DNA of 64,000 nt from Epiperipatus broadwayi (lineage: Eukaryota; Animalia; Onychophora): contig JAQFVV010000002.1 in NCBI GenBank assembly GCA_028023455.1, positions 30,442,001 through 30,506,000 of the forward strand. The letters are read 5' to 3'. The stretch's first letter is position 1; every line of letters starts with the position of its first letter. Made by a program: the position numbers and the translations under genes. Under the pieces are notes generated by a model. It saw nothing but the letters and a program-made list of their open reading frames with translations, had not been told where the DNA came from and ran no database searches. Below, piece by piece: positions 1 to 64,000 of the stretch.

Positions 1-2400
1 CCTGTAAGTAGTCCATGAATTTCTGTGAAATGAAGCCAGTTCCATTAACCATTACTATTATCTTCAGATAACCATATGTAGAAAAAATTTCCTTCCAGCA
101 CTTTTATGAAAGATTCCACACTTGTGTTTTTCACTATTCTATATTCTGTCCAAAGAGGGAATGAATCAGCTAATATTAAAATTATATATCCATGTTACGT
201 TCTGTATGATCTAAATGGAGATGTTTTGAAGGGATTGTGAATTTAATCCAAGTTTCAAGATGTTTAGGTGGCAATTTGCTGACAATCTGTACATTTTTTC
301 ATCATCTGTTTGTCATCATGTCAGATGTATCCACCAAATGTATGATCGAGACAAATGTTCATAAATATGATTCCAGGATAACCTTAATGACGAAGATCTA
401 ACAAGTGCTGCCTACCTTTAGATGGAAAGAATATGCCATATATCATTAGAATACTTCCACGGAAAACTGAAAGGGTATATCGCATGTTCCACATAAGTTC
501 TACAATTTCCAAAGGATGTTTTAAATTAGCCATATTTTATCCATTTGGATATATCACTTGTCCTGTCTAGTTCATTCAGCTATAACTGAACTATTAAGTG
601 CCATGAAATTTAATATAATTATATATTTGATTTCACTAATGCCATATTCTTTTGTTATTAGGTAGCTATGATACAGCATCAGAAAATCCCATTTATCTTT
701 CCATCTTACAAACTAATTCATAATTATAGCACAGCAAAATCATAACATGCATTGGTTTACATGTTCAAGAATTTTTTCCCGGTATCAAATATTCCTATTT
801 TAGTGATGATTTGTGTAGATTTGGAATTTTTGTTCATAGGTATATTGATGGGATTTCTTAATGGCAAAAATAACTGCTAAGATTTCTTAATCAATCTACC
901 TGTAATTTTTTTTCCGCCTGACTCTTGAGACTGGCTATCAGACATTCACCTCCATAACACTGAATGGAAATGACAGCTCCAACACCATATTCTGATGCAT
1001 CAGTCGTAATAATAACATATGGATCACTGTAGTTAGTGTACCAACAATTTATTATGATGTTAAAAGATCTTTGGCTTCTTGAAGAGCTAAATCCTGTTAA
1101 CTAGTCTATGTCCAACATTGTTGATACAGAGTGATAACAGATGTTACTATGCTTTTAAAAAGCTTTTATAGAAGTACAATAATCCTTGAAAAGCTTATAA
1201 TTCTTTTACATTTTTTGGTCCCTCAATATTTTTTAATATATTTATTTTGTCTGAATTAGGATATTTATTATTTACATTATGTCTGGGAAACTTTATTTCC
1301 TTAATAGACCAAAAATGCATTTTTCAATATTTATATTAGCTTTTACTTTTTCCAACCTTGAGCAGATTATATCTGCACTTTTCTAACTCTGGCCGTCTTA
1401 GCAATGACCAAGACATCATCCAAATAGGGGATAATGATATCCAGAGATTTAAAAAGTATCCACTTTTATCTGAAAAATATTCAGCAATACTGTAATACCA
1501 TATAACAATTTATTGCACTTATACAGACTCCTATGCTTTATTAATGTTAACATTTCCACTGTTTTTTCAGTCACAGGAATCTGGTGGAATGCAGTGTTAA
1601 GACTTATCTTTGAGAAAAAAGCAGCTTTTTGTAACACTGCTAGTAGTTTGCATACATTCGGAACAAGAACTTTTATTGATATATTTAATGTGAATCAATA
1701 ATCTTTGCACAATCTTAGATTTCTATCTGGTTTCATTATAGTAACTACAGGACAAATCTTCTGTCAGCATTAAGATTTCCTCAGAAACCATTTTATTGAA
1801 TGTTTTCTCAAATTTCTCTTATTGAGTGTTTTCTTGAATTTCTCTTTCAAGGCAAATGGAACCCTTCCAGATTTACAAATATTAGCTTGCACATCTTTAA
1901 TTCCATGTTGACTGATCATGTTCTTAGATCTGCCGATTCAGACTTGAACATCCGCAATGGAGTTTGACACGGATTCCTAAAGTTGCAAACCAGTTCCTCC
2001 CTAATAACTGACTAAATTCTTTATTTATTATATATAACATGAGAAATTTTATCTTCAAATTTAATTTTACGGGTATTATTACTTTTCCATGTCTGTCAAT
2101 TTTATTTCCATTAATATCTGTAGCAATAATGTTCATATTCACAACAGCAGACCTTTTACTATATTTTTCATTGTCTTTACAAGATATCAAAGATAGGCCT
2201 GCTGACTGTCCACCTCCATCATTATTACATTTTGGACACAAATATCCACGTCCAGTAATATGAGGTCCATTTTAATATCATTAAACTTCTTTATATGTTG
2301 GTACTTTCACTAATTCTCTTCCAGATTTCACTCTCTTCCAGATTTGTAGTCTATCTGCTTATTTTTCACACTGAGCTCCTTAAAATGACAGATTGATACT
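1..2400 (-). mobile_element. Degraded Ty3/Gypsy LTR retrotransposon gag-pol remnant (protease-RT-RNase H-integrase order), running off the window start
   Basis: Minus-strand fragments: LLGRNW protease C-terminus (ORF 1924-2241); FSKISLNTAFHQIP RT motif (ORF 1449-1637); PYLDDVLVIA at ~1400-1430; DASEYGVGAV RNase H at ~965-995; HHCC-like integrase zinc finger at ~270-400; integrase-core-like segment YGYLKIIV..NGTGF at ~30-90. Many stops and frameshifts. Confidence 0.85.
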
Positions 2401-3089
2401 AAGCATCCTTTTTCATACGGTTGCTACATATTTTATTTTTGTTTGCAATCTTTTTGCAAATGTCGAGATTTACAGCAATACTAACACATTTCTCCATATT
2501 TCTCTCTACTGGGGTTTAAAGCATTATTTCTTGATTTTTGTACTGTGAGAGAGATTTTTTTCTATTACAGCAATATGAATTCTGATGTTTTATTCAGCAT
2601 GGTTTCCTGCATGGCACATCTATCCAAGACCCCTTTATGATTTAGATCAGGTTCGTTTAACAACAATTTCATAAAATTAGAGTTTATCATACCTTTGAAA
2701 AATTGTTGTAGCGACACGTCATTAATTTCAGGGTCAACTCTCAATACTTCAATAAATTTCTTAATGCCAAATCATAGGCATGATATTTCTCATGAGATAG
2801 TTGTTTTCCATTTTGCAACCTCAGCCATGCTACCCATTTTCATATACCCGGAGTAAACTATCCATTTAATTTCCCAATAACTTTTGTAACATTTACGTAT
2901 AAATTCAGCACTTATTTATAAAACTAAAAGACATTTAAAAAAAAGATTTTATTTAAATAATGCTTTTATGTAAACAGTTGACTAAAAATTAGAAATATAA
3001 CAAAGTAATCCAACTAAAAAATGTGTCATTTCATAAACGCACGAGGCCATAAAAATAAAAAAAAGCCTCAAATGCTTTTATTAACGGCA

Positions 3090-3770
3090 TGTTTTTTAGT
3101 CAGATTATTTTATTTTTCTATGAAATCTCAGTATCTATATTATCTTACGTCTTTTCCCTGAAGGCATACTTTTTTAATCACTTTTTCAATATAAGTATTT
3201 CCTCTCACAATCATATACCAAAAGTTCCAAAATCAATTTCAAAAATTTCCTCAATACTTTAAGACATCAATCTACTATATACCTCGACGTTAAATTATTG
3301 TGTCAACATTTTTTTTCATCCCTTTTTTCTTGCCATTTTGTTAGTCATCCGCAATAAACTTTAAATAGACATTTCATCAGCAAAAATGTTGATACTATCT
3401 TATCAAATCAATAATCATTCAATAAATCATCTTAACATGAAACAGAACAGAACATAAATAACTATTTTATTCTTCAAATAGCGACTATTTCTTTCAAATT
3501 TTTAATAATCATTTCCCTCCCAATCTGCACCTTGCCAAAAGAATCAATGAAATAATCCAATTCACTCTACTGATAAAACATGAACTTACTTTCCTCTTTT
3601 TACATTTGTTTCAATAGTAGTTCTAAATACTTCAATCACATCTACTGTCCTTTACTATTTCTGAATCCAAAGTACTCCTTTAATAAAAATAATGACATGG
3701 CTTTATTGCTCAGGCATTCATAAAAAGTTTGAGCACCGAAAACTACACAGCTAGGCCATGCCAAACATGA
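3090..3770 (-). mobile_element. Highly degraded non-LTR (LINE) reverse transcriptase remnant
   Basis: Minus-strand FIADD-like motif at ~3342-3360 and an EYFGFRK-like segment at ~3655-3680. Clade not assignable. Confidence 0.5.
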
Positions 3771-3957
3771 ATTCCATTATTTTACCAATGCACTAAACTA
3801 TGTAGGACAAAAAAAAAATCATTACTAGCTTTGAATTAGACATAAATCTAATACTTTTAAAAATTCATCGTAATTGCAGGTAACATTTATGTAAATTTTA
3901 AAACTGTATCCTTTCAGTAATCTCTAATAAAATCAGACATTGAAAAAATATAATAGC

Positions 3958-4110
3958 AAGGAAATCAAGTCATATATCATGTGACTTAATTTAATAAGCT
4001 TGTACTACAAATGTACACTGACGACAGCCAACAGCTAGAAACCAGTCTGGGGGATAGGGATATTCGGAAAAGCTTATTAAAAGCTATTCACGCTCATTGT
4101 ATAACATGAA
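3958..4110 (+). mobile_element. HHR-bearing repeat family B, partial copy
   Basis: CTGACGA-CAGC-CAACA-GCTA-GAAA-CCAG-TC-TGGGG at 4018-4052. Flanks match copies at 24130-24540 and 49395-49875. Confidence 0.75.
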
Positions 4111-5164
4111 AATATATACTCGCAATCCTTCTGAAACAGAATTATTTACATTACAAATATAGATGATTTTCTCCATTACCCTTAACCACTTTTAATTCAT
4201 TTGGAATCACCAATTCACTGTTTTGTCAATTTACATCTCAACTAAGGATTTTATAATCCTTTTCTTATCACACAATATATCTGATTACATTTTTTGACTA
4301 ACAAAGACTTATCGCAAATATTCTTCTCATTTTTTTAACTTATCACCTTCTACTAATAGCTTTCCATTTTTCGCTTCAACAAATGCCTCATTCCTGTCAC
4401 TCCATTTTTCCAATTCTGTTTTGTTCTATAATAAATCAAGTTTTTTTTCTTTGTAATTTTCTTCTATCCCCTTTATTCTCTTTTTGATATTTAATTAGCT
4501 TTATTTATTTTATATTTCTATTCATGCTGAACTTTGAATGCATGTTTTAGTCTTCTTCAGTATTCAGTTTTTTTTACCCATTTTCTTCTCTCTGTTAATG
4601 ACTTCATTGTTAATCAAAAACCTTTTTTTTTAAATTTATTAAAACTTTTTCCAACTTATTAAAAGCATCTCACAAATGGTCAAAACTTATTCTAGAAACA
4701 AGTATGCTAAAAACAAACACACAAAATAAAAAAATTAAGTATTTGATAATATTGTCTTACAAGGGCTGGATATTTAAAAACAACAACAAAAGATTGCTAA
4801 GTAAAGACTTCTATAAAAGAATTGCAAAGAAAAAGATAATGGAATAGAAATGGAATATACAGTATGTGTCAAATCAACATTTTAAGAATGATGAAAAATA
4901 ATAACTCACAAACAACAAAGAACTACTGAACTAAGTTCAAAATAACACTAACAATGATAGTTTCTGCACAAAAAGTTAAGAGATCTATCATAGGATGAGG
5001 AGAGAGTAAAAAAAAAAAAATTAGGACAAATCATTCTATTTCGGAAAGCAACAAAGAACATTCAATTAAAGTACATCATTGTGACATAAAAACACTATTT
5101 AAATAGTTAAATTTGGGCTTTGTATAAAAGCTATGAGAAATGGGGGGGGGGGTAATATTGTTCA

Positions 5165-5320
5165 TTTATAAAAATATTATTAAGTGGATAATCTCTAATC
5201 CAATGAATGACTAATAAAAATTATTAATATATTTCCATTAAGTGGTTTATATCAAACTTGTGAGGGTGATAAATTTGACACTTATCAATTAAACTGCAGT
5301 GAGGAGGGGAGGACAATGTT
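5165..5320 (+). mobile_element. Repeat family E fragment (no HHR part)
   Basis: aagtggataatctcta..aatgaatgactaataaaa..aatttgacacttatcaatt matches the reverse complement of 45120-45235 and copies at 51110-51230 and 51870-51990. Confidence 0.65.
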
Positions 5321-6454
5321 TGCAAATCTATTTGGCAATAGAAAAGATAATATAATGAAATAATTAGACAAGTTAACATTCAATATAAATAATTTGAGAG
5401 AATTTTTTAAAAATCGGAGAATTAAAACTTATATTAGAAATGATGAAACTACAGTTTGTAGACAATACATGATTAGATTTGGGAGAATTAAATTTTACTA
5501 AATTTCCACTGCCTAATGAATTTCTTTTGTTTTGAGGTCAACATAATAAAATCTAGATTTCCTATGGCTGAACAAGGCAGAATAAAATTAATACTGAAAA
5601 AAAAATTAAGAATGTACAAGTATTAGCAGTGGTCATAATAATAAGACCATTTACATGGGAGAAAAAATTCCAATCTTATAAGTCAAGTAATAATTATAAG
5701 AAGAGATATTGGAAAAAACTTTATTCACTCAAAAATGAAAGAAACAAAAAAAAAAAAACGAGAGAGATTCCTTTAATAAATTCAAACATTAGACAATTTA
5801 ATTGTTAAATGACTTGTGGCAGATTGAATTGAAAACCTAGTATATATATATAGATTCTTCAAATTTCTGGATGAGTTCCACCTTTACTTCTTGGGATTGT
5901 TGACCTTTTTAGAAATTTTTCTGAAAACCAAGCATTAAATACAGCCAATAAAATTTTTTTAAAAACTATTTGGTTTAAATATATAATATATAAAATTAAA
6001 AGCGTGTGAAGAGCTTGAAAGAGAAGCTATATAAACAAATTATTATCATATGACCCCCCCCCCCGTGCTTTTTTTCCCTTTGGTTTATCTTAATAAGTTA
6101 TAACTGAAATACAGGCTTATTATATACCTGTATCAATATATGTAATATATAGGGTATGGAAAATGAAACTAATAAACCAATGACTGATCTTGTGAATATT
6201 TCAATGATTAGAAAATTTGATCATGTTTCTATTTTTAATAAGACTTATGACCACAAACAAATCCATCCTATTTATTTTCTATTGCAAAAATAATAATCTC
6301 TCAGCTCATCTTTAAAAAAAAAAGATTTAAAAACATTCTGTTTATAAATAATTATAGCACAATAAAAACATCCTTAAGAATATGTGGATCTAAACATCCC
6401 ACATAAACAGGTATTATGAACACCACTGAAATAATTAAGAGACTGAGTTGTCAA

Positions 6455-6665
6455 TAGATAGACAGTTAAAATTTTAAACTGGATCCAAGAAATTGCAAAA
6501 GACCTAGAAAGAGACCACATGTGAGATGGATAGATGAAAAAATAAGGAGACTTGCTGGAGTGATGTGAAGAAGGAAGGTGGCTAGAAATCGGAGAAACTG
6601 GATTAAATTTGGAGAGACCTTCTTCCTGCAATGGATCCTTAATATTCGAAAATGATGATGATATC
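6455..6665 (+). mobile_element. RTE-clade LINE 3' end fragment with (GAT)n tail
   Basis: Matches 48220-48407 (ccacatgtgagatggat..ggagagaccttc..cctgca.tggat) and ends in gatgatgat. Confidence 0.85.
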
Positions 6666-7653
6666 ATTAAAAAATAATTTACCTTGTAACATATCAGATA
6701 AATTGATATATTATCTTCATATTTTGTGGACTTTTTTTTTCTTTAAAGAAAAAAATCAATATTAGGCAGGAATAAAATGAAAAATATTTTTTTATTATTA
6801 TTATTGTTCTCTTCAGCTTGAATGCTTCCATATAAAATAATAGGATATAAAACGTCTTTATTCAAATTGAATATAAATTTTTAAATAATATAAATATATA
6901 TGTGTATAAAAGCAATTAACATTATATCTAATAGAACAATGCCTTTTATTTGTTGAAATAAATTTTTCCGAGACGATTAATGTTTCTAGATTATAAAATA
7001 GTTTATATTTTCGCATTATAAATAACCAAATGTCTTTTGATTTATTGATTGTTTTTAAAAATAAAATGTTATATATAGATCATTCCCATTAAGTATCAAT
7101 CTTTTTAAAAATGTTTAAAAATAAATAAATATATATATTTTTTAAAAATATTTTGCAAAAATTTCAAAATATTTCTCCAAATATTTTTATCAAAATCTTT
7201 AAGATTTCACATCTTTTAAAAAGATCCTACTTTTAAAATAAGTAGGCTTTTCTAAAAAATTAAGTTTCAGTTTCTGTTATCATTTTATCCACCTATTTAC
7301 AACTACGACTTCATAATCTACAAGTTTATACTTAGTCCAACTTTTTTTTCTTAATTATTTCAGTAAATTTCATTTGCTCACTTTTTCCAAAACCTCAAAT
7401 ACATTCACAAAACCAGTCCTAATTCTCAGTATTTGTAACCCAAAGTCTAAGCTACATTTCTTCTTGAAAAAACAATTTTCTATAAACAACTATACTCATA
7501 AATAACTTAGAAAATTTGTTAAACTTTTGCGATAAAGCTCTAGAATTGAAAAGCCAGAAAATAAACTACATCAAAAAGTGATAAGTAATGGCAAATTACC
7601 ACTGCCAATAATCAAAAGTTTTGACTTACATCATAGTACATTATTGTTTAGAT

Positions 7654-7948
7654 CAGGGATAGTCAACCTTTTTATACCTACCGCCCACTTTTGTATCTCT
7701 GTTAGTAGTAAAATTTTGTAGCTGTCCACCGATTCCACAGTAATAGTGGTTTATAAAATAGGGAAGTAACTTTATAAAATTTATAAAACAGAGTTACAGC
7801 AAGCTAAAGCATATAAATCTCTATGAAATTTTTTTAAAAAGTCAATTAAAAAAAAAGTGCTACAGTGTCAGACAAAACCCCTACTGCCCACACCATGAAG
7901 GCTGGAACGCCCACTAGTGGGCAGTAGAGACCAGGTTGACTACCACTG
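7654..7948. mobile_element. hAT-superfamily MITE
   Basis: 15-bp TIRs CAGGGATAGTCAACC / GGTTGACTACCACTG (13/15 match); 8-bp TSD gtttagat (7646-7653) / gtctagat (7949-7956). Confidence 0.9.
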
Positions 7949-8159
7949 GTCTAGATCCTTGATCTGCCTTTGGACAATGAACATAAACAGCGTAAGCTAA
8001 TGAAACAATGCCAGGTTCTCTGTCCAAACTTCTTACAGTTCTATCTTTGCAAGTGTTATGTAATGACATAGTTGGTTATTCATCACAAAAATTTTAAGAC
8101 CCTAGCATATCCAAAGCATGAGTTACGATATGAAATGTGATAGTGTGCTTCATATCTTA

Positions 8160-8350
8160 TTTTACAATAGAACCATAAGCGTATACGTATTAAATTTTTA
8201 TTTCAATCAGGCAAAAATGCTGCTGAAATATTTGAAATGATCCAAACCATGTATGATAATGAAGCCATGAATGGTGAAACATTTTCAAATGTTTATCCAG
8301 GATTTGTGATGGCAGAAAAAACACGGGAAATGACCTAGGCGGGTACTAAA
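8160..8350 (+). mobile_element. Mariner transposase N-terminal HTH remnant
   Basis: Frameshifted translation resembling RIKFYF.SGKNAAEIFEMIQTMYDNEAM, like the mariner IKFCFKLGKSA.ETFEML...YG.EAM pattern. Confidence 0.6.
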
Positions 8351-8808
8351 TATGTCCCATTTCATGTTGCAACCATGATCGAGATATATTAGTATCTTAA
8401 AATTATTGTATTGAATAGCTAAACTTTAAAATAAATAATAAGGCATATGGCCATATTGTTCAGGAGTTCAGAAAAAATTTGAGCACCAGAATCGATCCTG
8501 AAATCTCCTGATCCCAAATTGGATGCTCTACAAACTACATCAAACTACGCAGGCAGCTAAACTATGTTACTATATAACAGATGCATTGATTTAGAGATGG
8601 AACCGTAGGCAACTTGAAAGAGAGCCAGACATCTTTCCATTGAAATATACTGTGTACAATCACTAAAAAAACTTTCATTTTTATTACCTTCCAAATTAGC
8701 GAGTTTAAAAAAATAGCAATCTTCCAGCTTATTAATAATTAAAACTTTTTAATAAATATTATCATTTCACATACATATCTTTAATTTTATAAAATGTCTT
8801 TTTGTGTA

Positions 8809-9977
8809 CACCTGGGTCTCGTTTTACGCAATAGATAGGTTCCTCAGAAAACACGCGCAAACGAAATCGCGCAAAACTAGACGTAACTTACATTGAAAAA
8901 GGGGGATGCGGTCTGTGATTTTTCAAAATTCGCGTAAAAGCAAAGCACCAACGTAAAATTACTTTAAAATTCGCGCAAAAAAAAAAAAAATAAGGAAATA
9001 AAATATGGCTAATAAAAAATTTCAAATTTGAAAAAAATTGATACAAGACAAACTTTTTTTAACTATAATATTTAATTTTATTCAAAATAATATATTTTTA
9101 TGCATAATTTACAGTACAGTAATTTACATTTTTTTTATACACGTTTTAATTATTAACGCTATTTGCCGATAAACAGGTTCATTTGCAAACTGGTAAAGAT
9201 TCTTCACAAGAGGAACTATAACTAGCACCAACTTCACTCTCATTTTGTTGTTTTAATGGGTTTCTAGTGACAACGTAATTAGTAATTAATCTTTGAGACG
9301 ATGATTTTATTAATTGTTTATGAAGCTCGCGATATCCAGACATACAACCATTTAGCTCTCATTGGAATTTAAGAGCACGTTCGTGATTAGTGTCATTAGT
9401 AAGAAAATAATTTGCCAACTGATTAGAAAGTTGAAGACCTTCTCAAATCATTTTGGAAGTGAAAGGAACAGGTTCCACTTCTGTTTCATTATCTTTTTCT
9501 ACATTTTCTTCTGTATCTAAACTTTTATTTTTGTCTTTAATTTTTTTAATTTTCAATTCCGTTTAAAAATCAAATTTCGTTTCACTGCTATTACTCACCT
9601 TTTAAAAATAAACTTGCAGACACTAAATGATTAATAATTGATTAAACGTTCTTTTTTAAAAAGCAAAAACAGAATGTGATTTAAAATGCAAAATTAACAC
9701 GCACAATGTTTGAACAAATTTACATTATAATCTTGTAAAATTTAATGTGTGTATACATAAAATGTGGAAATCATGATTTTAATTTCATTATTGCATAAAA
9801 TCTTACTATTATAAAGCACTGAAAATATTGAAATTACTAAGATGAAAGTCGAATTCCAATAATGTGCTATTACTTTCAATATAATGTAAGTGCGCGAAAG
9901 TTCGACTTCCGGTGAAACATGAATCGTGTAACTTCAAAATCGTGTTAATTAAGTCCGCGTAAAAAGAGACCCAGGTG
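8809..9977 (-). mobile_element. pogo/Tigger-like non-autonomous DNA transposon
   Basis: TA TSD at 8807-8808 and 9978-9979; TIRs CACCTGGGTCTCGTTTTACGC / GCGTAAAAAAGAGACCCAGGTG; internal minus-strand C-terminal transposase-like remnant (HERALKFQ*ELNGCMSGYRELHKQL). Confidence 0.85.
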
Positions 9978-10149
9978 TATTTAATATCACCTCTGATTTA
10001 TTATAAACTACTTATTTATTTATAAAGTGTTTTAATTTTCTTATAAACTTTATTCAGTGCAGTGATAGTATGTAATTTTAAACAGTAAAGATTTACACCC
10101 TATGGACAAGCATTGTAATGATGTTATAACTCAACAATATTTTATTGAA

Positions 10150-10362
10150 TAGAGGATACTCTCAAACCAAAGCACAAGATAGAGATGTTTGAACAAATGA
10201 GAGTTTTGTACCCAAATTCAATTATGTAGGCTAACATCTTCACACTATCAAACTAAGATGCTTTAGCTTGGCCTATACAATTGAATTCAGATAGAAAAGA
10301 TAAAGTGACAGCTCTTATCTTTTCAAATATCTCTATCTTGTGCTTTGGTTTGAGAATATCCT
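10150..10362. repeat. Foldback (imperfect inverted repeat) element, no HHR core recognised
   Basis: ggatactctcaaaccaaagcacaagatagagat (~10154-10186) is the reverse complement of atctctatcttgtgctttggtttgagaatatcc (~10329-10361); inner arms aattcaatt..taggc / gcctata..aattgaatt. Confidence 0.75.
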
Positions 10363-10364
10363 TA

Positions 10365-10654
10365 GTTAACAAAAAAAAAAAAATTTTTTGCCCCCCCCCA
10401 AGTAAAGAAAAATGAAGGGAGGAAGGGAGGGTGTCTTCTCCCTCTACTCCCCCTCTCCCCTCTCCCCTCTCTTGTTTGTGTGGTGGGGGGTTTGTGTGTG
10501 TGGGGGAGGAGAGGTGGGAGTGATCATTTTTTTTTATCTAACCACCCCCCACAAGCAAAAAACTAGGTTGGGAAAGATGGGGGGTATATGTAAGTTTTTG
10601 GGGATTTATGTTTAATTTTTTTGTTTTTTTGTTTTTTTTTTTTTTTTTGGGGTT

Positions 10655-10689
<35 letters not shown>

Positions 10690-10705
10690 TAAAAAAAGTT
10701 TAAAA
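10365..10705. other. Homopolymer-rich low-complexity tract, probable sequencing or assembly artefact
   Basis: Runs of A, T, C and G with no periodicity, flanked by a duplicated gtgctttggtttgagaatatcc (~10340 and ~10707). Confidence 0.6.
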
Positions 10706-10949
10706 GTGCTTTGGTTTGAGAATATCCTCTGTACTTAAAACATCACTAGGTATTATAATATCATTATAGCACATGTGCATAGGGCGTAAATCACTACTGT
10801 TTAAAATGATAAACTGTTTAATAATGACGCTAACGACTTTCTTAAATTCAACCACACTAAATGCAATTATCAGCAACTTCTGGAGTATTTATTTAACACC
10901 TATTGCAAATAAAAAATTGTCAGAAAATCATAAGAAGTTCGAGTAATGA

Positions 10950-11025
10950 AAGGGCTCCTGGAATCGAAGCAAGGATCTTTTACTCCAGAGTCTAACATTC
11001 AACCACTGCAATAATCCATGCAGGG
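10950..11025 (-). mobile_element. tRNA-derived SINE head (degraded)
   Basis: Minus strand ggattattgcagtggttgaatgttagact..gcttcgattcc gives A/B-box-like motifs; a similar head lies at 18445-18505 (+). Confidence 0.5.
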
Positions 11026-11480
11026 CAAATAAATTGTAATCGGAAATTGGCTGATGCTTACACTCCTGGATTGATTGTCTTTGGGGAAACCCAAATTTTG
11101 TAATATTAAGATACTTTTGACTCTATAAATTCCATAATAATCATTCCAATTCCCAATAATCTAACTCTAACAACGTACACTACGATTACAAAACCATATA
11201 TTGAAAGGATTACTCTATGCGATAAAGATTTGATTAATTACAATCATGAGATTAACAATATTATTATGCAGAGCGTAAAAATCATAATGGCAAAACTATT
11301 CTCATTGAAAAGTTTTCAGATGTTGGTGAGATGTTAAAAAAAAACGTCTATGACAAAATTCAACTTGAATAAGATAAATAATATTGTCCAATTTTGCAAA
11401 AAGAATTACTTTATAGAATAGTATTATGAAGAAATGCATTTAAACATACTCTATTAACTTATTATTTAACTATGATATAA

Positions 11481-11676
11481 GATCACAAGATCACCATTTC
11501 TTATGCTTGCTTATAACTATTATTAAAACAGGCAAAACTCTCCATACAGTATTGCCACTTAGTGTAAGCCAGATGCCAGAAGGCTTGTGCATAAAATCCC
11601 CATCTTGTGCCTACTCAGCCAATATCCCCAGACTAGTTTCTGGCTTGAGGCCATCGTCAATGAGGTACCTTGGATC
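11481..11676 (-). mobile_element. HHR-bearing repeat family A, partial copy
   Basis: Minus strand CCTCA-TTGACGA-TGGC-CTCAA-GCCA-GAAA-CTAG-TC-TGGGG (11626-11665). Body matches 53655-53900 and other copies. Confidence 0.85.
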
Positions 11677-12429
11677 CTATGATGTAAGATGTTAAATTAT
11701 TGCTAAATTCTAAATTGTGAACTATGATAACCTAAAGCTTATAGGATTTTCAAGATGTTCCTCTTTATGAGTTATACCAAATCTCAAACTATTAAGCACA
11801 AATTAGAAAAGGCTCGAATCTTTAAGCAATTTCGCTTGTTTTATTTCAAAGTGTGAAAGATAAAACCCAGTTATTAAATATGATGCTCGCATGGAATGAA
11901 TGTATGCTATCTTTCACGCTTTGCAATAAAACAATTGAAACCTACTTAATATAAATAAAATTCAAGCTTTTGGCTATATTATGGTTAATGATATTGGATT
12001 ATGAAATACATTTGATGGAGTTCTCTCAAAACTTTCCCTGAGAATCTTGTAAAATTATACATTACGATACAGAATTGGGCTATTATATAACATCTTATCT
12101 CTAAATTAAGAAAGATAAAAGATGATACTTAAATTTCCTAATATAAAATATAGCTTTATAAGATATAACCCATTATATATACAGTAAAAAATGAACTGAA
12201 ATATTTTAAATATTATATAAATAACAAAGAACAACAACAAAAGATTATGAGTTGAAATGAAGGTGAAGGATCAACACCCAATCATCATCATCATCATGAT
12301 TTACAAATACAAACAGAAAAAAAAAAATGGGAATATTTTGATGTTTTCCTATCTAGAGCAACTCTGGCCCTCAAAAGGCTGCAATATGGCTGCATACATT
12401 TTCAAAATCCGTATAGTAAAACAGACTTC

Positions 12430-13305
12430 AATAGTTGTATTTTTATATTGGACTATTTCCATTGTCTAATATGTGTATCGAATGTCTTTAGAAAAATTTA
12501 ACTTTATTTAAATATCCCAAATACATTCAACTATTAGTAATAGCACATCAAACAGATTAGTATATGCATAATGTTTTGAGATATTATTCTCCCCTTTTCT
12601 TCAGATTTTGCTGCCCTGGCCAATGACAGTACTAGCATGGGATTCGTACCTGGATCCCTAGATTCTTGATTATTGAATTTTAAGATAATGCTCTAACCAA
12701 CTGAGCCATCCTGCCAAAGGCAACAATCAGTAGAAATTTCATATACTTATCTATGAGGTTCCTCCTGATTTCTCCACTTTTTCCTAAGAGCAATGTTGAT
12801 TAGTAGTTTTAAGCCAATAAACATCACATGATCACCATTTCTGATTTTTGATTAGTAGTTTCCATACATTATGTATAGTCACACTAGATTGGTTTATGGG
12901 ATTATTTTGCCATTGGCATGTGTGTCTATACCTAATGTATGGAAATCACTAATCAACTTTGCTCTTAGGAAAAAGTGGAGAAATCAGGAGGAACCTCATA
13001 GATAAGTATATGAAATTTCTAATGACTGTTGCCTTTGGCAGGATGGCTCAGTTGGTTAGAGCGTAATCAAAAATTTAAGGATCCAGATTCAAATCCCATG
13101 CTAGTACTGTCATTGGTCAGGCCAGCAACACCTGAAGAAGAGGGAAGAATGATACCTCTCAAAACATTATGCATATACTAACCTGTTGGATGTGCTATTA
13201 CTAACAGTTGAATGTATTTGGAATATTTAAATAAAGTTAGTTTTCTAAAGACATTCAATACACACATTAGATGATGGAAATAGTCCAATATAAAAATACA
13301 ACTAG
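12430..13305. mobile_element. Large foldback element (~370-bp arms) containing a tRNA-like Pol III head and an HHR-like core
   Basis: 12430-12805 is the reverse complement of ~12945-13305; A box tggctcagttgg 13044-13055; B box gattcaaatcc 13086-13096 (left arm gives ggtacgaatcc); CTGAAGA at 13132-13138. Confidence 0.85.
12810..12847 (-). mobile_element. Extreme 3' tip of family A inserted with a 14-bp TSD
   Basis: aagccaataaacatcacatgatcaccatttct flanked by ttgattagtagttt at 12796-12809 and 12848-12861. Confidence 0.8.
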
Positions 13306-14609
13306 ACCACCATCATCACAAACCTTCAGGAAAACACAGACTTCAATAATGTTTATTAATTTTTTGTTAAAAAAAAAAAATCACATAATACAAAAACATG
13401 TTTTGCTTATAATTCCTACGGAGAAAACTTTCTATTCATAATAACATCATTTCAGACATGATGAAACACATAGTTCTTTGATAAAATGTTTTAACTGTTT
13501 ACCTTTGGCAGTGAGCTAAGAAATGGGCATTCTACATTATTAATGATTTCCAGGCCATAGCACTCAAAATCGCAGATTTCATTTCCTTTAAATGACATAG
13601 GTAATATGTGAACAGCATAGTTATGTAGTAATCATGCATAATTGCTATGCAAGTGCTTATGCACTGAAGTCATGATAATACTGGATGTATTGTTTGCAAC
13701 AATTCATGCTTTTATATCATTTTTAAGTTTTTTTTAATTTTGAATTCCTAAAAATAATAGCCCTTGCCTACATAAATTAAAGTCGATTCATCACTGAGAA
13801 AGGTCACTCTTTCCTGGTTTAGGTAATTTTCTAGTTTTTTCCAATAAAAATAACAATAACAATTAGTTATTCAGATAGTTGTGATGCTTACATTCTGATG
13901 TCTTAAGGAGTTTTTTTATTATGAGTACGGAGATTCAGAAATTTTTACGATTTAAGTCAACTACTCATCCTCGAGATAAACCGTGGACTAAATTAAAGTA
14001 GCAATAGAAGTCTGTGTTTTTGAAATATTTCTGGAAGAAATTGTCTCCACTCATGTAATCATAATTCTGAATTACTTCATTTCCAAACCTGACCTCCATA
14101 GAAAAACATTAGTATAAGTTTAGAAAGTCTTCATTTTGATGCTTTAGAGATGAGTTTTGGATTTTACATTATTTCTGATCTGCGAATGTTATAGATTTAC
14201 TTATATAATGCTAATTACACTTGAATGAATCAGTTGTAGAAGCATAAGAAAGAAAATAAATTGACAGATTTCAGTAATCTTGACTATGAAATTAAAAAAC
14301 GCAAAACTAATGTAATTGAAGTATACTGATTACAGGAGAAGCAGCTATTTAAATAAGGTAAATATAAAAAGAAACAAAGCCAAAAGTGAACTGTAAACAT
14401 ATGTTTAAAAAAAAAATAGAATTCAGAAATGACGTGTAGCGGAGAATACATATGAAACTTCACAAAGTAATATTATTAAACGGAATAAATTAAACTTGAT
14501 GAATAACGTTATGAATAAATATTCTACCTAGTGGAAACAATGAAATAATAAATCCATGAAGCATTTTTATAATGAAATGAATTTAGAAAAAAGAAGTTAT
14601 TCTATTAGT

Positions 14610-14770
14610 TGCAATTTTACAACATGTAATGGATGGAAAAACTTCAAAAGAGATCACATGTGAGATGGATGGATGAAATAAGGAAGTGTGCAGGGGTGAT
14701 GTGGAAGAGAGAAGTTGGATTGAACTTGGACAGCAGTGGATTGATAATGATTGAAAATGATGTTGAATAG
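14610..14770 (+). mobile_element. RTE LINE 3' fragment
   Basis: cacatgtgagatggatggatgaaataagg..gcagtggattgataatg matches 48275-48400. Confidence 0.8.
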
Positions 14771-15719
14771 AAGTGACAGTCATCGGTCCCCCATCCCCCT
14801 CTCTGATTACAAAATCTTTGGAAGAGTCATTTTATTATTATAGAATTGTATATAAACGTTATTGGCAAGCAATGAAATATACTTTTGGGGAAAAAAATAA
14901 GTTGGGATTTAAAAACTGAATAAACTTCAAAAAGATTTTATTAGACAGAATGAGAGAAAATTTAATTATGGAGAATAATAAAATGTATTTTTATTTCCCT
15001 GGGGAAAGGAGAGAATGAACAATCAGAAAAATAAATTTCTTAAAGGTATAAAGAAAATGTACAAAATATATAATCGAAATTGAATAATATATATCAATAT
15101 GTCTAACGAAGTTATAAAAAGACAAGAAAATTGGAGTAAATTAATCAAGAAATTAAGAGATCTTAAATGACAAAGAATCAAAACTACAACAACAAAACAA
15201 AATCTAAGCTAATAAAATTGCTTCAAAATCAAAAAGAAAAATATAAAAATAAATCAAATTACATTGTATATAGAAAAAGCAAATAATTCAAGAAATATTA
15301 TTAGTAAATTAATTAGTAATAAGAAATATATTTTGGCAAGAAGAATTTAAGTCTGTTTTTTTTTAAAGAATAATATTACTGTATTATTGTTTATTTATTT
15401 TAAGCAATGTTTTATTATAAACAAACTAAAAAGATATAGTTGTGAGTTTTATATACAAGAGTAGGAGTTAAGTACACTAATAATGTTTAAAACTATTAGA
15501 CCTTTTCAAAAAATTGTAAAAAAAAACAAAGAAGAAACATATATCACTGAATACCATACATAAATTAAACACTACATAACAAAGTTAAATATAATGTTTT
15601 ATTATTTTTAAGTAATAAATTTCAAAAATATGCATTGTACAATTAGCAAAATATTTTTTAAAGGTAAAGGCGATATAGATTTACTTATGAGATTTCACAA
15701 TTAAGCTCACAAACTCAAC

Positions 15720-17440
15720 TTAGAATTGCTATATACCTCATTGACAAATTCATCTTGGGAAATATCAGTGCCTAATCCACCCTTCAAAAAAAATTTTGGA
15801 CCTCTTCTTCTATCAGAGTTGTCATCAGATGTTCTGAATGTCATCAAAATGTCTTCCTTTCAATATTTTCCTTATCTTCAGACAAAGAAAAGTCATTCGG
15901 GTCCAGATGAGATAAATAGGGATGTTCCTATACAGTTGTTATAGTGTTTGTAAAATATGTACACTGAAATTCAATAATAAGTCCAGAAAAAGTAAGGAAA
16001 ATATATTAGGGAAATATATTTTTTTTAGATCGCTAACTGATAAGGTTTTAATTAATGATTAAAACTTGCGCAAAATGTAACAACAGAAAATATTTATGTA
16101 TTTGTAATAAGAAAATTGCATTCGGTAAATACCAAGAAATATTTGCTAATTACAAATATTTCCTTGATTCAATAGAAGTTGACTTTACTAGTTAAAAATG
16201 CAAAAAAGAAAACAAAACTGATAACAATCAAGGATGAACCCTGGATTGCCGGAGGCCAAATTGGGGGATGAATAGCGAGTGCTGCACAGTGTGGTGGTCT
16301 TATTCCAATGAATTTACCAAGTGAACTGGTGGTAAGAGATTTTAACAGACAGTAGCTGTAAGAAGCTTAAATGACAGTGCAGCACTGCAGTATGAAGCCA
16401 ACATGATCGTAAAAAGCAACTGAATAAAGCCAAAGAACTCAGTTAGTTTGAGGAGCGGAACCTAAATGTGTTTGGAAACTAATGCCAAGGGAAATTGTCC
16501 CGCAAGCAGCAAGCTGTATGTGCGTCAGAGGAATTAAACCATAAGTGAATTATATATACTGTGTTGGAGGGTGTCAATAACTCTTTGCTATTAATAACAT
16601 TTCATCATTATTCCAGTCCGTATCAAAATTTATTATTTATTGATTTATTTGTTAGTATTCTGAGTGCCTGCATTCAATGCATTGTCATGATGTAAGAACC
16701 ATAAATTGTTGGTGAAAAGCTCGGTCATTTCCATCTAAACTTTTTATGCAACCTTTTTAGCACTTGGTTAACTGTTTTCCGGGTAAATTTGTAATGAAAA
16801 ATCCTTCGATATCAAAGAAATTTAACAACATCATTCATTTTGACTCTTGATTTGCACTGATAAAACTTTCTTGATAATAGAGAATTGGCTGACTTCCATT
16901 GTGCATGTTGATACTTTGTTTAGGATTGTATTGGTGCACTTGTTTCATCACTGGTGATAACATGGCCCAAAATACCATCTTGCATTCCAAAAGGACTTTC
17001 ATAAATACTGACTCTCCTTTGCTTTTCTTCCTCAGTAAGCACTTTTGGGACCATTTAAGCACACATTTTCTCATGCCAAGATTTTCATTTAAAATTTTCC
17101 TGTTTCTCTAAGGATGTTCCCTTGCTCTGCTATGCTTCTTGGTCATCTGATGATTTTGAGGAAATGTTTTTGTTAGTTCTGCTCATAACTGACCACTCCG
17201 ATCTAACTTCATCAGTGATGTTTTCTGTCCCCTCAGATCAATGTTTAATCTATTTAGTACACAGCGATTTTCTTCATGCATTATCCCTATAAATTTAGAC
17301 TAATATGTCCCCGATTTCATTTCCGCTCTTACCAAATTTAACAAGAAATTTAATGTTTATATCAAAAACAAGCAGCAATAATGAACACTACTCAATAAGA
17401 GCTTGCCACATAACCAAGATTACGAAACTTTACCAGGTAG
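15720..17440 (-). mobile_element. Degraded mariner (DD34D-type) element interrupted by ~0.6 kb of unrelated sequence (~15960-16600)
   Basis: Minus-strand motifs: VKFC..LG-like (~17420), ITGDET (~16950), LHHDNA (~16700), DPNDF..ILKGRHFDDIQ and FEGWIR (~15760-15910). Confidence 0.8.
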
Positions 17441-17454
17441 ATGTGATGTGGTGT

Positions 17455-18080
17455 TTTTTTGCCTCCCCTTCACCCAATCAAAAAAATCTCGGCGAATCAT
17501 CCCCCAAAAAACCTGCTGGCCTCTTCTTTTTCTTTCCCCCCCCCCTCTTTTTTTTTTTCTTCTCTCCCCCCCCTCTCCCCCATATATTTTTTTCTCTTCT
17601 GTCTTTTTTATCTCTATCTCCCCTCCCCTTCCCCTCCCCCCAACAAAACAAAAAACTCCCCTTCTTCTTTATCACCTTTTTCTTTATTTTTTTTTTTTTT
17701 CTTTATTTTTTATTCCTTTTTTTTTTTTCTTTCTTTCATTTTACATTCAAATACCAAATACTTTCTCTTCCTTCTTTCTTTTATTTATAAAATAAATAAA
17801 CCCTACCTTTTTTCTTTCATTTTTTTTTTTTTTTTTTTTTTTTTTCCGTCCGTTAATTATTAAAAAAGAAAAAAAAATAAAAACTCCCCCTCCTTTTATA
17901 TTTTTTTTTTTTTTTTTTTATATATATAAAATATATAATAATAAATAAAAAAAAAAAAAAAAAAAAAACAAAATTTTATTCTCAAAAATATATTTTAAAA
18001 TTAAAGAAAAAAAAGAAAAAAGAAAAGGAAGAGGTGAGATTGTTGTAGAAGGAAGAATATTTTTTTTTTTTTTTTTGTTT
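17455..18080. other. Homopolymer-rich low-complexity tract, probable sequencing or assembly artefact
   Basis: Aperiodic poly-C, poly-T and poly-A runs; the ORFs called here are F/P/K-rich nonsense. Confidence 0.6.
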
Positions 18081-18671
18081 GTACAGTGCTGCCAAAATAA
18101 GTGCCTGGTGGCAAGTTCGATAACTTAAGGGTTATACCTTGTATACATGTGAAAGTATCCTTCACTGTATATAAAGTATTTACATTCGGCAAATACTGAA
18201 AAAATGCAGAAAGTTCTTGTATCAAAACGGACAAAAGAAAATACCAAAAAATGGGAATGGAAACAAACAAACAACAAAACAATACAAATGAAAATAAATT
18301 CAGAATTAATTATATGTTACATATGTCAAATAGAGAACTGAATGTTTTTAAAAATGTTTTCTATTAACAATGCTGCAGGTTTGGATGAAATTAAACAAAT
18401 CAAAGATTCTAAATGTCTGGAATCAATGACTCTGAAGCCCGGCTTGGATTAATACAATGGTTGAATGTCAGCCTGAATTGCGAGAACCTTGGATCAATTC
18501 CAATTCTACTATTTCTGCCACTGAAGGAATAAAGCCTTTTGGATATTTTTTAATAACTTTTATAATTAAACCAGTTTTACTTTTACTAAACAATATAACA
18601 TTTTAACAAACTGCAAGAAAAAATAATTTAATTTTATAAGTCTTTTCATAACTGAACAATGAAAACTATCA

Positions 18672-18750
18672 ATTAAGCCAATAAACATCACATGATCACC
18701 ATTTTTCTTGTGCTTGCTTATATACGTATAGAGAGTTTTGCCTGTTTTTT
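18672..18750 (-). mobile_element. Family A 3' tip with a short inverted segment
   Basis: aagccaataaacatcacatgatcaccattt..gcttgcttata followed by gagagttttgcctgtttt (opposite orientation). Confidence 0.7.
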
Positions 18751-19560
18751 AAAACTAACGATTCCCAGCATAATCTGTTTCTGCCTAGTTCTTAAGTTCA
18801 AATCATGATAACCCAATCTAATCTTTACATTGTACTATCAAACTACTTTTTCCTGGCCCAGATCATATATGCCCTCAGTCTTAATCTTGTATCAATTTTT
18901 GCATTTCATATTGGGTCTTCTTAACAAAAGAGCTAAGTTCCAATTTTATTTATCCTCTTCTTCGTGCTTTTTTAAGTGGTAAGTTGAAGAATTCAAGAAT
19001 AAAAGGTTCCTAGATTGCAGCATAACCTCTCCCTTTGAGTACTCAAATGTCACAAAACCTATCAAATGATTAACTATGTGATTTTATTATTATTATTATC
19101 CACATATTCAATACCTCATTTTTTTAAAAAATATCTCATGTTTCACATAGAACAGATCTTCAGACCTGGATTTGCTTTACTTCCGCCCCTAAATAGAAAT
19201 TATTATTACCTCCCCTCTCATTAGCGATATATACAAAATATTAATGATAAATAAAAAAAGATGTAGAAAAATTGTAAGTAGCTATGCTTGTAACATGACA
19301 AATTCTACAATATCTCCGATACAAAAACTTGAATATACTTAGTTTGTTTCTTCCTTTTTTATTCAACCACAAGTATTTATGATATTGGTGTAGTCAATAT
19401 AAGATACAATAATCACAATTGTTCAATCTTTTTGATCATGCAAACTTCTTGCTTTAATAGAGCAACTTACAATCTACTTACATATCTAGGAAAAAACGGT
19501 TAGAATCTGAATTCAGTTTATTAAAACACATCAAAATGTGAATGGAGATAATATTAAGGG

Positions 19561-20045
19561 TTACTGTATGGAGAGTTTTGCCTGTTTAATAACAGTTATG
19601 AGCAAGCATAAGAAATGGTGATCATGTGATATTCAGTGGTTTAATACCAATCCAACCCAATAGGATAGTGGTGGCTATGGTTGTTAAAGAATCAAAGATA
19701 CCAAAATGTATAGGTATTGAACTGAGTTCAGACCTATATGACTATATAAGCTAATGAGCTTAGATTGAAAATATTATTGTGTTTTCAATTTGATTCTCAT
19801 AGTTCTGCAGTTAAGTAGAGATAAAAGGGTGGCTGCTGGAGGGTTGCATTAGATCCTAAGATCTAGGTGCAGTGCTCTCAGATCCAAAGCTCCTCAATGA
19901 CAAAGGCCACAAGCCAGAAACTAGTCTGGGGATATTGGATGAAGAGGCATTAGATAGGGATTTTATGCACATGCCTTCTGGCATCCACTGATTACTCTGG
20001 CATGCACTGAGTGGCACTACTGTATGGAGAGTTTTACCTGTTTAA
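19561..20045 (+). mobile_element. Family A, one full circularly permuted monomer (~456 bp) with terminal direct repeat
   Basis: actgtatggagagttttRcctgttt at 19563 and 20019; decayed HHR TCCTCA-ATGACAA-AGGC-CACAA-GCCA-GAAA-CTAG-TC-TGGGGA at 19891-19932. Confidence 0.85.
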
Positions 20046-22529
20046 TTTTTAATTTTGTAGGCTTACAAATAGCTAAGTTTCTTTACACAGCTTTAAAAAA
20101 TTTAATTCCTTAATATTTATGACAGGATAAAATATTTAAAATTTAATTCAAAATTATAAAAATTTAACAATGCGAAAATGATAAAAAATTTGAATAGATA
20201 AAAAAATTTCCCATAAATAACGCTAGCACCCAATTATATTCTTGCTTTCTAGTGGCTTTTGCACAATATTCTGAACTCTATATAGGTGAGTTTCTTTACT
20301 CAATCTTCAAAAAAAATTAATTATTTAATATTTACAAGAGAACATATTTGAATTTATTTATACTTATAAAAAATTAACTATGGGAATTGATAAAAAATTT
20401 AAATTGATAAATTTTACAATAAATAACATTATCATCGAACTGTATTCTTGTTATCTGGCATCTTTCATTAGCCGCCTATATTCCAATTTTTATTAATTAA
20501 ATAAATTTTGAATTAAAGTAATACAATTCGCTTAAAAATTATTGTCATGATCTATATCCTGCACAATGGCAAACAGTAACAACTAACATGATGTTACTTC
20601 TTCAATTTCTTTGATTTTAAACAATTCATATTATAATTTCATGGTTTTAACTAATCCATATTTATTTCATGCCCGGAAATTGACTATTTTAGAGGAATGA
20701 AAAATGTCTCAAGATCGAGACTGATGAAACATTACTAAAATAAAATATTAATAACGTAATAAAACAAATATTAAAGAATAAATTTAACAATGAGATTTTT
20801 GCTGTATCTAACCATTATAGCCAGTTTTTGTGAAATCACAATTCCATGTACGAAAATTCTGATTATGTTAAATGTGTAGAATCGAAATGATTGAGAAAAA
20901 AAAGATCTATCAAAAATGCACTGCCAATGACTGACGACTATGATTGATTATTTTGAGCATCCCTGCGAAAGATATATCACAAAATAATACTGCCTAGCAA
21001 ACCTTAATGAGAACCAATTTTTGTGATGTTCATATTTTCCTGAAATTCAATTTACTGATATATAATAATAAAATCAACAGGGTCTCATAGAAGAATAACA
21101 GAATATCCATTTCCATGCAGAAAACCTTGAATTCTAATCCGGGCCAAGTAGATTTAAAAATTTTCAATTCAATAGACGGGATTTTTCTTTGAGGTGGTTG
21201 GCCTATAGGTAACCGAGATAATTAGTTAGTAAACAAACATCTAGTTATTCTTAGATAGAAGTTAAAGTAAGAATAGAAAATTCAAATCCTTACTATCTAT
21301 CAATTGGAAAAGCCTATGCCCTACAATGGGCTACAGAAAATCGGTTTTATGTAATATAATAAAAAATGAATTCTTATTTATTAATGAAATTTCAAATGTC
21401 TCATTTTGTTGGTGCTCCTAAATAATTGTCTAGATTCACCTCAGCTTATATTCAACTCTGTCTTACTCTCAAAATTTTATTCCTTATTATACTAATCAAA
21501 AATTTGGGAATTTTTTACCCACTTCTTTGTCCATTCCAATTTTTCCCTTTTTGATCCTTATTGTTTGACTTTCCCTTTTTGATCATTATTTTGTTTGCTA
21601 AAAAAATTATTATATTGTATTTTCATTTCTTCACATTTTTATTCATTTTCTTTCTAAAAATGCCCAAAGTCACTATGGAAAATAGCAGATCCCAAGTTTG
21701 TGTTAATTAATATAAAAAACATATGTAAATAAGTACAAAAATGTCACTGATATTTTTTTATTATTATAAAAATAAAGAGTGAAACATAAAACTAGTATGA
21801 TATTTGACATTGTATTTGAGAAACTAATATATCAATATCTGGTTTGAAGAAGTAGTTGAATTTCTTTGCGAGATCCCAAGATGCTCAGAAGGTATTTTGA
21901 TTCTAATTTTACTCTTAAACCTATTTTAATTCTTGACAATAGTTGCTTGTAAATGAAGATGTTACCAAAAAATTGATGACATGATTGCGAAGGAAGAAAA
22001 TTTGATTCTGGAAAGACAGAATCTATAAAAATCCAAAAAAAAAAAAAACAAGATCATATTTTCCTTTAAATTGAATGTCAGCTTACAACTCTATGCATTC
22101 CATTTGAAAATTGGCAGGTAATATATTTATGTTGACTACAAATGGAGTTGCAAATATAGCAAAATATTATTTTTCTTGAAATCTTAAAATCTGATTTCAA
22201 ATCTTTATATCAAATTGAAAAGCAAGGCTGCATTTTTTAATTACCATGCATCGAAATGCATGCATATAAACAGCAAGAATGTGTTTCTTTTATTTTAATC
22301 ACATTGCAACACGTAATTACAAAAAAACTCATGTTTTAAGTTTATAATTTTGTGTTGGGCCCCATTCATGGTCATCCTGGGATACATGCATCCAACGGGC
22401 CAGGAATTGGACACTCACCTTATATTAATAATGCTAAATTACTATAATGGTCAAATATCCCATATAATTTATTTCTCCATAATGATGTCACAAATACATA
22501 AATAAATAGTCAATCATAACAAGATTGAA

Positions 22530-22702
22530 ATAAATTATTGTACAAGTATAAAATGTGACAACTAGAGTAGTTCCGTTCCAATATATCGCTATAGTTCTGG
22601 TACATAGTACCGAAAGCGCTTGGCAAAATTGTATTAGTGGTTAATACTTTTTTAATTTTTTTCTATTCTGGTTGTCACATTTTATACATGTACGATAATT
22701 TA
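22530..22702. mobile_element. Small foldback with the 3' half of an HHR in the spacer
   Basis: Arms ~22532-22570 and ~22663-22701; GGTAC-ATA-GTACC-GAAA-GCGC-T at 22599-22620; 5' core not recognisable. Confidence 0.6.
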
Positions 22703-22736
22703 CATTGTTTGACGGAGTTATTGTGTTATTAATTGA

Positions 22737-22948
22737 AGATTGAAATAAACAACTATTAATAACTATATTATATTTATCGAACCGGCTTTCATCTCCATTG
22801 AAACCTTCTCAAGATATTATATTATAATTATAGTATATTATATTATAGTATATTATAGTATAATATCTTGAGAAGGTCTCAATGGCGATGAAAGCCAGTT
22901 TAATAAATATTATAATATAATTATTAATAATTGTTTATTTCAATCTTG
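22737..22948. mobile_element. Foldback whose arms carry a U3:A8 variant HHR-like motif
   Basis: Arms ~22737-22820 and ~22860-22948; two-arm consensus ATC-TTGAGAA-G-GTCTC-AATG-GAGAT-GAAA-GCCGG-TT-C-GAT. Confidence 0.65.
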
Positions 22949-24129
22949 TTTTGATCGATTATTTTTTTTAATAATGCTAAATCTTGGATGTCACCAATAT
23001 TCAAACTATACACATTAGTTAGTATTCTTTTAAGATTTAGTTTTATAAGTAAGTATATATATATAAGAAACTAATTACAGTTAGCGAATGATTAATTTGA
23101 AAAAATTAAATAAATCATTAAAAGATTAAGACATCTATTCAAATTAATATTTGTAAATTAAATAAATTATAACTTATATTTAAAAAAGTTCCATAAACAC
23201 AAAACAATAATATTTCTGTATACGAATATTAAATAAAAGATATAAAATATTTTTGCTATCAAATTACTGAATGACATAATAAAAAACTAAAAATACTTAT
23301 TCTAAAATACATTGATTTATGTGTGATAGAAAAGAAATGAGTATTTATATCAATTTTATATATGGGAACATATTAAAAAATAAAAAACTGAAAACATATT
23401 CACCAATCAAGAGTCAGATAATATATATGAAAAGCTGTATAATTTGTAAAACCATTTATTACTTAAATATAAACGTAAATGCAAGAAATATTCAAATACT
23501 AATTCAACTATATACACTTCAATTTTTTAAAATTATATATTTTTTTATCAACTTTATTTTCAAAAATTTCTTAATTAATGCAAATAGTATTAATTCATGG
23601 AAATGATATATTTTAAAATGTAATATTATATACACATATATAAGCAACTATTAATCCCATAACCATTTAAGTCAGTGTATTAGAAAGGTTCAATCTTTAC
23701 TATAACGCAGCCTACTTAAGACATACTAATATGGCACATATTTTCAAATAAAGGTATTATGTCACTTGTATTAAGAAATTTCGCAGTCTAATTTATATTA
23801 AAATAAAAAGCAAATCACTACGATCAAAATAAACCATTTATACTTACAAGAATGATAACGTTAAAATGTAAAAGTATTTTTAAATATTTTTATTTAACTT
23901 AGAAATTGTTCTTTTAACTGACTTTTAACATATTTTTAATGAATAAATTTTTTTCATATTTGTATGTGTTAGGTATCGACGATACTTCAATATTTCAGAG
24001 TGCCTACCCTAACAATGTTAGCAGGACAATTTTAAACTGCACTGATATCCGCTCAGTAAGTTATCAGTGATACACAATTTCTTTTGATTGTCTAATTAAA
24101 ACTAGGGTTTTTTTTAATGAAGCTGCCTT

Positions 24130-24540
24130 CATTAATTGTAAGGAAATCAAATCATATATCACGTGACTTAATTTAATAAGCTTGCATTACAAATGTTATA
24201 TAATGAGCGTGCCAATAGCTTTTAACAAGTTTTTCAGAATATCCTTATCCTCAGACCGCGATTTTATATTGCTAAAGCTATTAATATATGGTGTACCTAA
24301 ACTTAATTCAGTTACGTATGGCTTTTTAAGTTAGATACCTGGATTTGAAGACATAAGGATGTCTGAAATTTTCAGATTTTCTACTTAATAGTTAAACATT
24401 AGATAAAGTGGTTTAAATCTAATGCTTGAATATCCTAGTGCCTTACTGATGAAAAAGAACTAGAAATCAGTCTGAGGATAAGGATATTCTGAAAAGCTTG
24501 TTAAGAGATATTGGCATGCGCATTATATAATATATCTGCC
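24130..24540 (+). mobile_element. Family B copy with inverted 3' segment at its 5' end
   Basis: ~24180-24255 is the reverse complement of ~24470-24540, and 24140-24200 matches the reverse complement of 49820-49885; HHR CCTTA-CTGATGA-(decayed stem II)-GAAA-TCAG-TC-TGAGG at 24441-24478. Confidence 0.8.
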
Positions 24541-24899
24541 TTCATAAAGAAATAAATCTTGTAAACAATTTTTAATGCCTGAAAATTTCATTTCAAATAC
24601 TAAAAATACAGCAGCATTGTTTAGAAAATATCAGAATATTAAAAACCGCTTTTATTAAATATTTTTTTCTGTAGATTAAAAGTATAAAAAAATTTAAGTT
24701 GTAACGATATACAAGTTATTGGGTAGTTTTTTTTTAAACATAATTTGATTTAAACAGGATTATTATATTTTTTATGACTACAATTAATGAAAATATTTGT
24801 TCAAATAAGTAAATAGCAATAAATATTTTCATTTATTTGTTACCCTTTACTTCATGGCACACCTAAACTCTTATCATGACGTAACAGTTGGAAAGTAAT

Positions 24900-25150
24900 G
24901 CTGTAGAAAACTTAAACTCGGTAAATGTTCCTAAAGAGACAAGGTTTCATGCTAACCATCAAGAATATGCTCTTTGATTCTTGATAAACACTTTCTCTGC
25001 GCACATTCCGTCTTTTAAATGAAATTCAAAGACAACGTCCAGAATAGAATCATCATACCCAATTCAATAAACAAAAAATTCAATAAAGAATTTGTACAAT
25101 TCAAATCTCAAGTGAACATCTGGCTGTGTGCATTTAAGCTAAGTGTGGAT
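24900..25150 (-). mobile_element. Possible Penelope-like GIY-YIG remnant
   Basis: Frameshifted minus-strand VVFEF..GMC.QRKCLSRIKEH resembles the GIY-YIG ..R.L..RIKEH pattern; short and decayed. Confidence 0.35.
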
Positions 25151-25189
25151 CCCTTTAAACAAATATTGAAATTCTTTAAACCATTAATT

Positions 25190-26060
25190 GATTTTGTTGT
25201 TGCATTTTCCAGTATTTTCATTAAGTGAAACCATAGTAAGTATATTCTTTTTTTTATTATTCTTTCTTAAGTCATCCTCATCGTCAGTTATCTTCAAAAA
25301 TAAAGTCGCACAGACCAAACAAGTCCGTTTCCTGTTCTACTACTCAGTTATTTTCCGTTTTAATTTCATCAATGAATTTATTTCTTCCCATACACCTTTT
25401 CCTCATACTTTTTACAGCCCTTCTAACACATCTTTCACAATTCTTTTGTCTTTAAGTATATACCTAATCTAGTTTTTTTTTTTATTACTCCCTCAAAAAG
25501 AATTTTTTTTTTGCTTACACTTTTCAATATATAAATGATGATCTTATCTGCCCAATTTATCCATTCTGTTCTTCTCAAAATCTACATCTTGGAAGCCTCC
25601 AATTTTTTTCATCATTTTTTCTAAAGATTCTCTGTTTTTGTATCGCATAAAGTGATACTCCAAACAAAACATTTAACCATCTTCCTTCGATCTAATTTCA
25701 CTGCTTAAAACAACATCCTGCTCTCTTTAAGTCTATTTAGTCATTGCAGTTCTCATTCTATAATTTCCTTACTGCTTTTTCCATCATCAGTTATTCCTCC
25801 CAAATATTTAAAAACACCATCTTGCTCTATCTCATCATTTCTACTATTCTTTTGTTCTGTCTACCTATTTTCAATGCTTTAGCTTTATTAACCTTTATTT
25901 CCATCTCAAAATTTCTACAAATTTATTTTACATAACATTTTTCGGAGTTCAGCTTTGCTGTCTGCAATCATGCCATGACATCGGCAAATTGAATATAATT
26001 AAACCTTCTATGCCTAATATTGATTACACTCTTATTAAACCACCATTTATGTAAGTAGAT
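25190..26060 (-). mobile_element. Degraded LINE RT/3' remnant
   Basis: Minus-strand IQFAD(V)MA..ADSKAELRKML at ~25930-25995; downstream sequence resembles a LINE thumb region. Confidence 0.6.
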
Positions 26061-27994
26061 ATTGTCAAGAAAAAAAAAACTGAATTCTGTTATTTTCAGA
26101 TCCTATAATAACTAAATTAACTTAAGGTTTTCGTACAAGATGTATAATCTAAAGATTTTAATGAACGTGTAAATAATTTTATGACTTATCAAATATGTCA
26201 CGATAAGAATATAAACCTATTCACGAAACAAATAAGACCACATATGTTACTAAGATAATTCACAAGATAGATTTCCAAAGAGTTATTATCTTTTATCTAA
26301 CAAAATTGATTGACAATGATATAAAAAAAAATTATTTACAAGTTTATTTAAATGATTTGTTGGGAAATCTAACTATGAATTATCTTAGGAATGTATTTGG
26401 ACTTGTTCTACGAAGAGGGTGGATAATTTAAGGAAACAATGTATATATATATATTGCATGCTATATATGCAAATGCTATAAATGCCGATACATGCATTGA
26501 AGAAAAATTGTAAATATAAGCACTGTGATTCCAGCAGTGGACTATTGAAAGCATGCAAAGTAGATTATAAAAGACTTGGATTGCAACTTTTACCTTTTCA
26601 TAATACTCTATTACAACAAATTTATAAGAATTACATTAATTAAAGAAATACATATTTAAAATATATATATATTCTAAAAACTTATTCATAGACCAACTAT
26701 GTCCAAATATATGAATTAAGTTTTTATATTCTTTACATTACATATTTAATAGCCACAATTTATTTATGGACTTATTAAAATTATCAGAATGTATTAATTC
26801 TAAATGGTACTACTAAAATTTTTAAACGAAACAGATTATTCACATTCTATCATTAAATAAAATACTTAGATGTAATCAATAAACGTTTATGTTTTTTAAT
26901 AAATAAAAGCTAATATTTTCAAGGATGTTTAACAAGCATGCCATATACTGTGTGTGTGTGTGTGTACATATATATGGTATATAAAGAAATATATTTTCAT
27001 CACTAAAATGCCAAAAATTCTTTCAGGTTTTCTCATGTGTAAGGAACAAACAGTATATAAAGAAATATATTTTCAGACAGCCCTGATTCTTATTACAGAC
27101 TTTTTTTTTCAGAATCCAGTGGCTACTGCCTTCAAACAAATTACTAAGATCTTATTTAACAGTAAACAATTGTGCATACTATACATGACCACAGTAATGA
27201 TCAGAATCTTCCATCTATTAACTTCTCTGTGTATCAATAGCCTCTAGTCTAGCATTATAGATAGGAGAACAGGATAAAAACACTTTACATACATATTAAT
27301 TCCTATTGCAATACTGTTAACTATATTATATTAAACAAAAGATGGCTTCTACTACATTACATATAAAATTAAATATTTATCCCAACGGTAATTTCATCTT
27401 TGTGATCAACACTTTACATGCATATCAATTCCTATTGCAACATTGTTAACGATATTATATTATGACTTCTACATTACACATAAAATATTTATTTCAACTA
27501 TAACTTCATCTTTGTGATCAAACAATAATGGAGTCCTTCCTTCAGAAATTCCACAACTTTATCATAATGACAAAAAAAGTTTAACTTCAATATAAAGCAG
27601 CGACCGTAGTCTATTTTATTAATTGGCCTTTGCTAAAACTTTTTGTAAAAACGAAAAAGATTGGTAAACGTAAGTAACGATGGTTATATATTATTAGTTG
27701 TATCTAAACACTATTAAGTCATCACATTTGTTTTCGTACAAAATGTTATTAATGATAAAAATGGAAGACAAAAGCAAGCCAATAATTATGTTATTCATAT
27801 TTCTTTTTTTAAGGCAATCTATTAAAATTACGGAGGGTAGTAAAACAAATAATTGTTTTAATAAATATCATTTATTATTCAAAACTTAGAAACATTAAAT
27901 CAAAATTAATGTTAAACTCGAATAATTTCAATTGATTTTAAACAAATATTTAACAACATTCAATAATTATTCAGTAAATCTAAATAGTTATTAT

Positions 27995-28262
27995 AAAGAA
28001 GAAACAAACCTCCGGTCATGCGCTTTTATGAATTTACATCCACTCACCCATGAGCATCGGTTTGAAAAGCATGTGTATGCTTATGCTTAGAGCCTATATA
28101 TATATATAAGCCAACCTTTGCTCACTATGCTGAAACGAGGGCTTCAATCTATTGTGTGCCTGAGTCATAAACTACTAATTGTTTTTCAAACCAATGCTCA
28201 TGGTTCAATGCGTGTAAATTTGTAAAAGCATGTGACTGGAAGTTTGTTCCTTTTTTATATTA
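27995..28262. repeat. Foldback element (~75-bp arms), no HHR recognised
   Basis: aaacaaacctccggtcatgcgcttttatgaatttac..catgagcatcggtttgaaaa versus ttttcaaaccaatgctcatg..gtaaatttgtaaaagcatgtgactggaagtttgtt. Confidence 0.75.
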
Positions 28263-28319
28263 CATATAAATTGTGTTATATAAATAATAGACTAGTTATT
28301 ACACTATAATAGTTACAGT

Positions 28320-28535
28320 AAATTAATGTAAAAAATACTAAAACAGAGTTTAAATATAAAATTTAGAAAGATTTATTGTACAAAGTATACTTTCAATGCT
28401 TTTGCATAATATTCATGATTCGCTTGCTGAGAACTAATGGTAAATATGAGGGGAAAGCATTGAAAGTATACTTGGTGCAATAAATTTTTATAAATTTGAT
28501 ATATAAACTGTTTTAGTATTTTTTACATTAATATT
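28320..28535. mobile_element. Foldback with decayed ATGAATA-type HHR-like motif
   Basis: Arms ~28320-28405 and ~28455-28535; left arm minus strand ATGAATA-T-TATGC-AAAA-GCATT-GAAA-GTATAC-T (28384-28416). Confidence 0.6.
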
Positions 28536-28636
28536 TAGAATGGCAGAGTATCAAAATGTAATTATAGTAAATTAAATGAGTATGTATTTAAAAGTTGTAT
28601 TGCAAAATCTAGAAAACAAAATCTACAATAAGAAGA

Positions 28637-28886
28637 AACTGCCTAAGATTTTTTTTTCTCATGTGTCATAGCATCAGCCGGGAAGTGAACCTGCTAACCC
28701 GGGACAAGTGCTTGTAAAGCAGCTGTTGCTGACTCTCGACCACCAATGCATGACTAACTGCCTAAGACTTTTTTTTTTCCTCATGTGTCATAGCATCAAC
28801 CGGGAAGCGAACCCGCTAACCCAGGACAACTGCTTGTAAAGCAGTTGTCGCTGACCTCTCGACCACCCTTGACTAACTGCCTAAGA
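28637..28886 (-). mobile_element. Two tandem tRNA-derived SINEs sharing one triplicated target sequence
   Basis: aactgcctaaga at 28637-28648, 28756-28767 and 28875-28886; each unit has a poly-T tail on + and A/B-box-like motifs on minus; same family as 51354-51458. Confidence 0.85.
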
Positions 28887-30578
28887 TTTTTTTGTTGTGC
28901 TTTGTCAAACTAAGCAAATGATATTATTTACTACATCAAATTGCACTGGTTCTTAAAAATACAATGGCTAATTTCACAAATAATTCGCATATAAATTTTT
29001 CAATTTACAAAAAGTAACCTAAGTCTATATTTTCTGAAAAATTATTGAGTACTGTTAAATATTTTGTTTAAAATCAAGATTTTTTTTTAAAAAAATGAAT
29101 ATATTATCTTCATTATTCTATAATTTTATTTTTGGAATCTAGATATAAATTTAATTAGTAAGCAGAACTTTTGATTTTGATCATTTCTACTTTTCAATAA
29201 TTCTTAGAAATAACAGGTTATTCTACTATATGTACATTTTGAGTCTCATTGAAAAAATTCATTTAAATATGTTTAGAATTTTTCCACTTTTTTTTTAAAA
29301 AAAAGTTCGAACTTATACACGAATATATCCCAATGTTAAGTGTTTTTATAACGAAACTTTTTTATAATTTCTCAAGCTCATTTTTATTTATTTACTTTAA
29401 AAAATCTGATTAGAAAAATAAAAAATAGATCGATAATACAATCTCCACGACTGATATCTAACTATTAGCCTATATTTAAAAAAAAACAACACTGATATTT
29501 ACCAATCCATCTAAAAATCTACGTTTATGCAATATCTCATTAATTCTGTCTGATAGTAGATAAAAACTTACTAGGATTCAAATATTAATCTGATTTTGGG
29601 CTCCCTCACTAAAAATTTAAAAAGGTGAATTTTTAAGGATGTATTATCTAAAATAAAAAATTTAAAAGAGAAGTATATAATATATACACATATAAAGTCA
29701 CATTTTCATATAAGTGAAAAATTATGCATACTATTTACTATTATTAAATAAAGATTGATAAATGTATTTTTTTTCCCCATTTTGAGACAAATATCTTGAT
29801 ATTATAAAATACATTTACATATAAAAATCAAAGTACATGTATAAATTTTCCCCTGAAAATAATTGATTAATTACCGAAACTTTTTTATTTATTTTAAATT
29901 CAGTATGTTTAACTAATGCATTCTAATGACTGATAATAAAGAAAAAAATCGTTTATTCACATAAATGCATTAAAAAATAATTTTCTTCAATTTTCACAAT
30001 ATTCTTACTATGCACCTAAAAATTAAAAGCATAGGGTGCTTATGTTATGCTTCCTATCAATTTTTATAGACTTACCAAGTAACAATTACAATCTAACATT
30101 TTCATCTTAATGCTCTTTGTTTCGTGCTTTTATCCTTGTATAATTCCAAAAAGACTATAAAAGCTAGAAATTTATTTACTTCATAGTCCATTTATGAGAA
30201 TAAAAGTGTTTCTTTAAAACAATATTTTCTTAAATACTTTTTTTCTACTTCTACAGTTCCAGATATTAGAAATAAAGAAAGTTTAAATACAATTGAATAA
30301 CGCTAGATGGATTTACCATAAAGGGTACTGAATTACATATAAAATTAAAAATTTGAATTTTGCTAATTTTTGTTGAAATTGTTTCAAACTCTTAAAAAAT
30401 GCACTGACATTGGGAATACATATGTATGCATAGTTTCAAAAAGATTAATAATTGCCAAGTTGGTGAAAATTGAGTTACAAGAAACAAATAGGATAGACAA
30501 AAAAAAAACAGATTAAGTTAAATTATTTTAAGAGAAAAGTGCAAAATTAATATTTCAAAAATATTAGAAATATATTAT

Positions 30579-30960
30579 CTAATCAAATAAAAAAAAAAGA
30601 ATCGTTAGATTTCAGGATCATTTATCATAAGTCTACAAAAATTATTCCTGAAAAGATTAATCTGGATAAATAATGTACTGACAGGACTTAAATGATTTAC
30701 AAAGAATCTAATCAAATAAAAAAAGAATCGTTAGATTTCCAGAGCATCTATTATAAGTCTACAAAAATTATTCCTGAAAAGATTAATCTGGATAAATAAT
30801 GTACTGACAAGACTTAAATAGTTTACAAAGAATCTAATTAAATAAAAAAAAGAATCGTTAGATTTCTGGAGCATCTATTATAAGTCTACAAAAATTATTC
30901 CTGAAAAGATTAATCTGGATAAATAATGTACTAACAGGACTTAAATGGTTTACAAAGAAT
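30579..30960. repeat. Tandem repeat, ~128-bp unit x3
   Basis: tctaatcaaataaaaaaagaatcgttagatttc..aagtctacaaaaattattcctgaaaagattaatctggataaataatgtact recurs at ~30579, ~30707 and ~30834. Confidence 0.9.
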
Positions 30961-33900
30961 GTACATGAAAGACACTGGTTTGGATTTAAAAAAATAACAA
31001 GAGTAATCAACCTCCTAAAAGATATTTGAAAAAAAAAATACAAAAAAAGGATAATGCAATTACAGATATTACAAATATATATAAAAAAAATTCTTTCTGA
31101 AAATATAGTGACCTATTACCTAACACCTAGCGTTTAGAAAGGTGCAGTAATTTCAAACCTTTCATCAGCACCCATTGCCACAAATAGTAAAGAACACATG
31201 GATTTGTCAGCTGCTAGTTAATAACTTCCTTATTTTTTGTTCTCTAGCTTATATATATAAACAGAATTTCAAGTAGATTTAGATAAATATGCATAGTTAA
31301 CTGATAAAGATTAATAATAACCTAATAAACAATTTTAAAATAACTAATGTGGATTTTTTTATGCCTGGGCGATTAAATCCAAATGTATGCCTTTTAACCA
31401 ACTATTGCCTGTGTCAGTAGTCTCTTTAACTTTGTAAAACATATTACTTTAATACCTTGTGACTTATTGTTATGAGATCTCCTTTAACTGTCCATAAACT
31501 TGCCTTCAATAATACCATACTGAGATTAACATGGCTCAATATATATTAGAGTCAATTAAATCCTTTTTTATTAACAATTTATTTTCTTCACTCACTATTT
31601 TGCTATATTTTTATTAGCCAAGTAATTTCAATAAATGCATCTAAATAATTAATCTTTTTTTATTTCTCTACTTAGTAAAATTAATTTTTCATAATTTCTA
31701 TTTAGTCTCTAATTAATCTAAAATCACAATAAAAGTAAATATAGTGTGGATGTAACTACTGAAATTATAATAATTTCCATGCATTTATTTATAGATACTT
31801 CAGCGAAGATGTAACCATGCTACAACGAATCACAAACTAATTACGCGGCTGAAATCACATTATCTAGAAACAGTGTCTGAACTACATTATGATCAAAATA
31901 CATCTAATTTCACCTACTACTCTAGATTATACAAGAATTATAAATCTGGCACAAACATTTTATGTATGTAAAAACTGAAAAGAATCTCAACTTCCTAAAA
32001 TTCTTCACATGTAAACAAGTCCCTCCCATAAAGAACTAATTAATAATAAGATTTTCACAGGCAATATAGATGTAAATATTGAAATTATACTAGGAATTTT
32101 AATGTATTTATCTAGAAATATTTCAGCTAAAAAATTTAGACAGGAAGTGAAAAAATAATATTATGGCTTCATAAAAAATGAATAATAATATTAAAGCAAG
32201 ACTAGCAGACATCTTGTTTCATTGTCAATAGACTGTTTTGATAAGACAAAGAGTAATAATAGAGAAAAATTTGTGGAAAACTAGGTATTCGTATCTTAAA
32301 AATAAAAGCCATATATCACAGAAGTTGTTTACATTTATATATATAATCTTAAGAGCTAATATATGCTATATTTGAAAGACAGAGAACGTTAAAAATGGCA
32401 GAATATTATATTTTGGAATTGATATACAGTGATTAGGTAATCATAAATTAAGTTTTAGGACATTGTTTTTTATAAATCATTACCATTTGTATATTCTTTA
32501 CATCTTTCCCTACACAGTTTGGGTAGTGGTAGAGTACCAGACTTGATTTAAGGTTTTCAGGTCAATTTCAGTTCTGGTAATTCCACCGCTCAAATTTATG
32601 ATCTTCTGACTAATGAAGTCAGTAGATTATTCTATACATCGTAGTAATTTTTCATTAACACTCATAACATTTGTTAGAATTATTATTTTAGTTAACCTAT
32701 TCTGCTATATACTATAGGTACTGAAGTAAAACGATAAAACTGATTCATTTATAAACAATTGTCATACAAATTATTTATATTATGAATAAAAATGGAATAA
32801 TTCAGATATTTGGAAAAGATGAAATAATTCAGTTTCATAAATTCTAGTTTTTAAACAGAAAGTGTTATATAAATCTACAACCATTTATAAATAATTAGAA
32901 ATGATGTAAGACTAAAACACTTGAATGGAAATGATAAAGTTGAACAAAGGAAATTAATATTGCTAAATAACTAGTGAATCAATGAAATTAGTGACAAAAA
33001 TAGTCAGAACAAGGCTAGTAATGATTAAACAAAGCTTTTAATGAAAGTATAAGATTATTTTGTAGCTCTTTAAAATTAGATTTAAGAAAAAAACCTTATA
33101 GAACATTATGTCGAAATCAGATATAGCTATTTTAAAAAAAGGTTTGGAAGTTTTAATTATGTGAATTTGGAAAAAAAAATGGAAAGGATATGTTGTTAAT
33201 ATATATAAGTATTGAAAAGACCATTATTGAGAAAATTATGAAGCAGAAAAGATGGATTGGACATATAAAAATAAAAAAAATTTAGAAAAAAAATGTTTAA
33301 AATGTCTATTGAGCTAAACATGCAGACAGTTGACAATCTTAAGGAAGGGAATAGAGCTGTGAGTATTCGAAACGTAAAACAAAAAAGTACAGCAAAAGTA
33401 AGAGTTGATATGTAGAACTTCATTTTTAAATAACTAATGATTAGAATAATTCTTCACTTGACATATATTCTTCACATATATGCTATGAATACGACAAAAT
33501 TGTCATCAAAAGCATGCTACGAAGTAAATAAAACAAATTTATATAAAGTTTACATTTTCTGTGTAAATATTTAAAATATTTATAATTTTACGATAGAAGA
33601 TAAAAAGTTTTTCGAATTACTAAATCATGCACATATAATTTGTTTAATCTGCCAACTTATCTGTTCATATCCTTAATAAATTTAATTTTTTAAAATTAGT
33701 TTACCTAGATCTAACATATACAACTAAAATAAAGTTATATATTTAAATGTTTAAAGTATTTGGATACGTGCAACATATGCAGCTTTACAGAACATATAAG
33801 ACAAAGCTACCATTCAATAGTTCTATAATTTGATTAATTATGATGCCCAGTAGTAGTTGCACCCTTATATGTATGTACACATATAATGTGTATAAGTGTA

Positions 33901-35766
33901 AACATTTAGCCTATTATTGTGGTAAAATTTGTTAAACAAATACTGTATGTTTATTAAACTTAAAGCAGAAGTTTGTCAAATTATTAAAGAACCATTAACT
34001 ATACAGTTTTTACATCATACTAAAATATTGTACTATCTTAAAACTGACAATTTATTTAACAGATATCAAATCCTCATTCCATTCTCTTCTTCCAACATAA
34101 TACCCACAAATTACTAATTTCGTATGCAATTAATTCATTATGCAAATTTAAAGCATATTTACATAACAAATTAATTAAAATAATATTTTTTTTGCTAGTT
34201 CCAAATTTTTGAAAGGTAAAAAATATGCTATTACTATATAACTTATTCGACTAGCCCTCTTGCTATCATGTTAAAAAGAAAAGCAGCCATTTTTAAAAAA
34301 TAAAAGGATTACACATAAGAAGATGGTTAAAAATTAAGTAAATAATTTCAGCAACTATTAATTAGGTAGAAAGAAAATTGTCAATAAGGCAACGACAAAT
34401 ACTCGACTATATATATATTTTTAAAGAAAACAATTTTTAACATCTTCCGTTTAAACAATGCACACATTCTATTCAAAATTATAGTCAAAAATAACTTAAG
34501 AAGCTAATGCTATTGTTAAACGTTATAGATATGAATATTTTAATATAATAATTTAAACGGAGAATGAAAATTTAAGACTTTATCATATGATAGGTAGACA
34601 TTTTGATTAACGTTGATGTGATTTTAAATTGTGCAATTTTTTATTGCAATTACTCCAAGCAATTTAAACTATCAAATAAATAGAACGAAGAAAAAAAAGT
34701 AATAAAAATTTACAAATTATTCTTTTCACGAGAACGTAATTATTTTTTTTTTTTAATATCACACCCTTCGAGTGCCTATGTATTATAAAAAAGATGATAT
34801 CTGCAAATTCAATGAAAAAATAGGTTTAGGAATGTTAATTATATATTCAAGTCTTTAAACTATATAACGAGTATCAACAATAATAGCTGACAAAACTTGA
34901 CCATCAGTTATAATTCGACAAGAATAAAAATAAATAAATATAAGGGGGAAAAAAGACCAAATCAATTTCATAACTATTATACGTTGTAATATATATCTAT
35001 GTATTAGAATATAATTATTAATGTTCGATTATTGTCAGTTTAAATTTGTTTGACCTCTAGTTAAACTGACCTATATATGTAATGGGATATTAAAAGACGT
35101 TTTGTAGTAAATTTTGTTTTTTAATGGATGAACATAATTGTAAATATGAATTTTTAAATGGCACTAAAAAATTAAGCCTACGTTTAGATTTACAACGGAG
35201 TTGTAAACACTGAAAATTAAACTGTATATTTACTATTTATTTAATATACTACTTTATAAATTTGAAAAATGTATAATCTTAAGGTTTTTTTGTTAAAAAA
35301 AAAATAGGGGAAATGCTTAATTTCAATATATTATTCAACGATTAGGCTTTAAAAGGGTAGCCTATTTTAAAAGCAATTATTTAATCAACACGCTGTAATA
35401 ATAAAATGTTAATATATAAATAATTTCTAGAAATTTTTATGTGACAAAGAAAAGTTATATAATAATAAAAAAATCCAATGGTTATAATTAAAAGAATTAA
35501 TTATTATACAGCTTTTCGGTCGATCAACAATCAGCCATATTTGTAAAAGTCATGGCTGAACATGACGTATCCGAATTTGTTAATTCTATATTATTATATG
35601 TGAATCCTTCATAAAACATGAAATATATGTTAAATTTTAAACATTCGATTATACATTTGGAAAACATATGATCACCATAACTTTTGAGAAAACCCTTTTG
35701 GTATGAGATCTGACTCAGGATTGGCCAATCATAAATTGGCAGCAAAGATTGCAATTCGATCCTTAC

Positions 35767-35972
35767 TTCAAACCCAAACCTTTCAGATGCTGGCCTATTA
35801 ACCGCACAATGTCCTGATCACTTCGTGATTTAAGTTTAGGAGTGATTTCTTTTTCCATTTCCCCGTTGATTCCACCATTTTCAGCCGATAAACAGGCACC
35901 ATTTTGCATGGAACTAGTCGAGGCTTGTTGTGATGTGTCTCCATTGTGTTGCGGACAGCCATTCGACTGCAT
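35767..35972 (-). CDS. WDR26: WD repeat-containing protein 26 orthologue, first coding exon from the first AUG (N-terminus and start of LisH motif)
   Basis: MQSNG..ACLSAENG..KSRSDQDIVRLIGQHLKGLGL matches recalled human WDR26 MQANG..[31 protein letters not shown]; phase-2 donor AA|gtaagg at 35767/35766. Confidence 0.95.
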
Positions 35973-36050
35973 GTTAACTGCAGAGAGACGTTGTTTTTTC
36001 CGCGGTGGCGGAGACACTCCACCGTCTTCCGAGTCCGAACTCGAGGCCAG
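35973..36050 (-). CDS. WDR26: Putative non-AUG-initiated N-terminal extension of WDR26 (LASSSDSEDGGVSPPPRKKQRLSAVN)
   Basis: Frame open and AUG-free from 36080 to the AUG at 35972; CTG at 36050 in AGC-CTG-G context (A at -3, G at +4); peptide resembles the recalled human extension ASSSSDSDTGGASPPPRKKPRQSAA. Confidence 0.7.
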
Positions 36051-36192
36051 GCTTGCAAAGAAATTCCGTGGTTTGTATTTTTAGTAAATACTAAACCACG
36101 ATTTAAAACGGTCAGGCATAAGAGTGATGAGAAATTAAGATACTCAGCTTCCTTAGACACTAAGCAGACTTCTAGTTCTTTATTTTGTTTGG

Positions 36193-36200
36193 TGACGTCA
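36193..36200. promoter_or_regulatory. CRE/ATF palindrome TGACGTCA in the probable WDR26 promoter
   Basis: Perfect 8-mer ~110 bp upstream of the open frame, within a locally CpG-rich patch (~35840-36230). Confidence 0.4.
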
Positions 36201-36944
36201 TCCCTGGCGATTCATGGGAAATTCCTATGCTCAAAAAGTTTTTATCTTATTAGCATAAACTTTTTGGTGTTTTAAATTTTAAATCCAGGGAACAAACATG
36301 TCATGAAGTGTCGAAATATATTTTTATAAGTTACGTTACATTTTTCTTTCTTTTAAAGGAAGTAGAAGTCTCGTTTTGAATGAAAATGATTCATTCTATA
36401 TCATATCTCATTGGTTGATCAATTCATTATTATTAATTATAAATGTAATGTATGCTATATATTTTTTTTATATATATAAAGTCGTGGCCCATAGTTTAAA
36501 AGATTAAAAATAATTTCCTGTTGTGGTTTGCTCTAATAAAATAATGATAGAATGGAAAAACCTTTTTTATATTCAAAGTGATAATATTAAATAGCCTATT
36601 TTTCAAAGCTATCCAAAAATTCTTTTAATCCTTCTTCCAAAATATTAAAAACAGTTCCATTCTTAACAATTGTTATATATTATTTAATAAAATTAGTTGT
36701 TCGATAAATTAATAACTGCATCTAAACATAAACAGTTAGTCGGACGGTGTTTGGACTAGCTCGTTGGATTTTTATAATTTTAATAAAACAATATAAACAC
36801 TATATTGGGCTGGCAAATAAAAAAATTAAGAGCTGTCTTGACATTACTAAATGAAAAATGTTAACAATAGTTATACATTAAACTATATACTGAAAGTTGA
36901 TAGTTTGAAACTTTTACGTATGTGATTACTACTTCAAAATCAAA

Positions 36945-37030
36945 GTCAAAACTCTCCGTACAGTAAAGAGTTTCGCCTGTTGTGTAAGCATAGGAAATGG
37001 TGATCATGTGATGTTTAGTACTTTAAAATC
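36945..37030 (+). mobile_element. Family A 3' tip with a short inverted segment
   Basis: aaaactctccgtacag followed by gagtttcgcctgtt..aaatggtgatcatgtgatgttta. Confidence 0.7.
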
Positions 37031-37859
37031 ACGTGGTTATTATTTAACGAAAAACTGCATGCATGTTTATTAATTTAATTCTTATGGCCTTCAATCATAC
37101 CCGCACACTTTTTTCAAAGAGGTCATTTACACATAAAATAACTTCTTTTGTTTTGTGCGACTGAAAGAATAACAATTGTATATGGAAGGTGTATGTTTTT
37201 CTTTACCAAAAAAACTAAGTACTAAATTTTAAATTCAACATAGCTCAATATATATGTAAACAAAGGGGATAAATCACCCTCCTGCAGATTATGACTTAAA
37301 AGCACTCTAAATGTCCAACATTTAGAATGCTTTTAATTAAGTAATAGAGAACTATGATAAAATAACACTTTATTACGTTGTTTGTTCTTGTTTGTCATCT
37401 CCGTATTACAAAAAACTAAATTTTTTCCTAATTTTTATACATTCTGTTGATTTTAATCACTTGGACTGTGGAAAATAATCAATTTTGTTGTGTCCTATTC
37501 TTGATGGTTGGTTTATTTATTATTTTAACACTGTTTTTTTATATACAATTTATCCAAGCCACTTCAAACGCTCTTTAGCAAAACTCTTTATTTATACATA
37601 ATTAGTTTCCAACCAGTAACCACCTAAACATTCACAGTAAATATAGCAACCAATATCTCTAACTGCTGTCAAGGCAACCTTCACACCTTTTAATAGCAAG
37701 AATGGAAATATTTATACATATACATACACCTACGTGTTTTATTATTTTAACAGTTTTAATTCTTCAATAATCTTCATAACAGCATTTGATAATATATATA
37801 TTTAGTTATCCCAATAATTCAACAATTACTAATTTTCTTCTTTTCTGAGCCTTCATAAT

Positions 37860-38170
37860 ATCTGGTAATTAATGAATATACCCAGAAAAGGTTGTCGCGG
37901 GTCCACTTCCCTGACCCATGCTTTGACATATGGAGAAAAAAAAAGGTAGTTTTTTTAATATTCAGCTTGATTACAGTCTAGCATGCTTTCAATATGTTTA
38001 ATATATTCATGGCATCTAATGGTACGATGGTGGCTAATGGTGTGATTATCATCAATTAGATGCCATGAATATGATATATTAAATATATTGATATCATGCT
38101 AGGCTGGAATAAAGCTGAATATTAAAAAAAACTACCTTTTCTGTGGATATATGCATTAATTACCAGATAT
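37860..38170. mobile_element. Foldback whose arms carry an A3:U8 HHR-like motif
   Basis: Arms ~37935-38022 and ~38055-38142; two-arm consensus GCC-ATGAATA-T-GATATA-TTAAA-TATATT-GAAA-GCATGC-TA-GGC. Confidence 0.75.
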
Positions 38171-38397
38171 CCCATATAAATGCATTTAAATATATTATTG
38201 CTATTTATCATGAAATATTGTACTAATACGTAAATGATTTTTCTAATAATAGTCTGTTCAATGCCTATATACATATATACTAATAAAAGAAAAAACACAA
38301 TTACTTCTCTATAAAACTGCTTTAATATTTCAACCAGCGGACTGGTTTCATCAGAACTTCCAGAAATTAAACATTAAAAAATTTCAAACATTCACAT

Positions 38398-39100
38398 GAT
38401 ATATAGGGTATATGAGCACAGACTTTCACATGACTCACCACTCGATCTCTTATCACTGATACACTTGAACACATATATGTTGAAAAGATAAATAATCACC
38501 AATATACATATTTCATGCTAAACCAGCAATCACCAGTTGGTTCAGATTATAATCTCTACACATATATGCAATAAGTGCTCAGATATATATATTAAGATAG
38601 CCAATCTTCATACTTTAATGGACAGGCTTCAATCCACTCCACACTCCAACTCTTTAACTGTCCATCCAATTGAAAATCTGAAGATGGAACATTCAAAGGC
38701 CACCCTGAAGCCAAGATTCTTGATATGAGATAGAGTGGGGTCATGTGAAAGTCTGTGCTTATATATGTTATATATTACATGTATTAATACAAGTATATAA
38801 TAAGCTTGTATTTCAGTTATTACATAGTAGAGATGTCTTCCCATCCCCTGTATATGTATTAAATGGATTATGTCCTGTACATGAGGGATCAGATTGACTT
38901 TAGGTCAACATGGGTGTGACAAGAATCTCAGCCTCTGGATGCCCTTTGAGTATTCCATCATCAGATTTTTAATTGGATGGACGGTTGAAGAGTTGGAGTG
39001 TGGAGTGGATTGAAGCCTGTCCATTAAAATATGAAGATTGGTTATCTTAATATATATCTGAGCACTTATAGCATATATGTGTAGAGATGATAATCTGGAA
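38398..39100. mobile_element. HHR-bearing repeat family C, inverted dimer
   Basis: 38541-38725 is the reverse complement of 38918-39100; HHR on minus CCAA-CTGGTGA-TTGC-TGGTTTA-GCAT-GAAA-TATGTA-TA-TTGG (~38499-38541). Confidence 0.85.
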
Positions 39101-41225
39101 CATTTCCTGCAGCTCTAAAGCATCTGCAAAATCTAAATGTCTTAAATAACCTCCATTTACTCTCACTCCTTTATCTTCTCATTTTAATCCACAAAATATT
39201 TCTTGCAGCACTGCTGAAAAAGTTTTGGATATAGGGAGCCACCCTGTCTTACACCCTTCTCAATAATGACTTTCCTAGTATCATTATGTAATCTAATTGT
39301 TGCTATTGCATTTTTATAAATATTCTTTAAAATATGACAATATCCTGGATCTATACCTTGATGATCCAATGCTTTAATCACTAGAGAAATGTTTATAGAA
39401 TCAAATGCCTTTACATAATCTACAAATCCAAAGCATTATGGCAACTCATATTCATTCGTCCTTTCTATAACTTCTCTCAATACCTGGATATGATCTACTG
39501 TACTAAAACCACTTTTAAATCCAGCTTGTTCTCTTGGTTGGTGGAAATCAAATGTTCTCTGTAGATAAGTTATAATTATCTTGGTAAAAATTTTGTATAA
39601 AACTAATAAAAGGCTGATAGGTCTGTAATTTCTAATAACTTCTTTACCACCTTTTTTAAATATTAATATTATTACTGCATTCTTCCAGTCATCTGGTACA
39701 TCTTTATCATTTAGACATTTGGTATATAACTTTGCTAAATTTTTTTCCAATTTCTTCACCTGCTTCTTTTTATTTATCAATTATAATTCCATCATTACCT
39801 GTGGGGCTATTCCTTTCTTCATAAATTTAATTGCATATTTCACTTCTTCATTTAAAATTCTGGGTAAATCAGAAGATATCATAGATATAGGAGATCCTTG
39901 TTCTTTATTACTATATAATTCTTGATAGAAGTCTTCTATCCATTTCATGACACATTCTTTTTAGTAATAATTCCAACTTTTTTCTTATTGCAGATATAAA
40001 TTTCCTATCAATACCAAAATGTTGTTTTACACTCTTGAGACTTTTATTCTCTTCTACAGCTTTTCTTGCTAGTTCACAGTTATACTTTCTTATATCATTT
40101 TCAACTCTTTTCCACACCATTTTACAAAATTTGAGATATTCAATCCTTTTTAATGCATCATTTTTGTATATCATCATATTCCTTTTTTTTTTCATAAATT
40201 CTTTAGTCTCAGTAGAAATTTTATTGGTCAATTGCTGCTTTTTTCTACCAGCTATCTTTGTTGCAGTTTTCAAAAGTGTATCAGTTATTTTCATATTAAT
40301 TTCATTCAAATCTGAATCATGTTCAAAATCCACTAATACTTGAAACCGATTTGTAAGTTCTAATTTAAATTCATTAGAATGTTTCTGAAGATTAGGAATA
40401 TCAACTGTAAATATTGTTTTTCTTAATAATTTTAATTTTTGTCTCTCTAGTTTTACATTAACACGTAACTTACACCTTACTAATCGATGATCACTTCCTG
40501 TGTTAAATTTATTAAGAACATTACAATCTTGAAATATGTATTTCCTGTTAGTCAAAATATAATCCAATTCTGCTGTACCTTCATTTGGATGCTTCCATGT
40601 CCATTTCCTTTTAACATTTTTTTCAAAAAATGAATTCATAATATAAAGTTTTTTCTTTTTCTGCAAACTCCACAAGTCTATGTCCTCTCTCATTTCTACT
40701 ACCATAACCAAAATTACCTACAGCAATTTCATCTTTCATTTGTCTACCAATTCTAGCATTAAAGTCTCCCATAACAATTTTAAAATGGTGTTTACTCTGA
40801 TCAAAAGCCTTTTGTACATCCATATAAAAATCTTCTACTACTTCATCACTATGAGAACTTGTTGGGGCATAAACCTGAATTATCTGCATTTGGTATCTGC
40901 TATTAAGTTGTATAACTTATCTTGCCACTCTGTCCGATACATCATCAATCTCCACAATGTTGTTCTTCCACTTTTTATTTCTAATGAATCCTACTCCACT
41001 TGTATTTCCAATATTTGTGCCTTTATAGTACAATATATGTCACTTTTTAAATCATTTATCTCTTCATCTTTTCTTCTAACTTTACAAAGTCCAATAATGT
41101 CCCATTTAATATAAGACAATTCTTCTTCTAATTCTTGCAATATTCCTTCACTTGAAAGTGATCTGCAGTTGTAAGTACTAAATAAAAAGTCATCATCAAA
41201 TGACAGCCTGGGTTGACAATTAGGG
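39101..41225 (-). mobile_element. RTE-clade LINE (APE endonuclease + RT), near-complete 5' ORF start, 3' part missing
   Basis: STYNCRSL..WDIIGLC APE N-terminus (~41090-41185); IIQVYAPT, GDFNA, LDYIL, SDH motifs; NYRPISLL, REQAGF, GVRQG and HLDFAD RT motifs; several frameshifts. Confidence 0.95.
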
Positions 41226-41505
41226 GATTCAGCAGTTTAAAACATTATATTATTGTATATTTAAAAAAACCATAAATATACTATTATATATAAAAATACC
41301 ACTATACATATTTTACTAATCCACATATAAAATAAAAAAACAAATAATAAACAATAAAAAATAGAACATTAAAAAACAGTTCTCTAGGAACCAAATCCCT
41401 AGGAAACTAGGCAATTCAAGGATGTGATAATACCTATATTCATATCATGAAGATGTAACATCTTAAATTTAAAAATAAAAAACTTTGGTCAATAAATTGG
41501 TTTGT

Positions 41506-42750
41506 ATGAGGTGCGAGAATTTAATTCACAGAATGCACATACATACGCACTAATGGCTATAGTCACCTTCTGCGAAATCCTCTTGTGCATGTATATAGTG
41601 ATTAAAATGGCATTCCCATTTCTGGAAGCACACCTGGAAGCCAATTTCAGGAATATTGTTGAGAAATTGCCTCACATTCTTTCGGATATCAAGTATAATA
41701 GAAAATCTTCATTCTTTCAGAAGTTTTTTTTGACCAGAAAGTCTCTCACAATGACTGCACTATGACTAGAGGCATTGTCATGATGAATGATCCACTCGTT
41801 CGGTTACAATTTGGGCATTGTCATGATGAATGATCCACTCGTTCGGTTACAATTTGGGCATTGTCATGATGAATGATCCACTCGTTCGGTTACAATTTGG
41901 GCATTGTCATGATGAATGATCCACTCGTTCGGTTACAATTTGGGCATTTCATGATGAAGGATCCACTCGTTCGGTTACAATTTGGGCATTGTCATGATGA
42001 ATGATCCACTCGTCCGGTTACAATTTGGGCATTGTCATGATGAATGATCCACTCGTTCGGTTACAATTTGGGCATTGTCATGATGAATGATCCACTCGTT
42101 CGGTTACAATTTGGGCATTGTCATGATGAATGATCCACTCGTTCGGTTACAATTTGGGCATTTCATGATGAAGGATCCACTCGTTCGGTTACAATTTGGG
42201 CATTGTCATGATGAATGATCCACTCGTCCGGTTACAATTTGGGCATTGTCATGATGAATGATCCACTCGTTCGGTTACAATTTGGGCATTGTCATGATGA
42301 ATGATCCACTCGTTCGGTTACAATTTGGGCATTGTCATGATGAATGATCCACTCGTTCGGTTACAATTTGGGCATTGTCATGATGAATGATCCACTCGTT
42401 CGGTTACAATTTGGGCATTGTCATGATGAATGATCCACTCGTTCGGTTACAATTTGGGCATTGTCATGATGAATGATCCACTCGTTCGGTTACAATTTGG
42501 GCATTGTCATGATGAATGATCCACTCGTTCGGTTACAATTTGGGCATTGTCATGATGAATGATCCACTCATTCGGTTACAATTTGGGCATTGTCATGATG
42601 TTCGGTTACAATTTGGGCATTTTCCTTTGAACAGGATCTTGTAATCTGACATATTTTTAAATAACATTATTGGTTCATTAGTTGTCTGCTTCATGAATTC
42701 TTGGTGGGGTCATTCTGGGAATTAAATTGTCACACTTTGTGTAGCCATTG
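41506..42750 (-). mobile_element. Degraded mariner element 3' half carrying an internal minisatellite
   Basis: Minus-strand RKCP..PNEWIIHHDNASSHSAVIVRDFLVKK; candidate right end ta|tgaggtgcgaga at ~41506. Confidence 0.75.
41771..42620. repeat. 43-bp minisatellite, 19 full units plus one internally deleted unit
   Basis: Unit gggcattgtcatgatgaatgatccactcgttcggttacaattt; units 5 and 10 are 42-bp variants and units 6 and 11 carry cgtccgg. Confidence 0.97.
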
Positions 42751-43984
42751 CAAATCTCATCTCTAGTGTGTTTTTTATAGATCTATTTTTCTTGGCATTC
42801 GAATAATCATCTTAGTTTGCAACTAACTACTGCTAATGGAACAAATAGTCAAATGCTCCTGATAAATGTTTGTAATCAATTAAATTTTCCAAATTTGAGA
42901 TCTACTCCTTAGTGTAAAACCTTTCAAGAACTCTCTCATTAGTTATGTTTTTAATCAGAAACTCCAATTCATGATGCAAACGAAAGGTATGACATAGTTG
43001 AATGTTTACACGGAAACAATAATCACTTTTCTATTCATATGTCTTAATTACAACTAATTGGATTTTGGTGATGGAATATTTCAGAAATCAGTCTTATACA
43101 TATATACCATTTAACTCATTAATACTTCATATTCATACCTCATAACAGATGGAGATAATCCATGTTTGTATTACAAACCCAAATAGAAATATGGCATTAC
43201 AAGAAATATATACGCAAAATTAACTAATGCATATGATAAATGTTTATAACTAATCAAATCTTTAAGATTTTTACAAATCTTTGAAGTTTCCCTCAGCGTT
43301 ACCAGAAGCTTTCTCATTATTCAAGTATTTCAACAGAAATTCTGGTTTATCAGAAGGAATTGACTATTGTCTCTATGTAGATATGTTGGGTGGTTCATAT
43401 TTCTAGTGGATTGACTTGGATTCAAACTTTTAAGTAGATTTAAATGTCAAGTTTGTAATTTGACAGGTAAACTGCAATTAAAAATGACTGTTACTTCTGC
43501 ATTTCTTCCAATTTTAAATCCCAAATCACATTGACAAAGGAAAAAGCACTAAATTGGTCTAAGGGTGGGGTTTGAATACTTAAATCAGTGGTTTATATGC
43601 ATTTAGTAATCAAGTTTATGCTAGAATGCATTAAAGTGGAAAACTTTTGACTTACTTGGGAAATTGAAAATTTGTTACTAACAATCTTCCTTATACAGAT
43701 TTCCCATTAACTGTAATATCCACTTTCATTTTTCCTAACTTAAACTGTATATGAAATAATACTCCTTACTTTAAATTATTGCAATTTCTTATATATAAAT
43801 TGTTATTTTGATTGTCCTGCAGTCATTTTCAGAGGCATCTACGATCGAAACAGCAGTTTAAGAAATATAATTATATTTATAGGATTTTAAGCTGTTGTGA
43901 TATGCATTGGAATCAATATTTAAAAAAAACTGAGTAAATATTAATAATTATTATTAGTCATTTATTAGACTAAAGATTATCAAC

Positions 43985-44330
43985 TTAATAAATATTTCTG
44001 TAGTGTAATTTTCACTATACCACTCTCATGCAAAGTAGGGACTGGTTCCAATCAGCTTTCAAGATCCTGTGAAGGGGTGTAATCATAAACACATGACCAA
44101 AGACATATGAAGATCTATGATGCCCAAAATGCACATTTCATCCTGAACCAGAACTCATCAGTTGACCCAGATTACAATCTCTTACACACATCTTTATCAC
44201 TGTTCAGCAACTACAGCTTAATTGATAAGTGACAAACTTACAATCTTCACAACTTTGATGCAAACCATTTAATGAAAGTATATTAATAACTTTTATCAGT
44301 ATTCATTGGACTAGAGATTATCCACTTCAT
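43985..44330 (-). mobile_element. HHR-bearing repeat family E copy
   Basis: Minus strand TCAA-CTGATGA-GTTC-TGGTTCA-GGAT-GAAA-TGTGC (~44131-44166); diverged direct repeat of 44875-45235. Confidence 0.75.
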
Positions 44331-44870
44331 CATCATGATCAACCATTATCAATCCACTGCAGGAAGAAGGTCTCTCTAAGTTTAAGTCATCTCCGATCTT
44401 TAGCTTCTCTTCCCCACATCACCCCTGCACACTTTCTTATTTCATCCATCCATCTCACATGTGGTCTCTTTCTGGGTCTTTTACAATCTTTTGGAATTCA
44501 GTTTAAAATTTCAATTGTCCATCTATTATCATCTCTTCCAGCAATATGTTCAGCCCAACTCCACATCAATCTTTTAATTTTTTCAATGAGGTCAATAACA
44601 CCTGTTTGTTCTCTTACCCATACATTGCATTTACGATCTCTTCTTGTTATTCCCAACATGCATTTCTCCATACTTCTTTGAGTGGTCTGAAGTCTCTGTA
44701 TTGCTCTTCTATTAAGTGTCCAAGTCCCAGATCCATAAGTAAGAACTAGTAAAACACATTTGTTAAAAACCTTCCTTTTCAAACACATACGCATATTTCC
44801 TTTTAGTATCAAGTTATTTCTACTAAAAGCACTCCAACCAAGTTTAATTCTATGATTAATTTCCTCCATT
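44330..44870 (-). mobile_element. RTE LINE 5'-truncated 3' fragment
   Basis: ORF 44498-44869 is nearly identical to the C-terminus of the 46096-48407 copy; (GAT)n tail at ~44330. Confidence 0.9.
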
Positions 44871-44874
44871 ATGT

Positions 44875-45235
44875 GAATAATATTTCTATATTGTAATTTT
44901 CACTACACTACTCTCAATGAGATAAAAACTGGTTTCTTTCCACTTTTGACATCTTGTGAACAGAGTAATCATAAACATTTGACCCAAAACATGCGGAAAA
45001 AATCATGCTTCCCATGGTTCACATTTTGTGCTGAACCAGCACTCATCAGTTGGCCCATATCACAATATATTACACATATCTTTATCATTCAGTGTATATA
45101 GATAGCCAATTGCTACAATTTAATTAATAAGTGTCAAACTTATACTGTCCTCCTAACTTTGACCCAACCCACTTAATGGAAGTATATTAATAATTTTTAT
45201 TAGTCATTCATTAGACTAGAGATTATCCACTTAAT
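44875..45235 (-). mobile_element. Family E copy
   Basis: Minus strand CCAA-CTGATGA-GTGC-TGGTTCA-GCAC-AAAA (~45026-45055). Confidence 0.75.
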
Positions 45236-45529
45236 GCACATCTTCTATTTCACAGGTCTTTGGTTATATGTTTATGGTTATAACTCTTCACAAAGTGTTA
45301 AAAGCAAATAGAAAACAGTCTCTATCTTACATAAGTGTTGTGAAAAATACACTAGAGAAATAATAGGAATAAATAGGTCTTTTTTTTTTTTTGTAATACT
45401 ATCTGGACAATAAAGTCAATACAAAACTATGATAAATTATTTTATTTCCTGTAAATTCTCTTACATGTCTTCTGTGACTGTTTATCCATATCTTACGTTT
45501 ATTTACAATAATATATAAGAAAAAAAAAA

Positions 45530-46030
45530 CATTTATAATTGTTAATAGAGAAGAATATATAAATATTAAAGTTTATCGCTTAATGTTTTCGAAGATCCAT
45601 GCCTCATATTCATAGCCTTCATAAAATATATAGTAAAATATATGCAAATATTCAAATAAGCTAATATTACTTAGCCCATTTCTTCGAGATTTCAAAGCAA
45701 GTGTCTTTCCTATTAATAGCATGGATGTTTCCATTAATGTAAAATGCCTCCTTTATTTTTCTTTTGTGATTGTTTGATTCTGAGCACAATATTATGGCAT
45801 TGGCAGGTGTGAAGTTGTGTCCAGATTGTTTAGCATGCTCCAAAAATACAGAGGTTGTCAATATTTCTCGAAGAAATGGGCTACATAATACTAGCTTAAT
45901 TGAATATTTGCATATATTTTACTATACATTTTACGAAGGCTATGAATATGAGGCATGGATCCTCGAAAACGTTAAGCCGATAAACTTTAATATTAATTTA
46001 TATCTTCTTCTCTATTAACTATTATAAATA
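45530..46030 (-). mobile_element. Penelope-like element 3' remnant: GIY-YIG C-terminus flanked by inverted pseudo-LTR copies
   Basis: ORF 45667-45861 (VFLEHAKQSGHNF..ILCSESNNHKRKIKEAFYI..AINR) matches the typical PLE endonuclease C-terminus; 45530-45690 is the reverse complement of 45865-46030. Confidence 0.85.
45938..45978 (+). ncRNA. Minimal type I hammerhead-like motif, A3:U8 variant, all stems intact
   Basis: GGCT-ATGAATA-T-GAGG-CATGGAT-CCTC-GAA-AACGTT-A-AGCC: stem I GGCT/AGCC, stem II GAGG/CCTC, palindromic stem III AACGTT, H17=A. Confidence 0.7.
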
Positions 46031-46095
46031 AGTATTTTTTGTTACATAATATTGAGAAGTAAAACTATATTTAATAATATATAAGAAAAGTTAGT

Positions 46096-48407
46096 TTGCA
46101 GAAAAAGAAAAACTTTATATTATGAATTCATTTTTTGAGAAAAATGTTAAAAGAAAATGGACATGGAAGCATCCAAATGAAGGTACAGCAGAATTGGATT
46201 ATATTTTGACTAACAGAAAATACATATTTCAAGATTGTAATGTTCTTAATAAATTTAACACAGGAAGTGATCATCGATTAGTAAGGTGTAAGTTACGTGT
46301 TAATGTAAAACTAGAAAAACAAAAATTATTAAGAAAAACAATATTTACAGTTGATATTCCTAATCTTCAGAAACATTCTAATGAATTTAAATTAGAACTT
46401 ACAAATAGGTTTCAAGTGTTAGGAGATTTTGAACATGATACAGATTTAAATGATTTAAATGAAATTAATATGAAAATAACTGATACACTTTTAAAAACTG
46501 CAACAAACATAGCTGGTAGAAAAAAGCAGCAATTGACTAATAAAATTTCTACTGAGACTAGAGAATTTATGAAGAAAAGAAGGAATATGAAGATATACAA
46601 AAATGATGCATTAAAAAGAATTGAATATCTCGAATTTTGTAAAATGGTACGGAAAAGAGTTGAAAATGATATAAGAAAGTATAACTGTGAAATAGCAAGG
46701 AAAGCTGTAGAAGAAAATAAAAGTCTCAAAAATGTTAAACAACATTTTGGTATTGGTAGGAAATTTATATCTGCAATAAGAAAAAAAGATGGAATTATTA
46801 CTAAAAAGAGAGATGACATCATGAAATTGGTAGAAGATTTTTATCAAGAATTATATAGTAATAAAGAACAAGTACCTCCTATATCTATTACATCTTCCGA
46901 ATTGCCCAGAATTTTAAATGAAGAAGTGAGACATGCAATTAAGTGTATGAAGAAAGGAAAGGCTCCAGGAAATGATGGAATTATAATTGATATATTAAAA
47001 GAAGCAGATGAAGAAATAGAAACAATTTTAGCAAAGTAATATACCAAATGTCTAAATGATAAAGATGTACCGGAAGATTGGAAGAATGCAGTAATAATAT
47101 TAATATTTAAAAAAGGTGATAAGGAAGATATTAGAAATTACAGACCTATCAGCCTTTTATCAGTTTTATATAAAATTTTTACCAAGATAATTACAACTCG
47201 TCTACAGAGAACTTTGGATTTCCACCAACCAAGAGAACAAGCTGGATTTAAAAGTGGTTTTAGTACAATAGATCATATCCAGCTATTGAGAGAAGTCATA
47301 GAAAGGACAAATGAATATGAGTTGTCATTATGTTTTGGATTTGTAGATTATGAAAAGGCATTCGATTCTATACACATTTCTTCAGTGATTAAAGCATTGG
47401 ATCATCAAGGTATGGTTTCCAGGATATTGTCATATTTTAAAGAATATTTATAAAAATGCAACAGCAACAATTAGATTACATAATGATACTGGAAAAATCA
47501 ACATTGAGAAAGGTGTAAGACAAGGTGACTCCATATCTCCAAAACTCTTTACAGCAGTGCTGCAAGAAGTATTTTGTGGATTAAAATGGGAAACTAAAGG
47601 AGTGAAAGTAAATGGAGAGTATTTAAGTCATTTAGATTTCGCAGATGATGTAGTTGTTTTTGCAAATAATGCTTCAGAGCTGCAGGAAATGTTGCAGGAG
47701 TTAGCAGATGAAAGTAGAAAAGTAGGACTAAAGATAAATGTTAAAAAGACAAAAGTAATGTTTAATCGATTTGCTCAAAATATGAAAATAAAGATTGATT
47801 ATGAAGAATTAGAAGAAGTTAACAGTTACAAATACCTTGGTCAGATTATTAATACAGATGGAAACATAATGGAGGAAATTAATCATAGAATTAAACTTGT
47901 TTGGAGTGCTTTTGGTAGAAATAACTTGATACTAAAAGGAAATATGCCTATGTGTTTGAAAAGGATGGTTTTTAACAAATGTATTTTACCAGTTCTTACT
48001 TATGGATCTGAGACTTGGACACTTAATAGAAGAGCAATACAGAGACTTCAGACCACTCAAAGGAGTATGGAGAGATGTATGTAGGGAGTAACAAGAAGAG
48101 ATCGAAAACGCAATGTATGGGTAAGACAACAAACAGGTGTTATTGACCTTATTGAAAAAATTAAAAGATTGAAATGGAGTTGGGCTGGATATATTGCTAG
48201 AAGAAATGATAATAGATGGACAATTGAAATTTTAAACTGGATTCCAAGAGATTGTAAAAGACCCAGAAAGAAACCACATGTGAGATGGATGGATGAAATA
48301 AGAAAATGTGCAGGGGTGTTGTGGAGAAGAGAAGCTAAAGATCGGAGAAGATGGATTAAACTTGGAGAGACCTTCATCCTGCAGTGGATTGATAATGGTT
48401 GATGATG
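46096..48407 (+). mobile_element. RTE-clade LINE, 5'-truncated, intact 3' end, 13-bp TSD
   Basis: TSD aagaaaagttagt at 46083-46095 and 48408-48420; APE C-terminus, RT (REQAGF, GVRQGD, HLDFADD), gatgatg tail; one stop (47037-47039) and frameshifts near ~47410 and ~48080. Confidence 0.97.
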
Positions 48408-48639
48408 AAGAAAAGTTAGTATTTAAATGATATTATTGCACCTGATCTTTGATTACCTGAATCTATTATCCTTAAAGTTTCCTTCCATTTAATTTTACTT
48501 CATTTCCAATCATATTAAAACAAATAATAAGATTAAAGAAATTTGCCCTAATCGTTTTTGTCTTGAACTTTTTCTGGTGAATTTTTTAATTATTTAAAAT
48601 TTTAACAGGTTTAATTTTTAACATTTATTTTTTGTATTA

Positions 48640-49150
48640 GTCATCACCATGAAAATCTCTCCAAGTTTAATCCAAGTCTTCACTTTCTCATTCTCCACAT
48701 TATTCCTGCATAGTTCCTTATTTCATTCATCCATCTCACATACGGTCTCTTTCTAGATTTTTTTACAATCTCTTGAAATCCAGTTTAAGATTTCAACTAT
48801 CCATCTATTACCATTTCTTCTAGCAATAAGTCGATTCCAAATTCACTCCAGTCTCTTAATTCTTTCAATGAACCTCAGTAACACCTATGTTTTCTTATCC
48901 ATATGTTTCGACCCCTTCTTGTAACTCCTAATATATTTATCTCCATATTTTGTTGCATCTGTACTATTCTTCTGTTAAGTGTACAAGTCTTGGATCCATA
49001 AGTAAATGCTGATAAAACCCATCTATTAAAAACTGTCCTTTTCAAACACACAAACATATTTTCTTTTAATATGTATTTCCACCAAAAGCATTCCAAGTTT
49101 AATTATATAATTAATTTCATCTATTATGTTTTTATCTGTATTATTAACCT
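48640..49150 (-). mobile_element. Older RTE LINE 3' fragment
   Basis: Decayed reverse complement of ~47840-48390. Confidence 0.8.
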
Positions 49151-49394
49151 GGCCAACATATTATTTAATTGTCAACTTTGAATTCATGGTTGTCAATTTT
49201 TATCTTCTAAAAAAAGCCATTGAAATATTATTTTAGTCTTAGTAGCATTTATCTTTAATCATATTTTCTTACTTCCATTTGCAAAAATCATCACACCATC
49301 TTTTAAATCTAATTTTATTTATTTACTTTTACTCCTTTAGCATCCAATTTGGATCCAAAACTACTTCTTACTAAGCTGCTGCATAAAGTTTTGT

Positions 49395-49875
49395 AATATA
49401 ATGAGTGTGCCAATAGCTCTTAAGAAGCTTTTCAGAACATCCCTATCCTCAAAACAGTTTCTAGCTCTGGATTTCATCAGTGAGAGCTAAGATATCCATG
49501 CATTAGATTTAAAATACCAAGTCAAGCCTAGCACTTTATCTAATGTTTAACTATTAAATAGAAAATCTGAAATTTTCAGACAGATATAAGTCTTCAAATT
49601 CAGCTAACTTAAATAGCCATATGGGACTGAATCAAGTTCAGATACACCATATATTAATAGTTTTAGCAATATAAAATCACCAAAGCCATAATAGCTAAAA
49701 TCTGGTATTTTAAATCTAATGCTTGAATATTCTAGCACCTCACCGATGAAGGCCAGAGCTAGAAACTGGTCTGAGGATAGGGATATTCTGAAAAGCTTCT
49801 TAAGAGCTATTGACATGCTCATTACATAACATTTGTAATACAAGTTTAGTAAATTAAATCACATGATGTATGACT
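49395..49875. mobile_element. Family B inverted dimer (HHR on both strands)
   Basis: Plus: CCTCA-CCGATGA-AGGC-CAGA-GCTA-GAAA-CTGG-TC-TGAGG (49738-49776). Minus: CTGATGA-AATC-CAGA-GCTA-GAAA (~49458-49480). Confidence 0.85.
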
Positions 49876-50094
49876 TGATTTCCTTGCAATTAAAGTTTTG
49901 TAAATATGAAATCACCTGCTATATATTAATTTTCTTAATATTACCATGTGATGCATTTTGATAAATATTCTTCCAAATATAATAATATTCCAGGTCTATA
50001 TCTAATCACCATGAAAATACGAGAAGAATCAAATTTCTTTAATAATTTATAAATTCAAAGCATAAAACAAATCATATTTATTAGTAAGAAAAAA

Positions 50095-50455
50095 CAAGTC
50101 ATAAATTATGTGACTTAATTTAAAAAGCTTGTTTTACAAATGTAATATAATGAGCATGCTAATAGCTCTTAACAAGCTTTTCTGACTGAATATCTCTATC
50201 CCCAAACTGGTTTCAAGTGGCTGGCTATCATCAGTGAAGTGCTAAAATATTCAGACTTTAGATCTAATGTCTGAATATCCTAAACATGTTACTGACAATA
50301 GCCAGAAATTTGAAATGGGTTTGGGGATATATTTGGAAAACCTTGTTAAGATCTACTATGTGTGAATATCCTAACCTTCACTGATAATAGCCAGCAGCTT
50401 GAAACTAGTTTGGGAATAGGATATTTGGAAAAGGTTGTTAGCTATTAGCACTCCC
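50095..50455. mobile_element. Family B cluster: one minus-strand and two plus-strand decayed HHR copies
   Basis: Minus CTGATGA-TAGC-CAGCC-ACTT-GAAA-CCAG-TT-TGGGGA (~50199-50234); plus ctgacaatagcc.. (~50292) and CTGATAA-TAGC-CAGCA-GCTT-GAAA-CTAG-TT (50381-50410). Confidence 0.75.
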
Positions 50456-50514
50456 ATTAAATTATTATATTAGTTTTTTTTATAACCTCTCAATTGTTGA
50501 AAGAAATATATCAT

Positions 50515-50750
50515 GCTAAAACCACTTTTAAATCCAGCTTGATCTCTGTATTAGAGTCAGATTTCACTATAGATGAATTGAAATTGTTTGGGTAAAGATT
50601 TTTTATAAAATTGATAAGAAGACTGATAGATCTGTAATTTCAAATTCATAAATGTTTTTGTCACCTTTATTAAATATCATTATTATTGCATTCTTCCAAA
50701 TATCTGGTTCATCTTTATTGTATAGACATTTGGTGAAAAGCTTTGCCAAA
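50515..50750 (-). mobile_element. RTE RT internal fragment (decayed)
   Basis: Similar to ~39505-39735 (ctaaaaccacttttaaatccagcttg..attactgcattcttcca). Confidence 0.7.
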
Positions 50751-50835
50751 GCAGTATAAGTCAATAAATTTAATTAATCAAACAATTAATTAATGTTTTT
50801 GAGAATTTTTATGCATAAATTTATATATTTACAAT

Positions 50836-51990
50836 ATTTAATATAGATAAATATTTTTCATATAATAAAGACATATATGAGAGATAGTGACCTGGACCAA
50901 CTATTGAGTTCTGGTTCAGCATGAAATGCATCTTGGGAGTCATTTGTCTTTTATTGTATCTTTATTTAGATGAATTTAAAAGAATGTGGTAATATTGAAG
51001 TTATTTAATATATTTATAAAGATATTACACATGGGGAAAAAAATGTGAATAACTCCATGTGTTTATCTACATTTAAAAAACTAATCTTTAATTGAGTTTT
51101 GAAGTTTATATCTGTACTAGAGACAATCTCTAGTTTAGTAAATGATTAATAATAGTCGTTACTATTTTTATCAAAAGTGGATAGTGTTAAAAATGTGGGC
51201 TGAGTTAATTTGACACTTGTAATCCAAAATATAATTATTTAATATAGATAAATATTTTTCATATAATAAAGATATATATGAGAGATAGTGACCTGGACCA
51301 ACTAATGAGTGCTTGTCATTTGTATTTTATTGTATCTTTATTTATATGAATTTTTTTTTTAAGTGTCATAGCATCGGCCAGGACACGAACCCGCAACCCG
51401 GGCAACTGCCTGCAAGTGCAAGGCAGTCACGCTGACTCCTCGACCACCAATGCAAGACTATTTATATGAATTTAAAAGAATATGTGGTAGTGCTGAGATT
51501 ATTTAATATATTTATAAAGATACTATACATGAGGAAAAGAAATGAGAATAACTCCATATGTTTGTGTGTCTAATTTTAAAAAATCAGTTATATTAATCTT
51601 TAATAGATATAATAAACATCTCCACACTTCCCCAATTCTTTTCAAATTCATATAAATTTTTAAAAAATCAGATATATTAATCTTTAACTGAGGTTTAAAG
51701 TTTATATCTGTGCTAGAGATAATCTCTAGTTTCAAAAATGATTAGTAATAATCATTAGTGTATTTGTCTGAAATGGATGGCATCAAAGTTGTGAGTGGAG
51801 GGAGTTTGACAATGGTAAATGAAAATATAACAATTAATCTTTAAATGAGTGTTAAAGTTTATATCTGTGCTAGAGATAATCTCTAGTTTAGTAAATGATT
51901 AATAATAGTCATTACTATATATATCTAAAGTGGATGGTGTCAAAGTGGTGAGTTCAGTTAATTTTGACACTTGTAATTCAAAATGCATTA
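50836..51990 (+). mobile_element. Family E head-to-tail array (~400-bp period, then shorter partial units)
   Basis: tatttaatatagataaatatttttcatataataaaga..gagagatagtgacctggaccaacta at ~50836 and ~51236; HHR CCAA-CTATTGA-GTTC-TGGTTCA-GCAT-GAAA-TGCA-TC-TTGG (~50897-50936). Confidence 0.8.
51354..51458 (-). mobile_element. Short tRNA-derived SINE with 15-bp TSD, inserted in family E
   Basis: TSD tatttatatgaattt at 51339-51353 and 51459-51473; minus strand tggtggtcgagg (A-box-like) and ggttcgtgtcc (B-box-like); poly-A tail. Confidence 0.9.
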
Positions 51991-52284
51991 ATATTTACAA
52001 TGTAAATTATATTTCTATAATTACTAACATTAATGTAATTATTAATTGTTCTCAATAGTTTTTGTCAACAATTATTGTTCATTCTAATAGTAGTATTTTA
52101 ATTAAATTTTTAGTAAAAGAAGTATTATTTTTATGAAATATGTGTCTCATATTCTTTGTATGTATATTAATAGAATTTTTATTATATTTACCTTGTTTTA
52201 ATCTTGAATTTATTTGACATTTTATTTCTCATAAATATATTTTTTATAACTCCATTTATATATATTATTTTATAAATGTTTATA

Positions 52285-52530
52285 TTAAAACAGGCAAAAC
52301 TCTCCATACAGTAGTGCCACTCAGTGCCAACCAGAATAATGAATGGATGCCAGAAGGCTTGTGCATAAAATCCTCATCTAGTGCATACTCATCCAATATC
52401 CCCAGACTAGCCTTCTGGCATCCATTGATTACTCTGGTTGGCACTGAGTGGCACTACTGTATGGAGAGTTTTGCCTATTTTAATAACAGTTATGTGCTAG
52501 CATAAGAAATGGTGATCATGTGATGTTTAA
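52285..52530. mobile_element. Family A foldback of the 3' region, breaking at HHR stem III
   Basis: 52285-52335 is the reverse complement of ~52430-52485; the minus segment ends at cccagactag (52401-52410). Confidence 0.85.
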
Positions 52531-53654
52531 TGTTTATATTATATTCATTATTTTTATTCCAATTTAAATATTTATAATGCATATATTCTAATTTGGATTT
52601 TATTGTTTATGTTATTATTTGTTTTATTAATAATGTTCTAAATTTCATTTTATTTTAATATAATTCTTACTAAATTATTACAATTTCGGTTACAGGTGTC
52701 AAATTTTCTGTACCCACAACTTTGACGTCAACCATATATTAAACTAGAGATTATCTTTGGTCAAGATATAACTTTAATCATCAGTTGAAAATTAATATAT
52801 CTGGTTTTATATAAACATATGGATCAACTTCATCTCTCATTTTCAGTGTGTTTATCTTTTAAAATATCCTTAAAATCTTCATTCCACATATTAAGATATT
52901 ATACATAGAGTAGGAGAGATGAAGTTGAATTACATGTGTTCACCTAAAATCGGATATATTAATTTCTGAGAGTTAAGTTATATCTCAGTAAATCTTCAGT
53001 TTAATAAATAATTATTAAAAATCATTAGAGTATTTATTTGAAGTGTTTAGTGCCAAAGTTTGGGAGTGCAGGAAATTTGACACTTGTAAATCAAATAGTA
53101 ATGATTTGATATAGTGAATAAATGATGACATGTGTAAGAGATGGAGTTCTGGGATGAGTGATGTTCTCTGGCCCAGTATGAAATTTGAATCTTGGGAGGT
53201 CATTTGTCTTTTTCAGATATCTTTATTCTTACATTTCTAGAAGTGGAGGTTTTAAATATATCTCTAAAAATTCTTATTTAATTATATTTTTATATTATTA
53301 TTTTTTTAATGTTGTTTTTAATTGTTGTCTGTAAATTCTTTTATTTCTTCCTCATACCAATTATTATTCAAGCAATAATTTATTTGTGTTTGAATACCAA
53401 TTTGTAGCAAATTTTGCATTTGATTTGTTATTTTTCCTTCTATTTTTTATAGTTGTTTTGTTATTAATTATTTCTTTGTAAATTAAAATATCTAATAAAT
53501 TGATTTATTACTCGTTTTTTTTTTTTAAAAAAAAAGTTAGGTTAGTGATTATATATATATGTGAATAAGCAAATATAAAATGTAAATCTGTGAGCATGTA
53601 GATATGCATTTATCAATGCAGGTAATATGTTGTATATATCATAATAGTATGGAT

Positions 53655-54490
53655 GTAAGCCAATAAACATCACATGATCACCATTTCTTATGCTTGCTTA
53701 TAACTGTTATTAAAACAGGCAAAACTCTCTATATGTATTGTCACTCCATGTAAGCCAGAGTAATCATTGGATGCCAGAAGGCTTGTGCATAAAATCCCCA
53801 TCTAGTGCCTATTCATCCAATATCTTTCTGGCTTGTGGCCTTCGTCAGTGAGAGCACTGAACCTAGATCTTGGGATCTAATGCAACCCTTCAGCAGCCAC
53901 CTTTTATCTCTACTTAATTACAAAACTATCAGTCTTAAATTGAAAACACCATAATATTTTCAATCCAAGCTCATTTGCTTATATAGTCATATAGATCTGA
54001 ACACAGTTCAGTACCTACACATTTTGGTGTCTTTGGTTCTTTAATAAACATGCCACCACTATGGTGATCAAATGATGTTTATTGGCTTAAAACCAACCCT
54101 GCCTAATAGGGTAGTGATGACTATGGTTATTAAAGAATCAAAGATACCAAAATGTATAGGTATTGAACCGAGTTCAGACCTATATGCTTATATAAGCCAA
54201 TGAGCTTGGATTGAAAATATTATGGTATTTTCCAATTTAAGACTCATAGTTTTGTAATTAAATAGAGATAAAAGGTGGCTGCTGGAGGGTTGCATTAGAT
54301 CCTAAGACCTAGGGGCAGGGCTCTCAGATCCAAGGCTCCTCACTGATGAAGGCCACTAGCCAGAAACTAGCCTGGGGATATTGGATGAATCGACCCTAAA
54401 TGGGAATTTTATGCACGAGACTTTTGGTATCCATTGATTACTCTGGCTTGCAAGGAGTGGCAATATGTGTAGAGAGTTTTGCCTGTTTCA
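53655..54490. mobile_element. Family A large inverted dimer (~350-bp arms)
   Basis: ~53720-54055 is the reverse complement of ~54115-54490; plus HHR TCCTCA-CTGATGA-AGGC-CACTA-GCCA-GAAA-CTAG-CC-TGGGGA (54337-54378). Confidence 0.9.
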
Positions 54491-54859
54491 ATTTTAGTAT
54501 AGATGTGTGGGGTTTATGTAGGGATATGGAAATGCTAATAAGCATCACTGTTTATACTGAGTAAGAGCAGAAAATATCAGTAGCTCAAATGAGCAGTAGA
54601 TGCAAATATAAGTAAAATCAGCAGTATGCTAGCACATAATATTATAAAAGAGTAATCATCAATATTTCTTGCTGTATGCATAAACATAAATGCTAATAAT
54701 AACAAAATTTATCATGTATCAATAATTCTGGAATCACAATATCAATACTGAATGGGAACCATCAGATGCCATGAGTATATTGGCCATCAATAAACTAAAT
54801 ATCACCATCACAAAACATATAAATACTGCTCTTTCTTATTGCATTGCCAAATGTATACC

Positions 54860-55135
54860 ACATAATACTAAATCATCCATGCCCTTTACTACTGTTACAC
54901 ACTGTTTTATTTACCACTGTCTTTTACAGTTTACAGTTTTGATTGCCCCAACAATCTTCTTCAGAACTTTTATATCTCATAACTTCAACTTGAAATTAGG
55001 AGATATAAGTTAGGAAATATAAAAGTTCTGAAGAAGATTGCTGGGGTAATTGAAACTGTAAACTGTAAAAGAGGATGGTAAATAAAACATTGTGTAACAG
55101 TAGTAAAGTGTATGGATGATTCAGTATTACATCAT
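54860..55135. mobile_element. Foldback with canonical-core HHR in each arm
   Basis: Arms ~54860-54985 and ~55015-55135; plus AGTT-CTGAAGA-A-GATTG-CTGGGG-TAATT-GAAA-CTG-TA-AACT (55024-55064); left arm has a perfect GATTG/CAATC stem II. Confidence 0.8.
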
Positions 55136-55546
55136 ATAAATACTGTAGAGTGAAGTGTATGGACTTTAAAGGTTACTCTTATCATCATTCAAATAATTCC
55201 AAAAAGAAGTATATAGATATACAAACACACATTTTTTATCCTTTAATCCAAAGCTAGCTTGGGATTGCAAGGACCCTGGGAACTGTGAACAAGAACAGAC
55301 AAATATTAAATAAGTTCACTGGAATAACTTAAAATAATGATTAATAAACTTATTGATCAATTGATAAAAAAAATAATTAAAAGTTTAATAATTAATCTAC
55401 ATTACAAATAGTTCATTCTGATTTTCAGAAAATCTCTGTAGATTAAAAAAAGCCAAGGTAATTATAGTTTATAGAAGTATATCGATTATAAGAGGTCTTA
55501 AATAAACACTTATATGAAACACGTGGATGAATGATAATGCATAATG

Positions 55547-55978
55547 TTAAGCCAATAAACATCACATGATCACCATTTCTTATGCTTGCTTATAACTGCC
55601 TAATAAGATGGTTGTGACTGTGGTTATTAAAGAACCAAGGACACCAAAATGTATAGGTGCGGACCTATATGACTATATAAGCTAATGGGCTTGAATTGAA
55701 AATATTAAAGTATTTTCAATTTTTAAGACTCATAGTTTTGTAGTAAAGTGGAGATAAAAGGTGACTGCTGGAGGCTTGCATTAGATCCTAAGATCTAGAT
55801 GCAGTGCTCTCAGATCCAAGGCTCCTCACTGACAAAGGCCACAAGCCTGAAACTAGTCTGGGGATATTGGATGAGTAGGTACTAGATGGGGATTTTATAC
55901 ACAAGCCTTCTGGCATCCATTGATTACTCTAGCTTGCTGTGTGTAGCAATACATATAGTGAGTTTTGCCTGTTTTAAA
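55547..55978 (+). mobile_element. Family A copy preceded by its inverted 3' tip
   Basis: 55547-55600 is the inverted tip; HHR TCCTCA-CTGACAA-AGGC-CACAA-GCCT-GAAA-CTAG-TC-TGGGGA (55823-55864). Confidence 0.9.
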
Positions 55979-57059
55979 GTGTAATGTTTCTGTTATTGTT
56001 ATTATTTTTATTAACTATACAGGTCAATATTGTTCTATTTTACCAAAAAATATAAATAATTAAATGTCAAACAGCATATAAAATGCAAACATGCATGGGC
56101 ATAATTCTAATATAAAAATAATAATTCAATTTGCTTTTAAAATGAGTTTTTATTGCAAATAAAATTCTTATTAATATTTTTTCTGATCACTTTTAAATGG
56201 TATGCAAAAATTTTTAAGATAAAGAAACCTTACTTAACTTTTTTGAAAACCCATTTCAAATTTCTTTTCTCTTTAGCTTTTGTTTCTCCATTTGCAAACT
56301 TTACAAAATTCATTTTTACCGATTAATTTCTTAGACAGACACTTTAATTTTCTTCCAAAAATTATTTATCTTCAATTATTATAAGAAAATGGCATCTTTT
56401 TTTTTTTTTTTTTTAAAAAAGGATAAATGAAAGTAAAATATCTTACAAATCATACCCAGCCATTCTTATTAATATATTAACAGTTCAGGCTTTCGTCAAA
56501 CATTAAAGTAGGGATTTCCATGATTAAAACAAAGCAAGCATACATGTAAATGATTGTAGTTATGGAATTTAAAATTAACAATATAACTTTTAGCATCACA
56601 TTATTAGACGGCATCAAGTTGACATCAATCCCTGAGAACCATATAAGCCACATTTCTCGAATGCTGGTATCATCAGATTGGCTTTTAAGACTGCATCAAA
56701 TCCATCTATCCTCATTTCTAGTTGCCCTGTTCTTATTTTATCATCAATATTTTCCCAATTTTATATACTTTTTAATGAATGAGATCATCTTAGGATATGA
56801 TTTCAACCGGATTATTGTGCTTCAAGTAAGACTGGATTATTGTGCTTCAAGTAAGAATTCATGTCCAATCAGCTTAACTATTCACTTGATCACTTTTTCG
56901 ATATCCATGGAATTATCAAAAGTTTTTTGTCAAAATTAGAATTCATTACATTATAATCTAAAATAAATATCCAAACAAAAGTAATTTTATGTTGCTTAAA
57001 ATCATGATAATTTATGAAAAAACTTAATTTAAATGTGGCGTTTAAAAAAAAAAACATCA

Positions 57060-57600
57060 TTACTTATATGGCATCAGGACTGACCATAAGATGGTATCAC
57101 AGGTTCATGGTGACTGGGCTCTGATTATAAATAGGGTCCAGTATGCAGTAACTTAACTAGGATTTTTAATGCTCTATAAAATTTGCTAGGGTTTTTTCCA
57201 ATTATTTATATACCTGGACTCACCATAAGGGGATATCATAGGTTCAAGGCACCTGGTCTCTGTGTTATAAATAGGCGCAGAGTGCAATAGCAGACCTAGG
57301 AGCTTTGATGCTCTCCTATGAAATTTGCTAGGAATTTTTGCTAATTGCCTACATGACTTCAGCACTGACCACAAGGGAATATCATAGGTTCATGGCACCC
57401 AAGAAATAAAGTCCAGACTGCAGTAGTACAACTAGGATTTTTGATGTCTACAATATTTGCTAGGGACTTTTCCCAATTGCCCATATGATATCACGTTGCA
57501 AGTTCATGGAACCTGGGTTTTGTGTTATAAATAGGCCCCATGCAGGAGCATGACTAGGATTTTTGATACTTCCTTACAAAATTTTCTAGGAATTTTGTCA
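57060..57600. repeat. Degenerate tandem repeat, ~150-bp unit x~4
   Basis: gactgaccataag..atcacaggttca..ttataaatagg..ctagga.ttt.gatg..aaatttgctagg recurs at ~57068, ~57218, ~57363 and ~57490. Confidence 0.75.
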
Positions 57601-58199
57601 AAAGCAAGGGGGAAGGAGTAGTTAAAAATTAATAAAATGGATTAAAAAAATATTTGTTTACGTTGAGATCATGACGTGACAAGATGGCTGCTTCAAATAG
57701 AGAAGTTTTGGATAAGCATAAAAAGGAATATATTTTTTTAAAAAAATTTCTATAGCGTTCATAGAAAAAAATTTCCAAATTAAATATTAAAAAAAAGAAG
57801 ATTTGGAAACATATTTAATGGAAATAATATCTCTCCATACACCTATTTCCCCTCTTTTTAATCGAAAACTGTTCAACAAATATTTCAATCATTCTTAAAT
57901 TTCTCTTATTAATATAATGCAATAACAAAAAAAAAAAAATTACTTTCTACTTCAAAGTAAACAAGAGAAAATTCCCCTCGCCCCAGGGCCCTTATTATTA
58001 TTTTTTTGGCAAAAAGTTTTATATTTGACAATTCATTGAAGGCTAACTTTTTTATCATTCCCCTGACGCTTCTTTTGTTTTGTTTTTTAAAAAGTTTATT
58101 TTTATTTTTTTTTTTTTAAAAAAAAAAACAAGTTTATTTTTACTACTGTTCCATATTACTAAAATATTTATTGTTAAGTATGTATTTAATCTATTCATT

Positions 58200-58620
58200 C
58201 AATATACTGAATGTTTATTAAATAGAGATGGCATGGAGAGCTGAGGGTCGTGTGAAAGTTTGAGTTCGAATTCCCTTATATATTACATTATATATGTGCA
58301 GGTGTGTGTAAGCCTTACAGTGTATTAATTTATATAGTAAATAGAGGGATTTGAAATTAGGATTTTCAGTCTATATTCATCCTCCATACCATTTCAACCG
58401 ATGCACATGACCACACACACGTGAAGAAGATAAATGATCTCCAATACACGTATTTTGAGCAGAAACAACTGATGAGTGCTGGTTCTGCACGAAATACATG
58501 TATATTAGAGATCATTTATCTTTTTCACATGTGTGTGGTCATGTGTATAGATTGAGATAAAGTAAAGGATGAATATAGACTGAAAATCCTAAGTTCAAAT
58601 CTCTCTATTTACTATTGTTA
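58200..58620 (+). mobile_element. Family C-related foldback with HHR at the centre
   Basis: Arms ~58337-58463 and ~58486-58615. Confidence 0.8.
58467..58508 (+). ncRNA. Minimal type I hammerhead motif with fully canonical core
   Basis: AA-CTGATGA-GTGC-TGGTTCT-GCAC-GAA-ATACATGTAT-A-TT: 4-bp stem II, perfect 10-nt palindromic stem III, H17=A; stem I only 2 bp in this copy (family consensus CCAA/TTGG). Confidence 0.8.
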
Positions 58621-58829
58621 GGGATGTAGAAGTATGAATTTAAAGATAAGTAATTTCTTTGATATATTTAAATATTTTAAATTATATCAACTATGTTTTA
58701 AATTGTTTAATTTAAATAATACTTGTTTTCAGGATATCTACAAATTGGATTTTTTAATGATAAATAAAATAGAAAGCAAACCATAATTAAATGTTTAAGA
58801 GTAATTCTATTAACATTAATAATTATCGT

Positions 58830-59280
58830 CTCTCCAAATTTAATCCAGTTACTAAGATCCACGCTTTTCCTTTCCTACATTACATCAGCAACTTTTCTTA
58901 TTTCATCTATCTATTTCACATGTTGTTTCTTTGTAAGTCTTTTACAATGTTTTGGGATCCATTTTGAAACTTCAACTGTTTATCCAGTATCTTCTCTTCC
59001 AGCAATATATCCATCTCAGTTGTATTCCAGTCTCTTAATTATTTCAATGATATTTGTTTGTTCTCTCATCTAAATATTTTATTTTTGATCTCTTTTTGTT
59101 ACTCCAAACATGTTTTTTCATACATTGCTACCTGAACTGAAGTATCTGTATTGCTCTTCTATTATGTATCTAAATCTGAAATTTATAAGTAAGAACTAGT
59201 AAAGCATGTTTATTAAAATCTTCCTTTCAAATACATCAACATATTTTCTTTTAATATCAAATAATTTCTATCAAAAGCAC
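58830..59280 (-). mobile_element. Old RTE LINE 3' fragment
   Basis: Decayed reverse complement of ~47920-48370. Confidence 0.75.
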
Positions 59281-59299
59281 TTAATTTGATTAAGATGTT

Positions 59300-59686
59300 T
59301 GTAAAATAGGCAAAACTCTCCGTACAGTAGTGCCACTCAGTGCCAACCAGAGTAATCAATGGATTCCAGAAGGCTTGTGGATAAAATCTCCATCTAGTAC
59401 CTAGTCATCCAATCCCCAGACTGTTTTCTGGCTTGTAGCCTTTGTCAGTGAGAAGCTTTGTATCTGAGAACACTGCACCTAGATCTTTAGAATCTAATGC
59501 AACCCTCCAGCAGCCACTTTTTATCTCTACCTAACTACAAAACCATGAGAATAAAATTGAAAACACAATATTTTCAATCTAAGCTTAATAGCTTATATAG
59601 TCATATGTGTCTGAACTCAGTTCAGTACCCATATATTTTGGTGTCTTTGGCTCTTTAATAACCATAGCCATCACTATCCTATTAGG
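59300..59686 (-). mobile_element. Family A copy (continues at 60225-60330 beyond the family C insertion)
   Basis: Matches 53700-54055; minus HHR CTGACAA-AGGC-TACAA-GCCA-GAAA-ACAG-TC-TGGGG (~59414-59448). Confidence 0.88.
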
Positions 59687-60224
59687 GTATATGAGCACAG
59701 ACTTTCACATGATCCACCACTCTCCACTCTATCTAATAACTGATACACTCAAGCATATATATGCTGAAAAGATAAATAATCACCAATATACATATTTCAT
59801 GCTAAACCAGCAATTATCAGTTAGTCCAGATTATCATCTCCCACACATATACACTATAAGTGCTCAGATATATATATATTAAGATAGACAATCTTCATAC
59901 TTTAATGGACTGGCTCCAATCTATTACACACTCCAACTCTTCAACCATCCATCCAATTGAAAATCTGAAGCTGGAATGCTCGAAGGCCACCCTGAAGCTG
60001 AGATTCCTGTCACATCCATGTTGACCCAAGGTCAATCTGAACCCCACATGTACAGGACATAATCCATTAAATACATATGCAAGGATGGGCAGACATCTCT
60101 ACAATGTAATAACTGAAACACAGGCTTAATATATACCATGTGTCTACATATGTAATATAGGGTATATGAGCACAGACTTTCACATGTCATGTGAAAGTAT
60201 ATATTAAGCCTGTGTTTCAGTTAT
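59687..60224 (-). mobile_element. Family C insertion: 475-bp monomer plus terminal repeat and short inverted tail, 12-bp TSD
   Basis: TSD tatcctattagg at 59675-59686 and 60225-60236; gtatatgagcacagactttcacatg at 59687 and 60162; HHR-like CTGATAA-TTGC-TGGTTTA-GCAT-GAAA on minus (~59795-59820). Confidence 0.88.
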
Positions 60225-60514
60225 TATCCTATTAGGCAGGCACTGAGTGGCACTACTGTATGGAGAGGTTTGCATGTTTTAATAACAGTTATGTGCTAGC
60301 ATAAGAAATGGTGATCGTATGATGTTAAGATGTTTGTAGTTGATTCATGAATATCACTATTTATTTTCCTCTGAGAAAATGTTTTGAACATTACTTTAGT
60401 CTTTTAGCCTTTTTCTTTAATCCTATTTTATTATTTTCATCCAATAACTTTTCAACATTTCCTGAAGTGCTGAAACATTATTTGCAAAATAATAATAATA
60501 CATCCTCTCTGTTT

Positions 60515-60910
60515 TATATAACCAATTCACATGACCACACACATATGAATAAGATAAATGAATTCTGCACATAGTTAAATGGAGATATTAAGGTCATATA
60601 TATATATGAGGCGTCAGAGTGTCTTAAGGTCAACGTGGATATCACAATAATATTGGCATCAATAAGGGTTTGAGCATTCCATCATCAGATTTTCAATGAT
60701 ATGGATGGCTGAAGATTTGGAGGATGGAGAAGATTGAAGCCTGTCCATTAAAGTTTAAAGATTTGCTATCTTAATGTAAACTCAACTTATTATATATATG
60801 TGTGGGAGATGATCTGGACCAACTAACGAGTGCTGGTTCAGCACAATATACATATATTAGAGATCATTTATCTTATTCACATGTGAATGGTCATGTGTAT
60901 TGGTTACATA
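60515..60910 (+). mobile_element. Family C copy with inverted 3' segment at its 5' end
   Basis: ~60520-60560 is the reverse complement of ~60862-60905; decayed HHR CCAA-CTAACGA-GTGC-TGGTTCA-GCAC-AATA (60819-60848). Confidence 0.8.
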
Positions 60911-61284
60911 AGATGAAGAAGATGGATGAAGGACTTTTAAGTCTGTGTTTAAATGCCCTTTAATTACATCTTAAAGTTCAGTATTTACAATATACTAGTA
61001 TTGATTTAATAATAATAATAATATTAACAGCCTTAACTGAAAAATCTAGAAGACTTAAATAAGATCCATATATTTTAATATCCGTTGCTTCCCATATTAA
61101 GTCCCAAAATATTTGTTACGAAACTGCCATAAAAAGTTTTGATGACCTCTCATTTCTGCATAATCTAATCATTGCAATCATATTTTGATAAATATTCTTA
61201 AGAATATGACATTATCCTAGATCTATATCATAATAGTCTAAAGCTTTTATCCTGAATCAATATCTTTATGGTTTAAAACTATTC

Positions 61285-61670
61285 ATCATCATCGTCATCA
61301 AACATTATCAATCCACTGCAGGATGAAATCTCTCCAAGTTCAATCCATCTCTGATCTTTATCTTCTCTTCTCCACATCACCCCTGCACACTTTCTTATTT
61401 TATCCATCTCACATGTGGTCTTTTTATGGATCTTTTACCATATCTTGGAATCCAGTTTCTCTTCTAGCAATATATCCAGCCCAACTCCACTTCAGTCTTT
61501 TAATTTTTTAATGAAGTCAGTAACCCCTGTTTGTTCTCTTATCCATATATTGCATTTTCAATCTCTTCTTGTTACTCCTAACATGCATCTCTCCATACTT
61601 TGAGTGGTCTGAAGTCTCTGTATTGCTCTTCTATTAAGTGTCCAAGTCTGATCCATAAGTAAGAACAGGT
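61285..61670 (-). mobile_element. RTE LINE 3' fragment with (GAT)n tail
   Basis: Reverse complement of ~47990-48407; catcatcatcgtcatc tail at ~61284. Confidence 0.85.
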
Positions 61671-61779
61671 AAAGCTATCATTATAGGATTAATCCCTTTT
61701 CAAGTAAAGCTATCATTATAGGATTAATCCCTTTTCAAAATCTACAATAAAGCATAATAGCGGTTCATATAGATGAGAC

Positions 61780-62250
61780 ATTATTCTCAAACAACTTTTA
61801 AATCCAGCTTCTTTGTTTGAGACCAAAATTTGTTGTAGATGAATTGTAATTATCTTGAAAAAGATCTTATATAGAACTAGTAGAAGGCTGATGGATATGT
61901 AATTTCTAACACCTTTATTTCCTTTCTTAAAATATCTTTATCACTACTATATGCATTCAGTTTTCTGGCATATTTTTTATATTTGGATACTCAGTATATA
62001 ATTATGCCAAAAATTTCTCAATTTTTTTACTCATTACTTTAAAAATAGTGAGCGAAAAAATTTTGTAATTTCTTTGAGATTTTCCTTTCTTCATAGTATT
62101 AATTGCATAGTTCATCTCTTTAATTCAGACATTGTTATTTCTTGTTTTTATTATTATTATACATTTGTTTGTAAACTCTTCCATACATGTCATTATGCCA
62201 TCTCTCTTTATAGTAATAGTTCTATTTTTTCTTTTTATTACTAAAATAAT
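61780..62250 (-). mobile_element. Old RTE RT/linker fragment
   Basis: cttttaaatccagctt..gtaatttctaacacc..ttcatctcttta resemble ~39510-39850. Confidence 0.55.
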
Positions 62251-62454
62251 TTTCAAACATCATACTTTTGGGATTTTTAATCCTTTCTATAGTTTTCTTT
62301 AGAAATTCTGATTATTATTATTATTAACTGTTTTTCATAAATTTTCCCAGAATTCCAGGCATTCAATTCTTCTTAATGGATTATTTTTAAATTTTTTCAT
62401 ATATTCCTTCTTGTCTTTATACATCGTCTTGTCTCAAGTGAAATTTAGACTATA

Positions 62455-63350
62455 GCAACATCACATGATCAACATTTCTTATGCTTACACAATCTGTTAA
62501 CGCAGTAGCAACTTCTCCATATGGTATTGCCACCTAGTGCAAGCCATAGTAATTAGTGGATGCTAGAAGGTTAGTGTATAAAAATTCCTATTTAGTATCA
62601 TTTTTTAATCATCCCCAGACTAGGTTCTAGCTTATGGTTTTCATCATTTAAGAGCCTTATATCTGAGAGCATTGTATGTAGGTATTTGGATCGAATGCAA
62701 TCATCCAGAAAACACCATTTACTTTACAAAACTAAGAACCCCAAATGAGAAAAACATAATAATGTTTTCAAGCAAACTTATTCACTTGTACAGTGGTACA
62801 CATCTGAATACAATTCAATAGTCATCAACATCCTTTGGCTAGGATATTGGATGAGTAGGCATTAGATAGAGATTTTGATGCATTAACCTTCTAGTATCCA
62901 TTGATTACTATGGCTTACACTAGGTGACAATATTGCATGGAGACATTAACTGTATTAACAGACTGTGTAAACATAAGAAATGGTGGCCATATAGTGTTCT
63001 AGTGGTTTATTGCCAAACCTAGTCGAAGGATTTTTGTGACTATGGTTATTAAAAAACAAGGACATTAAAATATATAGACACTAAACTAGGTTCATATCAC
63101 TATGACTATATAAGTAAATTAACTTCGATTAAAACATTATTGTGTTTTAGTTTGGGCTCATAACTTATAGTTCTGGAGGAGTGCATTAGATCCAAAATAT
63201 CTGTGCAGTACTCTCAGATCCAAGCCCCCTCCACACACAGAGATGAAAGACATAATCTAGAAACTAGTCTTAGGATATTGAATGTGTAGGAACTGATAGG
63301 AATTTTAATGCACAAAACTTCTGGAATTCATTGATTATTATAGCTTGCAT
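62455..63350. mobile_element. Older family A inverted plus head-to-tail array
   Basis: Minus copy 62455-62820; plus copy 62835-63350 with aggatattg recurring at ~62840 and ~63272; decayed HHR gatgaaagacataatctagaaactagtc (~63242-63269). Confidence 0.8.
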
Positions 63351-63509
63351 TCGTTGTACTGGGAAAGTTGTTATCGTGTCAAATAAAAATTGTATTATTG
63401 TCAACGAATTCTACTAACATCACTATAAGTGTAATAGCAGTCAAAGGAAATTTTTCAAAACAGAAAAATTAAAAAAAATTTATGCAATGTATCATAATCA
63501 GTTAATTAC

Positions 63510-63770
63510 TTGCCAAAAACGTTGCTAACATCAGCTAGGGAAAAGATTTATTCGGTCTCTTTATTTATTAACAGTAGCTGATTACACTTCTGATTAAAAA
63601 AGCCAGATTCATAGTGCTCATAAGGTTGCTGAGATATTGCAATATTTATAGGTAATATTATGAATACTAAGTATGGCTTCTCTACCGAAAGCATGCTCAG
63701 CTATTGTTAATAAATAAAGAGACAGAATAAACCTTTTCCTTAGCCAACATTAGAAATGTTTTTGTCAACT
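63510..63770. mobile_element. Foldback with decayed ATGAATA-type HHR-like motif
   Basis: Arms ~63515-63580 and ~63697-63765; ATGAATA (63660-63666), then GG..CC-GAAA-GCATGC-TC-AGCT (63674-63702). Confidence 0.65.
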
Positions 63771-64000
63771 AATTATAAACAAAATAAGAAAAAGAATAAC
63801 AACTTCAAATATTACATAACAAATTAAATGATTTGGCAACAATTTGTATATAAAACAATCCATTATAAAAAAGTTATCAAGCTATTTGTTGTAACTAAAG
63901 CATAACTTTTTTTTTTTCTATAACTTTTTAAATTATATTTGAATTTGCATTTTTTAGTTTTATAATTTTTAATTTTTTTAATATTTATTTTAAACCACTA

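Follow-up and report, generated by a model that had tools for sequence, protein, structure and literature searches.

The window contains the first exon of WDR26

The window, the stretch of 64,000 nucleotides of Epiperipatus broadwayi DNA that was analysed here, carries on its minus strand the first exon of the gene for WDR26, a substrate-receptor and assembly subunit of the CTLH ubiquitin ligase. The exon is delimited by the following features:

35767–35972, minus strand: AUG-initiated part of WDR26 exon 1 (tblastn E 5e-28 with full-length WDR26 transcripts)
35970–35972, minus strand: AUG of the annotated type (MQSNG...), in the context gttaacATGc
35761–35766, minus strand: 5′ splice donor GTAAGG of a phase-2 intron (AA/GTAAGG; the last exon base is 35767)
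36081–36083, minus strand: in-frame stop codon TAA that bounds the extension frame, by direct reading

The 3′ end of exon 1 encodes the start of the LisH motif (DQDIVRLIGQHLKGLGL, 35819–35769), and the orthologous exon of a related genomic locus (L005) ends at AA/GTAAGT, exactly where a related transcript (L024) departs from the genomic sequence. Exon 1 of the window is 65% identical to L007 and covers WDR26 only up to the first half of LisH; L007 itself, a full-length WDR26, matches the human protein of PDB 8qbn with an E-value of 1e-269. A protein search with exon 1 returned no match above 66% identity. At the homologous main AUG, position −3 is a purine in all of the sequences listed for comparison. 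No further WDR26 exon was found within the window by tblastn with seven full-length orthologues, and since none lies in positions 1–35766, intron 1 must be longer than 35.7 kb. The GC content is 0.34–0.68 across about 35700–36250 compared to about 0.22 in the flanks, a profile that fits a single exon including its leader. No repeat overlaps the extension site. Elsewhere in the window, we noted two decayed copies of an RTE-like non-LTR retrotransposon (endonuclease and reverse transcriptase) at 39187–40711 on the minus strand and at 46122–48084 on the plus strand; the best database match of the RTE-type ORF, at 48% identity, was a scorpion 'craniofacial development protein 2-like' protein.

Upon direct reading of the minus strand, the WDR26 frame was found to continue upstream of the main AUG for 36 sense codons (36080–35973, translation KYKPRNFFASLASSSDSEDGGVSPPPRKKQRLSAVN) without an ATG. 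The initial annotation, made from the sequence alone, had described this AUG-less frame of 36 codons and the stop upstream of it, together with an in-frame CTG at 36050 that has A at −3 and G at +4; all of this was borne out, and the translation is exactly as it was written there. Thirty-six open codons are not significant by themselves at the local GC content (P about 0.1, a rough estimate); the significance of the open frame comes from the comparative evidence.

Amino acid conservation upstream of the main AUG

To compare the upstream frame with that of other animals, we used the 105 residues of the exon-1 frame as a phmmer query against 1.8 billion representative proteins. The search returned 83 matches, for the most part short ORFs called on contigs of genomic or transcript origin; most cover query residues 8–105 and thus include the extension:

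35973–36050, minus strand: 26-codon N-terminal extension, Met/Leu-ASSSDSEDGGVSPPPRKKQRLSAVN, an open frame conserved in 50 distinct sequences

About 86–88 related loci were compared, giving 50 distinct extension peptides. The contigs used for comparison are mostly metagenome or run assemblies without a taxon label, and lineages were split by sequence, with no tree; counts of 25–50 lineages or sequences reported here are therefore not fully independent of one another. The shared pattern reads (S/T/I/A)-L-A-S-S-(S/G)-(D/E)-S-(D/E)-D-G-G-x-S-P-P-P-R-K-K-x-R, with M-Q-x-N-G a few residues further on. In the protein alignment (A1), the extension and the LisH segment form two conserved blocks, and the first ~50 residues after the AUG are far more variable than the extension.

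Mean entropy at the first, second, and third codon positions was 0.74, 0.65, and 1.56 bits in the extension, compared to 1.59, 1.75, and 1.76 bits in the 30 nt upstream, and the dN/dS of the extension was 0.08–0.44 (Nei-Gojobori, 11 pairs). An AUG-less in-frame ORF lies above the main AUG in 47 of the 50 related sequences, and the frame is open in all lineages although its length changes between 23 and 98 codons. Collectively, the comparison supports purifying selection on the extension as a protein.

Between the CTG and the main AUG, a single ATG in any frame was found in 2754 nt from 25 lineages. By contrast, 7.9 would be expected from codon-order shuffles, of which only one in 2000 was as low, and 31 from base composition. 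Leaky scanning from a weak upstream start to a downstream AUG requires such an AUG-free interval. No Rfam family matched the site.

An invariant CTG at the 5′ edge of the conserved region

The conservation begins at a single codon:

36048–36050, minus strand: proposed CUG initiation codon of a long WDR26 isoform, CTG in 50 of 50 distinct sequences
36047–36056, minus strand: initiation context gcaagcCTGg, with A at −3 and G at +4
36051–36080, minus strand: 10 open codons from the stop to the CTG, without a near-cognate codon

The CTG at 36050–36048 is surrounded by gcaagcCTGgcc and is the first in-frame near-cognate codon downstream of the TAA. The first leucine of the LASSS...GG.SPPPRKK.R motif is encoded by CTG in all 50 distinct sequences, whereas only 35% of the other leucine codons of the same exons are CTG. 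The base at −3 is a purine in every one of the 50 (A in 48, G in 2) and that at +4 is always G, with a consensus from −6 to +7 of G C (A/C) A G C CTG G C (C/A) T. Among 26 lineage representatives, this leucine codon shows zero entropy at each of its positions, and third-position entropy is at least 0.97 bit in all other codons of the extension. An invariant CTG in a strong context thus marks the 5′ edge of cross-lineage conservation. As judged from the sequence comparison, zero entropy combined with a coding signature is the mark of a coding region that opens with a start codon, not of an ordinary leucine.

No peptide conservation across lineages was detected upstream of the CTG in the comparative alignment, and positions 36051–36080 are most likely untranslated leader. 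Folding of the region downstream of the CUG gave no stable or start-enhancing RNA structure (z-score 0.18). In some clades, conservation reaches further upstream of the CTG: in vertebrates (LLTTAALGEET), in arthropod-like loci (FHHG), and in a large group of probable oligochaetes. Initiation may lie further upstream in these clades. An in-frame AUG is present 20 codons above the CTG in at least one lineage (L027), and gene models of several crustacean species place the protein start at upstream AUGs, hence the mode of initiation is not uniform across lineages.

Transcripts of relatives

Seven metatranscriptome contigs (L007, L017, L024, L030, L031, L063, and L068) are spliced WDR26 mRNAs, full-length or nearly so, that span the leader to the WD40 propeller with the extension in frame. 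In-frame stop codons lie close above the CTG in four of them:

L007 and L017: in-frame stop 8 codons above the CTG
L068: in-frame stop 7 codons above the CTG
L063: in-frame stop 1 codon above the CTG (TAA AGC CTG)

None of these four has an in-frame AUG from the stop to the CTG, and no ATG occurs in the leaders of L063 (367 nt) and L024 (125 nt). Colinearity between transcript L024 and genomic L005 begins about 105 nt above the CTG and extends to the AA/GTAAGT donor, and leader, extension, and exon 1 are uninterrupted by an intron in this pair. A candidate splice acceptor in the window, ctctctgcag/TTAAC (35981–35979), was considered and rejected: its bases encode S-A-V, it is not conserved as an acceptor, and the corresponding sequence is retained in the mRNAs of relatives.

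Elements of the probable promoter and the leader

Upstream of the extension, we noted three further elements:

36193–36200, strand not assigned: palindromic CRE-like TGACGTCA, 150 nt upstream of the CTG
36081–36119, minus strand: candidate 12-codon uORF from ATG 36119 to TAA 36083, in the frame of the extension, with c at −3 (weak)
36066–36078, minus strand: leader motif ATACAAACCACGG, which contains ACC-ACG-G, conserved and out of frame in the window

The CRE-like element TGACGTCA is shared by 12 genomic lineages at a distance of 128–168 nt above the CTG, the window included (the others are L001, L004, L005, L006, L009, L021, L022, L023, L026, L041, and L061), and lies at −247 in L003. It is absent from transcript leaders, and in the L005/L024 pair it lies about 60 nt upstream of the transcript 5′ end. 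The sequence directly after it reads CC(A/G)(A/G)(A/G)CAAAATAAAG in the window, L004, and L021. The element is probably a conserved core-promoter element, and by analogy transcription in the window would start near 36150–36160, about 100 nt upstream of the CTG. The ATG at 36119 would be inside the leader only if transcription starts upstream of it, which is possible and is what homology suggests; in that case, the short ORF may act as a small regulatory uORF and lower the use of the CUG.

The window and L003, L005, L007, L009, L017, L024, L026, and L087 carry the sequence (A)CCACGG about 19–25 nt above the CTG. It is out of frame in the window, as it is in arthropod-like loci, so its conservation is at the nucleotide level. 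In the arthropod-like sequences (L005, L007, L009, L017, L024, L026, and L087), its ACG opens a frame of five codons (ACG, three sense codons, and TAG) that runs from −20 to −6 and in every case ends 5 nt before the CTG. It is possibly a minimal upstream ORF with a non-AUG start. In the window, where TTG replaces TAG and the spacing is one base shorter, this frame is absent.

Motifs of the extension

Two short motifs make up the core of the extension:

36018–36044, minus strand: Ser/acidic cluster SSSDSEDGG, conserved as S-S-(S/G)-(D/E)-S-(D/E)-D-G-G
35988–36014, minus strand: SPPPRKKQR, a Ser-Pro beside a basic K-K-x-R, resembling a nuclear localization signal (NLS)

By pattern match, SSSDSEDGG fits consensus sites of CK2, and the S-P of SPPPRKKQR would be a site for a proline-directed kinase. 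The P-P and K of the second motif are invariant in alignment A1, and KKQR (35999–35988) fits the classical monopartite NLS pattern K-(K/R)-x-(K/R). SPPPRKKQR could serve as an NLS, or as another short linear motif, that differs between isoforms.

When L007 with its extension was modelled by AlphaFold2 from a shallow alignment of 11 sequences (A2), the extension had a pLDDT of 24–32, and the CTLH region and the propeller were modelled at high confidence. The extension is thus predicted to be a disordered tail carrying short motifs. No ordering of the extension, such as docking on the propeller, was seen in this model, a weak negative with an alignment of only 11 sequences. Established N-terminal rules for Met-Ala-Ser suggest removal of the methionine and N-acetylation. 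A CUG-started protein would begin with Met-Ala-Ser, and its mature N-terminus would be N-acetyl-ASSSDSEDGGVSPPPR.

The vertebrate counterpart and the age of the extension

A non-AUG extension of WDR26 is already known in vertebrates. Ivanov et al., 2011 (PMC3105428) described a human extension from ACG and CUG together with Western-blot bands, and gave its conservation within vertebrates only. Zhu et al., 2018 (PMC5834625) located a human CUG (chr1:224622083, strong Kozak) and an ACG, 24 nt apart, and identified a peptide from the human 5′ UTR, ASAAEGVGEPGASAGR, by mass spectrometry. A 2022 survey listed WDR26 among the genes still without an annotated non-AUG proteoform.

Vertebrate orthologues read ...TLASASSSSDSDTGGASPPPRKK(H/R/A)RASAAEGAGE..., also given as ...LLTTAALGEETLASASSSSDSDTGGASPPPRKK.RASAAEGAGE..., and the published human peptide is located just after the SPPPRKK-type motif of vertebrates. 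For the vertebrate matches in the phmmer search, the best-scoring stretch against the window is the extension alone. One of them (P0055), about 93% identical to human WDR26 over LisH-CTLH, shares 12 of 15 residues (80% identity) with the segment GGVSPPPRKKQRLSA of the window. In a vertebrate-like sequence (L003), which reads ACC ACG GCC ... ACT CTG GCC, the ACG lies 24 nt upstream of the CTG, the same spacing as that of the human sites; the CTG of the window is therefore the counterpart of the human CUG and not of the ACG. The CUG, common to all lineages, is the better candidate for the ancestral start, and the in-frame ACG would be a vertebrate addition. On this comparison of sequences, the extension in the window is orthologous to the published non-AUG extension of vertebrates.

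Outside vertebrates, the motif was found in named crustaceans, namely the amphipods Trinorchestia and Hyalella, the crayfish Cherax, the mantis shrimp (stomatopod) Oratosquilla, and the porcelain crab Petrolisthes, and a decapod-like genomic locus that is 79% identical to Cherax reads aca CTG gcc. Crustaceans, this decapod-like CTG locus, and vertebrates together place the extension in both protostomes and deuterostomes, and orthology to the vertebrate extension gives it an age of at least the last common ancestor of arthropods and vertebrates. The non-AUG form of WDR26 thus appears to be far older than published. Most of what the initial annotation had proposed is consistent with these data. 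Of the motif, described there as almost identical to that of human WDR26, the segment GGVSPPPRKKQRLSA shares 12 of 15 residues with the vertebrate P0055; codon-position entropy and dN/dS are both of the coding type; amino acid conservation in other invertebrates, on which the proposal of a translated extension depended, was found in many lineages; and a bilaterian ancestry of the non-AUG extension is supported by its sharing between protostomes and deuterostomes with an invariant CTG. Its parallel to a human ACG start needs amending: a human non-AUG extension is indeed published, but it is the human CUG that the CTG of the window matches.

What looks new is the sharing of the extension by protostomes and deuterostomes, contrary to the independent origins in flies and vertebrates proposed by Ivanov et al., 2011. 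In the literature, we found no report of the extension in invertebrates other than flies, and no link between the fly gene name CG7611 and non-AUG initiation. YPEL5, a partner of WDR26, is by its name presumably a paralogue of YPEL1, YPEL2, and YPEL4. These three genes also appear in the list of deeply conserved non-AUG extensions of Ivanov et al., 2011 (PMC3105428).

Possible fly-type extensions and distant WDR26-like sequences

We also noted three metagenome or metatranscriptome contigs (L069, L070, and L073) with an AUG-less frame of 114–134 codons that begins at a conserved TTC AAA ATT just after the stop. Their extension retains (A/T)SPP(P)RK(K/R).R upstream of the AUG and resembles the AUU type of flies, which hints that the fly-type extension may be a remodelled version of the same ancestral extension. 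Distant WDR26-like sequences (L071 and L081–L086, with LisH RLIGQHLCDVGL or ANIGL) carry SPPRKR(G/V)R N-terminal to LisH, and in L081 the SPPRKR motif directly follows the AUG (MSSPPRKRGR). A motif of the SPPRKR type may be older than the CUG arrangement.

Discussion

We consider it probable that a single exon-1 mRNA directs the synthesis of two proteins, a CUG-started long WDR26 and the AUG-started form. A scanning ribosome would meet the CUG at 36050 first, in a strong context, and a fraction of ribosomes would initiate there with Met-tRNAi to give a form that is 26 residues longer. The extra segment of this long form would be a disordered tail in which a Ser/acidic cluster is followed by SPPPRKKQR. 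The remaining ribosomes would scan through the AUG-free stretch and start at the AUG at 35972 by leaky scanning. In relatives, the extension evolves as coding sequence, opens with an invariant CUG, and is carried by mRNAs that lack a usable AUG for it; we infer that the same applies to the species of the window.

Several other readings of the region deserve consideration. In one, the region is simply an untranslated 5′ leader, and its conservation reflects a DNA or RNA regulatory element with no peptide made. Nucleotide-level conservation nearby is real, for example that of the CRE-like element at −150, and the frame of ATACAAACCACGG in the window differs from that in relatives. Within the extension itself, however, third codon positions are free while first and second positions are fixed, the dN/dS range of 0.08–0.44 is that of a protein under constraint, and the frame is open in all lineages despite the changes in length of 23–98 codons. 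Moreover, there is neither an Rfam match nor an unusual predicted fold, and a peptide of the homologous region in human was seen by mass spectrometry (Zhu et al., 2018; PMC5834625), which makes a purely regulatory leader very improbable. Chance offers an even poorer account: a stretch of 36 stop-free codons at this GC content is estimated to arise roughly once in ten cases, yet a functionless open frame is effectively refuted by all of the comparative evidence, and we regard its probability as next to nil.

The remaining readings accept a translated extension and differ in where translation starts. An AUG might be supplied by an upstream exon or an alternative promoter, spliced in frame between 36080 and 36051. 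A pyrimidine-rich tract and an AG do precede the CTG (possible site ttctttgcaag/c), and upstream AUGs occur as protein starts in several crustacean gene models and, 20 codons up, in frame in L027. Yet the AG is not conserved, being missing in L002, L003, and L006; transcript L024 is colinear with genomic L005 across that point; seven transcripts have in-frame stops and no AUG upstream; and the third-position invariance of the CTG would be left unexplained for an internal leucine codon. We find this reading quite improbable. GTG can also initiate in eukaryotes, and the ORF listing contains a GTG-started ORF from 36017, so that initiation at another near-cognate codon such as GTG 36017–36015 would yield only the SPPPRKK part. 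The valine is not conserved, though (V, L, S, A, T, E, or I across lineages), its context is weaker, with T at +4, and purifying selection on the upstream ASSSDSEDGG requires translation from at or above the Ala codon, which together leave this reading highly improbable. Initiation at the CUG, followed by leaky scanning to the AUG, thus remains the reading that we favour.

If this reading is correct, annotation based on AUG codons alone loses, in many animals, a conserved, motif-bearing tail of 26 residues from a subunit of the CTLH E3 ligase. That such an isoform might be missed had been anticipated from the window alone, and AUG-only annotation does omit the tail; the structural and biochemical WDR26 constructs that we examined likewise start at or after the AUG. 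Only a few cases are known in which conservation of a non-AUG start codon extends outside vertebrates. A CUG that has stayed unchanged from arthropods to vertebrates would rank among the oldest conserved non-AUG starts, and would revise the published separate origins of the WDR26 extensions in flies and vertebrates. In invertebrate models, the role of the long isoform would be accessible by mutation of a single codon.

The ratio of CUG to AUG starts is sensitive to the levels of eIF1 and eIF5 and to stress. In the CTLH ligase, the propeller of WDR26 binds to a basic degron/NLS in NMNAT1 that is mimicked by the N-terminus of YPEL5 (Gottemukkala et al., 2024; PMC7616709). The NMNAT1 degron, PGRKRKW, and SPPPRKKQR are both short, proline-flanked basic motifs, and that of NMNAT1 is reported to double as an NLS (PMC7616709). 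By analogy, SPPPRKK.R could, beyond a role as an NLS, be an in-cis mimic of the degron that is read by the propeller, leaving the CUG isoform self-inhibited or self-targeted. We regard this as unlikely; NMNAT1 and YPEL5 bind the propeller, whereas for the WDR26 extension there is a resemblance only, and its pLDDT is 24–32. Were it true, the Ser/acidic cluster would be a phospho-switch, the CUG:AUG start ratio would set the activity of the ligase, and the arrangement would have been retained since the bilaterian ancestor.

The closest known system is the extension of human and other vertebrate WDR26. It belongs to the same gene, lies directly above the MQ.NG start with no AUG from the upstream start to the main AUG, and has the same core motif, LAS..S(D/E)S(D/E).GG.SPPPRKK.R, and the same CTG, likewise flanked by A at −3 and G at +4 (act CTG gcc in L003). 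Vertebrates differ in having an extra ACC-ACG-G start 24 nt (8 codons) above the CUG, whereas ACCACGG in the window is present but out of frame, and in a spacer of 60–79 codons between motif and AUG compared to 26 in the window. Among protostomes, the Drosophila orthologue of WDR26 likewise carries a non-AUG extension, but it is initiated by AUU instead of CUG and was judged to be of independent origin (Ivanov et al., 2011; PMC3105428). Beyond WDR26, the high-molecular-weight nuclear isoforms of FGF2 (PMC2121090) come from an unrelated protein, with several CUGs and an IRES. As proposed here for WDR26, a single FGF2 mRNA combines CUG starts with an AUG further downstream; the FGF2 extension carries a basic nuclear-targeting sequence by which its isoforms differ in localization, and a similar difference between the two forms of WDR26 may be inferred.
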